Below are positions 1 to 64,000 of a stretch of DNA of 64,000 nt, piece by piece. Both the position numbers and the translations under genes were made by a program. Each line of letters begins with the position of its first letter. Position 1 is the stretch's first letter. The notes below the pieces were generated by a model that was given only the letters and a program-made list of their open reading frames with translations, did not search any database and was not told the DNA's origin. This DNA is from Macrostomum hystrix. Its lineage: Eukaryota > Animalia > Platyhelminthes. The stretch is from the NCBI GenBank assembly GCA_950097015.1, contig CATNEN010000038.1, positions 33,790,001 through 33,854,000 on the forward strand, given 5' to 3'.

Positions 1-40
1 AGCGCCACCAAAGTTTCAACCTGATGGCACGAGGCCACCT

Positions 41-2140
41 TTGACAATAAGCAGCAGTTCGAATTTGGCTTCCATCCAACATGAAGCCATCTTGGCAAGC
101 GCAGTTCATGCTACTACATCGAGTCTGAGCCCGTTTTCACAGTCTTCTTGTGGCAGCTTCAGCACCAGCACCAATTTAGCTGCATCTGCCGCGGCCTCTC
201 CGATGGGGCATGGAATCCAGCACCATCCTGCTTCTGCTGCATCTGCCGCGGCCTCTCCGATGGGGCATGGAATCCAGCACCATCCTGCTTCTGCTGCAGC
301 TGCCGCGGCCTCTCCGATGGGGCATGGAATCCAGCACCATCCTGCTTCTGCTGCAGCTGCCGCGGCCTCTCCGATGGGGCATGGAATCCAGCACCATCCT
401 GCTTCTGCTGCATCTGCCGCGGCCTCTCCGATGGGGCATGGAATCCAGCACCATCCTGCTTCTGCTGCAGCTGCCGCGGCCTCTCCGATGGGGCATGGAA
501 TCCAGCACCATCCTGCTTCTGCTGCAGCTGCCGCGGCCTCTCCGATGGGGCATGGAATCCAGCACCATCCTGCTTCTGCTGCAGCTGCCGCGGCCTCTCC
601 GATGGGGCATGGAATCCAGCACCATCCTGCTTCTGCTGCAGCTGCCGCGGCCTCTGCGATTGGCGTTTACGACGCGAGCCGTGCAGACATATTGGACTTT
701 CTAGTGACAGCCGTGCGGCGGATTGAAAGTAAGCCAGCTAAAAAAATTTCTTTCGCTACTGAGGCGCTGATATAAGAAAATTTAGAAGTTCTAATCCGAG
801 CTCTTCATTTCCAGAATTAAGTAAAGTTACGATTTAAATTAAAATGGCGTAATGCACTATTAAACATTCAGCTCCGCATGATTCTGAGTTTTGCTGCGAT
901 TTACACTTTTTAATTTGTACTTAACGTTTCGGAGGTTCATCTGGTTTGTATAGAGAATAATCTATTTGAGTCACTAACTGACTATTATCCCTGACTGGCT
1001 GATACATCTTCTCGATAATTTTCTTCATTTTAGCAACCCAGCGCGCGATGCATGGTGCGATTTGTGGCCTGGCTACAGAGGTGAAAGACTTTCACCTGCA
1101 GTTTCTTGCTCTGCAGAACTCTTCGTCTCGTAGTACAGGTGCAAACTCCAGCAATGCCCAGCACGGCCAACAGCCAACCGACAGGCCTATACTTCAAGAT
1201 CTGCCATTTACCGAAGTCGATAAACTGACTGAGTGGGCCACACGACTAACAAGTGATCGAGGCTGCTTAAATGATGCAGTGAGTGCTAGTATTTTTGTAT
1301 GATTTTTATCATTGCACGATTTACAAAAGCGACTGGATGCCGCTTAACTGCCGCATGTATTTTATGAGAGAATATAACACATTACAAGACATGACTATTA
1401 ATGTGTAATGTCTTGTAGTTTATTAATTCAATTTCTAGTCTACCATTCGAATTCATTCCACACATTTCAGTTTCTGTTCTTCAAGCGGCTTACCAGCAAA
1501 ACTCTAATGAAGTCCGTCGCTAATATCTTATACCACATCATGGATGACAAGCTTGCTCATCAGTTCAGTCTCCGTGGTGCCAAGCGTTCTGGCGTTTCCA
1601 AGTATTGCTTTGAGTCAACTGGCCTGCTGCCTTTTATCAAAAGTAAGCAACATAATGGTGCTTAGGATTTTGTCTCTTCTATGATAAAATGTGTATTTAA
1701 GCTGCTTAGTTAAATATATATCAATTCTGTACGTCCATATCTAGATACTAATCTACTTTGGGTAAGCAAAACTAATGGGCAGTATTTACCTACTTTTAGA
1801 CGTCGTGTGGAGTGTTCACAAAGACGCCAAAGGCGAGGCCATTGAATCCGCGGTGGGCGAACATCTGCGCCACTCAGGCACTCGGTTCCGCCGAAAAAGG
1901 TGCTCACAGCAGTCCGCACAGCGTCCGACTGGAGAACTTCGGAACTCGGCTGCAGGCCCAAGGAGCACTCGGCAAAGCGGAGGTGACGGCGCAGACATGA
2001 ACACTGACGGCGATGCAAGTGGCGAGAGCGACAGCAGTTCTGACGACGAGGGCGCTCACGACAGCAGCGAAGATAATGACAATGGCGGCCAACGATTTGA
2101 AGTCATCAACGTTGACGGTTGTACACTTACTCAACTTTGA
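41..2140 (+). CDS. Transposon accessory protein, DUF4806-like; 5' partial; exons <41-728, 1034-1278, 1471-1642, 1800-2140
   Basis: GT-AG junctions are phase-compatible (1,0,1). Motifs LPFTEVDKLTEW, SVANILYHIMDDKLAHQFSLRG and IESAVGEHLRHSGTR resemble DUF4806. Acidic C-terminal tail. Confidence 0.65.
179..655 (+). repeat. 57-bp coding tandem repeat, ~8.4 copies (SPMGHGIQHHPASAAAAAA)
   Basis: Period 57 read directly (TGCATCTGCC at 181 and 238). Confidence 0.95.
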
Positions 2141-5100
2141 GTAAATAGGAGTTCAGACTTCACGGGATTGGTGGCTTAATAAAACTAGTTGTTCTAAGTT
2201 CTAAGAACAAAGATCAGTATAGACTCGCTCTAGGTTAGGTGAATCTCTTTGGAGGCTATAGCTGTTTTTAATCATCGCCATCAGATCTCTAGTTATCTTT
2301 GCATCTTTTCTGAACGACATGTCTGTTTTGCCAGCATGCAAATAGCAGTTGCCATTAATAATAGTTTTGCGAATCTCTTATTTTCCTGCTAACTTTTTTA
2401 TTCATTAAAAGAAACACTGCAGGTTGCAGCTTGCAGTCACACACAAAGATACACATCATGCGCATCTAATGTAGTAAATATTTTTATTGCTTTCTTGACC
2501 TACTAATGGTAACCGTCTGATCTGATGTGTTTACGATAAAACAAAAAAAATTAATGGTGCTCATTAGCTAATCTTCGCAGACCTTTAAATCGAAACGTTT
2601 TTTGCTATTTTACTTATTCTTTTTAGCAAATGCTAAGTCATGGCCGTATTTTCGTATTATTTCAAGATGTAGGAGTCTCGATTTTTGAACCTGTGTGCAA
2701 GCTACAGATTTTTTACTATGTAGTCAGTGTTACTACCGGTAGAAGTTCCTTAACAACAATCCAAAATTAATGCATGGCATGCGAAAGAAAGACATAAGCA
2801 AGTGTAATAGTAGAGTCGTCGTATATTATAGAATGAAAGTGATACGAAATATATGTAGTATATAGAATAATACACATACATTAGATACTACTAATAGTAG
2901 ACACGACGACTACATGTTGCACAGATGTTGATGTATGTTGATTTTGCAATGTTGATGCGTCAACCATTCTGCAACGTTGTTTTGCGCGACAAACGGTCGC
3001 TTCTAGCAACGTTTACCACTTGTTGCGCGTCAACATTTCTACAACATTCCCGCAACATAAATGGCACTAGGGGCAACATTCCTGCGCGCGACATTTGCAA
3101 CCATTGAGCAACATTGCTCGAATGTTTTCCGTCAACATTCCTGCAACATTCCTGCAACGTAACTTGCACCAGGGGACTGGATTTCTGTGGGTCAGTCCCC
3201 TACTGCCAGTTTATGTTGTAGAAATATTGACAGTGTTGCACAGATATTGCCGTGACGTTTTATATTGCTGCTTCATTATACCAATGTTGACGTGACAATA
3301 TTTTATTTTATAGTGGTAATTTGCTATGAGTCTGCTTATAGTAGGCCATATGACACATGACTTTGCTCAACAATAAATAAATCATGATCTCATTACGCAG
3401 ATTAAAAAGGCAGCTTTTTATTTAAAAAACGATTTTGACATAAATAATTTGATACTTAAATTTCTAATTCTACTGTTGACTTTTAGACCTTAAATGTTTT
3501 TGTTTTAAGCCGGTAAAATATATTGGTCAATACAATTAATCGGAAGTAGAATTTAAAACATGTAAATAATACAAATTAGTTAATGAATTCCTGAACTGTA
3601 GCCGTATGTCAGATGTGTCAGACTGGGGCCTATTGTAAAGCCTAACTAACACTACTAACTAGCAGACATTTTAGCAAGAGTTCAATCGTTAGTTACCTAA
3701 TTGTCGTTCTTTTCAGAATTATAATTCGACTAAGGCCTAGCCTTGCTCCTACTTAGCCAGGCCCAGGCAGAGGCAGCCAGGCAAAGCTTAGGGTCATCTT
3801 ATAGAGCTAGACCATTCTGTGAGTTAGACTTAGACCTTAATGCCCTAGTAGATGGTACTTGGGGTGAGTTAGACAAGGCCTAAGTAGCTTTATTTAAAGG
3901 TTTTAAGCATTTGACGTGTGACAACTTAAAATGGTTATAGGCCTACAACTTACAAATATTAGGTATTTTTGCATTTAATTTTAGGACTTAGGTATTTAGA
4001 TTTTAGTTATTTAGTTTTAGTTTAGATTATTAAGTATTACAATGGCCTAAATTAGAATTAAAGAATCTATTATCATTTAGAAGAGATTAGAAGTACACTT
4101 AGAATTTTGTAATCCCATTTAGAGTTTTGCTGAGTAGGCCTAGCTTATAAATGTAAATAGGCTATAATAGGCCTATATAGCTATAGGTCAATCTATCTAT
4201 CTAGAATAATTTTCTATGCTCCCTATTCAAAGTAGGTAGTGGCTTGGTGCAGGATATGCTGCCTACTTTGTCATTTGTCTTTTTTCAACTTTATAGAAGT
4301 ACCTAATTAGTCTTTAGGCCTTTTTATTTTCAGATTAGCTAAGCTTACATAGGCCTACCAACTTTATATTTATACTCATGTCACAAAATATGCTAGGCTA
4401 AAACTAAATTCACAATATTTTAATTTATATAGGCATATAGCCTAGGCTTATTAAAATAATGAATATAATGTTAGGGTAAAGTACTATCAACCAAATGAGT
4501 ATTCTTCGAACCAAATAGGGTTATATCATTTTGTTTTTGTGTTACAATTGATGTGCTGTAGACTGCTGAGCAGCCTCCAGGCAATCGGTGAGTCAGGCTG
4601 TTCTAGGTCTGTGGGAGGGCTAGGGTTGGTAGTTAGTGTTTCCCGTGCACTGTCACTTCCGCTCGCCACCCCCCCTCCTCTCTCGTTCTCTCGTTCCAGC
4701 TCTGTCTGCGCACTGAGTCACATTGCACACCATGGTGCAATCGCTTAAGTTCGGAAGAAGACTGGCATAACAACGCTCAAATGCTCCTACTATAAGTAGA
4801 GCACAGTCCGACGAATCCTTGAGATGGTGTTAGTACCGCGGTAGCACAACTTCTGTACGAATATGGCACGTTTCTGTCCTCCAGTCTTCATGCGTTTCAC
4901 ATCGATTGTGTTCTTTTGCAATCTTTGTATCTTGTCTGCTAACATTATTGTGAAGCAAGGCCGTGTGTTGCATTTAGAAGCATAGCACATCGCCAGGCTT
5001 CAGAGCAGGGAACCAAAGTAGCAGGAATTACTGCTAGAGCCTAAATAGCGACCGAGGAAATTAGGTAATCTAGCCTGACTACCGGGTTGCTCCACTGCTA

Positions 5101-5822
5101 CGAGGCATTCAGTGTTGAGGCCGGTATAAACTCTCTCTCTCGAAATCTAGTTCCTGTCTTGGTTATTTTTACCAATTGTGTGTGCCACGCTACCACAGGT
5201 ACAACACAATTATAAAGCCTTTAATAAAGATAATGGATTGAAACTAGGGATTGCAAAATCCCAGGTTTTTGTGATCCTGGGATTCCAGGATTCAATCCAT
5301 GTGCCTAACACTTTTCTCATCAATGTGCCTAACACAGTATGACTAACAGTTAAGAGCCAACAATGTGTTATAATAACTTTTAAGACCCCATTGGCTATTG
5401 TAGCCAAGATTCAAAACCTGCTAGATTCAAAACCTATTGAAATTATGGAAAATGCAACATTTATTTATAGCCATATTACTTTATTAATGATTGTTCATTT
5501 TTCAGTCTTAGGCAATATTCAACACAAGATAAAGTGCCTATCTAGCCTGATAAATATGGAAGAATCAACAAAGCCTAAGATGGCTAAGAGTAAGCGGACA
5601 GTACAGCGAGAAACACTAGCTGAGTACCACCATCACCAGCAAATTAATACTCAAAAAAGACCTCAAACTCCAAGTCCAATTGATGAAAACCATGGCTTCT
5701 CCAGCACATTCAGTCCAGCTTGCATTGGAAACTATCTGTGGCTCTGATGGTGATGAAATGCAAAGTGAAGTTTCAAGTAGCAATCTCGCCAAAGAACAAG
5801 GACAGGAACAAGAAGGCTCCAG

Positions 5823-8119
5823 TGAAGTGGGTGGGTGTTGCAAGCGCTGACCTGCACTCATGAAATTAGATTCCTAGGGCGGGCGACAGAGTCGACTTAG
5901 ATGACCGCTTAGCTACACGCGAGATTTCGCGGAAAGAGAGAGGAGATGAAGGGAGGTTCAGCGGATGCAGGGAGTGGTCCTATCGGCCTCAGGCTGGCCA
6001 GTCCCACTCGTCCCATAGGCCACAGGCATGACTGCCGTGCCTACCCCTAGCTATGCTCGAAACCGGCTAAAAGTCTAAGAAGAGGGTCGGACTGCCCGGA
6101 ATCGGACAGGGCAGGGCTAACTAGTCTACTGCCGTCAGTAGCATGTAAGTAACTGACTCCTAACCTTGGTAGCGGTGGTCGAAACGGCCCAGGCTCTTGT
6201 CACAGACATGCGGAAAGGCTATTGGCAAAGCGGAAAATGATCTCAGGTAGCGCCACCACCCAATGCGCCTACGTTGCCACCGCAGACATTTGGGAACTTG
6301 GGTCCCCGGAGTACACAGCTCCTAGTTTATCACGCAGATCTAGACAAGCCGAAAAAATAGGGCATTCTGCAACTTCCGTTTTAGACTGGGGTGAGAGCCC
6401 CAGAATGGATCGAGACACGCCTCAAAAGGGGATTCCTGAATTCGCGCTACAGGGGTCTAGAAAGGTGGTACTAAGAACTCGAATGAAAATCCATAGCCGG
6501 AATCCTACTCATGAAACATCAGGCACATTCTTTACATTAGACCGCAGCCTACACATTAAGTAACTAGCAAATCCGAATCTGTGTGAGATGAGGAAATCAG
6601 AGGCTGGAGAGATTAAGCAGAACACTGGCTGAGTGATTATGCAAGCGAAAGATTAAATGATCATCGCCCTCGCTTCCGTGGCGGCAGTTGCGAAAGGCGG
6701 GGAACAGAGGGGAAACTCGATTGGCAGGGGAGCTTGACACGTACTCCTTGATCCGCCAGGAAGAGAGGAAAAACCCGCCAAGGAATTCCCCACCCCTAGC
6801 AGAGAAACACATGCTACACTCCGCATTTTGCTCACAAATCCCTAGCCCCTTATTACTCTTATGCGCGCTTACAGTTGTCTTCCTGCCGCAGCCTTCGGCT
6901 CGGCATCACCAGAACCCGCCCCCTAGGCGATTAGCCACTCATGATCGAGGGCTGTCTAGCGATAAAATGAAAGTGAAAAAGAGACATAGTAAAAGAATTA
7001 AGTTGGTTTTAAAAAAATAGCCCAATAAGTTAAGAGTGCTGTAGATTAGATAGTTTATTAGGCTAAACAAATCCCTAGCTTCCCTCCCACTAAGTGCCGC
7101 CTAACTAAAAGTAAATTGTCCCTTAGGATTAGCAATAACAAACCGCTGCGCGGATTACTTATCTGAATCTCGCTTGGCCGCGTGCTGCAGTCCCTTTGTT
7201 CTCGGGGAGAAGGGATGGGCAAAACAGCAAGGCAGAGAAAGGAAACTTCTGCGAGTTGGCAGGGGCCAACACACTGGGAGCTCAGAGGCTCAATTTAGAG
7301 CTTACCTAAAGAGGTGGCTTGCGCTCAGAGGAATGGAAACAGGCAATGGGCCTGCACTAGCTGCTCGGAGCTCAAGGCTCAAGGGTCTAAGCCCTACGTG
7401 GGTCCGGAAAGGTGCTCTGGGTCCGGTGGGACTCCGGCCCGGCAATGAGATAGGTCCGGGAAAAGGAAAGGAAAAGGTAGTCCTAGGGGCAGCGCAGCGC
7501 GCTTTCTTATATAGTCCTGCAGCACGCCAACCCCGACATCCATCAAAGCAACCCACATTCGCGCCCGCCTGTCAACGGGGAATCGAAGCGGCGATGGCCG
7601 CCCCGATTACCCAATGAACCGACGGCGGGAAACGACAGATGTTCTGCTCGAACAGCCGTCGGCAGTCGGCCAATGATTGTTACTCCGCCGGGACAATGGG
7701 AAGCGCAGGCGCCGACCTGCCTACAGTGACATTTACATGTATCTAAAGGAGGGAGGTCATAAAGTCGAGCTGGGCTCGAATACTGTAAAGAAGAGGGGAC
7801 ATGAAGAATTAATGATCACTCATAATGCCCGAGTGACTCCCAATATCTGATCGCGGTTTGGAGGGGAATTATGACCTAAACTATTCATACAATAAAAGCT
7901 GTGGCCGCGATCAGTCATTCCTACAGGGGTCTAGACAGATCCAGGGAGAGGGGATTCGACGGCTACTTAATTCACCGCCGCCCCAAACCCGGCCCTAAGA
8001 TTAATGATCGTGCTTGCGGCCAGCTGCCATGTGGGTCGCAATTATTAAGTACTTAAAAATTAGAAAAAAATTATGCTGGCTCACATTCCCACTCGATTCC
8101 CGCAGCACACTCAACATCA
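5823..8119 (-). mobile_element. Solo LTR copy 1 (~2.3 kb, Gypsy-type 4-bp TSD)
   Basis: TG...CA ends and TSD CCAG (5819-5822 / 8120-8123). TATATAA at ~7506-7512 and AATAAA at ~7054-7059 on the minus strand. Homologous end to end with 11633-13981. Confidence 0.8.
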
Positions 8120-8686
8120 CCAGTAAGTTTTCTATAAATTCTATCAGTAAATTTTCAGTAAATGTTGTATCATTTTATTTTTTATTCAGGCAATGGAACC
8201 AATGAAGATTTTTTCTTTTGTAGTTGTGTAGCCTCCTTTAAATCTGTATTAAATTATATATAAATATTTTTCAGCTCTTGCATGATTGCTAGTTGCATGG
8301 GACCCCATGGGATTGTTTGGTAGACACTTTTTACAAGCTACAAATTTGAATATATAGAGGGAAGATAGGCATTTCCAGGGGGGTGTTTCATATAATTTAC
8401 AAGTTACAAGTTACAAGCTACAAGTTTAATAGCTACAAGCTACAAGCTACAAGCAAAAGTGTTTCACAACACTGCTTGTAGATTTCAGCCAAGAATCGTA
8501 CAAGTTTGACAAGCTTGTGCGTCTTCGTCGTCTTCATCTTCATTCACTTCATCGTCTATGGTAAAAACCTACCTATTTGGAGTGGTAGAGAGATAGAGTG
8601 GTAGGTGGTAACGACTCGAAGCTAAAAAGCAAAACTCATTTCATCCACTCTAGCTTCTTACATTCGTCTATTCGCTTTTGCTTACG

Positions 8687-8900
8687 ATGCCTCTCTCTGC
8701 AAGTGAGAAGACGCTTCTGTTAGAGAAGATTCGCGACGTCAAGGGAACTTTATTTGGCGAGTTCACCTCGGTGCTAACTAAAGAGAAACGAACAAACGCA
8801 TGGAAGGATGTCGTCAGGACTTGCCGTGAGGAATATGGTTTCGATTCGTGTCCCGGCATAGACTTTTCCTACTTGCGTGACACCGTTTGGCCAAATAGCA
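8687..8900 (+). pseudogene. Harbinger Myb/SANT-like (MADF-type) DNA-binding protein, truncated
   Basis: LSASEKTLLLEKI...KRTNAWKDV...LRDTVWPN trihelix pattern; homology is lost after ~8900. Confidence 0.7.
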
Positions 8901-9219
8901 CAGAACGTGCTACTTTCAGTGTTTACTCCTTCAGTGTTTACTCCTTCTGTTGTTGTACATGTTTCAAAGCTTTTTGTCCGTAAATTTACTGGTAAATAGT
9001 AAATAGTGAGCAACTTTTCCACGCAATGTCAAAGCGTGACACCGCTAACTCAATCTTAGGTGACACCGCAATACATAATTTGAACTAACTGTTGTTATGC
9101 TTTGCTGGAATTCATTAATTCTTTACTTATTTCTTATTACGCATGGTAGCAACGTCGCAAAAAAACTAACTTCCTGTGCAGTATGTGTTAGCAATGTGCA
9201 CAACAGGAAAGTGTGTCTG

Positions 9220-10246
9220 TCAGAACAATTGAATTATTTGTTGCCGCCTCACACCAACACCGTTGTATTCGTTTCCATCGTTGTCTCCTTCGTCCTCGTC
9301 AACTGGAAGGTCTTCGACTGCGACATTCATTTCGGGCTTGAGCAGGTTGTGCAGGGCCACACAGCAGCGGATGACGTGGCAAGCGAACACAGGCTCCAAT
9401 GGGAGGATCGACAGCAGGCACCGGAAGCGCTGTTTCAGTATGCCGATGGCGCACTCGATGCGCACACGAGTGCGCTTGTGTGCTCGGTTGTACGATGCCT
9501 CCTGAGGCGTGTTGGTCACTGGCAGTGGCGTCAGTAGGTAGTCTCTGTTTGGGTAGCCGCTGTCACCAAGGAGATAGCCATTCGGGTGAGGCCTCCATCC
9601 AGCTTCCAACAGCTCCTGCAGTGTGCTTCGCCGAAAAACTCTAGCGTCGTTCACCGCCCCGGGCCACTTCGCGGATACGAACAAGAAGCGATGACCGGGA
9701 TCGCACACAAGCATCACGTTCACAGATGTGTTGCCGTGGCGATTAACAAACTGCCCCGGATTGACATGCGGTTTTCTTATGGGTGCCGTCGATGCAGCCG
9801 ATCACGCATGGCAGGCCAGCGATGTCTCGGAACTCTCCAGCAGACACTCGATTCATGTTGGCATCCTGTGGCCACTTCACCAGCTCCGGTAGCAGTAGCT
9901 CGTTGACTGCACCAACTACTCGATGCACAGCTCTGCTCACTGTTGGTTTTGTCACACCATGAGCATCGGCAATGGTGCTGTAGTTTGCACCGGTTGCGAG
10001 GAACCGCAATGCTACTCGCACCTGCTGCGACGGCTCCAGAGCAGCATTCGATCGAGTGGGGTGTTGCAGTCGATGTCCAATTGCCGTGCATACTGTCTCC
10101 ACGTCCTCCTCTGTCAGTCGAAATCGGGATTGATGATTGTCAGGGCGATCTTCAAATTGAAAATTTATCCGCGGTTTGAATATTCGTGGTCGCCTCGCAG
10201 CGTTCTGAGGCTGATCCTCCTCGTCTGAGGAGTCCGACTCGAACAT
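9220..10246 (-). pseudogene. Harbinger (HARBI1-like) DDE transposase with a frameshift at ~9775
   Basis: Motifs VRVALRFLATG, GCIDGTH, (frameshift) FVNRHGNTSVNV, WPGAVNDARVF, LLGDSGYP, YNRAHKRTRVRIECAIGILKQRF. Confidence 0.9.
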
Positions 10247-10621
10247 AGTGACTCGATTAGTGACTATGAAAGTTTTCTTTGAAAACTGTGCTTTTAGTTT
10301 ACAAGTGCGAGTAAAAGAAGGCGACTATTCAACTTGTCAGCAATTACAAGTGTTTGGGATTGTAGATTGGGATTGTACGAAATGCTTGTAGCAAGTACTT
10401 GTAGCTACTCTCTTGTAGCTTGTAGGAACTTGTAGTTTCGTTAAAGTCTATGAAACGAAATTCACTTGTAACTTGTCACTGATCCCACTTGTACCTTCTA
10501 CAAGTCATTTATGAAACACCCCCCTGTACATTTTGTCAACTTGTAGTCTAGTGTGTAAAACTAACTTGTAAATTGTATGAAACACCACATATATGTGAGT
10601 TATATCTTAAACCTTTGCTAG

Positions 10622-11100
10622 GTTCTGGGTTCTACCAAGGTGCTTCTGCCAGAGTGGATTTTCAAAGTTCACCATCTGATAGTACATCTAACTCAGTCAC
10701 AGAATCGGAATTCTCGGCCACGGAATCAGAGGTCAATTTAATTGACCAACGGAATCAACTGGCCTCTATTCTTCGAGACTGGGTCAAGGACAATGACCCT
10801 GAAATTCCATCTGTAAATGACTTGCTGCACCGTTTGACAGTTGTGGATCCTGGATTACCATTGGACTACCGGACATTGATGGGAACTGAAAGGAATGTGT
10901 CAGTGAAGAATGTGGCTCCAGGAAATTACTATCATTTTGGAGTCAAGTACGGTATCAGTTTTGTGCTGTCAAATTGTCTGTCCTTGTGCCCTTTAGGCAC
11001 ATTGTTTTTCCAACTTTTTATCGATGGTGCTCAAGTATACAAAAGCTCAACATGTACCTTTTGGCCGATTTTTGGGCGCTTGAAGGAATGTCGGTCATAA
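10622..11100 (+). pseudogene. EnSpm/CACTA-type transposase fragment of element B (probable upstream exon at ~5555-5821)
   Basis: Motifs LRDW...VNDLLHRL...LPLDYRTLMGT...YYHFG...IDGAQVYKSS..FWPI; truncated after FWPI. Confidence 0.8.
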
Positions 11101-11632
11101 TAATTTTGCTGGAACACAGATTTTTACATCGTCAATTTTGCATCTTCTGAACAAAAAATGAATTACATTTAAGGTCTTAAGCTTTTAAAAGACTTTTTAA
11201 TTATAAAATTGACTACTTCTCCATATATGCTTGCACTACTATTAGTAGCAAGTAAAGAAAAGCCTAAATGTTGTCATGATAATGTTGGCGTGTTGTTGCT
11301 GCAACATTCAAGCGTCAACAGCTGCAACGACAAAATGAATGTTGCTGTACTATTGTCGTGCAACAATGCGACAACATTAAGTGACAACGTTGTGGCAACA
11401 TCGTGGAAATGTATCTGGCAGCTAGGGGTTAAAACATTTTGACTCGGAAATTCGGTCAAGTAAGTTTTGACTTTTTCTTACCTTATTTGTTCCGGGATTA
11501 GTCTCTGAGTTCATTGGGCTTTAATTGAGCCTTGCACTTCCAAGCAACTCTGCTGTTGATAGGATCCTTGAAGTAGTTGAATTTAATCCGAGAACTAGGA
11601 CAATACAAGGAAAAGGGACTCTTAACTCCCTA

Positions 11633-13981
11633 TGAAGTGGGTGGGTCTTTTACAAGCCGATGACCGCCCTCATGACAGATAGGAGTGTGGAAAAACGACG
11701 ATAGAGTCGGAGGTCGATCACGCTGCTGCCGCGAGTTGTCGCAGAGAGGGATGAGACGAAGGGAGGGATGAAGGGAGAGATGAAGGGAGAGATGAGGCGG
11801 TACAAAGGATGCAAGGAGTGGTTCTATTGGCCTCAGGCTGGCCAGTCCCACTCGTCCCATAGGCCACAGGCATGAACGCCGTGCCTACCCCTAGCAGTGC
11901 TCGAAACCGGCTAAAAGTCTAAGAAGAGGGTCGGACTGCCCGGAATCGGACAGGGCAGGGCTAACTAGTCTACTGCCGTCAGTAGCATGTAAGTAACTGA
12001 CTCCTAACCTTGGTAGCGGTGGTCGAAACGGCCCAGGCTCTTGTCACAGACATGCGGAAAGGCTATTGGCAAAGCGGAAAATGATCTCAGGTAGCGCCAC
12101 CACCCAATGCGCCTACGTTGCCACCGCAGACATTTGGGAACTTGGGTCCCCGGAGTACACAGCTCCTAGTTTATCACGCAGATCTAGACAAGCCGAAAAA
12201 TAGGGCATTCTGTAACTTCCGTTTTAGACTGGGGTGAGAGCCCCAGAATGGATCGAGACACGCCTCAAAAGGGGATTCCTGAAATTGCGCCACAGGGGTC
12301 TAGAGAGGTGGTACTAAGAACTCGAATAAAAGTCCATAGCCGGAATCCTACTCATGAAACATCAGGCACATTCTTTACATTAGACTGCAGCCTACACATT
12401 AGGTAACTACCAAATCCGAATCTGTGTGAGATGAGGAAATCAGAGGCAGGAGAGATTAAGCAGAACACTGGCTGAGTGATTGCGCAAGCGAAAGATTCTT
12501 AGATCATCACTCTCGCTCCCGTAGCCGCAGTCGCGAGAGGGGGATAGGGGAAAACTTCATTGGCAAGGGAGTTCGACACGCACACCGTTGAACCCTCCCA
12601 AGAGGAAAAAGGAAAACCGGCTAAGAATTCCCCCAACCCTCAGGAAAGAGATGCACATGCTTACGCTCCGCATTTTACCTGCAAATCCCTAGCTCCTCAT
12701 TACTCTTATGCGCGCTTACAATTGCCTTCCTGCCGCGGCCTTCAGCTCGGCATCACCAGAACCCGCCCCCCTAAGCGATTAGCCACTCATGATAGAGGGC
12801 TGTCTAACGATAAAATAAGAGCGAAAGAGAGATATAGTAAAAGGTTTAAGTTGGTTATAAAGATAGCCCAATAAGTTGAATGATGGCTGTAAATTAGATA
12901 GTTTATTAGGCTAAACAATTCCTAGCTCCCCTCCCACTAAGTGCCACCTAACTTAAGGTAAATTGTCCCTTAGGATTAACAATAATAAACCGCTGCGCGG
13001 ATTACTTAGCTGAACCTCGCCTGGCCGCGTGCTGCAGTCCCGTTGTTCTCGGGAAGAAAGGATGGGCAAAACAGTAAGGCAGAGGAGGGAAACTTCTGCG
13101 AGTTGGCAGGGGCCAACACACTGGGAGCTCAGAGGCTCAATTAGAGCTCACCTAAAGAGGTGGCTTGCGCTCAGGGGGAATAGGAACAGGCAATGGGCCT
13201 GCGCTAGCCGTGGAGCTCTGAGCTCTAGGGTCTAAATCCTAAGTGGATCTGGGGGGTAAGTCCTGGGTCCGGTGGGATCCCGGCCCGGCAAAGGCAAACC
13301 GGCAGGGAGAAGGGGAAGAGCCGGTGGGAGAAAAGAGGGTTCTGGCGGGAGCAGCGCAGCGCGCTTGCTTAAATAGGCCTTGCAGCACGCCAACCCCGAC
13401 ATCCATCAAAGCAACCCACATTCGCGCCCGCCTGTCAACGGGGAATCGAAGCGACGACAGGCCGCCCCAATTGCCCAATGAACCGACGGCGGGAAACGAC
13501 AGATGTTCTGCGCGAACAGCCGTCGGCAGTCAGCCAGCGATTGTTACTCCGCCGGGACAATGGGAAGCGCAGGCGCCGACCCGCCTACAGTGACATTTAC
13601 ATGTATCTAACAGGGAGGAGGTCATAAAGTCGAGCTGGACTCGAATACTGTAAAGAAGAGGGGACATGAAGAATTAATGATCACTCATAACGCCCGAGTG
13701 ATCCCCTATATCTGATCGCGGTTTGGAGGAGAATTATGACCTAAACTACTCGTACAATAAAAGTTATGGCCGCGATCAGTCATTCCTACGGGGGTCTAGA
13801 CAACTCCGGAGAAAGGGGATTCGGCAGCTACTTGATTCACCGCCGCCCAAAACCCGGCCCTACGATTAATGATCTTGTTTGTGACCAGCTGCTATGTGGG
13901 TCGCAATTATTAGCTACTTGAAAATTGAAAAATTATGCTGGCTCACATTCCCACTCGATTCCCGCAGCACACTCCACATCA
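11633..13981 (-). mobile_element. Solo LTR copy 2 (same family as 5823-8119)
   Basis: TG...CA ends with its own TSD CCTA (11629-11632 / 13982-13985). Confidence 0.8.
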
Positions 13982-15174
13982 CCTAGACCATTACAAGCAA
14001 ATTAAAAAAACATCCTATGGTTTGCATGGCTCATAAAGCTGCACAAAATCTATGATTATAAACGGAGCAGTCGTGTGCGATGTTCCTAAAAATTTTGCCT
14101 TACCGATTACGTGATTGTCTCAAAAGACGATAATGAAATAATCGAATATTATTTGATGGCTGACCCTTAATAAAGTTTATAATCTGTTAAACTTGTGTCT
14201 AAAAATAGAATAACCGATAAATTTGATGGCTTGAGCAATAAATGCAATGTAAACCTATTATGAAAGACCAGATAGATTTTATTTACTTCCTCAAAAGGCA
14301 AGTATGGAAGCCTCGCGAGGAGGCGCTGTCTAATAATATGCTAAATATTTCTTAAAATTCATAGATAAAAGTTTCTCAAAAAGAAAAAATATTTAAATAT
14401 AGCATACTTTTGTGCTGGCAAAACAGCCCTAAAAACAAAATGCAAACTACGAGCGTTACTATTCACAAAATTATATTACTTAACTCACCGTAACTATAAG
14501 CTGCAAATAAAGCTCAATCGACAGCTGCCACGAATGTAGATTAAACTTTTCAATTTGCATGAGGCTAGAATGCTCATCAGCTGCAAATTCAGATATGTCG
14601 AAACATAAATTTATATCGCTTTGTAAATTTGAATATCGCTGGTTTTAATTCGAAGTTTTCGTTTCTAAATTGAATATCGGGTGTGTTGAAACTAAATTGT
14701 ATAAGGTGTAGTCATAGTAAGTCATGCGTCAGTTTAAAACAAATAGACTAAGCTCACAAAGAAGAAATATTTAAATTTGCACCAACCGCAAACGAGAAGT
14801 TTTGAGTTTTGCATAACAGCCTCCATTCGGTATGGCAATGCTTAGAACAGTACTAAAAGATAAATATGTAATTTTATATAAAAAGCTAAATCTTGCAAAC
14901 GTAGGATTTTCCGAATGAATACGCAGAGTTTGATTTTTCTAAAAACCATACTTGGCAATCAACCATTAATGATAATATTTCTATTCTACAATAATAGAAA
15001 AACTAAAAAACTATAGCCACCTGTGCATGAAAAAGTCAATACAATAAAACGAGGATTTTGCAGTTTCATAATATTTTCAGTTTGTCTAGGTAAAAAAAAC
15101 TTTTGTTTTGAAATCATGGAAAACTGGGAAAATTAATGTAGTCGATCAGACACAAAAAATCGCGAGAGAAACGA

Positions 15175-18100
15175 TTAAGGCGTGTCCAACAACATGCAGG
15201 GAGTCACGTGACCAGCCGGCAAACTTTCCAGCCAATCAGATCGAGCCGGCAGGATTAGCAGGCCGGAGGCGGCCTGGCAGGAGAGCAGGCGACTGCTCAA
15301 CTGATTGCCGGTGCTCCATGCTACTGGCAAGTCGCCGCTGGTGTCACCGCCGCGAACGCCAGCTGTCCATTGCAGATTGCAGCGATGATATTCCGGCCGA
15401 GCATCCAATTTGATTTCCTGACCAAGCTGTGAAAAAAACATAAAATTTAGAAAAGGCAAAATATCCAATAATTTATAAAAAGTAGAAGCGAACCTTGACG
15501 CTAATTATAGCCCGGTTAGGCTCAGGCCAGCCAGCTAGCTTCCTGCAGGCCGGAACGACGTATAAATTTGCGGTGACGAATGCGCTAACAGGATTGCCAG
15601 GCAGGCCGAAGAATAGGGTTCGACGATCGCCGACAGACAGGGTGGCAAATGAAGTTGGCTTGCTGCGGGCCGAATTTAGTAGTTAAATGATTTCTTAGAA
15701 AGGTTTTTTAGAAATGAGAGACAAATGACCTTACAACATGCGTTGCAATGTAAATAAGTATATATACATTATAACCCTGATTAGCGAGATGTAAAGCAAA
15801 TAGCACAACCCCAGCTAAAACTCGACTTACCCTGGCTTCATGAGAACCTGAGCAAAATGAAGCGTGGCGTTAAAGTCTGTGGTTAGAACCTGCTTGACGA
15901 GATCCTAGAATAATTTTAGCAATTATTAATAAGATACTTAATAATGTACTTTGCGCCATAAAAAATGACCAAATTTTAGTATAACTTACCCTCTCGCCCA
16001 TAGAAACTCCGCCTGTTGTGACAACAACGTGGCACGCTTTGATGGCCTTTTCGAATGCGTTGACAAGGCAGTCGGCTCTGTAAAGTCAGTGGTCATGTAA
16101 GCAAGTGGCTAGCGAGTAAAATAGTAATTCAGCACTTACTTATCAGGAATGATGCCAAGATCAATCACAGGGAAGCCCTGGGAGGCCAACAGTGCCAAGA
16201 GGGTGGTTCGATTGCTGTCGCGAATTTTAGCTCCGTTGACACTGTCTTGGAAGGGCTCCATTAGCTGAAGGTATGAACCGAAACGACAGTAGCATTTTTA
16301 GATGTAGTTCGATCAAGGTGTTAATACAGTGGATTATTATTTTTTGTAGTGGATTTGGGTGCTCCAGTAGTCGATTAAGGTGTTTTTGGTATATTAAGGT
16401 GCTTCTTTTGTTTATTTGGGTGCTCCTGCAGTGAATTAATGTATTTCTGCAGTGAGTTAATGAGTTTCTGTATCTGATTTAGACGTTTCTGTATTTGGTT
16501 AAAGTTTTTTAGTGTAATAAATTCTGTAGTGTATTAATGAGTTTTTGTAGTTATTAATTGCATTTTTGTAGTAGATTAATGTATTTTTAAGTGGATTAAG
16601 GTACTTCTGTAGTGGATTTAGCATCCGACCAAAAAACTGACGAACAGAACGATATCAAAAGCGCACCTCGTTGCCTGTGGAAGCCACGCCAACCACTGGC
16701 AGCTGGTGCAAAGCCACCTGCGAGCAACCGATGGAGGCCAGAATGCCCAGCTCGCAGGGCCCGATGCGGGCGCCACTGTCAAGCACTTTAGCTCCAAAAG
16801 CAATGTCCGAGCCCACTGGCCGAATGTCCTGACCCTCCTTGGCCGGCTTCAGTACTTCAATAACTAGCTCCCGAGTAAGATCCGGGCTAGACTCAATCAG
16901 TGCGGTGTCCTCAACCTGAACCACGGCATCTGAGCCGCTTGGCACGGGGCCCCCGGTGCTGACCCTGATAGCGCAGTGGGATTGAAGTACAACAGACGCC
17001 TGAAACAAGAGGTGGGATCTTGTCTTACGAGTGTGGGATTATAGGCTGATGAAGTTACCTAATAATCTGTCAGCTTTAACTATTACAGCGCTAAGCCCGC
17101 TCACCTCATCACCAGCGGTGACAGCGTCAACAACGCGCCTGCGTCCGACTCCGTCGCAAGCTCGCACAGCGTAGCCGTCTTTAATTGAGGCGCGAAAAGG
17201 CGGCAATAGCTCTTTGGCAATCACATCCGCGGCTAGAATGCGACCCATTGCGCTAGTAGCTGTGCTAACATTCTCAGCTGGCAGTGGAGCAGCCTCATTA
17301 AGTACTTTAGCTACAGCCTCATCAACGCTGATTAACGGATAAGGCGATTGACGTGGCCGACTAGCGATGTGAGCCTCGTTGACAAGACTTTTAGTAAGGG
17401 CCTGCTGCAGCTGCTGATGAGACGAAGACGAAGAGGAGTGCTGGTGGTGATAATGATGCGCGTGACCGTGGTGATGAGCCTGCTGATCCGCTTCGTGGTG
17501 ATGATGCTGACGGTGCTTAGCTGCGGAATCATCCATGGAGTGTGTTGGTGCTTGGCGGAGTGAGGTGAATGTTTAAATTTAGTGGGCTAGGTGAATTAAA
17601 TTAGGAGGAGTGAGGTATATTTTTCCTGGAGTAAGGCGGGTGATTTTAGAGTGAGGTGGGTTTCTGAAGTAGCGAAGAAGTTGTTGCTGTTCGTTACAGC
17701 AACTGTTCTCACCTTGACCCGGATTCTGCATTTCGACATGCTCCGCTTTAACTTCAACAATTCGACCTTGCAGTTGTTTCACAGCGTGCAACAGTATCGG
17801 CTCCATCACAGCGAAGCATTCGCCAACCGCCTTCTGGCTGCCCGGCAGGTTGACGATGAGTGTGGAGCCGCGAATGCCAGAAATGCCACGAGACAACATA
17901 GCATACGGTGTAGCCTCCAGAGACTTCATCAGCACCGCAGTGGCCATGCCATCGGCGCGCTTATCCAGCACTCTGGCGGTTGCCTGTAACATCGCATGGC
18001 ATAGAGCACACATAGCTGTCAATTAACTAGGTCAAAAATATTCAGCTGGCAACAGCAACCCTTCTTATCTTAAAAAAATTTAACTGCATAGTAAATTTAC

Positions 18101-21100
18101 CTCAGGAGTGACATCGCGAGGTGTGAAGCCAGTGCCTCCAGTTGTAAAAATGATGTCACATTTGGTATCATCAGCAAAACTCCTCAATTGCTCCTTATAT
18201 GAACATGTATAAAGTGCTATAGTTAAGTTTACCATAACTCTTGAAATCTAAGACTAAAAGACAAAGACAAACATCACAAAATTAATTACCTCAATCATAA
18301 CAGACTCATCAGGAACAATAACAGTGAAAATACTGTCCTTATTTGCATGAAAACTGTGACTGTAATTATTTTTATGAAGAGAGAATAGAAAAAAATTTGC
18401 AATAACCTCTGAAAAACGAAACAAACACTATTAAAATTAATGGAGCCTTACCTATTACACAGCAATTTAAGCAGGTGTGGCCCACTTTTGTCAGCATGAG
18501 GACTATTGTAAGCAGTATCACTCACTGAAATGCAAGCAATTGAAGCAAGTTAATGTAACTACAAATAAGTTAATTAAAAAAATTTTTATATAAATCGTTC
18601 CTATGTGTGCCAATCTTGCCACTTCTTTGCCCACCAAGGATCAGGTTTTAGGATGTAATTTTGAAGACAAAAAGAAGTGCTGCAGACAACCTCAGTTTGC
18701 CAATGGCCCATCTCCCCATCTTCCGCAAAATATTATTTTAGTCCTATTTTAAAGTCATTTTTTACTATAAGTATCTTATGATTGTGCTGCTTTTAAAGCA
18801 ATTCCCAGATGCAAATTTAGATTTCAAGGCGCATCCAAGTTTACAAAAAATAGTTGCCAACATTTTCAAACTACAGATTTTTACTCCAATAACCCTATAT
18901 CCCTAGTTGTGCCTCTTCACAGTCTAATTGACAGCTATGTGTGTTCTTATTCCCTCTTCACCACTTCTGTGCACTGCACATATGCCACACTACAGTTTTC
19001 TCTTGTCTCACTCTGTTTTTTCACTGCACACAGTCACAGCAGCTTGTGCCACTTGTCCGAATACACACCTCTGATTTGTCCATTGCCAGTTAAAGTGCTT
19101 TCTAAAACATTCAGATAGTAGCTATCTTTGATACAATTACATTGTTTTGTTTTGCTCAAGTGCTTTCTACAACATTCAGATACTAGCTAACTCTGAAACA
19201 ATTACATTCTGCTGAAAACTAATCAAATTTTTCTTACTATTTAAACAACCCTAATTGGTTAACTGAGCCATGGGATAGATTAGCAAACCATTCTATTCAC
19301 TCTGCCTACCTTTGCCTATGTAAATTTCAACACTTTGCAACAATATAGTTTGCAATCAATCAATAAAACTACAATTAATTTTGCACACTGAGAGAATTCA
19401 TTTACATATTTCTATATCTTAGCTTAGCCCATACTCCCGAAGATGCTGTTTTTTGGGGAAAATTCTCGCGTGCAACAGGGTCTTGGGCAGTGATGGGCCG
19501 CGTGCACGGCGTGCAGCCGAGAGGCAGCAAATTTTTTTGGCGTGCGCTGCGCATAAAATTTTCCCGTGCAATGGTTTTGGTGTAAACTTTTAGAAGTTTA
19601 AACGGAATGTCTCACGATAACAAAACAATGTACTTAGTAATATTTTTGTATGTATAATAAAATAAAAAAGTTTTTTATGCTGTACAAACTTATAAAGCAT
19701 TTTAACTTATAATAAATACAAAACGTATAGTATTTTGTTTAACTGTTTTATTTTTCGCTTTCATTTGAAAGTGTGTCTTGTGTTCCTCTTTAATTCCTCC
19801 CACCACCACTGTTCACGTCCACCCTCTGTATTTTTCAGTTTTTGACGATTGACGCATGTTTAATACAAATATGGACAAATATGGACATGGTTCCGATTTT
19901 ATAGTTGTGTCGGAGTCGGATCACTCGGATGTAGATGCCGATGGTAATGGTTCAGGCTCCGAGTCCGACTCAGAGCAGGAGCAGGAGCAGGCGGAGCAGC
20001 CAGAGGCAGAGCCAGCTCTCGCAGCAGCAGCAGTCACACAGACACTCACACTCACTAGAGATAGAGACTCAACAGTGCCAAAGCAGATGCAGATGCAGGC
20101 GCAGCCACTAGGCCCACCACCAAGTCATCAAAATGGTAAGAAGGCACTGATCTATTCTATTATTCTATACAATAAAGTAAACTAATTATAATACTAATAC
20201 TTATACAATACATAACAATATAGTAAATACTAATTAATCTATTTTCTATATGATTTTCTAGTTTTTTATTCATATTTGAGAATTGTGATTTTGCTATTTT
20301 GCTATTTGCTATTTTGCTATTTTGCAAATATATGCTATATAGGCCCCTATGCTTTGTTATTTTGCTATTTTGCTATTTTGCTTTGCTATTTTTGCTATTT
20401 AGTATTAGTACTTAGTATTAGTATTAGTATTTGCTATTAGTATAGCTCCGCTCCCGTTTCCTGGAGCGGAGGTCTGTCGAGTTCCGGGTGGAGGACTACC
20501 CTACCCTGAAGGCCAGCATCGACAGCCTCCGTCCTGGTGGCAGCTATGCTGGTGTGCCGCTTCTGCAGGGCTGGCTCGTCGAGTCCCAGCCCCAGCGATC
20601 CGAGGAGAAGACGGTCCACTGGGTCGCTCGCGACATGGACGACGTGCAGGTCAGTCATAGGTCGTAGCATAGTTAAGTAGGATTAGTAGCGCAGAACTAG
20701 TTAATTTCAGGCTTATTGAACCCCTATGACCCAATACCACAGGAGGAGATTGTAGGCTTTGTACGAGCCCTGCACGCGAGCTTCGTGGCGCGCATGAAAA
20801 AAGGCACCCGCGCCGGCATCGGCATGGTGAAGCGCACTCCCACTGTTGCCATGGACGCAGCTGCTGCCGTGGAGCTTCTGGCACCGGAGGACGTTCTCCT
20901 GGCTGTGGAGGAATATACCGTGTCGCCCGAGGTTCAGCTCCTTGTGAAGCAGGCGTCAAGGTTTCCGCACCTGGAGCTGGCTGCCGGCCTCTCGCGCAGG
21001 TTCCTGGAGAAGTACGTGCGCGCAATTCACGAGGTCGTGCAGTCTGGGACCGGCCGGGATGACTGGCTGTCACCACCAGTCAATTGCGCCATTGTCGCCG

Positions 21101-24100
21101 TTAATGTTGTCGAAAGACCCGAGTCGAGCTGCGACCTTGGTCTGCACCTTAAGGTGAAGACGCAGTCCGGCAGCCACGTGGTGACGAGGCTCAACGAGGC
21201 AGCCGTGTACGCCTCAGCGTACAGCGACCCACGCTTTTACGGCGCCATCGGCCGCGAGGGATGTCGGCTCCTCGACTTCTCGCTCCATCGGGGTGGCAGC
21301 GGTATGTCAAATAGGTGTCTCTATCTTCTAGTGCTCGGTGCTCCCAAAGCTGCTTAGCAAATGGAATCTGTTTTTGGTTTGATGCTATGCCCTGTCCACA
21401 TTTTCCTCACAATCGCCCCCCCGGCCCCACCTCATTCTACAGAGGCGGTGGTGGAGTCTTTTTACTCCACAATGCGCTCCCTTCAGAGGCGGACGAAGCT
21501 GCGGTGGATGCTGCCACCGGTTGCCAGCAAAGACTGCGAACGCCTGCTTAAGAAGGCCGCCCGTTTATACTTTGACGGAGACACAGCACGTGGCGTCAAT
21601 CCCCACCGTGGTCCCTTCTTCAAGGACATCCGGGCTACCACGTACGACGTCAGCAAGGTGGTCGACAGAAGATCTTCTATGCACTCCCGCTGTCCATTCG
21701 TCGGCCGCTCAGAGGAGGTGGAAGTCGACAACGACAAGGAGGACGAGGACGTGTCTGACCGCCCCGCCCCTTATTAAGCGACCGTGACGTGGTTCATAAA
21801 AAGTGACTTGTGACGCAGTCATTTTTCTTAAATTTCGGAACGGCGTCATTTTTTTTTTGAAGAAAAAGTTGAGTATGCGTTTTTATCACGGAAAATTATA
21901 AATTTGAAAGCTTTTTGAGAGGCGCATCTTTCCATTGAAGGGTTTAGGTTGAAAATGCTTTGGCCTGGAGATATAGGGGTTTGAAAAAATGACGACACGG
22001 CCAAATTGTGACAGATATAAAGAAAAATGACGCGAAACGTAAAAATGACGACGTGACGCAGACGCAAAATTAAACAAAATAGTTTCTAATTCTTTCAACA
22101 TGCGCCGAAGAGATGTTGATATTTAAATGAACTTTGCATGTTTCTGCATTCTACTTGTGCATTTGTCTAAATCATGCTTAATAGTTGCATATGACTATCA
22201 AATCCAAAAGATTTCAAATTTGGTCCGACACTTTTTCACCCGATCAAGACGATCGGTACCTCTGGTGTTCTCTCTGTTCTGTCTGTGCAGTTTGTAATTA
22301 ACCCTGCGTGCTTTTTATTGCTTCGATGTCGTCGATTCTTTGTATTGAGTTTGCTGCGCATCGTGTTTTTGCTTTTCATCATAACTGGTACAATTAATTA
22401 CTATAATAGTGTGCCACTATATTTTCACTTACACTTGTCTTAAGTTATTTATTATTGTCTATTACCAAAAAAGTCGGGGAGAAAGCTGGATATTGTATTT
22501 TGTCTATACTAATCTGACAGGCAGCTAGTTTCAACCAAAGAGTATTGAGGTCGCCTAGTATAGAGTGCCAATAATGACGAAAATCTGAAGCCGATTTGTA
22601 GAATTTGTAGATTTGTAGATTTGTAGACCCACCCCCTCCGGTCACCAAGCTTTTTAGTCTATGGCACAAGTTGTGGCTAGAATGGTGCATTAAGCATACA
22701 TGGTATTCGTCCAGCTACATTAGCTACTTGTATTTTTCTATGTATACTCGTATTTCTGAGCTTTGGCTTTGTATTGGCTTTGTACACCATTCTAGCCACA
22801 ACTTGTGCCATAGACTAAAAAGCTTGGTGACCGGAGGGGGTGGGTGGATTCTAAAAATCGGCTTCAGATTTTCGTCCTTATTGGCACTCTATACTAGGCG
22901 ACCTCAATACTCTTTGGTTTCAACTTTCATGCTAAGTAAAATATTGGCATATGTTCAATGCTTTAATTTAAATTTCGAAGAATGTTGTGTAGACTATACT
23001 ATAGTGCATATATACATAGCCTATAGAAAATACTATCTATTGGCAAGCAAAAGAGAATGTTTAGCCAGACTTTTATTATATTAAAATAAATATTTGTTCT
23101 TTATTATTTTATCTTGCTTGAAAATATTAATGATTGAAGCTTAGAAGCTAATTATGTTTATGAAGCCATTGAAGCTTTGCTCTTATATTTAGGTCTTTGG
23201 CCAAATTATTATAATTTATTTTGGATAGAAAAGTATTTTAGCTCTATTGCTATCTTCTAAATAGAGCTATAGAGCTCTAGACATTTGACAATGTCTATAT
23301 ATACTATAAACATTCATATTTGGATAGCATATATTATATGATAGCTTTGGTTTACATGAATAGTCTTTTATATGGGCTTTATATAAAACTGTTTATCTAT
23401 ATTGAGTATGCCATATGTATAGTCATATTCATTAAACTATTTTGAATTTAAATTTGCTCCAAAATCATTTAGTCTATTTGTACTACTATATGCCAATAAA
23501 ATATCAATCTAAATGCCTTATTATTAGAGGATTAAAAGGAAGACTAAGATGCATTGCCAACATAAAATATGGATATTAGAAAATAGTTTTTACCATATAA
23601 GATGCAAAAATAGACATAGTGAGATTTTAGTACAAATTTTAACTTGAAGTAGCTTAACAAATGGAACCATGCATATGCCTTGAGAATTTCCAATGATAAA
23701 ATTAGAGGATAATGGCTAATATAATATTTTCTATTTTTATCACTTTGTTTTATATCATTCTTTTTATATATATTATATATCATATTCATTATATTGCATT
23801 TAGAAAACTCATTAAAGAAAGCATATTCAAAATAAAAAGGATATCTTATAAATATTGGTGCCAATTTTAAACACTTTCTACAAAGCTAAGCTTATGGTAG
23901 AACAATGCCTCAACTATCATAAGACTTTTAAAAACTATCTTATTCTCAAAGCATTTGTAAATTGAAATTTCATGGAATTATTTGTTTATTATTATTTCAA
24001 ATAAGATTTATATGCCATTAACTAATTTATATTCTAAAATAATATTATTAATCAAACTAATTATAATGCTTTTTATATTGCCCAATTTGTATCTATGGCT

Positions 24101-27100
24101 ACTAATATTATCAAAAGGCCAAAGTAGGCTTAATAGAAAAGAAGAAACATTTATATTATCAGCTATGCACCCAGGGGTAGGGGGTGGGGACAGCCACCCC
24201 CCTTTAGGCCACTGAAGATTTTTTATAAAGGGAAGCTTCAATGCAGGGAGGAGGAGGCCCCTAGAATGAAAGTTAATTCTATTGAATTTAACAAACTGCC
24301 CCCTTATAAAATTTCTGGGTATGCCATTGTTTACTATATATATAATTTTATTAATATAAGTTGCTTCATATTACTTTTCTCTTTTGTCCTCAAGGCTCAA
24401 AATATACAATTTGAATCTTTTTCCTTTTATCTTGCTATTGTATCTATTTTATTGATATTGATAAGATGTTTTATAGATAAGTATCCAACAAGGAAGTTTT
24501 TTATTCAAGCCAAAAAATCTAATTTTGTGACTTTTTTTATTTATATCATCTTATATCCATTAACATAACAAATCTCTTTTGGAACATTGTCCAACAAATA
24601 TAGTTTGATATACTTAAATTCTTCATTCCAGACCAATTCAAAACAAAAATGATAAATGATGACATCAATTGTCATCAGGGTCGACCACCTGACAGTGACC
24701 TATTCTCTGAACCAATTCTTAATACTAATCAAATGTTAGCCTTATTAAGTCAGAATAATGATGATTTGCAATATATCTCTTCTAATGAGCTGTCTGACAA
24801 GTCTGCAGCTGGTTTTGCTCCTCAGCAGACGACACTAATGGATTCCTTGAACCAGCAGACCTCTTCCAATGAGCTGTCTGACAAGTCTGCAGCTGGTTTT
24901 GCTCCTCAGCAGACGACACTAATGGATTCCTTGAACCAGCAGACCTCTTCCAATGAGCTGTCTGACAAGTCTGCAGCTGGTTTTGCTCCTCAGCAGACGA
25001 CACTAATTGATTCCTTGAACCAGCAGACCTCTTCCAATGAGCTGTCTGACAAGTCTGCAGCTGGTTTTGCTCCTCAGCAGACGACACTAATTGATTCCTT
25101 GAACCAGCAGACCTCTTCCAATGAGCTGTCTGACAAGTCTGCAGCTGGTTTTGCTCCTCAGCGGACGACAAAAAGTGATTTGAATGCTGGTCATGAAGAT
25201 ATGCTCCTTGTGGTCATAGGCAAAACGCCAGATTGCCTCTTCCAACCAAGTGATCCATCATTGTCTGGCACTCTCATTACTGAGAAAACTGCTTCTAGTT
25301 TGCCTCACAGTGGTGATGGATTGCTGCATCATGAAGCATCTTGTACGAGTAGTACAGGTAGGAGAGCTGCAAAACGTGGCTGTCATGTACTATACAATGA
25401 GGAAGTTGACTGCGATTTAGATTTAGAGGATGATGACATACTTGCATATGAAGTGCCAGAAAGGACTTTAGTATCCACGGAGAATCTTTTGCCACAAGTG
25501 GAAAAAGTACAGTTTGTCCGTAGAGGTGTTGATTATGTCTGCTTTGTTGACGAGTCCCATCTAATCAAAGAATCTCGCATAGCTGAACATTTTCGAGGGC
25601 AACATCCAGCAGAGATGCAAAACTATGCATCCATTCAGGAAATTAAGGACCATTTGGTAAAATTCAACAAGGAAAAGTTTGGCGACATCCAAAATAAACC
25701 TGGTCGCCGTTGTACCACTGCCAATGAGTCAAAAGGTAAAAGAAGAGGTAAAGACTACATGTGCCACTTTGATGCTAGTCATGTGATTAAGAAATCTCGA
25801 TTTGCGGAGCATTTTCGGTACTTTCACCGCAACGAATTCAACTCGACGCCTATCAAAACTTTAATTGAAATGTCAAAGGCAGAAACTTTTAAGTCTGTAG
25901 ACATGGAGAACAAACTCGACCATGTGTGTCCTAAATGCAGTTTGCCAGTTTCTAGCTCCCTTCTAAGCCATTTGATTAACTGGCACAAATGTTCTATAGG
26001 AGAGGCAACAGCCACAATATTACATTTGAAGACGCAGAAAGTGCAGTCAATTGTTCGAGAGTCGTGGAATCGAGCCGACAAAGTAAGCCAATCAGATGCT
26101 ATAGATGCGGATGTATCAGCTCAAGTTAATGAAATTGAAACAGACGATGCCGATGATGAGATTATTGAACCATCATTGAACCACTTCGAATGTCATCTGC
26201 AGACTTATGGTGGAACAAAACTGGCTCTCTCTACTGCCCAACAAAGCCGTCGCGCGGTGGCTAGGATGATGGACGAACTTGGAGTATCGTCGCCTATCGA
26301 AATCATAGACGAAAAGCACCGCTCTACTATCACGGAATTTCTTACAAACAAGAGCGCAAACTTTTCTGATGGAACCAAAATCTATGTCGAAGGGCTGAAG
26401 CGGTTTGCAACCTATCTTAAAAGTTGCTTCAATTCTGTCATTGTAAAAAGAAAGAAGGGAGCTGAGCTAGACTCCTTTCTATTTGCTTGCAAACTCTATG
26501 GTCGATCCCGTCTGCAAGACAAAAAAGTTGCTGAAACGAAGCGCCGACACAAGCTTGACAAAAATTGTCTTACTAATGACGAAGTCAAAATTGTCGACAA
26601 AATAATCGATGAATTTTCTAAGGTAGCTAAACAGAAGCCAATTGATTCAGTCGAGAATGTTTTGTTTCTTGGCTTGAACTTCGTGTTTGGATTGGGAAAT
26701 TTCCACCGAGCAGATTCGGTATCAAATGCTAAGATTTCAGAGTTTTTGGCTTGGAAATCTGAAGTTTCAGTGGATCCAACAGCAATGTTTGAAGTTGAAA
26801 TGCACAAGACCGGCAAAAAGGGTTGTGTTATGGTTTCAGTCGAACATATTCGCAGAGCTTCTTTCATATGGCAACCACCGAGTTTCAGAAGGTGCCAAAG
26901 ACAGTGACTTCCTCTTTAATTTTAAGTTGCAGATAGCAAACCATTCCTTTTCCACATTTATGCGAAGATGCAAGTCTCAATTTCCAATTTTGAACGATTT
27001 CAATCGCGTAAATGTTCGCACATTTAGACACTTCTTTGCGACAAAGGGAAAAGAGCTTCTAAATGTAGAGGAGCAAGAGCTGCTGCACAAGAGGATGCAT

Positions 27101-30100
27101 CACAGCAGAGAAGTAGCTGAGCAAAGCTACATGGCAACAACTGTGTCATTGGCAAGAAAAGCCAAATCTGTAGCTCTTCAGCTGTTTGACGAAGTAGCTG
27201 CTCCAGCCTCACAATCCACTAGCAATGCGGAAAATGACATTGAGACTGTTGAGACTGAGCACTCAGACATTCAAGCTACCGAAGTGACTAGTCAAAGTGC
27301 ACAAAAAGCATCTGCATCTTCACCTTGCTCGAAGAAAAGAAGATATGGTACAGTTGCAAGCAAAAAGTCGAGTGTCGAGGCCAGCCTGAAAAAGGCAAAA
27401 AGTTCTACGCAGGCAACAACTGTGTCATTGGCAAGAAAAGCCAAATCTGTAGCTCTTCAGCTTTTTGACGAAGTAGCTGCTCCAGCCTCACAATCCACTA
27501 GCAATGCGGAAAATGACATTGAGACTGTTGAGACTGAGCACTCAGACATTCAAGCTACCGAAGTGACTAGTCAAAGTGCACAAAAAGCATCTGCATCTTC
27601 ACCTTGCTCGAAAAAAAGAAGATATGGTACTTCTGCAGTTGCAAGCAAAAAGTCGAGTGTCAACGAGGCCAGCCTGAAAAAGGCAAAAAGTTCTATGCAG
27701 CAGCACGAGAAGACACCTGCAACATCAAGTCAGCCACAGATCCAGTCTACAGGTTGTCAAGAGCCTGGTGACATTGTGTTCGCTAAATATCCTGGATATA
27801 CCTGGTGGCCTGCCATGGTTTGCAATGATGCTAAAACAAACCTCCACATATCGACTAAAACTTCACTGAAGACACGACGTGAGCGAATATTTGTCCAATT
27901 CTTTGAAAAGCCGCCAAAGAGCGCATGGATTAGTAGTACAAATATCGAGCCATTCAGTCTGGAGAAGGCCGGACAACTAGAAAGCACCAGCGATCGGGAT
28001 CTAGCTGATGGTATAAAGACAGCCTGTGACGCCGCAGGATTTGACCGACTGGATCGACTAAACCGATACCTGGTAAAGCCTAGCTGACAATGTCAAACTT
28101 TGTGGATTTGTGAATGGCGTCTAACATTATCTAATAACTGTCAAACATGTCTAACGTGCTTCCTAGAGTTTGGATTAGCTGTTGTGAAAAAAACGTGACG
28201 TAGTGCTTTATAAGGCGGGCTCAAAAATGACTGTTGCGAATTTGAGAAAAAGTGACGTAGTGCTTTTTAAAGCGGGCTCAAAAATGACTGCTGCGAATTT
28301 AAGAAAAAGTGACGTAGTGCTTTTTAAATCGGGCCTCAAAAATGACTGCTGCGAATTTGAGAAAAAGTGACGTAGTGCTTTTTAGATGGGTTCTCAAGAA
28401 TGCCGTAGTGCTTTTTAAGGCTATGTTTAGGGCTATGGCTATTTTCTCTAGAAGTTCAGAGTGGAGCATCATAGACTCTGTTAGACATTGATTGCTGCAA
28501 CTTTCTAAAACTGGGTCAGTTTGCAAGTGCCAATCCGGTCTGCTCAATTGATCATTTTTGCTAATGACGCGTATGATGCTTTAACTTTTGTCGTCCATTG
28601 CATTGTGCGAGAGAAGCAGTGATTGAGTTTCCTTTTTAAGTCTTATCGTGCTAAAATGCCGTTTTCTATCACCTACATTTTTTCATTTGCGTCCCTTCCA
28701 AAGTTCCACGTGGTTGAATTTTCTGTGTCCCACTTCCACCTGCAAAAAAATATATTGCACTGTTCGGGGGGGTAAAAAATGACTGTTGCGAATTTACGAA
28801 AAAGTGACGTAGTGCTTTTTAAATTGGGCCTCAAAAATGACTGTTGCGAATTTAATAAGGCGGGCTCAAAAATGACTGTTGCGAATTTGAAAAAAAGTGA
28901 CGTAGTGCTTTATAAGGCGGGCTCAAAAATGACTGTTGCGAATTTGCGAAAAAGTGACGTAGTGCTTTTTAAAGCGGGCTCAAAAATGACTGCTGCAAAT
29001 TTAAGAAAAAGTGACGTAGTGCTTTTTAAATCGGGCCTCAAAAATGACTGCTGCGAATTTAAGAAAAAGTGACGTAGTGCTTTTTAAATCGGGCCTCAAA
29101 AATGACTGCACTGCGAATTTAAGAAAAAGTGACGTAGTGCTTTTTAGATGGGTTCTCAAGAATGCCGTAGTGCTTTTTAAGGCTATGTTTAGGGCTATGG
29201 CTATTTTCTCTAGAAGTTCAGAGTGGAGCATCATAGACTCTGTTAGACATTGATTGCTGCAACTTTCTAAAACTGGGTCAGTTTGCAAGTGCCAATCTGG
29301 TCTGCTCAATTGATCATTTTTGCTAATGACGCGTATGATGCTTTAACTTTTGTTGTCCATTGCATTGTGCGAGAGAAGCAGTGATCGAGTTTCCTTTTTA
29401 AGTCTTATCGTGCTAAAATGCCTTTTTCAATCACCTACATTTTTTCATTTGCATCCATATGGATCAATTTGGTACATTTCCACCTACAACAAATATATTG
29501 TACTTTTGTGCTCGCGGGTTTCAAAACTAGCTGTTGATAAAATTACGTGAGTGCTATTTAAATGGTTCCGAAAATGACTGCATTCATTTTTATTCCTAAT
29601 GCTGGATGGCTGGCTTGGCTTAGTGGATGGCTTAGAACTTGGTAAAAAAGCATTGAGACGTGAACAGTTGAAGATTTTTTATTCCTAAGATTCATCTTCC
29701 TAATGAACAAAATTCTGCCATTTGCAAAAGCTAATATTACACTGGTAACATTGCAGCAATCACCATTTATTTTTTATTTTGTGGTGAGTGTTGCAATTTG
29801 CAAACTATAAACTGTATGATAAAATTTGTCTAAATAATGACTTCAGAGGACAAATATGACGGCTAATGATCATTTCAGCTGCGTCACACCTTTAAATTTT
29901 GCGTCACAGCCCAAACTTTGCCGATTCTCATAGGAAAACAGTGCGTCACACTATCCGTCACTTTTTTCACGCTGCGTCATGTCATTTTTGCGTAATCCGT
30001 CATCACTGAACCCCCAAGGACTGAACTTTGACAAATGACTCCCAGATTCTCAATCAAATCGGCACTGAGTTCGTGACTTATAAAACAGGTTTAGCATAGC

Positions 30101-33100
30101 TAGAAAAAATAGCGCAGCACATTTATTTAGGATAAAAGCGTAAAAACGTGTTCATACATCGGACGCTGGAAGTTGGAACCTTCCCCCCCCGTCATTCAGC
30201 TTAGCATGCGGCGTGCATTGGTGGTTGACCTCCCGCGTATGGCGTGCAAGGGCAAAAACAGTTCTCGCGTGCACGGAGCATACTCGGGACTATGGGGCTT
30301 AGCCAGCCCATTCATTACCATAGTTTGAACCATATAGACAAATCCTTAAACTGCATTCAACTTTGCCAAAACTGCAATCAAGTTTTCCTGAAACAAAATA
30401 ATTGAAGAACAAATCATCTAAAACTAACACGGAATGAGATGACACAGCACAATGAATTTGAAGAGTTTTAAAAGTTCATTGATTATACATTTGAGTATGA
30501 TTAACCTACTTAATGCATTTCTGTTGGGTGATGAGACTCATTTAGACATCTACCTCACACTTGAGCATTGACAAACAATGCTGATGCGATTTGGCCCAGC
30601 ATTGTCAGTTGAAGTACCACATGTTGTATATGAATATTTTATAACGGTAAATACTTAAAATTAAGCATTGATTGCAGATAACCCGTGTTAATATGCGTGT
30701 GAAATTCTCAGGTGCTTCGGCCTCCTCACGAAAGCATTGTTGGCACTGTAGCTGATGGCCAATATCAAATTCGGACAAAATGTCTGTCATGTGGGATGCT
30801 GCATATTTTCTCAATTTAGCCGTCACAGACGTCCGTGATGGACCTGAGGGAGAAGCGCTGCGCCGTTTCATTAAACGTGCAAATCACTTCGGGAGTCTTT
30901 TCAGCCGGGGTCGCGGGCACGCAGCACTGCAAGCAGCGTCAGATGGCTCAGCTCGGGCAATGTCTCATTTCGCTTCCCAGCGATTTACGAGCTCTGCAGT
31001 CAAGTGAGTACTTACGACTATTTTTTATCAGTACTTTTATGTATGCTCATTAGATGTCACAACATTTTAGAAATTTGCTTATGAAGCACCGCAATGAAGC
31101 TGAGTATGTATCCATGTCTTTTGTATTTCTCAGGCAGTGGACTGCTATCGAACAGTGTTTCTCCGCACTGCACACAGCATTTCGCGAGGAGAACCCTTGC
31201 TGTTTGGACGATGAGGAGCTGCAGTACGCCATGTTTGGTAGCGACTTTGTTTTCGATCTCCTGTGCCTGCAGGACCTCATGGCCCCCTTGGTCTCCCTCA
31301 TGGATATTGCTCAGGACCTCCAGCTGCCGCACTGGAAGGTATCTGTTCTGGCAGGCAAGGTTGCAAAGCACCTGGCAGATCGCGCTGATGTTTTCCGTGT
31401 TGAAGATTACCCACCGCTGCAGGTAGTATTTCCATGAATCTAAACTACCATTGAGTTTTTCTCAATTCTCAATATTGAAATAGGATTACATACAGCAATG
31501 CGTGCTATATTTCAGGGAATGTACATTACCCGCACTAAATTATTTTTCCTTCATGTTACTCTGCTTAAGGCCTGCTACAATTCTATCCAGCCTGGAGGCA
31601 TATTCAAATCTGTCAAGCTACTTGGTGGCTGGCTTGTTCAGCCAAACATGCCCGCGGCAAGCTCCCGAAGCAACCTACGAGCTGGCAAACCCAGCAGCAA
31701 AGTCAACTGGCATCTTCGAGAAGCCCAGGATATGGAGCAGGTAGAGATGATCAAGTTGCAAAGAGTTGTATATTTAGGAGTTTAAACAGCCTTTAGCAAA
31801 TGTCTAGATCATGATACACTTACTCGAAAAAAAGACATTAATTAATCACATATGTCTCACACTAACAGGACTTGGTCCAGCTGGCTTCAGCCCTTCACCA
31901 CTCATTCCTTGCATGACTGGCGAAGTGCTGCAAAAACGGATGCATCCATTGTGATGGACGCTGCTCTGGCCGTGAGCCTCCTGACTGCCGAGGACGACGA
32001 TGAAGCAGTCGAGAAAGCCACCCAAACACCAGAGGTGAAACAGCTAGTGCAGCTGGCCACCAAGCATCAGCAATTGGCACCACATTTTAAGCAGTCGTTG
32101 TCGCGCAAATATTTGCAGTCTTTTGTATCAACCATCCATGAGGCAGTTCTAACTGGTGAAGGCCACGAAGACTGGTTTGAACCTGCCATTCAGGGCCGCA
32201 TCATTAAGGTCGCCAAAGTAGTTCCTGTTAAATCAGGTGACTTGGTACTGCTGCTGCAGTTGACATTGGAGTCCGGCGAATCGGTCAGTGCTAAACTGAA
32301 TGAGCAGGCAGTCTACCCATCCTCCTACAGCGATCCCAACGTGCTTCCGGACCTGCTGCTGCTAGTTCGTCCAGTCATAAAACTGTGGCTGAAAGACGCT
32401 ATCAAGAAGAGCAATGTAGGTCGAAAGAATTGGAAGCTGCTTTTCTTGGTGATGAACAGTCTTGCCATGGTGCATGGTCAACAGCTGGCAATCTAGAAGC
32501 ATCCTCGATGTCATTAACACCGCAGCGACATGGACGTCTTAATCTTGGCTTTAGAACAATCAACGAAAATACGGAAGATCATTCCAGGATAAAAAATCGG
32601 GCTTCTGAAGGCCGATCCGATTGGTAGTGCTGCTTCTGGAAGTTCTGGTCCATCAACAACTCAGCTTTTGCTGCTCGAGCTTCGACTACAAATGAACCTT
32701 CAGTGTCAGGCTTTAAAGAAGCTGGAGGACCAGAATTCATTACTTAAAGAATTCCTAACACCACCTGATGATCAAGTCCTCGAGGACCAGGTCACCGGGA
32801 ATGTTTGAATCTTCGATTCCGCTATGTGTCATGGTCAGCAGTTCGCTACTCTTTGAACCAGATGTTAGACAACAAAAACAAGAAGCAGTGGACCGACAAG
32901 GATCACGATGATGAACAGAATTTGTAAGTTTATTTTTATTACTTTAAAACTGTATCGTTTGGTAAAATCACTTCATTTGCAAAATACAGTAGTGGCTTGA
33001 TATATGCGCATGTTAGACTGTATGAGCGGGTTTTAGAAGGATTTTTCCCTCTCACAGTAATGACTCTGATCAGTCTGTTTTCAAGTCGCATTAGATTTAG

Positions 33101-36066
33101 CTAATAAAATGTTCTTTTTTGGTAAACCCACTACCCATATTGCTGCTATTCCTTCTATTAACATTCTTTACGCATGCGTTGTATATCACAATATCCTCAA
33201 AGACCCCAACATTTTGCTTTTTTCTGTCAACAATTGTGTTCCAGAGTATGGCTAGTTTTGTATGTTGCATTTGCCATCAAGCTGAAAGTTATTAGATGAT
33301 AATTGACTGTTTACTTTTTCTTTGTTTGCTTCAACATACTCAGTTCCCATTTGGAAAAAATACATGTTTTGTTGCGTGTTATTGAATATTAGTTGAATTG
33401 CACTGAATAATTCATTGAATTAACTGAGTTTTTTACTTTGAACACCTTCTCTCTGTTGACCTAGTTTTTTGTAGATAATTAACGAGTGTGAAAAGCATGG
33501 GGCAGAAATTGCATTACACTACTAGTAGTACAAATAAAAAAACACAAAAATTTTAACAATTGCAATTTACGTACAACATTTTTGTAAAAAAATGTAATTA
33601 AATTGGAAGAATTGCTAAAATTGCAAGAAAGTTGCTATTCAAATTGCAAATATTCTATAGTCCGGATCATGCTGGGCTTACGCTGGAGGTAAAATCTAGC
33701 TTTTTTGGGACTTACGCCAGCACAGTTACTCCCATTTTTTGTCTCCTAAAAATTATGCCAACAGAAAAAAGCCCCACATGGCTAAAATGAGCAATAGAAA
33801 TATAACGCAAAAGTAATTACAAGTAAAAAAGAAAACGAGTCAAGTTAAATACAAGTTAGGAGCTGTGGGACGAGTTGCCAATGAAAGGGCATCATTGCAA
33901 CATCTTCATCTTGATCATTTGTGTCAGCACTGTCAGCGTTATTTTCTTTCTCATTGTCACTGTCACTAGGGTAAGGGTTGTGGTTGCCTGGATTGGCAGA
34001 CATGTTAACAGATTGTCAGATTCACAGATTGCAGGTATGGTAGCACAATTTGTATTTACAATAAATAAGAAATTCATTAATTCAAAATTATTTATTTGTG
34101 AGACAGAAAATACTTTCAGGCAGAATTTAATTTAATTTTTTTTCTTTGCTTCTAAAAAAATAACAGGTATACTTTATCCTCTGTTTTATGCTTAACAAAA
34201 ACTTTGTTATACTTTTAAAAATTTATGCAAAATTAATGTGTTTTGAAAATGAATAGTAAAATGACCAAAATGTACACTGTTTTGCTTCTATGCTTCTTAC
34301 AGCTTACAACCAACACTTAATCCAATTTTTTGTCAAAATCTATTTACTCCACAGTTACTCCTGTTTTTCTAGTACAAAAATTTATGCCAAACTACCCCCC
34401 AACTTTTGGTGTAGGCATTTGGCGTTTGATTATTTGTCCGGTTAGTGATTTTATCATTAATTTTAGATCTCATACCAAATGTCTGCATTAGAATGAAGGC
34501 ACCAAACTATGCATGTCGGAAGAGATCTTTCCTTTAAGCCAAATTGTTTATATCTAACTAATGTCTGTTTGATTTGTATTTTTATCCAACTAAAGAATAA
34601 CCTAAGTTCCTTTGAAGTGTGAAGTTGTAGCGACTCATTTGAATACTTCTACAAAGTCAACTGGGTCACCAGCAAAGGATGATACCCAGATCAACAGCGA
34701 GGACCACAATTTCAACTTCTTGATAGGCTTTCCTCTTGAGTGATTAACTATGTTATAAGGGGTTGTAGCGCTACCATGAGAACCTCTATCATTTGTAAGA
34801 TAAAATAATTAACTGGACAAATAACAACTACCTTTGGCATAAGGCAGTTTTACACCGGAGAAATCCGGCGTAACCGACATGATCCAGAGTATGGCAAATA
34901 TTGTAATTTGCGTGCAATATATTCACAATTAAATTGAAATAACTGCGCAAGATTGCTTCATTTAATTACAATTTCAAAGCAATTCTCTATAATTTTTGTT
35001 CTCAAGTGATTACTGCTACTCTAAAGCTAACTGATTTGTTACAACATATTTTAGGTCTATTTAAGTGAAGAATACATTTAAGCTAGAGCTTACCAGCAAA
35101 AAAAAAATAAAAATGTCAAAATTTATTATAGCAATAGTGAATAAGGTAATGTATCATCAACCGAACAGTGTATCTTCAAAACCGAACAAGAATTTTGACT
35201 TCTTCCTTGGTCTCGTGCAAGACAGAAACAAGCTATTGTGTTTCACAGAACAACTAATTTGAAAGTTAAAGAAATTATCTACAAGCTGAGGCATGATGTG
35301 CAATTAAGCATTAAGAGGAATTTGGGAAAGAAAGATATTGATGTTTCAATAGAAATTTTTATTGCAAAAGCATACTTTTTAACAACATTTTTTCAGTATG
35401 TACTTTAGACAAAGATTGTATGTGGTTGCTTGCCAATTAAATGACCATATATGTAGTTATTTATAGAGCATGAAAAATGCTTTCAAATGACATAATTCAT
35501 GATAGTTCACTCCTTAAAATAAGATTAAACCACTCACTCAAATTGTAAAACCAAACATCAAATTCTCTGTTTGGCTTGAAGATACATGAAAATCATTGCT
35601 CGGTTTTAGATAAAAAGCAGGAATAACTTTTTTTCTATTTGACAAAATAGCAAAAGCATATACTTTTTAGAAATATGTAATAACTGTTTTCTATAACTTG
35701 GCTTTTGATTTATCATCATATCTTAAATAGAAAATCTGCAGCTTAGGTTTGAAGTTAAAAAAATACACATTCTTGTTTGGTTGATGATACATTACCCTAG
35801 CTTGCATAAAAACAACAACTTTAAGTATCTTTTAAATCTGAAAGTCAAGACACCAGCAGCAGTGATAAAATGCAGCTAGCAAATAAGTTTTTATAAATTA
35901 TACAAAGCCAGAACAAGTTTAATGACAAAATTAAAAAAATAAGTAAAAGCTATACATAACATATAATTCCCAATATACACAAACAATAAAAAACACTTCG
36001 TGTAAGTTAATAATTATTACCTGTAATTATTCCAAATTTAATATTAAATGTTGCATGCGAAGCCAT
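15175..36066 (-). CDS. GPHN: Gephyrin (MogA G-domain + MoeA E-domain). Exons 36066-36021, 18524-18452, 18359-18290, 18193-18101, 17983-17713, 17550-17105, 16999-16667, 16264-16140, 16077-15990, 15904-15831, 15662-15494, 15426-15175
   Basis: Spliced product MASHATFNIKFGIITVSDT...TTGGTGFTPRDVTPEAT...NLPGS...PPFRASIKDGYA...VASTGNEL...TTGGVSMGERD...MKPGKPT...GLPGNPVS...LDARPEYHR...TGNQLSSRLLS. All junctions are GT-AG and phase-consistent. Confidence 0.93.
19856..21777 (+). pseudogene. hAT-like transposase remnant: N-terminal exon 19856-20135 plus C-terminal exons 20446-20650, 20711-21301, 21442-21777; catalytic core deleted
   Basis: Spliced GGS|EAVVESFYSTM resembles the hAT C-terminal E motif. 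FRVEDYP, GWLV, MDAA.AV.LL and LNE.AVY.S.YSDP are shared with 30712-32340. Confidence 0.6.
22527..22925. mobile_element. Foldback/MITE with ~150-bp inverted arms
   Basis: 22527-22688 is the reverse complement of 22785-22925 (AACCAAAGAGTATTGAGGTCGCC... / ...GGCGACCTCAATACTCTTTGGTT). No clean TSD. Confidence 0.75.
24649..28087 (+). CDS. Zinc-finger + tyrosine recombinase (Crypton-like) + PWWP protein; one apparent 1-bp frameshift at ~26835; may have upstream exons
   Basis: C/H finger-like motifs (YVC..SH..EHFRGQH; YMC..SH..EHFRYFH; CPKC..SHLINWH). YR catalytic order R (NFHRADS), K (HKT), RTFRH, H (MHHS), Y (AEQSY). PWWP motif PGDIVFAKYPGYTWWPAMV...VQFF...AWI. Confidence 0.8.
24778..25170 (+). 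repeat. 84-bp coding tandem repeat, ~4.7 copies (SSNELSDKSAAGFAPQQTTLMDSLNQQT)
   Basis: Period 84 read directly. Confidence 0.95.
27133..27697 (+). repeat. 279-bp in-frame tandem duplication in the YR-PWWP linker
   Basis: GGCAACAACTGTGTCATTGG at 27133 and 27412. Confidence 0.95.
28190..29455. repeat. 57-bp palindromic-unit arrays (~28190-28410 and ~28775-29180) inside a larger tandem duplication (28385-28690 matches 29146-29452)
   Basis: Unit TCAAAAATGACTGYTGCGAATTTRAGAAAAAGTGACGTAGTGCTTTTTAAAKCGGGC. Confidence 0.9.
30712..32340 (+). pseudogene. hAT-like transposase pseudogene (exons ~30712-31003, 31133-31422, 31570-31740, 31870-32340), paralogous to 20446-21777
   Basis: VADGQYQ (second catalytic D-like), WDAAYFLNLA (CxxH-position motif), HFASQRF. 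Frameshifts present; C-terminal motifs shared with the upstream remnant. Confidence 0.6.
33658..34890. mobile_element. Degenerate TIR element remnant
   Basis: TAGTCCGGATCATGCTGGGCTTACGC vs reverse complement TACTCTGGATCATGTCGGTTACGC; no clear TSD. Confidence 0.35.
35144..35797. mobile_element. ~650-bp MITE, TA TSD, copy 1
   Basis: TIR (G)GGTAATGTATCATCAACC / GGTTGATGATACATTACCC; near-identical copy at 53211-53862. Confidence 0.85.
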
Positions 36067-36678
36067 ATTCTTTAAATAATTTTAGTTAAGCTTGCTACAA
36101 TTAAGTTAAAGTGAGTGAGTTCTTTTTTAAAAGCGAAGGAGAATCACAGACACAATACTTTTACTTAAGAGGAATATGCAATGAAATGCACGTTTAGGTG
36201 TGCATTATAAAATGACTGAGCGAACATGCTTTTCCGTTCAATTCTACCTATACAAAATCAATCAAAAATGTCACATGTTTAAACAAAATACTTTAAACTA
36301 AAGGTAATAAATAATTAAATGAAATATAATACGCTACTGTAGACTGTAATAATTTAAATATAAAAAGCATTGTGTTTAAAAAACAGAAATAAATGTTTAT
36401 GATGTAAATAATGCAAAAATTATCGCTAATCTGAATTTTTACTACTTTTTACTTCTTTCTTACAATTAAAGTTTATTTACATTCGGTAGGTTTCCGTTGA
36501 TTCGTAACAGAAATCACTGCAGTTTAGCATTCGGGTTGTGGACTGAAGCTGAAATTGATGCTGGAGAAAATAATCTGTGCATAATCTACTGAGATGTTAT
36601 AATTTACGAGTAAAAAATACATTCGCTTTGTTTTGAATATTCATTTTGTTTTTTTATTTTGCATACGAATAAAATTTT

Positions 36679-37660
36679 TGTCACGCGGAACTGAACCAAG
36701 GACGACTGAAGTGTTTTCTTAACTTCTTATCTTCTTAAGTAATCCTTGAACTAAACTAGGAACTTGATATATCTTTGGTTTGATGGTCTTCTGTATCTGT
36801 GGTTCGCTCTTTGTTCTAATGTTCTGAGTTAAGTCAATAAGCGGTGAGTTCGACTCAATGTTTGCAGCGGTGTTAAACCTTCTCTAAGGTGTTATATTTC
36901 TAACCTGATGTCTGATGTTATTTAAGCAATCACAATGATAGTAATCAATCGATTTGAGTTCGCGCGGTGGAGCGAGAAAAGGGTGAAGATTAAAGGTTTA
37001 ATAGGCATTGTTGTTAATGTAATAAGATAAGCGTCGTCAGTACGTAAATATTTTAACGATAAGGGGTGTCAGAAAAAGATGCCTAAATTTCTAAGGTCTA
37101 ATATTATGTTTTCGATCTTACTCTAACGCTAAGGAAGGGATTGAGGTGAAAAGAATTCAAACTTGGGTATACAAGGACGCTAAGAAGCAGAGTGAAGATC
37201 GGAAAGATTTTCTAAACTAAATAACCATAATAGAAGTTCATTCGGTTCCGTTTTTTCTTTTCTTCTTTTCAGCTTGGTTATTCCTTGGTAGTAGCCGTAT
37301 AGATATTGCGCGAGCGGAGTTGATAGCGAGGCGCTGGTGTCGGCGTCGATGAGTAAAAGGTCATCGAGTCGGGTTGGTCCTTGGCTGTTGGTAGGTCATC
37401 GGTTTGTTGGCTGATGGTCTTCGTCAGCGGCTGCTGGTGGTCGTGATGTTCTTGGGTCAACGTGTCGGTGAGTTTTGGCAGGAACAGTTCGTCCGGAAGT
37501 TGGTCGTGCGAAGCTGCTTTAGTTTGGAGGCGTGTGTAACGATTGGAGGATCTTTCAACTTATTGATGTCCTGGATCAGGGCGTTCTGTGGTGAGACCCA
37601 TTTGAGTAGTCGGAATAGTCCACGGTAGAGATTGGAGAATATTTGGAAGCTTTTTGTCCA
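36679..37660 (-). mobile_element. Gypsy-like LTR retrotransposon 3' remnant (integrase C-terminus plus probable LTR)
   Basis: Minus-strand peptide LYRGLFRLL...THASKLK...PRYQLRSR resembles the integrase GPY/F tail. Purine tract at 37250-37270 (-). TGTCACG possible LTR end at 36679. Confidence 0.5.
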
Positions 37661-37730
37661 GAGATCTCCAGGTTGTAAACCTGGAGACCCAGGTTGTAAA
37701 CAGCTGGGTGAACTGAAGCAAAGCAGAATT

Positions 37731-38275
37731 ATCAGCTGCTCAACAACTTAAAGATAATGATCAGCTGCTCAAAAACTTCAAGATAATGATCAGCTGCTCA
37801 AAAACTTCAAGATAATGATCAGCTGCTCAAAAACTTCAAGATAATGATCAGCTGCTCAACAACTTAAAGATAATGATCAGCTGCTCAACAACTTAAAGAT
37901 AAAGATCAGCTGTTCAACAACTTTAAGATGAAGATCAGCTGTTCAACAACTTAAAGATAATGATCAGCTGCTCAACAACTTAAAGATAATGATCAGCTGT
38001 TCAACAACTTTAAGATAATGATCAGCTGCTCAACAACTTAAAGATAATGATCAGCTGTTCAACAACTTTAAGATGAAGATCAGCTGTTCAACAACTTAAA
38101 GATAATGATCAGCTGCTCAAAAACTTCAAGATAATGATAAGCTGCTCAACAACTTAAAGATAATGATCAGCTGTTCAACAACTTTAAGATGAAGATCAGC
38201 TGTTCAACAACTTAAAGATGATGATCAGCTGCTCAACAACTTGAAGACAATGATCATCTGCTCAAGAACTTAAGA
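37731..38275. repeat. 29-bp minisatellite, ~19 copies
   Basis: Unit ATCAGCTGCTCAACAACTTAAAGATAATG. Confidence 0.95.
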
Positions 38276-38807
38276 GTTATAAATAAAAGTAAAAAAGCGA
38301 GGGACAACAGGAATTAAATATAGCTCGTAATATATGTTTAGTACATAATATAGTACATCGTCGTGATAATTATTAAATTATCAGTTGTTGCTTCAGGGCA
38401 GCTGTTCTATTATTTTAGATATTTCTATGATGTACTTTGCTAGTGTTTCCCTGTCGTCTTGTGCCTTTTTTTTCTGCTGTTAGGAGTTTTCTCTGAAATT
38501 TTCTTTTTAAAATTTCGAAAGTGCGGTCTCAAACCTATTGTTGTGCCTGTGTTTCTCAGGTCGGCTGCTCGCCAAGGCCTTTGTGTTTGAGGCCGGTTCG
38601 TTTGGCTCGGCCTTGGCCTCGCCCTTTCTCTCCCTCCTCCCCCGACCCTGCTTCAGGGTGCCCTGTGCCGCCATCTGATTGGCTGGGCGCGGGCATTGTC
38701 GGTCAACTCTTACCCAGCCATGCATTGCTTTGCCCCTCCGGCCAATCAGCTCTGCGTAGCTTTGCCCGTCCACCCGTGCAATATCTGCCCGTGCCGGGGC
38801 ACCCGCT

Positions 38808-39225
38808 GGGGATTATCATCAATGGGGAGTCATCATTAACTGGGGATCATTGTCAACTGCGTGATCATCATCAATTGGGGGGATTATTGTCAACTCGGGG
38901 ATCATTGTCAACTGTGGGAACATTGTCAACTGGGGATCATCATCAATGGGGAGTCATCATTAACTGGGGGATCATTGTCAACTGCGTGATCATCATCAAT
39001 TGAGGGATTATTGTCAACTGGGGGATCATAATCAACTGCGTGATCATCATCAATTGGGGGATTATTGTCAACGGGGGGATCATTGTCAACTGGGGGATCA
39101 TTGTCAACTGGGGGATCATTGTCAACTGGGGGATCTTTATCAACTGGGGGATCATTGTCAACTGGGGGATCATTGTCAACTGGGGGATCTTTATCAACCG
39201 GGGGATCATTGTTAACTGATCATTG
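38808..39225. repeat. 18-bp minisatellite, ~23 copies
   Basis: Unit GGGGATCATTGTCAACTG. Confidence 0.95.
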
Positions 39226-39289
39226 TAGCGTAAAAAGGCTGAAAATACAGCTGCTTAAAAGTGTATACTGGACGAATTAAAAATATTTC

Positions 39290-39319
39290 TGCTCCCCGAA
39301 GGGGGGCAAAACTTGCTAG
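39290..39319 (+). mobile_element. Helitron 3' terminus
   Basis: GC hairpin TGCTCCCC-GAA-GGGGGGCA, then AAACTTG-CTAG followed by T. Confidence 0.6.
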
Positions 39320-41477
39320 TTAAGATTCTATCGGTAAAGACGGTCTCTTACTGCGAAGTCTCAAGTTATTTCATACAAATAAACGGAATCGAAGTCTCCT
39401 GTCATCCTGCGTTCCGACCGGTAAGCGCTGCATTCGTGTCTTTCCTTTCGGAGTGCCAGGCCTGTACGGTGTACTGTATCTTACTTATTACTGTACTGTG
39501 TGATTGTGTGATTATTATGGTGATTATTCGTATTATACTTAATAGTACTGTAGGCCAGGGATCCCAAACCAACCACAGTCACTGCACTATTCCAACTGCA
39601 CTTAAATAAAAATGGAGCTAGTTTTCCACTTCAATCTTGCACTTGCTACACATAATACATTCTCATAAGGAATTTTTGGTCTGGGAGCTTATGGTTTGAG
39701 CTTATGAGTACGTCTCAACTCTGGTTTACATATTTCTTGTAAGTAATATTGCTTAAAATAATATATAATAGAATTGTGACTCTGCTTGCTTGAGTTCTGT
39801 GTCCTTTGTCTCTAATGGGTATGGAACTAAAAGAAACGAATTTTTTCCTGTGGTAATTTCTAATTGCCTCTGCAGTTCAGCATAACTTCATTGTACTTTT
39901 TTCTTGACTCCAACATCCCTGTATGATATGATATGCTTCGGTTCTGGATGTTGTAGCTATACATACACATGTGTACTGGCTAAAAAACTGATTGTCTTCC
40001 AAAGATTATAAATACCCAAGATACGTCACTCAATGCAAAAATCAGGTTTTCGCTCTCATCACACACTTTATGCCATAGACATTGATAGCGCTATGCACCA
40101 TTTCATGAATGAACGCTGCTATTTTTTATTATCACATAGATCAAGCCTACTAGCAACGCTCCTTATTGTCACACGCAGACATTGATGTTATGACCATAGA
40201 CTATACGATCTGCTCATTCGTTTTTCAGAGTATTGGCGTAAAAGTACGCAAAAGTACTAATACAAAAGTACGCAAACCGATTAATGTACTCAAAAAGCTT
40301 CTTGAGGTTAGCCACCTCGATTGGCTCGAATCGCTTCACACTTCTGCCTGAAGCTTGTCACGGACTTTCATGCGAAGCATGCGATTCGCGCTGCCAAATT
40401 CAGGCGCGTCGATGATGTTGACCTCTCGCTTCACCATGTAGCGAAAAAATCGCTGGATCCTGGCCCTAGCGTCCTATAGCGTCCAGTGGGTAACCAAGAG
40501 AGTTAAGGTAGTCCAAAAATTTCTGTCCATGTTAGTATCATTTTAAGCCTCATCCTGCGATGCTGTCGTCATTCTTGCTAAAGTCGGTGATGAACTGGAT
40601 AAAGCGCTCTAGTTCTTTATCCTTACTATGGTCTTCACGACTCAATTCGCTTATCACTTCCAGTTGCGTTGTTGACGCACCATCAAGGGAGTCAACAGGC
40701 AAATGACTCCAGTTTATCATCTTTGTAATCTCAAATATATAATCAGTAGCGAAGGCACAGACTAGTTAGTCTCTTTCTAGCTTCTTTCTAGGCTTATGAA
40801 GGGGAACAACTATACAACGTTGTCTATGGTAAAAAGTAGACATGCATTGCCACATATGTGGCAATGCACAATTGATATAGTAATAAACGGCTATGAGTGC
40901 TGCAATGTTTTTAACCGAGGGCGCGTAGCGCCCGAGGTTTAAAACTTTGCAGTACGAATAGCCGTTTATCACTGGCATTGTATACTTTTGGACCACAGAC
41001 AGATGGGGCGTGCAACAATCAGTCTCACGGAGCGGATATTATAGCCAGCGGTCTCGCGGGGCGTGCAGCAATCGATTATTTTGTCGATTGGTGCACGCCC
41101 GAAATGTCTATGGTCCAAAAGTAGACCGCCTGACTTAGGGCAGCAAGAGAACTCAGTTTGGGGAAGGCTGTAAGACAGCGAGACGAGCTGGCGGGGTTCG
41201 GGACATAGACAGTAAAGGCGTGCAACAATCAGGCTTCATTGGTGGCTGGGAAAAACCCCTCCAAAAGTGTACAATGTCACACACATTATGAGTGGGCTTG
41301 ATCAATAGGACAATAATATTGTCTATATGGTTTCATCATAGACTTCATAAAATTTATGAATTGAACTTCATAAATTTAAGTGAATTTATATCAAATTACG
41401 CATGTCATAATACTTTTCTTAACTTTTCTCCTTGGTGTGTTGTGCATTAAAAGAAAAGAAAAATTCTGGAGACGACT

Positions 41478-42180
41478 TCTTCTTCTTCTTCTCCATTCAG
41501 ACCACGCCCAGGTCAGAACAGCGGTTCTGATAGGGGCGGGGGCGGCAAGCGCCACGGCTCGTTGCGGCGGTTGCAGGCCGAGCGGCCTGAGCGGCAGCCT
41601 GCACACCACTCAGTTGCCCTGCCGTCCGGCCACCGAAGGCGGCACCGTGGGCGGGTTTGCTGGCGCCTGTGCACGGCTTCTGGGGCAATGCTGCTTGGCT
41701 GGTCTGACGGTAGTGATTGGTCCGGTGTAGTAGGTGTCTGGGGCAGGTCCGGCTTGGGTAGTCCATCGCAACGTGCGGCGACGCAGTAACCTTCCGATGG
41801 GTGGTAGGTTTGCCCCGGCTTGAGCTTGGTTTCCTGCAGGAGAGCCGCTGCTGGTTTGTGGCGGTGGAGCCACGCGGCCAACTCCGTGGAGCGGGCTTTG
41901 ATGCCGTTGCAGTTGAACTGCAGAACACGAAGTAGATGGCCGGGCTCCTCCCCGTCACTGGGTCGCTGGCGGCAGTGGGAGCGGCGGCGGCTGGCTTGGG
42001 GCGCCTCGCCACCGCGGAGGCGCCGCACGAGGTGTAGTTCGTCCCCCTCGGCAGGTGATGGTAATGGAAGTGTCCGGTGGTTGTTGCGGAGGCTTGTCTG
42101 GGTGGTAGAGCAATTTGTCACCTGGAGCTCAGGTGTTCAGGTGTTCAGGGACCCGGCGTGAACGGTGCTCCTTTGTCCCC
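41478..42180 (-). mobile_element. 703-bp internally deleted non-LTR retrotransposon (Ingi/I-group-like): 5' end + APE N-terminus joined to the 3' end
   Basis: 12-bp TSD CTGGAGACGACT (41466-41477 / 42181-42192) and (GAA)n 3' tail. APE motif LRVLQFNCNGI...ALLQETKL. Confidence 0.85.
42124..42180 (-). ncRNA. Candidate HDV-like self-cleaving ribozyme at the 5' end of the non-LTR element
   Basis: P1 GGGGAC/GUCCCU with a G1-U wobble, P2 GGAGC/GCUCC, P3 CCG/CGG, L3 UUCACGC, P1.1 UC/GA, J4/2 CUGA. Starts at the first base inside the TSD. Confidence 0.65.
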
Positions 42181-42553
42181 CTGGAGACGACTGCTGCTGC
42201 TGCTGATGATGCGAATTTGGCGATTTGAAGCTGGCCGAATGTTTGTCTATGGCATAAAGTGTGTGATGAGAGCGAAAACCAGATTTTTGCATTGAGTGAC
42301 GTATCTTGGGTAATTGTAATCTTTGTTGTCTTCTCATCTTTAGCTAAATAAATATTCTTAGTTATAAATAGAAATACATAGACAAGTGAATTTAGGAAGT
42401 GCAATTTAAAATGTTTAAGTTTTAGTCTATGTGCTAGAGTATTCTACATTTAACAACTGATGGCTGGGCCTAGCTCTCGTATGGGCTGAATACAAATTTA
42501 TTAGCTATTATTTAATTATCGGTCAAGCAGTTGCAGCAAACAATTTGCAACCA

Positions 42554-43679
42554 ATGGCACAAAGTTGCGGAGACAAGCAGACAATAGGCAACCAAAAAAG
42601 CCTCTTAGATTTGACTGACAGAATCAACTCCGCCGTGCTCATTGTTCCCCGCAGCATCTCTCTCGAGTTGTTCAGACAGGACGGCACTGTGGCTGATAAG
42701 CGCCTAAAAACTATTCAGACGCGATGCTCGTGCACGTTTCACCTGGCTCACCCGCGTCAAGACCAGGTAATTAGAGTGAAACCTTGTGCTTTTTGATTGA
42801 TTGCACATGCGCCTACATAGGCCAGATGTGCAGCCGACAGCACAGCCGCAGCTATTGCGCGGCGCATCTGAAAGCTGCGTACGGCCTGTTCAGTCCATGG
42901 ACTGGGGGACGCCACACCCACCCTCGATTACCTCATCAGATGCTGGTACCCATTTAACAGCTGGGTAAACTGAAGCAATGCAGAGTTAAGTGTCTTGCTA
43001 AAGGACACAAGTTGTTCCAGTGGTGTTTAGAATCGAACCCTTGACCTTCAAGTCGTGAGTCCGACGCTCTAACCTCTACAGAAGTTGTGGCCTTGTGCTT
43101 TTAATGAGACTTTATAGTTCCTAGTAATGTGCATGTTGTACAGCAGTATGCCTGTACATTTTGGTAAAGACGATATTATACGCTTTTAGGACATAACTAT
43201 GTGCTTCATTTCGTGGAAGTCGCTATGCATCCCATGTTAGCTTTAGGTTTCATAATTTTCTGAGCAAAATTTGCCCAGTTTCGAGCAGGTACTATGCAGG
43301 CTTTCAACAGCAAAATCCTCTCACTCTATTTTTAACGCAGAACGGCAAGCTGATCCCTAAAAACAAGTGTTGCGAACACATCATAATCAAGTACCTATAC
43401 CCAACTAAGAACCACGATGTGACCATTCGTCTATTCAACGACCTGGCACAGCAGTGCAACAGCTCGCCATCGGTGAGGCCTTTCATCAAGGTGGGCCGTC
43501 TGGAGCGAACTCCGCTAGTGGATTTGCTGCGCAAAGCTGCAATAGTCAGAAAAAGTAAAATCAGGCCTTCACTAGTATCTGGCTTTAGGGACGATCTAGT
43601 TGAGTTTCGTAAAAAGTTTTGCCACGATGATACCCAAAAGAGAACTGCGTTTCCTTTTAATAGTTTTTTTACTGGTTGA
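42554..43679 (+). CDS. Putative two-exon orphan protein (~183 aa); exons 42554-42766 and 43341-43679
   Basis: ATG, CAG|GTAATT donor and pyrimidine-rich CGCAG acceptor, phase 0/0, open through to TGA. The intron contains a SINE. Confidence 0.45.
42794..43090 (-). mobile_element. tRNA-derived SINE copy 1
   Basis: A box (GGTTAGAGC) and B box (GGTTCGATTC) on the minus strand. Central CAAGACACTTAAC...CCCAGCTG..AATGGGTACC block typical of conserved-core invertebrate SINEs. (CAAT)n tail; TSD CCTTGTGCTTTT. Confidence 0.85.
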
Positions 43680-45114
43680 AAATCGAATCGGCATATCTTT
43701 AGCACAATCTGGAACTACTCCATTGCTTCTCCAGAAATTAATTTAAAAAAGAATATAATTTATTGAACCTCACTCCCGAGGTTCTGAATAAAAAGTCACG
43801 TGAGGCGCGAAAGTTGGTCCTCGATTTTTTTCTGGTAGTGGCCCCAGGCCGATCAAGCATTCTAAAATGATTTTTTCGATGTTGACGTGCCTTCTAAATA
43901 CAGCTTTAAACCAAGGACTACTAGAAGAAGAATGACGGGACAGTTCGTTTCTTGGAAAATTTATTAAATGCAGATTTTCAAGGAAATAATGCACTTAAAA
44001 GATACGAATTTTTCACGTTTTTCATATTAAAATGTTTATATTTTTTATTGGCAGATCCAATTTGCTGTTCTTTCAATCCTTCCAAACATGTTGTTTAAAG
44101 AATATTAGAAGCATAATTATTCATAAATTGTTCAGACTTGATCCTAATTTTATTTTCTTCAATTTATCATGAACCAGAATAGCAACCAAATAAGACATGA
44201 AAATAATTATAGAAAATTATTGTTATACGCTTAAATAATTTATTAGAAAGTGACAAGTGACTTCATGATAAATAGACGAAAATGAAATGAAGATCTATTT
44301 TTTATGAATGCAGCTGTTCTAATATTCGCTGAAGCGAAGGATTTGCTTCCAGTAATAAGTTATCAACATTTTAATGTGAAAGTCGTGAAAAGGTCGTATC
44401 TCCCTAGTGCGATTTTCCGTGAAAATCTGTCATTTTATACATTTTCCAAGAAACAAAGTGTCCCATCTTTTAGTGGTCATTGATTTAAACTTGCTGTTCG
44501 CTTCATGATATTTTACAATAAGTTAATCGCAATATTTCTTTCCTTCGATAACTTATATTCTATAGTATTATATTTAATTACCACATTCAGTTACGATATG
44601 AACCAAGCGGAAAATCAACGACATTAATTAACAGAACTGAGAAATGGACAGCAGCATCAGCTGGGGGTAGAAATTCGGTTGGAGTGCGGCAAACTCCACC
44701 AGTCCATGGACTGGACAACTGCGACTGTGCCATATTGGCTGTGCATAAGAGAGCCAATTAAGTGCGTAATTTTTCATCTTGTCTGGAAAAAAATTCATGC
44801 AAAAGCTCGCGGTACAGTAAATACGCTCGTAAGTTCCAAGCGATTGTGGGCACAAGAAACTATTTTTATTGGACTAGCAATTGCAATTGCATTCCAAGAT
44901 CATAGCTTGCAAATATGTTCGTATAAAATACATGTATAAACATGCGGCAATCAGACATTTAACATATTAATTAAGCCACAAACGAGAAGTGAGCAACAAG
45001 AACACTTAATTGCAAAAGCAACATTAACAACGTCTTGAACCGTGAGTCATTAGTAAAGCAAACATTGTAATTTTTTTAATTGAAAACCTGAATCGCGAAG
45101 CTTTAAGTAATCGA

Positions 45115-46962
45115 CTAAAGCATGCCCCCCTCATTGACTGTCACAATAGCCGTCGTTGCCGTTGCTGCAGACTTTCGTCTAGCGCTAGCCAGCAGATCAG
45201 CAAAAAGTTCAAAGAATTCAAACGTACTAATAAGAGAGACTCCAAGCCACAGACCCAGAATGCCTCCAATGTCTGAGAACAGGTTTCCAGCCGGATAGGC
45301 CCAGGCCTCTGCAACCCGGCTGCCCATTGTCGAGTGGCTGTAGACTGTCAGGCGAGCAAAGCTGCCACCAACAGAGCCACTGTTGCCAGTGGTACTCATC
45401 AGACGACGCTCGATAGTTTTCAGAACCCGCGTATCGAGTCTGTCCTCCTCGGCAAAGCGAATGGACGCTCGAACGCGGTCCAGAAGGGCCAGGCCAGCCT
45501 CGCCAGGGTGTCCCGGCCATCTGTTCTGCGTCAGGCGCAGGTCGTACTGCTGCCCATCGCATGGCACGGGACATGAGTCCAGATCGCCAGCTGTTCTCCG
45601 GTGGATGAGCTCTAATTCGCTGTCGTGACAGTTGCGACGTAATCGAAGCTCCTCTTCGGCGACTAACGACATACCATCTGTGGCGTCGACAACATCAGCT
45701 GCAGAGACGCGGTGGCAGAAGCGAGTCCGAAACTGTGGTCCATAGTCAGCTGGTACTGGCAGGAGCTCAGAAAGGCAGTGGCAGGTGCTGTTTAGGTAGG
45801 CTTGGCAATGTCGCATGGCGCAGTCCGACACACTATACCGATACCGCAGCAGTCGGCCGGTGTGCATGTCTAGAAACTCGGAGATCGGGAGCTGGCCAGG
45901 GCGAGCACACTTTCGCGATCCCTTGCTGAGCACAGTGAGGCTGGTGTAGGCGAGCTGTACGTGTGTACTGCTGCCATTCTGAATAAAAAATCCATCAGCT
46001 GTGTCTGGCCTAGTTTCCGGCGGATGTACAATGACGCGATAGCCTGTGGAGAATGATAGCGACTCCTCTTCGGTAATGAAGTTCTTATCGTCGCCTGTGT
46101 ATAGTATGATCGATAGACCGCCGTCCTTTTCGCCGCCGACTATCAGGTTGCGACTTGATGGCGCGAAGGTGAAGCAGCTAAAGTACTCTGGGTCAGCCAG
46201 TTGCAGAAAGTCCCGGTAGGAACAACTGGCACCAGCGTACTGGCAGTGAATGATCGCGTCCTGTTGCTGCTTCGTGACGTTCAGCTCGTGTAGGAAACTC
46301 TTCAAAGAGTTTCGCAGATCGGCATTGACACTGTCATCGCTATTGTTGGTGGCCCCCCAAAAACGACTGACATCGGCAATGAGCGCTCGAAGGGTCATAT
46401 TAACCGACATTACTAGCGGATTCTGACGATAGCGGAGACTGCTCATATGGCCAGTGGAGCACACGGTGACATCCGGAAACACGAACGGTGTGCTATAGAC
46501 TCGAGTCTCTGTGTTAACCGGCGACTGAAGAAAGCGGCTGACCAGTAAGCTGAGGTGAATGGTGAAGCCGGTTACAGCTGCAAAAATGATCAGCAGCCAG
46601 ACGGCTCGGTGCAGCTGGCTAGACGACTCGAACAGCTTGTGAAATCCGTGCGCGCTGGTTGAATCGCAGAAGCGCTTCAGTCGTGTCGCGTAGCGACCTT
46701 CGGACTCGCCAGGCGCAATGCGTTCAACAATGGCGCGGAGTGAGCGAATCGATTTGCTGTTGCTAACGCTGCTGGCAAGTCCTGGCGACTGCACGCAGTC
46801 CATGCTGGCGCTGGCGCGGAGTCTGGCTGCTGCCTGTTGCTGCTTCTGCTGCCGCAGCGTCGAATTCTGACGCCGAATGTTCTGATGATGATGTGGCGAG
46901 TTGTCGCCAAATTGCGACTCAGGAGTTAGCATCGGAGCTGCTTGCACCGGACTGGGAAGCAT
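45115..46962 (-). CDS. DEG/ENaC (amiloride-sensitive sodium channel family), single exon, 615 aa
   Basis: FCDSTSAHGF (HG gating motif), TM1, FPDVTVC, GYRVIVHPP, Cys-rich thumb, and DIGGILGLWLGVSLIS (TM2, GxS filter). Confidence 0.93.
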   Translation of the reverse strand: MLPSPVQAAPMLTPESQFGDNSPHHHQNIRRQNSTLRQQKQQQAAARLRASASMDCVQSPGLASSVSNSKSIRSLRAIVERIAPGESEGRYATRLKRFCDSTSAHGFHKLFESSSQLHRAVWLLIIFAAVTGFTIHLSLLVSRFLQSPVNTETRVYSTPFVFPDVTVCSTGHMSSLRYRQNPLVMSVNMTLRALIADVSRFWGATNNSDDSVNADLRNSLKSFLHELNVTKQQQDAIIHCQYAGASCSYRDFLQLADPEYFSCFTFAPSSRNLIVGGEKDGGLSIILYTGDDKNFITEEESLSFSTGYRVIVHPPETRPDTADGFFIQNGSSTHVQLAYTSLTVLSKGSRKCARPGQLPISEFLDMHTGRLLRYRYSVSDCAMRHCQAYLNSTCHCLSELLPVPADYGPQFRTRFCHRVSAADVVDATDGMSLVAEEELRLRRNCHDSELELIHRRTAGDLDSCPVPCDGQQYDLRLTQNRWPGHPGEAGLALLDRVRASIRFAEEDRLDTRVLKTIERRLMSTTGNSGSVGGSFARLTVYSHSTMGSRVAEAWAYPAGNLFSDIGGILGLWLGVSLISTFEFFELFADLLASARRKSAATATTAIVTVNEGGML

Positions 46963-48048
46963 TTCGAAGCATTCAGCGGTCTCGCTAGCGAGAATCGCGT
47001 CCAGGATCGGCTTCTAAAAACAGTCTGGCTTTTACAATCGACGCCCCGATTCCAGCGTCTTCTGATTGGTCGGCTTTACAGTTTAAACAAAAACGACATT
47101 AAATGCGGCAATCCCAGTCTAGCTAATAGGGATTTCGTTTCTGCAGATATCTGCACACGGTGTGTCCCATTTGAGAACTCTTTATCATATAAATTCTGAA
47201 GCGGGCTTCGCTGATGGAGTTAATTTTATGCTAATTTTCACTGATCTCATCAATTTCTGGACTCGCTAAAAATCGTCATTATTCTGAGCAGTAAATTGCT
47301 GCAGTACGCACTCATTGGATTATATGGAGTTCAGTCAAATAAGTTGTACATGTTTCTGGCTGGGACGGGACTGTTGTGGCCTATTAATCTCATGAAACGC
47401 TTGAGATAGAAATTTCACTTGACCTTGGTCATGTGCAAAGACGCTGCAGCAATAAGGTTATTGTGAATTGGCCTCTGAATTATGCTATACTCATACTCAT
47501 ATGTAGCTCTCAGAAAAAATGCAGTTCTGTCCCTATCTTTAGAAACGATTGTGTACAGCAAAAAAATTTTTGCTTCAAATACTAAAGAACTGCTACAGAA
47601 AATCGATTATTATTGAAACCTGTCTTGGACAAGAACTGAAATCTATAGAGGGGCTGCTTATACTGTTCTCTCATAAACAGCAGTCCTCAAAATGATTCGC
47701 GTTTGCTTGTGTATGCGCATTGGGTTTTATAGTTTCTAGCATGATTTTGTTTTGCTTTTAAAACAGTCTTATAAAAACGCTTTTAAAATCATGCAGTCTT
47801 ATAAAAAATTACGAGGCAAGAAAGGCGTCTGTCATTATTGTAAGGTCGTGTCCTTACACTGATCAGCAAAGCAACACATTCGATCAATCATCAATAAATT
47901 ATTCGGTATAGATTCGCTGATTGGGACTTTGCAGATCCCACCCTATCTCCTCAGACCGTTAAAGCTATGCGTTTCCGCTTTTAACATTTGCATCCAAATT
48001 AGCTCACTCACGAATCGAGCGATGATGGGTTTTCGGTCGACAACACTT

Positions 48049-50636
48049 CCTGAAGGAGTGCACGATCATCTGACCCTGAAGGAGTGCACGATCATCTGAC
48101 CCTGAAGGAATGCACGATCATCTGACCCTGAAGGAATGCACGATCATCTGACCCTGAAGGAGTGCACGATCATCTGACCCTGAAGGAGTGCACGATCATC
48201 TGACCCTGAAGGAATGCACGATCATCTGACCCTGAAGGAGTGCACGATCATCTGACCCTGAAGGAATGCACGATCATCTGACCCTGAAGGAGTGCACGAT
48301 CATCTGACCCTGAAGGAATGCACGATCATCTGACCCTGAAGGAATGCACGATCATCTGACCCTGAAGGAGTGCACGATCATCTGACCCTGAAGGAGTGCA
48401 CGATCATCTGACCCTGAAGGAATGCACGATCATCTGACCCTGAAGGAGTGCACGATCATCTGACCCTGAAGGAATGCACGATCATCTGACCCTGAAGGAG
48501 TGCACGATCATCTGACCCTGAAGGAATGCACGATCATCTGACCCTGAAGGAGTGCACGATCATCTGACCCTGAAGGAATGCACGATCATCTGACCCTGAA
48601 GGAGTGCACGATCATCTGACCCTGAAGGAATGCACGATCATCTGACCCTGAAGGAGTGCACGATCATCTGACCCTGAAGGAATGCACGATCATCTGACCC
48701 TGAAGGAATGCACGATCATCTGACCCTGAAGGAGTGCACGATCATCTGACCCTGAAGGAATGCACGATCATCTGACCCTGAAGGAGTGCACGATCATCTG
48801 ACCCTGAAGGAGTGCACGATCATCTGACCCTGAAGGAGTGCACGATCATCTGACCCTGAAGGAATGCACGATCATCTGACCCTGAAGGAATGCACGATCA
48901 TCTGACCCTGAAGGAGTGCACGATCATCTGACCCTGAAGGAATGCACGATCATCTGACCCTGAAGGAGTGCACGATCATCTGACCCTGAAGGAATGCACG
49001 ATCATCTGACCCTGAAGGAGTGCACGATCATCTGACCCTGAAGGAGTGCACGATCATCTGACCCTGAAGGAATGCACGATCATCTGACCCTGAAGGAGTG
49101 CACGATCATCTGACCCTGAAGGAATGCACGATCATCTGACCCTGAAGGAGTGCACGATCATCTGACCCTGAAGGAGTGCACGATCATCTGACCCTGAAGG
49201 AGTGCACGATCATCTGACCCTGAAGGAATGCACGATCATCTGACCCTGAAGGAGTGCACGATCATCTGACCCTGAAGGAATGCACGATCATCTGACCCTG
49301 AAGGAGTGCACGATCATCTGACCCTGAAGGAATGCACGATCATCTGACCCTGAAGGAATGCACGATCATCTGACCCTGAAGGAGTGCACGATCATCTGAC
49401 CCTGAAGGAATGCACGATCATCTGACCCTGAAGGAGTGCACGATCATCTGACCCTGAAGGAGTGCACGATCATCTGACCCTGAAGGAGTGCACGATCATC
49501 TGACCCTGAAGGAATGCACGATCATCTGACCCTGAAGGAGTGCACGATCATCTGACCCTGAAGGAATGCACGATCATCTGACCCTGAAGGAGTGCACGAT
49601 CATCTGACCCTGAAGGAGTGCACGATCATCTGACCCTGAAGGAATGCACGATCATCTGACCCTGAAGGAATGCACGATCATCTGACCCTGAAGGAGTGCA
49701 CGATCATCTGACCCTGAAGGAGTGCACGATCATCTGACCCTGAAGGAATGCACGATCATCTGACCCTGAAGGAATGCACGATCATCTGACCCTGAAGGAG
49801 TGCACGATCATCTGACCCTGAAGGAATGCACGATCATCTGACCCTGAAGGAGTGCACGATCATCTGACCCTGAAGGAATGCACGATCATCTGACCCTGAA
49901 GGAGTGCACGATCATCTGACCCTGAAGGAGTGCACGATCATCTGACCCTGAAGGAGTGCACGATCATCTGACCCTGAAGGAATGCACGATCATCTGACCC
50001 TGAAGGAATGCACGATCATCTGACCCTGAAGGAATGCACGATCATCTGACCCTGAAGGAATGCACGATCATCTGACCCTGAAGGAGTGCACGATCATCTG
50101 ACCCTGAAGGAATGCACGATCATCTGACCCTGAAGGAATGCACGATCATCTGACCCTGAAGGAATGCACGATCATCTGACCCTGAAGGAGTGCACGATCA
50201 TCTGACCCTGAAGGAATGCACGATCATCTGACCCTGAAGGAATGCACGATCATCTGACCCTGAAGGAATGCACGATCATCTGACCCTGAAGGAATGCACG
50301 ATCATCTGACCCTGAAGGAGTGCACGATCATCTGACCCTGAAGGAATGCACGATCATCTGACCCTGAAGGAGTGCACGATCATCTGACCCTGAAGGAATG
50401 CACGATCATCTGACCCTGAAGGAATGCACGATCATCTGACCCTGAAGGAATGCACGATCATCTGACCCTGAAGGAGTGCACGATCATCTGACCCTGAAGG
50501 AATGCACGATCATCTGACCCTGAAGGAGTGCACGATCATCTGACCCTGAAGGAGTGCACGATCATCTGACCCTGAAGGAGTGCACGATCATCTGACCCTG
50601 AAGGAGTGCACGATCATCTGACCCTGAAGGAATGCA
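48049..50636. repeat. 26-bp satellite, ~99 copies, one dimorphic site
   Basis: Unit CCTGAAGGA(G/A)TGCACGATCATCTGAC. Confidence 0.97.
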
Positions 50637-51015
50637 TACTCATCTCAACTAGTGACATCTCATGGACAAGGATGCTCAGGGACATTGGTTCGAGGGACAA
50701 CCGTTCAGCATCTCTGGCCATTCGGAATACAAACTCTACGCGATCATCCAAACCACGAATGGACTTACTATAAATGACCTTCTAAAACTGACCAAATAAT
50801 CAAGCTAGGCATTGAATCAAGGGGTTAATAAATTTTTTTTCAAAACGATTGTGAGTCGTCTATGGTGAAGTTCGAAGGATATTTTAATTATTTGACGCAA
50901 AACGTGCTATACATAATTAAGCAATGAAAAAAACAAAGCTGAATTTCATGATGCAACTAAATTTTAATTCATCTTGTTAAGTGCTAAGCTTAGGTGTTTA
51001 ATTTAGGCGGCCAGA

Positions 51016-51570
51016 ATGAATCCAGACACACTGGTTCAGCCTTACCCCTTGTTGCGTCACCTCGATGTCAACCACTACCCCATGTGCCGCGCCAATTTGT
51101 TGCATCATCCCGGTTCAGCCCTTCGCCAAGTCAGCCCAGCCATCTTGGACCTCAGGGGCAGCTTTCCTTACCTGCTGTTTCGCCTAAAGCACAAGGCCTC
51201 TGGACTAGTAATTAACTGCGTTCGCGGCAGCGCTAGCTTCCTGAACGACGAGGCCATCGAGCAGCTGTACACGGCCTCGTTTGGCGTGCACTTCTTTGTT
51301 AGTGTTAAAGGTGGTGGCAATATGCAGTTCAGCAAAAATTATGTGCAAATTTTCGGCGCCTCAAAAACTTTCGGCCGCGCCGATCATCACATATCTGGCA
51401 AGCTGGTCAAGTTCTGCCTTCCCCGGATCAAAGTTCTATTTGAACAGCCCGCACTGCCGCCGCCGATTGCCGTCAAACTGCCCCAGCTAACCCGCAGCAG
51501 ATCAGCTTTGACAAACAAGAAGGCTATAAATCCCAAAGATTCAGTTATAAGAATTAACTTGCGCGTATGA
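51016..51570 (+). CDS. Janus/Ocnus family (PHPT1-like phosphohistidine phosphatase fold) protein
   Basis: GSFPYLLFRL...VRG...GGGNM...IFGASKTFGRADH aligns with PHPT1 GVFKYVLIRV...VRG...GGGRI...VYGYS..YGPAQH. Confidence 0.75.
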   Translation: MNPDTLVQPYPLLRHLDVNHYPMCRANLLHHPGSALRQVSPAILDLRGSFPYLLFRLKHKASGLVINCVRGSASFLNDEAIEQLYTASFGVHFFVSVKGGGNMQFSKNYVQIFGASKTFGRADHHISGKLVKFCLPRIKVLFEQPALPPPIAVKLPQLTRSRSALTNKKAINPKDSVIRINLRV

Positions 51571-52411
51571 CATTTATTTTCTTGACGATGTTGAGTACCA
51601 GCTCACACAAATTTATGTTTCCTTCATTCATCAAGTGTTCATTTCATTGAACATATGTCATTGAAACAGAACCGAACGTGCAGCTCAAACGCATCGGTCT
51701 AGTCATTTCATCGTGTTTGTAATTGTCTGAAAACCGCCATTACATTCTTCTTGATTATAAGTACAGCGGCAAGCAAAAAGTTTTTCTTATAAGCATCCGA
51801 ATTCATGTCCATCATTCTGGAGACAAGTTTCATGTGTAGATATATTTTATTTTGTGCTAAGTTATGTACTAAAATTAAAAAAGGCTAATGCAGAGAAATT
51901 GTGATTTCGAAGTTGTGAGGTCGAAGTTGAGGTCGGAGTTGTGACGCCGTCGGAGTTGTGGGGTCGGAGAGATCGCGATAAAACATATAAAACCTAAAAT
52001 ATATTCAAAATGCAAAATAATTTCTGACACTGAACGTCGGTGTTATTGCCAGAGTCGAGTTTCAATTTTCTATCGAACTCTAAAAATCGGCGAAGTCGAT
52101 CAGCTAGATTGTTGTACCGGCCCAGGTGCGCAGCAGTGGGTTAGATGCGGTCAGGGCTTGAGCTGGAGCCCACGCGACTAGTTTAGTTCGAGAGCAACAT
52201 AATTATGCAACTTTCTAGAAGTATCTAAACTCTAGCTAGAAGTTTCTCTCTAAACTAATCTGTGTATAACTGCACGTAACCTTAGCAGACATTTAACACC
52301 GACTGGTAATATATAAGGGACTACTAAATACTCTATCTATTTAAAGTTTCCCTTGTCTCCCTTTATTTCTTTATAGTAGTATTTATTAGTCCCTGAGTAC
52401 ATGAGGAGAAC

Positions 52412-52582
52412 CAGTGGCGTAGCGAGGGGGTATCGGTTTATCGGCCGATACCCCCAAAATGTGATGTCTCAAATTTTTTCGCAATCAGTTTCTTCGAAAG
52501 AAATGAATTAAATGTTTTTTATTCTGGATGCGCTGGATAGAACCAAGACCGATATCCCCAAAAAATCCTGGCTACGCCCCTG
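52412..52582. mobile_element. 171-bp hAT-type MITE
   Basis: TIR CAGTGGCGTAGC / GCTACGCCCCTG; 8-bp TSD AGGAGAAC. Confidence 0.9.
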
Positions 52583-53210
52583 AGGAGAACCATGCTATAA
52601 GCGTAAATTATTACATACTGAGTTGTGGTTTAATCAAATCAACTTTTCCAACGGCTTTTAAAAGTAAAATTAGCTGTCTCAGAGAACTGTATAGAACTAT
52701 TTATGAAATATTAAAAGTAAGCAGTTTATATTAATTTTAAAAAATAGAGCAACTATATGGGCATCTATCTTTCTATTTTGTTTTGAAAGGCTATTTGTAG
52801 AAAACAACAAATTTGAAATGAAAAGAAATGTAAGTTCATTTTACTAATTATTAAAATTAAAACACATGAAAAGACATGATCTTAGTGTGAATTGTATTCG
52901 TTTGGCTTCATTTCGCTTCGGCATAAATTAAATAGACATACTTTCTTAAGCACCTGCATTTCAGTTTCTCGAGCCTTCTAAAATAAAATGAGAGTTTCCA
53001 GACAGCTCGTCGATGTTCGAAGCATTTCGAGCAAAGTACACTCACTGACAGTCAACGCTAGGCCTATACTAGCTATAAAATTAAATAAAACGTAGAGTAA
53101 GAGACTAACATAATCAAGCAACTTAATCAACCTACATGAAAATTCAGGTTTTGTATTAACCATGTTGTAAAATGTTATAAAATCATCTTGATGCTATTTT
53201 TGCATACATA

Positions 53211-53862
53211 GGGTAATGTATAATCATCAACCAAACAGTGTATCTTCAAAACCGAACAAGAATTTTGACTCCTTCCTTGGTCTTGTGCAAGATAGAAACA
53301 AGCTATTGTGTTTCACAGAACAACTAATTTGAAAGTTGAAGAAACTATCTACAAGCTGAGGCATGATGTGCAATGAAGCATTAAGAGAAAAGAAAGATAT
53401 TGATGTTTCAGTAGAAATTTTTATTGCAAAAGCATACTTTTTAACAACATTTTTTCAGTATGTACTTTAAACAAAGATTGTATGTGGTTGCTTGCCAATT
53501 AAATGACCATAAATGTAGTTATTTATAGAGCATGAAAAATGCTTTCAAATTACATAATTCATGATAGTTCACTGTTCACTCCTTAAAATAAGATTAAGCC
53601 ACTCACTCAAATTGTACAACCAAACATCAAATTCTCTGTTTGGTTTGAAGATACATGAAAATCATTGTTCGGTTTTAGATAAAAAGCAGGAATAACTTTT
53701 TTCTATTTGACAAAATAGCAAAAGCAGATACTTTTTAGAAAGATGTAACTGTTTTCTATAACTTGGCTTTTAATTTATCATCATATCTTAAATAGAAAAT
53801 CTGTAGCTTAGGTTTGAAGTTAAAAAAATACACATTCTTGTTTGGTTGATGATACATTACCC
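53211..53862. mobile_element. ~650-bp MITE, TA TSD, copy 2
   Basis: Homologous to 35144-35797; GGGTAATGTA...TACATTACCC flanked by TA. Confidence 0.85.
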
Positions 53863-55810
53863 TATAGCCTTTTAAATTTTAGCCAGGGATTTATATTTTA
53901 TACAAGTAGGCCTATCTAACTCTGGCACCTCTGCGAATGCAAGGCATATAGTATATAATATTTTGCTTACTTAATGTTCTAGTTCAAAATCTTTGTTTAT
54001 TTTATATTTTAGCAAATTAACATTTTGTCACTTACTAGCAGCTAAATTGTTTGCAAGGGCTGAGGGCTGTAGACAGGATCATTATGATTCAAAGAAAATT
54101 TGTGTTAGAATGCATGCTTAAAATGTTTATTTTTCATGCTTAAAAATTAAATAAAGTTCATCAATTTGATAGGTATATTGAAATTGATAGGCAGTCAGTG
54201 GGCAGTCAAATGAAGTTTATTTTGTCCTGTAATGTCAACTAAATATACATGCAAAATTAGGCAGGCAAGACCATGAATGCTCAAATTTTTGGGGACTAAT
54301 ACTTGTACTACTTGTGTATGTATTACTCATGTACTCAAGTACTCAAGTACTACTCATGTACTACTTGATCCAGACTATGGCCTTAAGCTGAAGGTAATTT
54401 TACTACTTAAATGTTGTAAGGCCTATGACTATAAAGGCAGGGCACTTGTAGTTAATAGTGTCAACTTACAGTTAACAGTGTCAAAATTGAAACTGTTTTA
54501 TAGCTATTGGGCTTAAAAAAATTGTTATTACTATATTTACTACATTTTACAATATTGTGTAATATAAACCTACATATACAAAATACACATACTTGTAACT
54601 AATAACTGCAATTATAGTTTTCTTGCCAGCTACAATATTGATTCAATATTAATATTTAATTTTATTTGATCAAGATACTTAATGCCTTGGCTTCAGTTCA
54701 CCTATCTAAAGTAAAAAATGTACTATCAATATAATATTACTTACTTAGCTTAGTATATAAATTGGGTAGTTAGGGGTACTAAAGGTTATAGCTATAGTAT
54801 TATATTCATTTAGGAAAAACTATGCAAAAGTTCTTGTCTGTCTATTCCACTGACAAGGCCTTTAGATTTTTAGAGAATTAATATTTTTTGTTAGAGACTT
54901 GGTAAATAAGTACAAAAGAAAAATCATTTTAGCCTTTTTGCAAGACTAAGCTACCAATCAAGATCATTGGTTAGAATGCCTAGACATTAGGGTTAAGTTT
55001 TATTGGTTGGCTTTGTTTTACTAGTGATAAAAATATGAATTGTTCATATATGCTTTATAAGCAATATATGTTATATTTTAATTTTATTAATATGCAAAAA
55101 TAGTTCCAAATTTCAAGTGCAGCTAGCTTTGCTGATGCAAAGAAAAGAAATATTAATATAGGTTCAGGTTGTTATAATTGCTTATACAAAAAGCACAAGA
55201 AAACTGAAAATTTAGAATTCTAATATAAAGTTATAATAATGTTTCGCACTTATTTTCTATCTAGTGTAAATTTTTGGACTATGATTCCTAGCCAGTAATA
55301 CTTGCGTAACTTTTTTTGCAACAAAGGGAAACACATTTACATTTGTATAATTCTCTTCTATCTGCTAATATACAATGGTTAAAATGTTTGCTTGCTTGTT
55401 TGCAATTAACTATCTTCCAAATAGCTTAAGTGATTTTCATAATTCCTTTGCCAAATGATGTCAATGGGGCCCAAATTGGTATCACATAATTTTATTAGGT
55501 TTAAATTCATTGCTAAGGGGATTAAATATTAAAAAAAACTTTTTTTAGATCTATGTTTTTCTAATGCATTTTGCAGGGAGGGCTCCAACAACACTTTAGT
55601 TGATTGCACCATAGTCAGTTTTGCAAGCACACTGATAAGAGACTAGCTACCCAGAGGTACCTGGGTAACAACTAATGTTGTTATCATTATTGTTAGCATT
55701 ACTTATTTACTGATTGTACTGATTGTGATGATTTTTTTAATGCTTTTTTAAGAAATTGAGATAAAATTTTCATTTAATAATATATTTCAGCTTCTTTACC
55801 TGTAAATTGC

Positions 55811-58800
55811 ATGGGGAAATTCAAGCCACGTTGCTTCTTTGACGTGGCTCTGCCAAATGAGGAGGGAGGTAAGTTTATCAGTCATTAAGGATTAATTTAA
55901 TTGTAATATAGTTAGTAAAATCATATTTACTATATAAATCAAACTTCTAAATATCAAATCTTAGTTCACAGGATAGTTTTCGAACTCTTCAACGATGTGG
56001 CACCAATGACTTGCGAAAATTTTCGCTGCCTTTGCCTTGGTACGTGTCTGCTTAATTTTTATATATATTACATTTATTTTGAGACAATAGAATAATACTT
56101 TTGGAGCTACTTAAATTATGTGTATTTAAACGTCCGGTTGCTATCGAAGTAGTGGTTGTTGTACTGAAGAAACGCTGAAGGTTCAGGGGTTGGTGCAATG
56201 AAGACACACTGAAGGTTCAGGGGTTGGGGCATCAAAGACACACTGAAGGTTTGGGGATTAGTGCATTGAAGACACGCTGAAGGTTCAAGGGTTGGGGCAT
56301 CAAAGACACGCTGAAGGTTTGGGGGTTGGGGCATCAAAGACACGCTGAAGGTTCAGGGGTTGGGGCATCAAAGACACGCTGAAGGTTCAAGGGTTGGTGC
56401 ATTGAAGACACGCTGAAGGTTCAGGGGTTGGGGCATCAAAGACACGCTGAAGGTTCAGGGGTTGGGGCATCAAAGACACGCTGAAGGTTCAGGGGTTGGT
56501 GCATTGAAGACACGCTGAAGGTTTGGGGGTTGGGGCATCAAAGACACGCTGAAGGTTTGGGGGTTGGGGCATCAAAGACACGCTGAAGGTTCGGGGGTTG
56601 GGGCATCAAAGACACGCTGAAGGTTCAGGGGTTGGGGCATCAAAGACACGCTGAAGGTTCAGGGGTTGGGGCATCAAAGACACGCTGAAGGTTCAAGGGT
56701 TGGTGCATTGAAGACACGCTGAAGGTTCAGGGGTTGGGGCATCAAAGACACGCTGAAGGTTCAGGGGTTGGGGCATCAAAGACACGCTGAAGGTTCAGGG
56801 GTTGGTGCATTGAAGACACGCTGAAGGTTTGGGGGTTGGGGCATCAAAGACACGCTGAAGGTTTGGGGGTTGGGGCATCAAAGACACGCTGAAGGTTCGG
56901 GGGTTGGGGCATCAAAGACACGCTGAAGGTTCAGGGGTTGGGGCATCAAAGACACGCTGAAGGTTCAGGGGTTGGGGCATCAAAGACACGCTGAAGGTTC
57001 AAGGGTTGGTGCATTGAAGACACGCTGAAGGTTCAGGGGTTGGGGCATCAAAGACACGCTGAAGGTTCAGGGGTTGGGGCATCAAAGACACGCTGAAGGT
57101 TCAGGGGTTGGTGCATTGAAGACACGCTGAAGGTTTGGGGGTTGGGGCATCAAAGACACGCTGAAGGTTTGGGGGTTGGGGCATTAAAGACACGCTGAAG
57201 GTTCGGGGGTTGGGGCATCAAAGACACGCTGAAGGTTCAGGGGTTGGGGCATCAAAGACACGCTGATGGTTCAGGGGTTGGGGCATCAAAGACACGCTGA
57301 TGGTTCAGGGGTTGGGGCATCAAAGACACGCTGATGGTTCAGGGGTTGGGGCATCAAAGACACGCTGAAGGTTCAAGGGTTGGGGCATCAAAGACACGCT
57401 GAAGGTTCAAGGGTTGGGGCATCAAAGACACGCTGAAGGTTCAAGGGTTGGGGCATCAAAGACACGCTGAAGGTTTGGGGGTTGGGGCATCAAAGACACG
57501 CTGAAGGTTTGGGGGTTGGGGCATCAAAGACACGCTGAAGGTTCAGGGGTTGGTGCATCAAAGACACGCTGAAGGTTTGGGGGTTGGGGCATCAAAGACA
57601 CGCTGAAGGTTTGGGGGTTGGGGCATCAAAGACACGCTGAAGGTTCGGGGGTTGGGGCATCAAAGACACGCTGAAGGTTCAGGGGTTGGGGCATCAAAGA
57701 CACGCTGAAGGTTCAAGGGTTGGGGCATCAAAGACACGCTGAAGGTTCAGGGGTTGGGGCATCAAAGACACGCTGAAGGTTCAGGGGTTGGGGCATCAAA
57801 GACACGCTGAAGGTTCAAGGGTTGGTGCATTGAAGACACGCTGAAGGTTCAGGGGTTGGGGCATCAAAGACACGCTGAAGGTTCAAGGGTTGGTGCATTG
57901 AAGACACGCTGAAGGTTCAGGGGTTGGGGCATCAAAGACACGCTGAAGGTTCAGGGGTTGGGGCATCAAAGACACGCTGAAGGTTCAAGGGTTGGTGCAT
58001 TGAAGACACGCTGAAGGTTCAGGGGTTGGGGCATCAAAGACACGCTGAAGGTTCAGGGGTTGGGGCATCAAAGACACGCTGAAGGTTCGGGGGTTGGGGC
58101 ATCAAAGACACGCTGAAGGTTCGGGGGTTGGGGCATCAAAGACACGCTGAAGGTTCGGGGGTTGGGGCATTGAAGACACACTGAGGGTTCAGGGGTGAGT
58201 TAGTAGGTAGAAACCTACTGAAAAGAGCATTGTTTGGAAGACCAAGACTCGTCATGACTCATGTCAGCGCTAGAAACACTTGATAAATGAATGAGCAGTT
58301 TATTAAAGTTACCTATGAATTATTTATTTTATTTTCTAGGTGGCAAGGTCTCTAGCGAGAATCCGGAGCAAGCTCTGCACTACAAAGACTCCATTTTTCA
58401 TCGCGTCATCAAGGGTTTTATGATTCAAGGCGGCGACATCACTAAGCGAGATGGAACCGGCGGAGAAAGTATCTATGGCGGACGCTTTAAAGGTGTGTTA
58501 GAAGATAAGTATTTCTTTAATTAAAATTCTAAACAATGATAAAGGTATTGTTATTGGAATTGAACTACAACGGAACACGCAGTTTGAACATAAAACCGGC
58601 ATTTTTCAGACGAGAATTTCATCCTCAAACACGACCGACCATTTCTATTGTCGATGGCCAACATAGGCAAGGATACAAACGGATCGCAGTTTGTTATGTA
58701 AGTGTTTGAAAATGCAATCTTATTCTTAGTCTAAAGCTTTCTATCATAGATCCGCTGTTTCAATTATTTTAGCACGACAACACCAGCCAGTCATCTAGAC

Positions 58801-61800
58801 GACAAGCACGTCGTGTTTGGCCAAGTCCTAGACGGTCAAGACGTTGTTAAACGCATTGAAAATCAACCGGTTAACGATAAGAAGCGTCCTCTTCAAGATG
58901 TCTGCATTGTGAATTGCGGCGAATTGGTGCCCAGTAAGTGACGTCCCTCTTCTTTTATTGACAAATATTTAAATAAATTCCTGTGGTTTAACATTTTAAA
59001 GCAAGATTTGGAAAAACTATTTGCCTTTTATGTTAAGGAGAGAATTTAAGACAGGACAAATAAGTGAAAATGAATGGGGAGAAATGGGAGAAGCGAGCAA
59101 TTAAGTGGTGAGGAGATAAGAAAGACGAGGAGAGACAGGGAAGGATATAAGAAAGGGCCTGAGAAAAAATGGGAGAGATAAGGCAAGGCAGAGATAAGGC
59201 AGGGGAGGGATAAGACAGGGGAGGGATAAGACGGCAGAGATAAGACAGGGAAGGGATAAGACTGGGAGAGATAAGACTGGGGAGGGATAGGACTGGGGAG
59301 AGATAAGACTGGGGAGGGATAAGACAGGGGAGGGATAAGACAGGGGAGGGATAAGACAGGGGAGGGATAAGACAGGGGAGGGATAAGACAGGGCAGGGAT
59401 AAGACGGGAGGGATAAGACTGGGGAGGGATAAGACAGGGAAGGGATAAGACAGGGGAGATAAAACAGGGGAGGGATAGGACTGGGGAGAGATAAGACTGG
59501 GGAGGGATAAGACAGGGCAGGGATAAGACGGGAGGGATAGGACTGGGGAGAGATAAGACTGGGGAGGGATAAGACAGGGAAGGGATAAGACAGGGGAGAT
59601 AAGACAGGGGAGGGATAGGACTGGGGAGAGATAAGACTGGGCAGGGATAAGACAGGGAAATGATAAGACAGGGGAGAGATAAGACAGGGAAGGGATAAGA
59701 CAGGGGAGAGATAAGACAGGGAAGAGATAAGACAGGGCAGAGATAAGACAGGGGAGGGATAAGACTGGGGAGGGATAAGACTGGGGAGGGATAAGACAGG
59801 GAAGGCATAAGACAGGGGAGAGATAAGACAGGGAAGGGATAAGACAGGGGAGAGATAAGACAGGGGAGAGATAAGACAGGGGAGGGATAGGACTGGGGAG
59901 AGATAAGACTTGGCAGGGATAAGACAGGGAAATGATAAGACAGGGGAGAGATAAGACACGGGGTTTGAAAGCTTACTAGTACGAATATTAATTACGTAGC
60001 ACTCCAATTAAAAAAATCCTGTTTTTGCCACTGGGACTTGATTGATTAATTAATTGACGTGTTGCTTTGAGTTGAGTATCCTCATAGTTAACAAAGCACC
60101 ACATCATAACAATTAATTCCAGTTCGTAAAAAGAAACAATCGGATGGCAACACTGAAGCGGCGCCTGCCGACGCAGACGATACTAAGAAGGCTAAAAAAG
60201 CGAAGAAAGATAAAAAGAAGAAAGAGAAGAAGGAGAAAAAGGCGAAGAAGGATAAGAAGCACAAGAAGGACAAGGAGAAAGACGGTGACAAAGAGGACGG
60301 AGAGTGAGTGGGCCGCTTATGTTAACTGATTTGTCTATATTAATGTGCCTACCGATTTAAGGCACTTTAGTGAAGCATGCAGTCTAGAAAGCATTCTAGT
60401 CTAGTATTCTAGTCTAGAATTAGCATCGACCAAAAGTAGATGCTCACCCTCCTATATATATTTGTTAAAAAGTCTTTTATGAATAATTAAATTCATAACA
60501 ATTAATAGCATTTGCCTCAATTGGGCCAGATGTGCAGCCGATGGCACAGCCGCAGCTACAGCAGCATCTGAAAGCTGCGTACGACTGTTCAGTCCATGGA
60601 CTGGGGGGGGGGCGCCACACCCACCCTCAATTACCCGAGCTAATGCTGGCACCCACTTAACAGCTTAGTAAACTGAAGCAATTTAGAGTTAACAGAGGTT
60701 CTACTGTTAAATGTCTTGCTAAATTACTGCAAATTGTTCTCGTGGATTCGGAAATCGAACCTCCAACCTTCAAGTCGTTTTTCCGACACTCTAACCGCTG
60801 GACTGACTACGAGTACACCCCATTGATTTAGAGTTTTAGATGTTTTGTGTTTAGAGTCAACTTAGGCTACGAAATATTTAGATCTAGTTTGGGCTAGTTA
60901 GAAACTCCAGCAGCTACAAACGCAGCCTCCCCCCTCATTAAAATTCCATCAGGCTGGTTGACGATGAGCCGCTCTGCAGCGTCCGACCAGACGAGATTCC
61001 GCCTTCGCCGCCTGGCCGAAAATTTCTCAGCCGTTTCACTGGACCGCCGAATGATGGCCAATCAGCTGCTAGACGGTTAGTTAAATGCTTCTTATTTACG
61101 CTGCAATAATGCGTTTGATTCTACTATTAGTAATCTGGCTTTATTTAATGGCATTCTCGACAGAATTCGACGCAACGAATCGCCCGAGCGTTTCGCCGGC
61201 CGCAGCTACAGCCAACGACATTCTGGTCGAGCTCGAGCCGACGACAGTGGACTCAAAGTCAAAGGGCGGGGCCACATGGTGAGTGCGACATGATTTGCTG
61301 ATACATGCCACCCTCCAGTACGAGAATAATCACACTGTACAAGCCAGCCCACCTTCCGAACACTGTACAAACCAGCCCACCTTCCGAACACTGTACAAAC
61401 CAGCCTAACTTCCAAACACTGTACAAGCCAGCCCACCTTCCGAACACTGTACAAACCAGCCTAACTTCCAAACACTGTACAAACCAGCCTAACTTCCAAA
61501 CACTGTACAAACCAGCCTAACTTCCAAACACTGTACAAACCAGCCTAACTTCCAAACACTGTACAAACCAGCCTAACTTCCAAACACTGTACAAACCAGC
61601 CTACCTTACAAACACTGTACAAACCAGCCTAACTTCCAAACACTGTACAAACCAGCCTACCTTACAAACACTGTACAAACCAATCCAGATCCGTACACTG
61701 TACAAACTAGCCTAACTTCCAAACACTGTACAAACTAGCCTAACTTCCAAACACTGTACAAACCAGCCTAACTTCCAAACACTGTACAAACTAGCCTAAC

Positions 61801-63719
61801 TTCCAAACACTGTACAAGCCAGCCCACCTTCCGAACACTGTACAAACCAGCCTAACTTCCAAACACTGTACAAACTAGCCTAACTTCCAAACACTGTACA
61901 AACCAGCCTAACTTCCAAACACTGTACAAACCAGCCTAACTTCCAAACACTGTACAAACTAGCCTAACTTCCAAACACTGTACAAACCAGCCTAACTTCC
62001 AAACACTGTACAAACCAGCCTAACTTCCAAACACTGTACAAACCAGCCTACCTTACAAACACTGTACAAACCAGCCTAACTTCCAAACACTGTACAAACT
62101 AGCCTAACTTCCAAACACTGTACAAGCCAGCCCACCTTCCGAACACTGTACAAACCAGCCTAACTTCCAAACACTGTACAAGCCAGCCTACCTTACAAAC
62201 ACTGTACAAACCAGCCTAACTTCCAAACACTGTACAAACCAGCCTACCTTACAAACACTGTACAAACCAATCCAGATCCGTACACTGTACAAACTAGCCT
62301 AACTTCCAAACACTGTACAAACCAGCCTAACTTCCAAACACTGTACAAACCAGCCTACCTTACAAACACTGTACAAACCAATCCAGATCCGTACACTGTA
62401 CAAACTAGCCTAACTTCCAAACACTGTACAAACTAGCCTAACTTCCAAACACTGTACAAACCAGCCTAACTTCCAAACACTGTACAAACTAGCCTAACTT
62501 CCAAACACTGTACAAGCCAGCCCACCTTCCGAACACTGTACAAACCAGCCTAACTTCCAAACACTGTACAAACCAGCCTAACTTCCAAACACTGTACAAA
62601 CCAGCCTAACTTCCAAACACTGTACAAACCAGCCTACCTTACAAACACTGTACAAACCAGCCTAACTTCCAAACACTGTACAAACTAGCCTAACTTCCAA
62701 ACACTGTACAAGCCAGCCCACCTTCCGAACACTGTACAAACCAGCCTAACTTCCAAACACTGTACAAGCCAGCCTACCTTACAAACACTGTACAAACCAG
62801 CCTAACTTCCAAACACTGTACAAACCAGCCTACCTTACAAACACTGTACAAACCAATCCAGATCCGTACACTGTACAAACTAGCCTAACTTCCAAACACT
62901 GTACAAACCAGCCTAACTTCCAAACACTGTACAAACTAGCCTAACTTCCAAACACTGTGCAAACTAGCCTAACTTCCAAACACTGTACAAACCAGCCTAC
63001 CTTACAAACACTGTACAAACCAGCCTACCTTACAAACACTGTACAAACCAGCCTACCTTACAAACACTGTACAAACCAATCCAGATCCGTACACTGTACA
63101 AACTAGCCTAACTTCCAAACACTGTACAAACCAGCCTAACTTCCAAACACTGTACAAACTAGCCTAACTTCCAAACACTGTGCAAACTAGCCTAACTTCC
63201 AAACACTGTACAAACCAGCCTACCTTACAAACACTGTACAAACCAGCCTACCTTACAAACACTGTACAAACCAGCCTACCTTACAAACACTGTACAAACC
63301 AATCCAGATCCGTACACTGTACAAACTAGCCTAACTTCCAAACACTGTACAAACCAATCCAGATCCGTACACTGTACAAACCAGCCTACCTTACAAACAC
63401 TGTACAAACCAATCCAGATCCGTACACTGTACAAACCAGACCACATCCACAAATTGTACAAACCAGCCCACATCTGTACAACAGCCCCCCTCCGTACATT
63501 GCACAAACCAGCCACCTTCGACACACTGTACAAAGCATCCTGTACATCCTCAAACCCGTCTGCTCTCAAGCGCTATCGCGGCTTTTCTCAATCGGCTTCG
63601 TCTGGCGACGATACGCCGCCACATTGGAAGGCAGCTTCGCGGGGCATCAAAAAAATGACAGACGATGATTGGCGTCAGTTTCAACGCAATCGCGAATCAG
63701 CAGCTGTCATTGCGTCTGC
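55811..63719 (+). CDS. PPIG: SR-type cyclophilin (PPIG/NKTR-like), 3' partial. Exons 55811-55868, 55965-56039, 58340-58492, 58610-58697, 58773-58933, 60123-60303, 60953-61075, 61164-61278, 63571-63719
   Basis: [68 protein letters not shown], a Lys-rich tract, EIPP, KVKGRG.MRYR and TPPHW, the last motifs being typical of PPIG/NKTR. Confidence 0.9.
56163..58196. repeat. 34-bp G-rich intronic minisatellite, ~60 copies
   Basis: Unit GGGGTTGGGGCATCAAAGACACGCTGAAGGTTCA. Confidence 0.97.
59105..59960. repeat. ~16-bp purine-rich intronic minisatellite
   Basis: Unit CAGGGGAGGGATAAGA and variants. Confidence 0.95.
60505..60812 (-). mobile_element. tRNA-derived SINE copy 2
   Basis: Homologous to 42794-43090 (GGCCAGATGTGCAGCCGA...AGTCCATGGACTGG...AATCGAACC); boundaries approximate. 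Confidence 0.8.
61333..63535. repeat. 28-bp intronic minisatellite with ~5 recurring variants
   Basis: Core ACACTGTACAAAC followed by CAGCCTAACTTCCAA or variants. Confidence 0.97.
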
Positions 63720-64000
63720 GTGAGTACTATATTCCTGCCAATTTAACAGTAGGACTACCAAGCCATTTTGCCGCCCGTTTTTATACCAAGGGGGGAATTC
63801 CCCCCCCGACAATTTTTTTGCTGCACCCGAACGGAACAATGCAAGCACACGAAACTCAAGAACACGGACCAACTTTTTGTTGCGCATCTTCTGAAACAAG
63901 AAACAAGTCGCCAGCTCGATCTTCAGACCGTCGAGATATTCAATGTTTCTGGCCGAAGGTCCGATTTTTCCCATAAGAGCTAGTGTATTTTATACACCCC

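What the first reader, a model, noticed from the sequence alone, without database searches (positions are those of the whole stretch)
19428..30296. Giant TIR transposon whose DDE transposase has decayed but which carries a ZnF-tyrosine recombinase-PWWP gene
Seen: TIRs and a TSD delimit 10.9 kb containing a core-deleted hAT-like transposase and a nearly intact ~1140-aa ORF with zinc fingers, R-K-(H)xxR-H-Y recombinase residues and a C-terminal PWWP domain. Known: tyrosine-recombinase DNA transposons (Cryptons) lack TIRs and TSDs, and PWWP domains read H3K36me2/3, a gene-body mark. Inference: this is either a composite hAT+YR element or a Crypton-like element nested right after the hAT stop codon. 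In both cases the PWWP could target the recombinase to transcribed gene bodies, which fits its location in a gephyrin intron. I do not recognise this domain combination as a described family.
Basis: partly seen in the sequence, partly recalled or inferred. Interest (0 to 1): 0.85.

Follow-up and report, generated by a model that had tools for sequence, protein, structure and literature searches.

The report
Recombinase-PWWP transposon nested in hAT-like transposon
The 10.9-kb "giant transposon" is two jumping genes, one inside the other: an 8.2-kb, now frameshifted, cut-and-rejoin (tyrosine recombinase) element whose enzyme carries a PWWP histone-mark-reader domain sits inside a decayed 2.6-kb inverted-repeat transposon, and the reader domain's role in choosing landing sites is untested.

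Summary
An inverted-repeat (TIR) transposon with an 8-bp target duplication spans 19429-30295. It contains a remnant transposase-like gene and a ~1150-codon gene with zinc fingers, a tyrosine recombinase (YR) and a PWWP domain, broken by one frameshift.

It is a nested pair, not one composite element. The other copies of the TIR family examined (about six places; four read end to end, 0.58-1.63 kb) lack the recombinase. The recombinase belongs to a separate multi-copy family in this genome. At least four subfamilies have intact 1124-1531-codon frames, and some copies are >99% identical. These elements have their own ends, no TIRs and no target duplication.

Five copies from two other subfamilies share one end geometry: left CCCC-N14-TGACG, right CGTCA-N8-CCC(C). 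Each pattern occurs exactly once in the 64-kb window, at 21767 and 29998. This bounds an 8.2-kb Crypton-like element inserted at a C-run two codons before the carrier gene's inferred stop.

An AlphaFold model of an intact paralog matches only tyrosine recombinases and type IB topoisomerases at the top of two structure searches (Z 10-11). The PWWP is closest to NSD2 and MSH6 PWWPs. Pfam's Crypton-derived DUF3504 model does not detect the recombinase. The hAT label for the carrier is plausible but unproven. Chromatin-guided targeting is inference.

This scan had already reported the same family at other places in this genome.

The parts
19421..19428 (.). Left copy of the 8-bp target-site duplication of the carrier (AGCTTAGC)
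   Evidence: The right copy GGCTTAGC matches 7 of 8. Four other family copies have perfect 8-bp duplications.
19429..21766 (+). Left part of the carrier TIR transposon (hAT-like, unproven). Left TIR begins at 19429 with CCATACTCCCG.
   Evidence: Other genomic copies begin at query base 1-2. The ends were read in L058-L061. The internal part 21300-21770 is unique in the genome.
19853..20182 (+). Acidic N-terminal open frame of the carrier, followed by simple repeats (20288-20443)
   Evidence: No Pfam hit.
20446..21774 (+). Remnant of the carrier's transposase-like gene, in three open stretches of one frame (20446-20664, 20701-21354, 21358-21774) separated by in-frame stops. Its N-terminal ~300 residues are missing relative to a paralog.
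   Evidence: for the frames. tblastn against the 635-aa paralog of L054 aligns residues 297-549 and the C-terminal piece only. Genomic paralogs are 32-45% identical. No Pfam or PDB sequence hit. Atlas leads point to FAM200/GTF2IRD2/DUF4371/Dimer_Tnp_hAT at scores below 0.9.
21767..30015 (+). Nested Crypton-like tyrosine-recombinase element, about 8.2 kb. CCCC at both ends is the crossover microhomology. No TIR and no target duplication.
   Evidence: End patterns taken from five copies of two other subfamilies match once each in the window, exactly here. CGTCAY / GTCATTTT motifs cluster in its subterminal regions.
21767..21789 (+). Left terminal site, CCCC-N14-TGACG
   Evidence: Only match in 64 kb on either strand, 0.14 expected. 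The same pattern sits at the left ends in L048, L050, L052, L062 and L064.
21784..22060 (+). Left subterminal cluster of CGTCAY / GTCATTTT-type motifs (12 hits), candidate protein-binding sites
   Evidence: The window background is 0.58 per 500 bp.
22527..22925 (.). Foldback MITE nested inside the recombinase element's 5' region, a third layer of nesting
   Evidence: Inverted arms of 78 and 69 nt at 95-96%. Matches at about 20 other places in the genome.
24649..26907 (+). Recombinase gene, first frame (752 aa): repeat-rich N-terminus, three zinc fingers, core-binding domain and first half of the catalytic domain (R at 26701-26721, K at 26800-26820)
24777..25170 (+). 84-bp coding tandem repeat, 4.7 copies
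   Evidence: One DNA-run contig skips 336 bp here.
25534..25986 (+). Three zinc fingers: two CHHC-like (25534-25605 and 25756-25827) and one CxxC...HxxxxH (25927-25986)
26170..27142 (+). Tyrosine recombinase region (core-binding plus catalytic domain), interrupted by the frame switch at about 26849-26851. RHFF at 27020-27046, H at 27095-27115, Y at 27119-27142.
   Evidence: Family alignment. AlphaFold model of the paralog and fold searches. DNA contigs cross the frame switch unchanged.
26687..28087 (+). Recombinase gene, second frame (466 aa): rest of the catalytic domain, low-complexity linker, PWWP, stop
27134..27631 (+). Internal duplication of a 73-codon stretch (27134-27352 and 27413-27631) just after the catalytic tyrosine
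   Evidence: Raised contig depth at 27000-27399.
27767..28033 (+). PWWP domain. The Y, W and F that align with the NSD2 PWWP1 cage are kept.
   Evidence: Pfam 57.9 bits. Closest solved relatives are NSD2 PWWP1 and MSH6 PWWP, E 8e-12 to 7e-11.
28185..29146 (+). Two arrays of a 57-bp tandem repeat (28185-28384 and 28856-29146). Each unit carries GTGACG and AAAAATGAC motifs.
   Evidence: Other subfamilies have comparable arrays whose copy number varies between copies.
29998..30015 (+). Right terminal site, CGTCA-N8-CCCC(C)
   Evidence: Only match in 64 kb, 0.20 expected. A one-C-shorter form of the pattern sits at the right ends in L049, L051, L053, L063 and L065.
30016..30295 (+). Right part of the carrier transposon, including the right TIR (ends ...CGGGACTATGG at 30295)
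   Evidence: Other copies end at query base 286-287..
30296..30303 (.). Right copy of the 8-bp target-site duplication (GGCTTAGC)

Best explanation
Three layers of transposon insertion lie just upstream of a gephyrin-like gene.

(1) Carrier (shown). A cut-and-paste TIR transposon of about 2.6 kb inserted here and made an 8-bp target duplication. Its superfamily is probably hAT, but this is not shown. Its transposase-like gene has lost its N-terminal ~300 codons.

(2) Recombinase element (shown). An 8.2-kb element of a Crypton-like family then integrated into a run of C two codons before the carrier gene's inferred stop. It encodes one protein: variable repeats, two CHHC-like fingers and one further zinc finger, a two-domain tyrosine recombinase, a low-complexity linker and a C-terminal PWWP.

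(3) Foldback MITE (shown). It later landed in the recombinase element's 5' region.

Mechanism (inferred). The element excises as a circle. The circle junction would then read CGTCA-N8-CCCC-N14-TGACG, two inverted recombinase-binding half-sites around the crossover. The recombinase exchanges strands between that site and a short chromosomal C-run. This leaves CCC(C) at both ends and no target duplication.

Accessory parts (inferred). The subterminal CGTCAY motifs and tandem arrays are accessory binding sites for the recombinase or its zinc fingers. The PWWP, which resembles H3K36me2/3-reading PWWPs, tethers the recombinase or the circle to marked nucleosomes and so biases where integration happens.

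State of this copy. It carries a frameshift inside the catalytic domain and is the only copy of its subfamily, so it is probably immobile on its own. Sister subfamilies have copies >99% identical and look recently active.
For: Carrier ends and 8-bp duplications.

Carrier copies without the recombinase.

Recombinase family:
- 29 and 22 protein matches in the genome, with open frames up to 1531 aa.
- All four subfamilies tested carry PWWP.
- Shared architecture.

Own boundaries with unrelated flanks:
- Three copies of one subfamily, 7.85-8.4 kb, >99% identical.
- Two copies of another, 9.65-10.0 kb. One of these sits in a satellite whose uninterrupted unit shows that only CCC is shared.

Conserved end geometry in five copies, and single matches in the window at 21767 and 29998.

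Motif clustering: 44 of the window's 74 motif hits lie in the element's two subterminal regions. The other subfamily shows the same clustering.

Recombinase fold:
- Model pLDDT 88.
- Foldseek top 10 are all Xer, Cre or IntI.
- VIA-align Z 10-11. In the search of 48,161 representative chains, the top 30 are tyrosine recombinases, type IB topoisomerases, related integrase domains or Ndc10.
- Catalytic R, K, R, H and Y are conserved wherever covered.

No reverse transcriptase or second gene.

PWWP.

Frameshift seen unchanged in DNA contigs of two runs.

Short terminal direct repeats as the Crypton hallmark: PMC3212892 and PMC13465315.
Against: - No circle junction, excision footprint or empty allele of this locus was observed. 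The reads tool allowed one 6-kb stretch, which cannot hold both ends.
- The recombinase is not detected by Pfam DUF3504 or Phage_integrase. A profile comparison with this genome's own DUF3504 elements gave probability 0.2%. Kinship with described Cryptons is therefore architectural, not shown by sequence.
- The fold-search Z values (10-11) are below the tool's caution line for helical proteins. The argument rests on the purity of the top ranks and the catalytic residues.
- No histone binding and no insertion-site statistics are available. Four of the six mapped insertion sites lie in or beside other repeats: two in satellite-like repeats, one in the carrier's ORF and one beside a gag-like ORF recognised only by eye.
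- Transcription is not shown. RNA-library contigs also cover a non-coding part.
Confidence: 0.85

Rival explanations
1. The whole 10.9 kb is one composite element, a DDE-type TIR transposon that captured a recombinase gene and moves as a unit by its TIRs. MarCry-1_FO in Fusarium is a precedent of this kind.
For: TIRs and a target duplication do flank the whole. A composite Mariner+Crypton element is on record (PMC3212892). A transposase acting in trans could in principle still move the 10.9-kb unit.
Against: The recombinase gene is single-copy at DNA level. All other copies of the TIR family that were read are 0.58-1.63 kb without it. The recombinase part carries the family's own terminal sites at both ends and interrupts the carrier's ORF.
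Confidence: 0.05
2. The zinc finger-recombinase-PWWP gene is a host (domesticated) gene passively captured or sitting here, not a transposon gene.
For: Crypton recombinases have been domesticated repeatedly, for example ZMYM2-4, QRICH1 and KCTD1 (PMC3212892). Earlier notes of this scan describe multi-exon relatives elsewhere in the genome (not tested here).
Against: This copy is frameshifted. Sister copies are >99% identical at unlinked loci, with unrelated flanks and precise common ends. The catalytic residues are intact in the family.
Confidence: 0.03
3. The structure is the same (nested Crypton-like element), but the PWWP does not choose targets. It may tether the excised circle to chromosomes so that it is not lost at mitosis. 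It may simply add nucleosomal or AT-rich DNA affinity. It may recruit host repair or chromatin factors.
For: PWWP domains also bind DNA. Drosophila P75 PWWP prefers T-rich DNA according to the abstract of PMC11910589 as listed (the paper itself was not read). The element's ends are rich in T-runs next to the CGTCA motifs. Four of the six mapped insertions lie in or beside other repeats rather than clearly in host gene bodies.
Against: The domain is closest to H3K36me-reading PWWPs, and the aligned cage residues are kept in all subfamilies. Nothing here discriminates between the two roles.
Confidence: 0.3

Closest known systems
Crypton DNA transposons (Goodwin et al. 2003; Kojima & Jurka 2011, PMC3212892)
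   Same: - One tyrosine-recombinase gene and no reverse transcriptase.
- No TIRs or LTRs.
- Short direct repeats (here CCC or CCCC) at both ends that reflect microhomology with the target.
- Low copy number.
- Lineage-specific accessory domains.
   Different: - The recombinase is not recognised by Pfam DUF3504 (CryptonA-derived) or Phage_integrase.
- It shows no profile similarity to this genome's own abundant DUF3504 elements.
- Animal Cryptons were described as having no C-terminal domain and no terminal repeats. This family has CHHC-type fingers, a C-terminal PWWP, long subterminal motif arrays and a conserved end geometry.
MarCry-1_FO (Mariner + Crypton composite in Fusarium oxysporum, PMC3212892)
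   Same: A DDE-type TIR transposon and a Crypton are found physically together.
   Different: MarCry copies share both parts and move as a unit. Here the association is a one-off nested insertion.
Chromatin-reader tethering of integration: LEDGF/p75 PWWP with lentiviral integrase, and chromodomain integrases of Ty3/gypsy chromoviruses (established knowledge; PMC4176367 was listed but not read)
   Same: A histone-mark reader is coupled to a DNA-integrating enzyme, which would bias integration towards marked chromatin.
   Different: In lentiviruses the PWWP belongs to a host cofactor. Here the PWWP is fused to a tyrosine recombinase of a DNA transposon, and its function is untested.
hAT superfamily transposons and their MITE-like derivatives (for the carrier)
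   Same: 8-bp target duplications, short TIRs, short internally deleted copies, and weak language-model leads to FAM200/GTF2IRD2/DUF4371/hAT dimerisation families.
   Different: No profile hit (Pfam) or sequence hit (PDB) to any hAT domain. The structure prediction of the Macrostomum homolog failed (pLDDT 45.5). The TIR does not start with the usual hAT end motif (from memory).

Membership tests
Crypton (tyrosine-recombinase DNA transposon) | Encodes a tyrosine recombinase with the catalytic R-K-(H/K)xxR-H/W-Y set | tested here: met
   Model pLDDT 88. Top structural matches are all tyrosine recombinases or type IB topoisomerases, Z 10-11. R, K, R, H and Y are conserved in 13-16 of 19 sequences, and nearly all the others are gaps from fragments. 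All five are present in the window copy across its two frames.
Crypton (tyrosine-recombinase DNA transposon) | No reverse transcriptase and no LTR or split repeats (distinguishes it from DIRS, Ngaro, PAT and VIPER) | tested here: met
   The recombinase gene is the only long ORF in the 8-10-kb elements. The other open frames are tandem-repeat or antisense artefacts.
Crypton (tyrosine-recombinase DNA transposon) | No TIRs or target duplication; short (4-6 bp) direct repeats at both termini matching the target | tested here: met
   CCC(C) sits at both ends in five copies of two subfamilies and in the window copy. A satellite insertion shows that only CCC is shared with the target.
Crypton (tyrosine-recombinase DNA transposon) | Recombinase sequence groups with a described Crypton lineage (CryptonA/DUF3504, F, S, I) | tested here: not met
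   No DUF3504 hit in any family member. None of the 150 listed genomic DUF3504 matches lies at this family's loci. hhalign against local DUF3504 elements gives probability 0.2%. CryptonF, S and I could not be tested because no Repbase sequences were available. According to PMC13465315, Cryptons are not one monophyletic lineage.
Crypton (tyrosine-recombinase DNA transposon) | Transposes through an excised circular intermediate | not testable with these tools
   One reads call of 6 kb cannot span both ends of an 8.2-kb element. No junction data were obtained.
hAT superfamily (carrier element) | 8-bp target-site duplication and short TIRs | tested here: met
   Four copies have perfect 8-bp duplications and the window copy has 7 of 8. 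The 20-bp alignment of the TIRs matches at 17/20.
hAT superfamily (carrier element) | DDE RNase-H-like transposase with a C-terminal hAT dimerisation domain | tested here: inconclusive
   No Pfam or PDB sequence hit for the window pieces, the 635-aa paralog or the 763-aa Macrostomum homolog. The AlphaFold model was unusable, pLDDT 45.5. The only support is Atlas leads below 0.9.
PWWP domain (PF00855), H3K36me-reader type | Matches the Pfam model above its gathering score | tested here: met
   57.9 bits against 25.6 in the window. 44.7-63.9 bits in four paralog subfamilies.
PWWP domain (PF00855), H3K36me-reader type | Aromatic cage residues present | tested here: met
   The alignment to NSD2 PWWP1 places the window's Y (GYTWWP), W (WWP) and F (VQFF) opposite NSD2 Y233, W236 and the FF of VQFF. 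The identity of the NSD2 cage residues is from memory. The same positions are kept in all paralogs.
PWWP domain (PF00855), H3K36me-reader type | Binds H3K36me2/3 nucleosomes | not testable with these tools
   This needs peptide or nucleosome binding assays.
Composite DDE+YR transposon (MarCry type) | Several copies share the TIR ends and the recombinase gene together | tested here: not met
   The recombinase gene and the carrier's internal region are each unique in the genome, and the other TIR copies lack them.

The most novel reading that the evidence does not exclude
A previously undescribed lineage of animal tyrosine-recombinase DNA transposons, seen so far in this genome and in Macrostomum lignano, carries its own PWWP histone-mark reader. 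This would be a transposon-encoded counterpart of the LEDGF/p75-lentivirus arrangement. Young, near-identical copies would be available for direct testing.
Probability: 0.3. Interest if true: 0.75.

Novelty: new variant of a known kind. Interest (0 to 1): 0.55.

Why it matters
Very little is known about how Crypton-type transposons find their targets or what their recombination sites look like.

This locus, together with its sister copies, gives three concrete things.
- A conserved terminal geometry (CGTCA-N8-CCCC-N14-TGACG once circularised), which is a testable candidate recombination site.
- A natural insertion whose pre-insertion sequence can be inferred.
- A recombinase physically fused to a PWWP of the H3K36me-reader type.

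If the PWWP guides integration, this would be a self-contained, chromatin-directed site-specific recombinase. That would bear on transposon-host biology and might serve as a compact targeting module.

For this particular locus the practical lesson is more ordinary: an apparent giant composite transposon resolves into nested insertions.

Tried and rejected
- **Sequence searches for an integrase domain.** Pfam on the window pieces, four paralogs and ten outside homologs found none. phmmer against PDB found only noise. The fold search was needed.
- **Outside relatives.** An exhaustive HMMER search of 1.84 billion representatives gave only 14 hits: Macrostomum lignano and unnamed short contigs, none with a PWWP. 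The word-index search added only low-complexity SIMC1 hits.
- **Carrier identity.** Pfam, the PDB sequence search, the ESM Atlas and an AlphaFold model of the 763-aa Macrostomum homolog were tried. The model had pLDDT 45.5 and was not searched further.
- **TIR-like symmetry of the recombinase element.** The long-range inverted matches (21818-21853 with 29098-29133, and others, 70-78%) are only shared short motifs, not TIRs.
- **Expression.** Contigs from a wastewater metatranscriptome match at six places, including non-coding 23000-23091, so they cannot show transcription.
- **Flank reading frames at three sister insertions.** The sample is too small for any statement about gene-body preference.
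- **Technical.** One script call returned nothing and was repeated.
- **Frame handling.** No frame-corrected protein was built. The intact paralogs were used by reference, and the window's two frames were searched apart.

Full report
**What is at the coordinates.**
- The region 19429-30295 is bounded by imperfect TIRs, CCATACTCCCG... and ...CGGGACTATGG. The 20-bp local alignment of the two ends matches at 17/20.
- That alignment alone is not above shuffled controls: score 28 against mean 20.8 and maximum 39.
- The ends are validated instead by the rest of the family. About six further places in the genome begin at the first or second base of the left end and stop at the last bases of the right end.
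- Four copies read end to end (0.58-1.63 kb) each carry a perfect 8-bp target duplication.
- The window copy has AGCTTAGC on the left and GGCTTAGC on the right.

**The carrier's gene.**
- Between 19853 and 21774 lie an acidic open frame, simple repeats, and a transposase-like frame in three open stretches separated by in-frame stops.
- The genome holds paralogs at 32-45% identity.
- Against a 635-aa paralogous open frame (L054), the window copy keeps residues 297-549 and a C-terminal piece and has nothing for residues 1-296. "Core-deleted" is a fair description.
- "hAT" is not established. Pfam and the PDB sequence search find nothing in the window pieces, the paralog or its only outside homologs, two Macrostomum lignano proteins.
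- The ESM Atlas gives consistent but sub-threshold leads to FAM200/GTF2IRD2/DUF4371/hAT-dimerisation clusters.
- An AlphaFold model of the Macrostomum protein was unusable, pLDDT 45.5.
- The 8-bp duplications and short TIRs fit hAT, but they are not exclusive to it.

**The long gene.**
- Two overlapping frames, 24649-26907 and 26687-28087, together encode about 1150 residues. The frames switch at about 26849-26851, inside the catalytic domain.
- Contigs of two DNA runs cross that site with no difference. These runs may be the assembly's own source.
- The PWWP is solid: 57.9 bits against a cut-off of 25.6.
- Its closest solved relatives are NSD2 PWWP1 and the MSH6 PWWP, E 8e-12 to 7e-11. The alignment keeps the Y, W and F that form the NSD2 methyl-lysine cage. 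The identity of the cage residues is from memory.
- Two CHHC-like zinc fingers and a third finger precede the recombinase. The CHHC model passes its cut-off in a paralog, 26.9 against 21.1 bits.

**Is it a tyrosine recombinase?**
- Sequence profiles say nothing.
I used an intact paralog and a 19-sequence family alignment (A2).
- The AlphaFold model has mean pLDDT 88.
- The Foldseek top ten are all XerA, XerD, XerH, Cre or IntI.
- VIA-align gives Z 10-11 to Brujita integrase, XerA and XerH over about 250-270 residues, and to type IB topoisomerases over about 150-160 residues at rmsd 2.9-3.5 Å.
- In the Foldseek-independent search of 48,161 representative chains, the top 30 are all tyrosine recombinases, type IB topoisomerases, related integrase domains or Ndc10. 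Kojima and Jurka reported the central part of Ndc10/Cbf2 as similar to CryptonF recombinase domains.
- These Z values lie below the tool's caution line for helical proteins. The purity of the top ranks and the catalytic residues carry the argument.
- R (HRAD), K (HKT), R (RHFF), H and Y (QSY) are conserved wherever the sequences cover them. The H-to-Y spacing is nine residues, as in XerD (from memory).

**One element or two?**
- At DNA level the recombinase gene is unique in the 220-Mb assembly.
- At protein level it has 29 and 22 matches, with open frames of 1124 to 1531 aa.
- All four subfamilies tested share the finger-recombinase-PWWP architecture.
- I stitched about 10 kb around three copies of one subfamily. 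They are >99% identical over 7.85-8.4 kb, differ mainly in tandem-array length, and sit in unrelated flanks with sharp common ends.
- Two copies of another subfamily gave the same picture over 9.65-10.0 kb.
- None is inside the carrier's TIRs.
- The left ends read CCCC followed by 14 bases and TGACG. The right ends read CGTCA, 8 bases, then CCC(C).
- One copy lies in a satellite whose intact unit shows that only CCC is shared between the element's ends and the target. There is therefore no target duplication, only crossover microhomology.
- This is the Crypton hallmark (PMC3212892 and PMC13465315).

**Boundaries in the window.**
- The two end patterns were derived from the other subfamilies. 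Each matches exactly once in the 64-kb window on either strand, at 21767-21789 and 29998-30014. Chance expectation is 0.14 and 0.20.
- In the fetched loci they mark all five left ends and, in a one-C-shorter form, all five right ends.
- CGTCAY / GTCATTTT motifs are concentrated at 21784-22060 and 28000-30003. These regions hold 44 of the window's 74 hits. Two 57-bp arrays lie there. The sister elements show the same clustering.
- The recombinase element is therefore 21767-30015.
- It entered a C-run at the very end of the carrier's ORF. The stop codon at 21775-21777 belongs to the inserted element, and the inferred original frame ran two codons further.
- A foldback MITE with matches at about 20 other places later inserted at 22527-22925.

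**Mechanism (inferred).**
- A circularised element would carry CGTCA-N8-CCCC-N14-TGACG: two inverted half-sites around the crossover. The spacing is identical in three subfamilies whose DNA no longer aligns.
- This is a strong candidate for the recombination site.
- The subterminal motif arrays are candidate accessory sites.
- The PWWP could bias integration to H3K36me2/3 chromatin. Alternatively it could tether the circle, or simply add nucleosome or DNA affinity. Nothing here discriminates between these roles.
- Of the six mapped insertions, two lie in satellite-like repeats, one in the carrier transposon's ORF, one beside a gag-like ORF recognised only by eye, and one near an ankyrin-repeat exon.

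**Relation to known families.**
- By architecture this is a Crypton.
- By sequence it is not CryptonA. The genome has at least 150 DUF3504 matches, none at this family's loci. A profile comparison gives probability 0.2%, although the catalytic motifs align in register.
- Outside this genome, an exhaustive search found 14 relatives: Macrostomum lignano proteins and unnamed short contigs, none with a PWWP.
- No paper in the searchable library holds both "PWWP" and "Crypton". The four that hold "PWWP" and "tyrosine recombinase" are on other subjects, judging by the titles and abstracts of the three that were listed.
- The library is incomplete, so this is absence of evidence only.

**Context.**
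- Gephyrin-like exons (MoCF_biosynth, then MoeA_N) lie on the minus strand from 18540 down to 16655.
- The carrier sits about 0.9 kb upstream of the most 5' recognisable exon. Whether that is an intron is unknown.

**Earlier notes of this scan.**
- After my own family analysis I found that earlier notes of this scan already describe the same recombinase-PWWP family at other places in this genome. They agree with what I tested and are not independent evidence.

**Limits.**
- One script call gave no answer and was repeated.

Noticed in passing
window 30756-32493 (+): A second, older fragment of the same transposase-like gene family lies immediately right of the carrier's right TIR. It is about 44% identical over 136 aa to the carrier's gene and 29% identical to the 635-aa paralog over residues 191-529. 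It includes a DAAYFLNLAV stretch that resembles the hAT 'AHxLNL' block (from memory).
   Followed up: partly
window 22527-22925: A near-perfect foldback (arms of 78 and 69 nt at 95-96%) belongs to a MITE family with matches at about 20 other places in the genome. It is nested in the recombinase element's 5' region.
   Followed up: partly
window 24777-25170 and 27134-27631: The recombinase gene holds an 84-bp coding tandem repeat (4.7 copies) and a duplicated 73-codon stretch right after the catalytic tyrosine. Every subfamily has its own unrelated N-terminal repeat. One DNA-run contig skips 336 bp (four units) of the 84-bp array.
   Followed up: partly
G000 genome-wide: At least 150 matches to DUF3504 (CryptonA-type recombinase), many with open frames of 400-570 aa. 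This genome is unusually rich in tyrosine-recombinase elements of a second, classical lineage.
   Followed up: no
window 25343 and 25382; runs X4 and X9: A 6-base deletion allele at 25343 is shared by a run of organism B and a wastewater metatranscriptome run. X9 also has G>A at 25382. The animal or a close strain apparently occurs in wastewater samples.
   Followed up: no
window 16655-18540 (-): Gephyrin-like gene exons: G domain (MoCF_biosynth), then E domain (MoeA_N). They include a histidine- and glutamine-rich linker exon at 17039-17536.
   Followed up: partly
L062/L063 (G000:C38:33661702-33671709) and L064/L065 (G000:C25:4279809-4289459): Two roughly 10-kb sister elements are inserted in short tandem repeats. 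The C38 copy, only about 120 kb from this window, sits in a satellite with the unit ctggcccatattggcccacatat. This shows the uninterrupted target and the CCC microhomology.
   Followed up: yes
P0001, P0026, P0034, P0035: For both the recombinase family and the carrier's protein family, the only named relatives outside this genome are in the flatworm Macrostomum lignano (42-53% identity). This suggests a macrostomid-like host or transposon lineages shared with that group.
   Followed up: no
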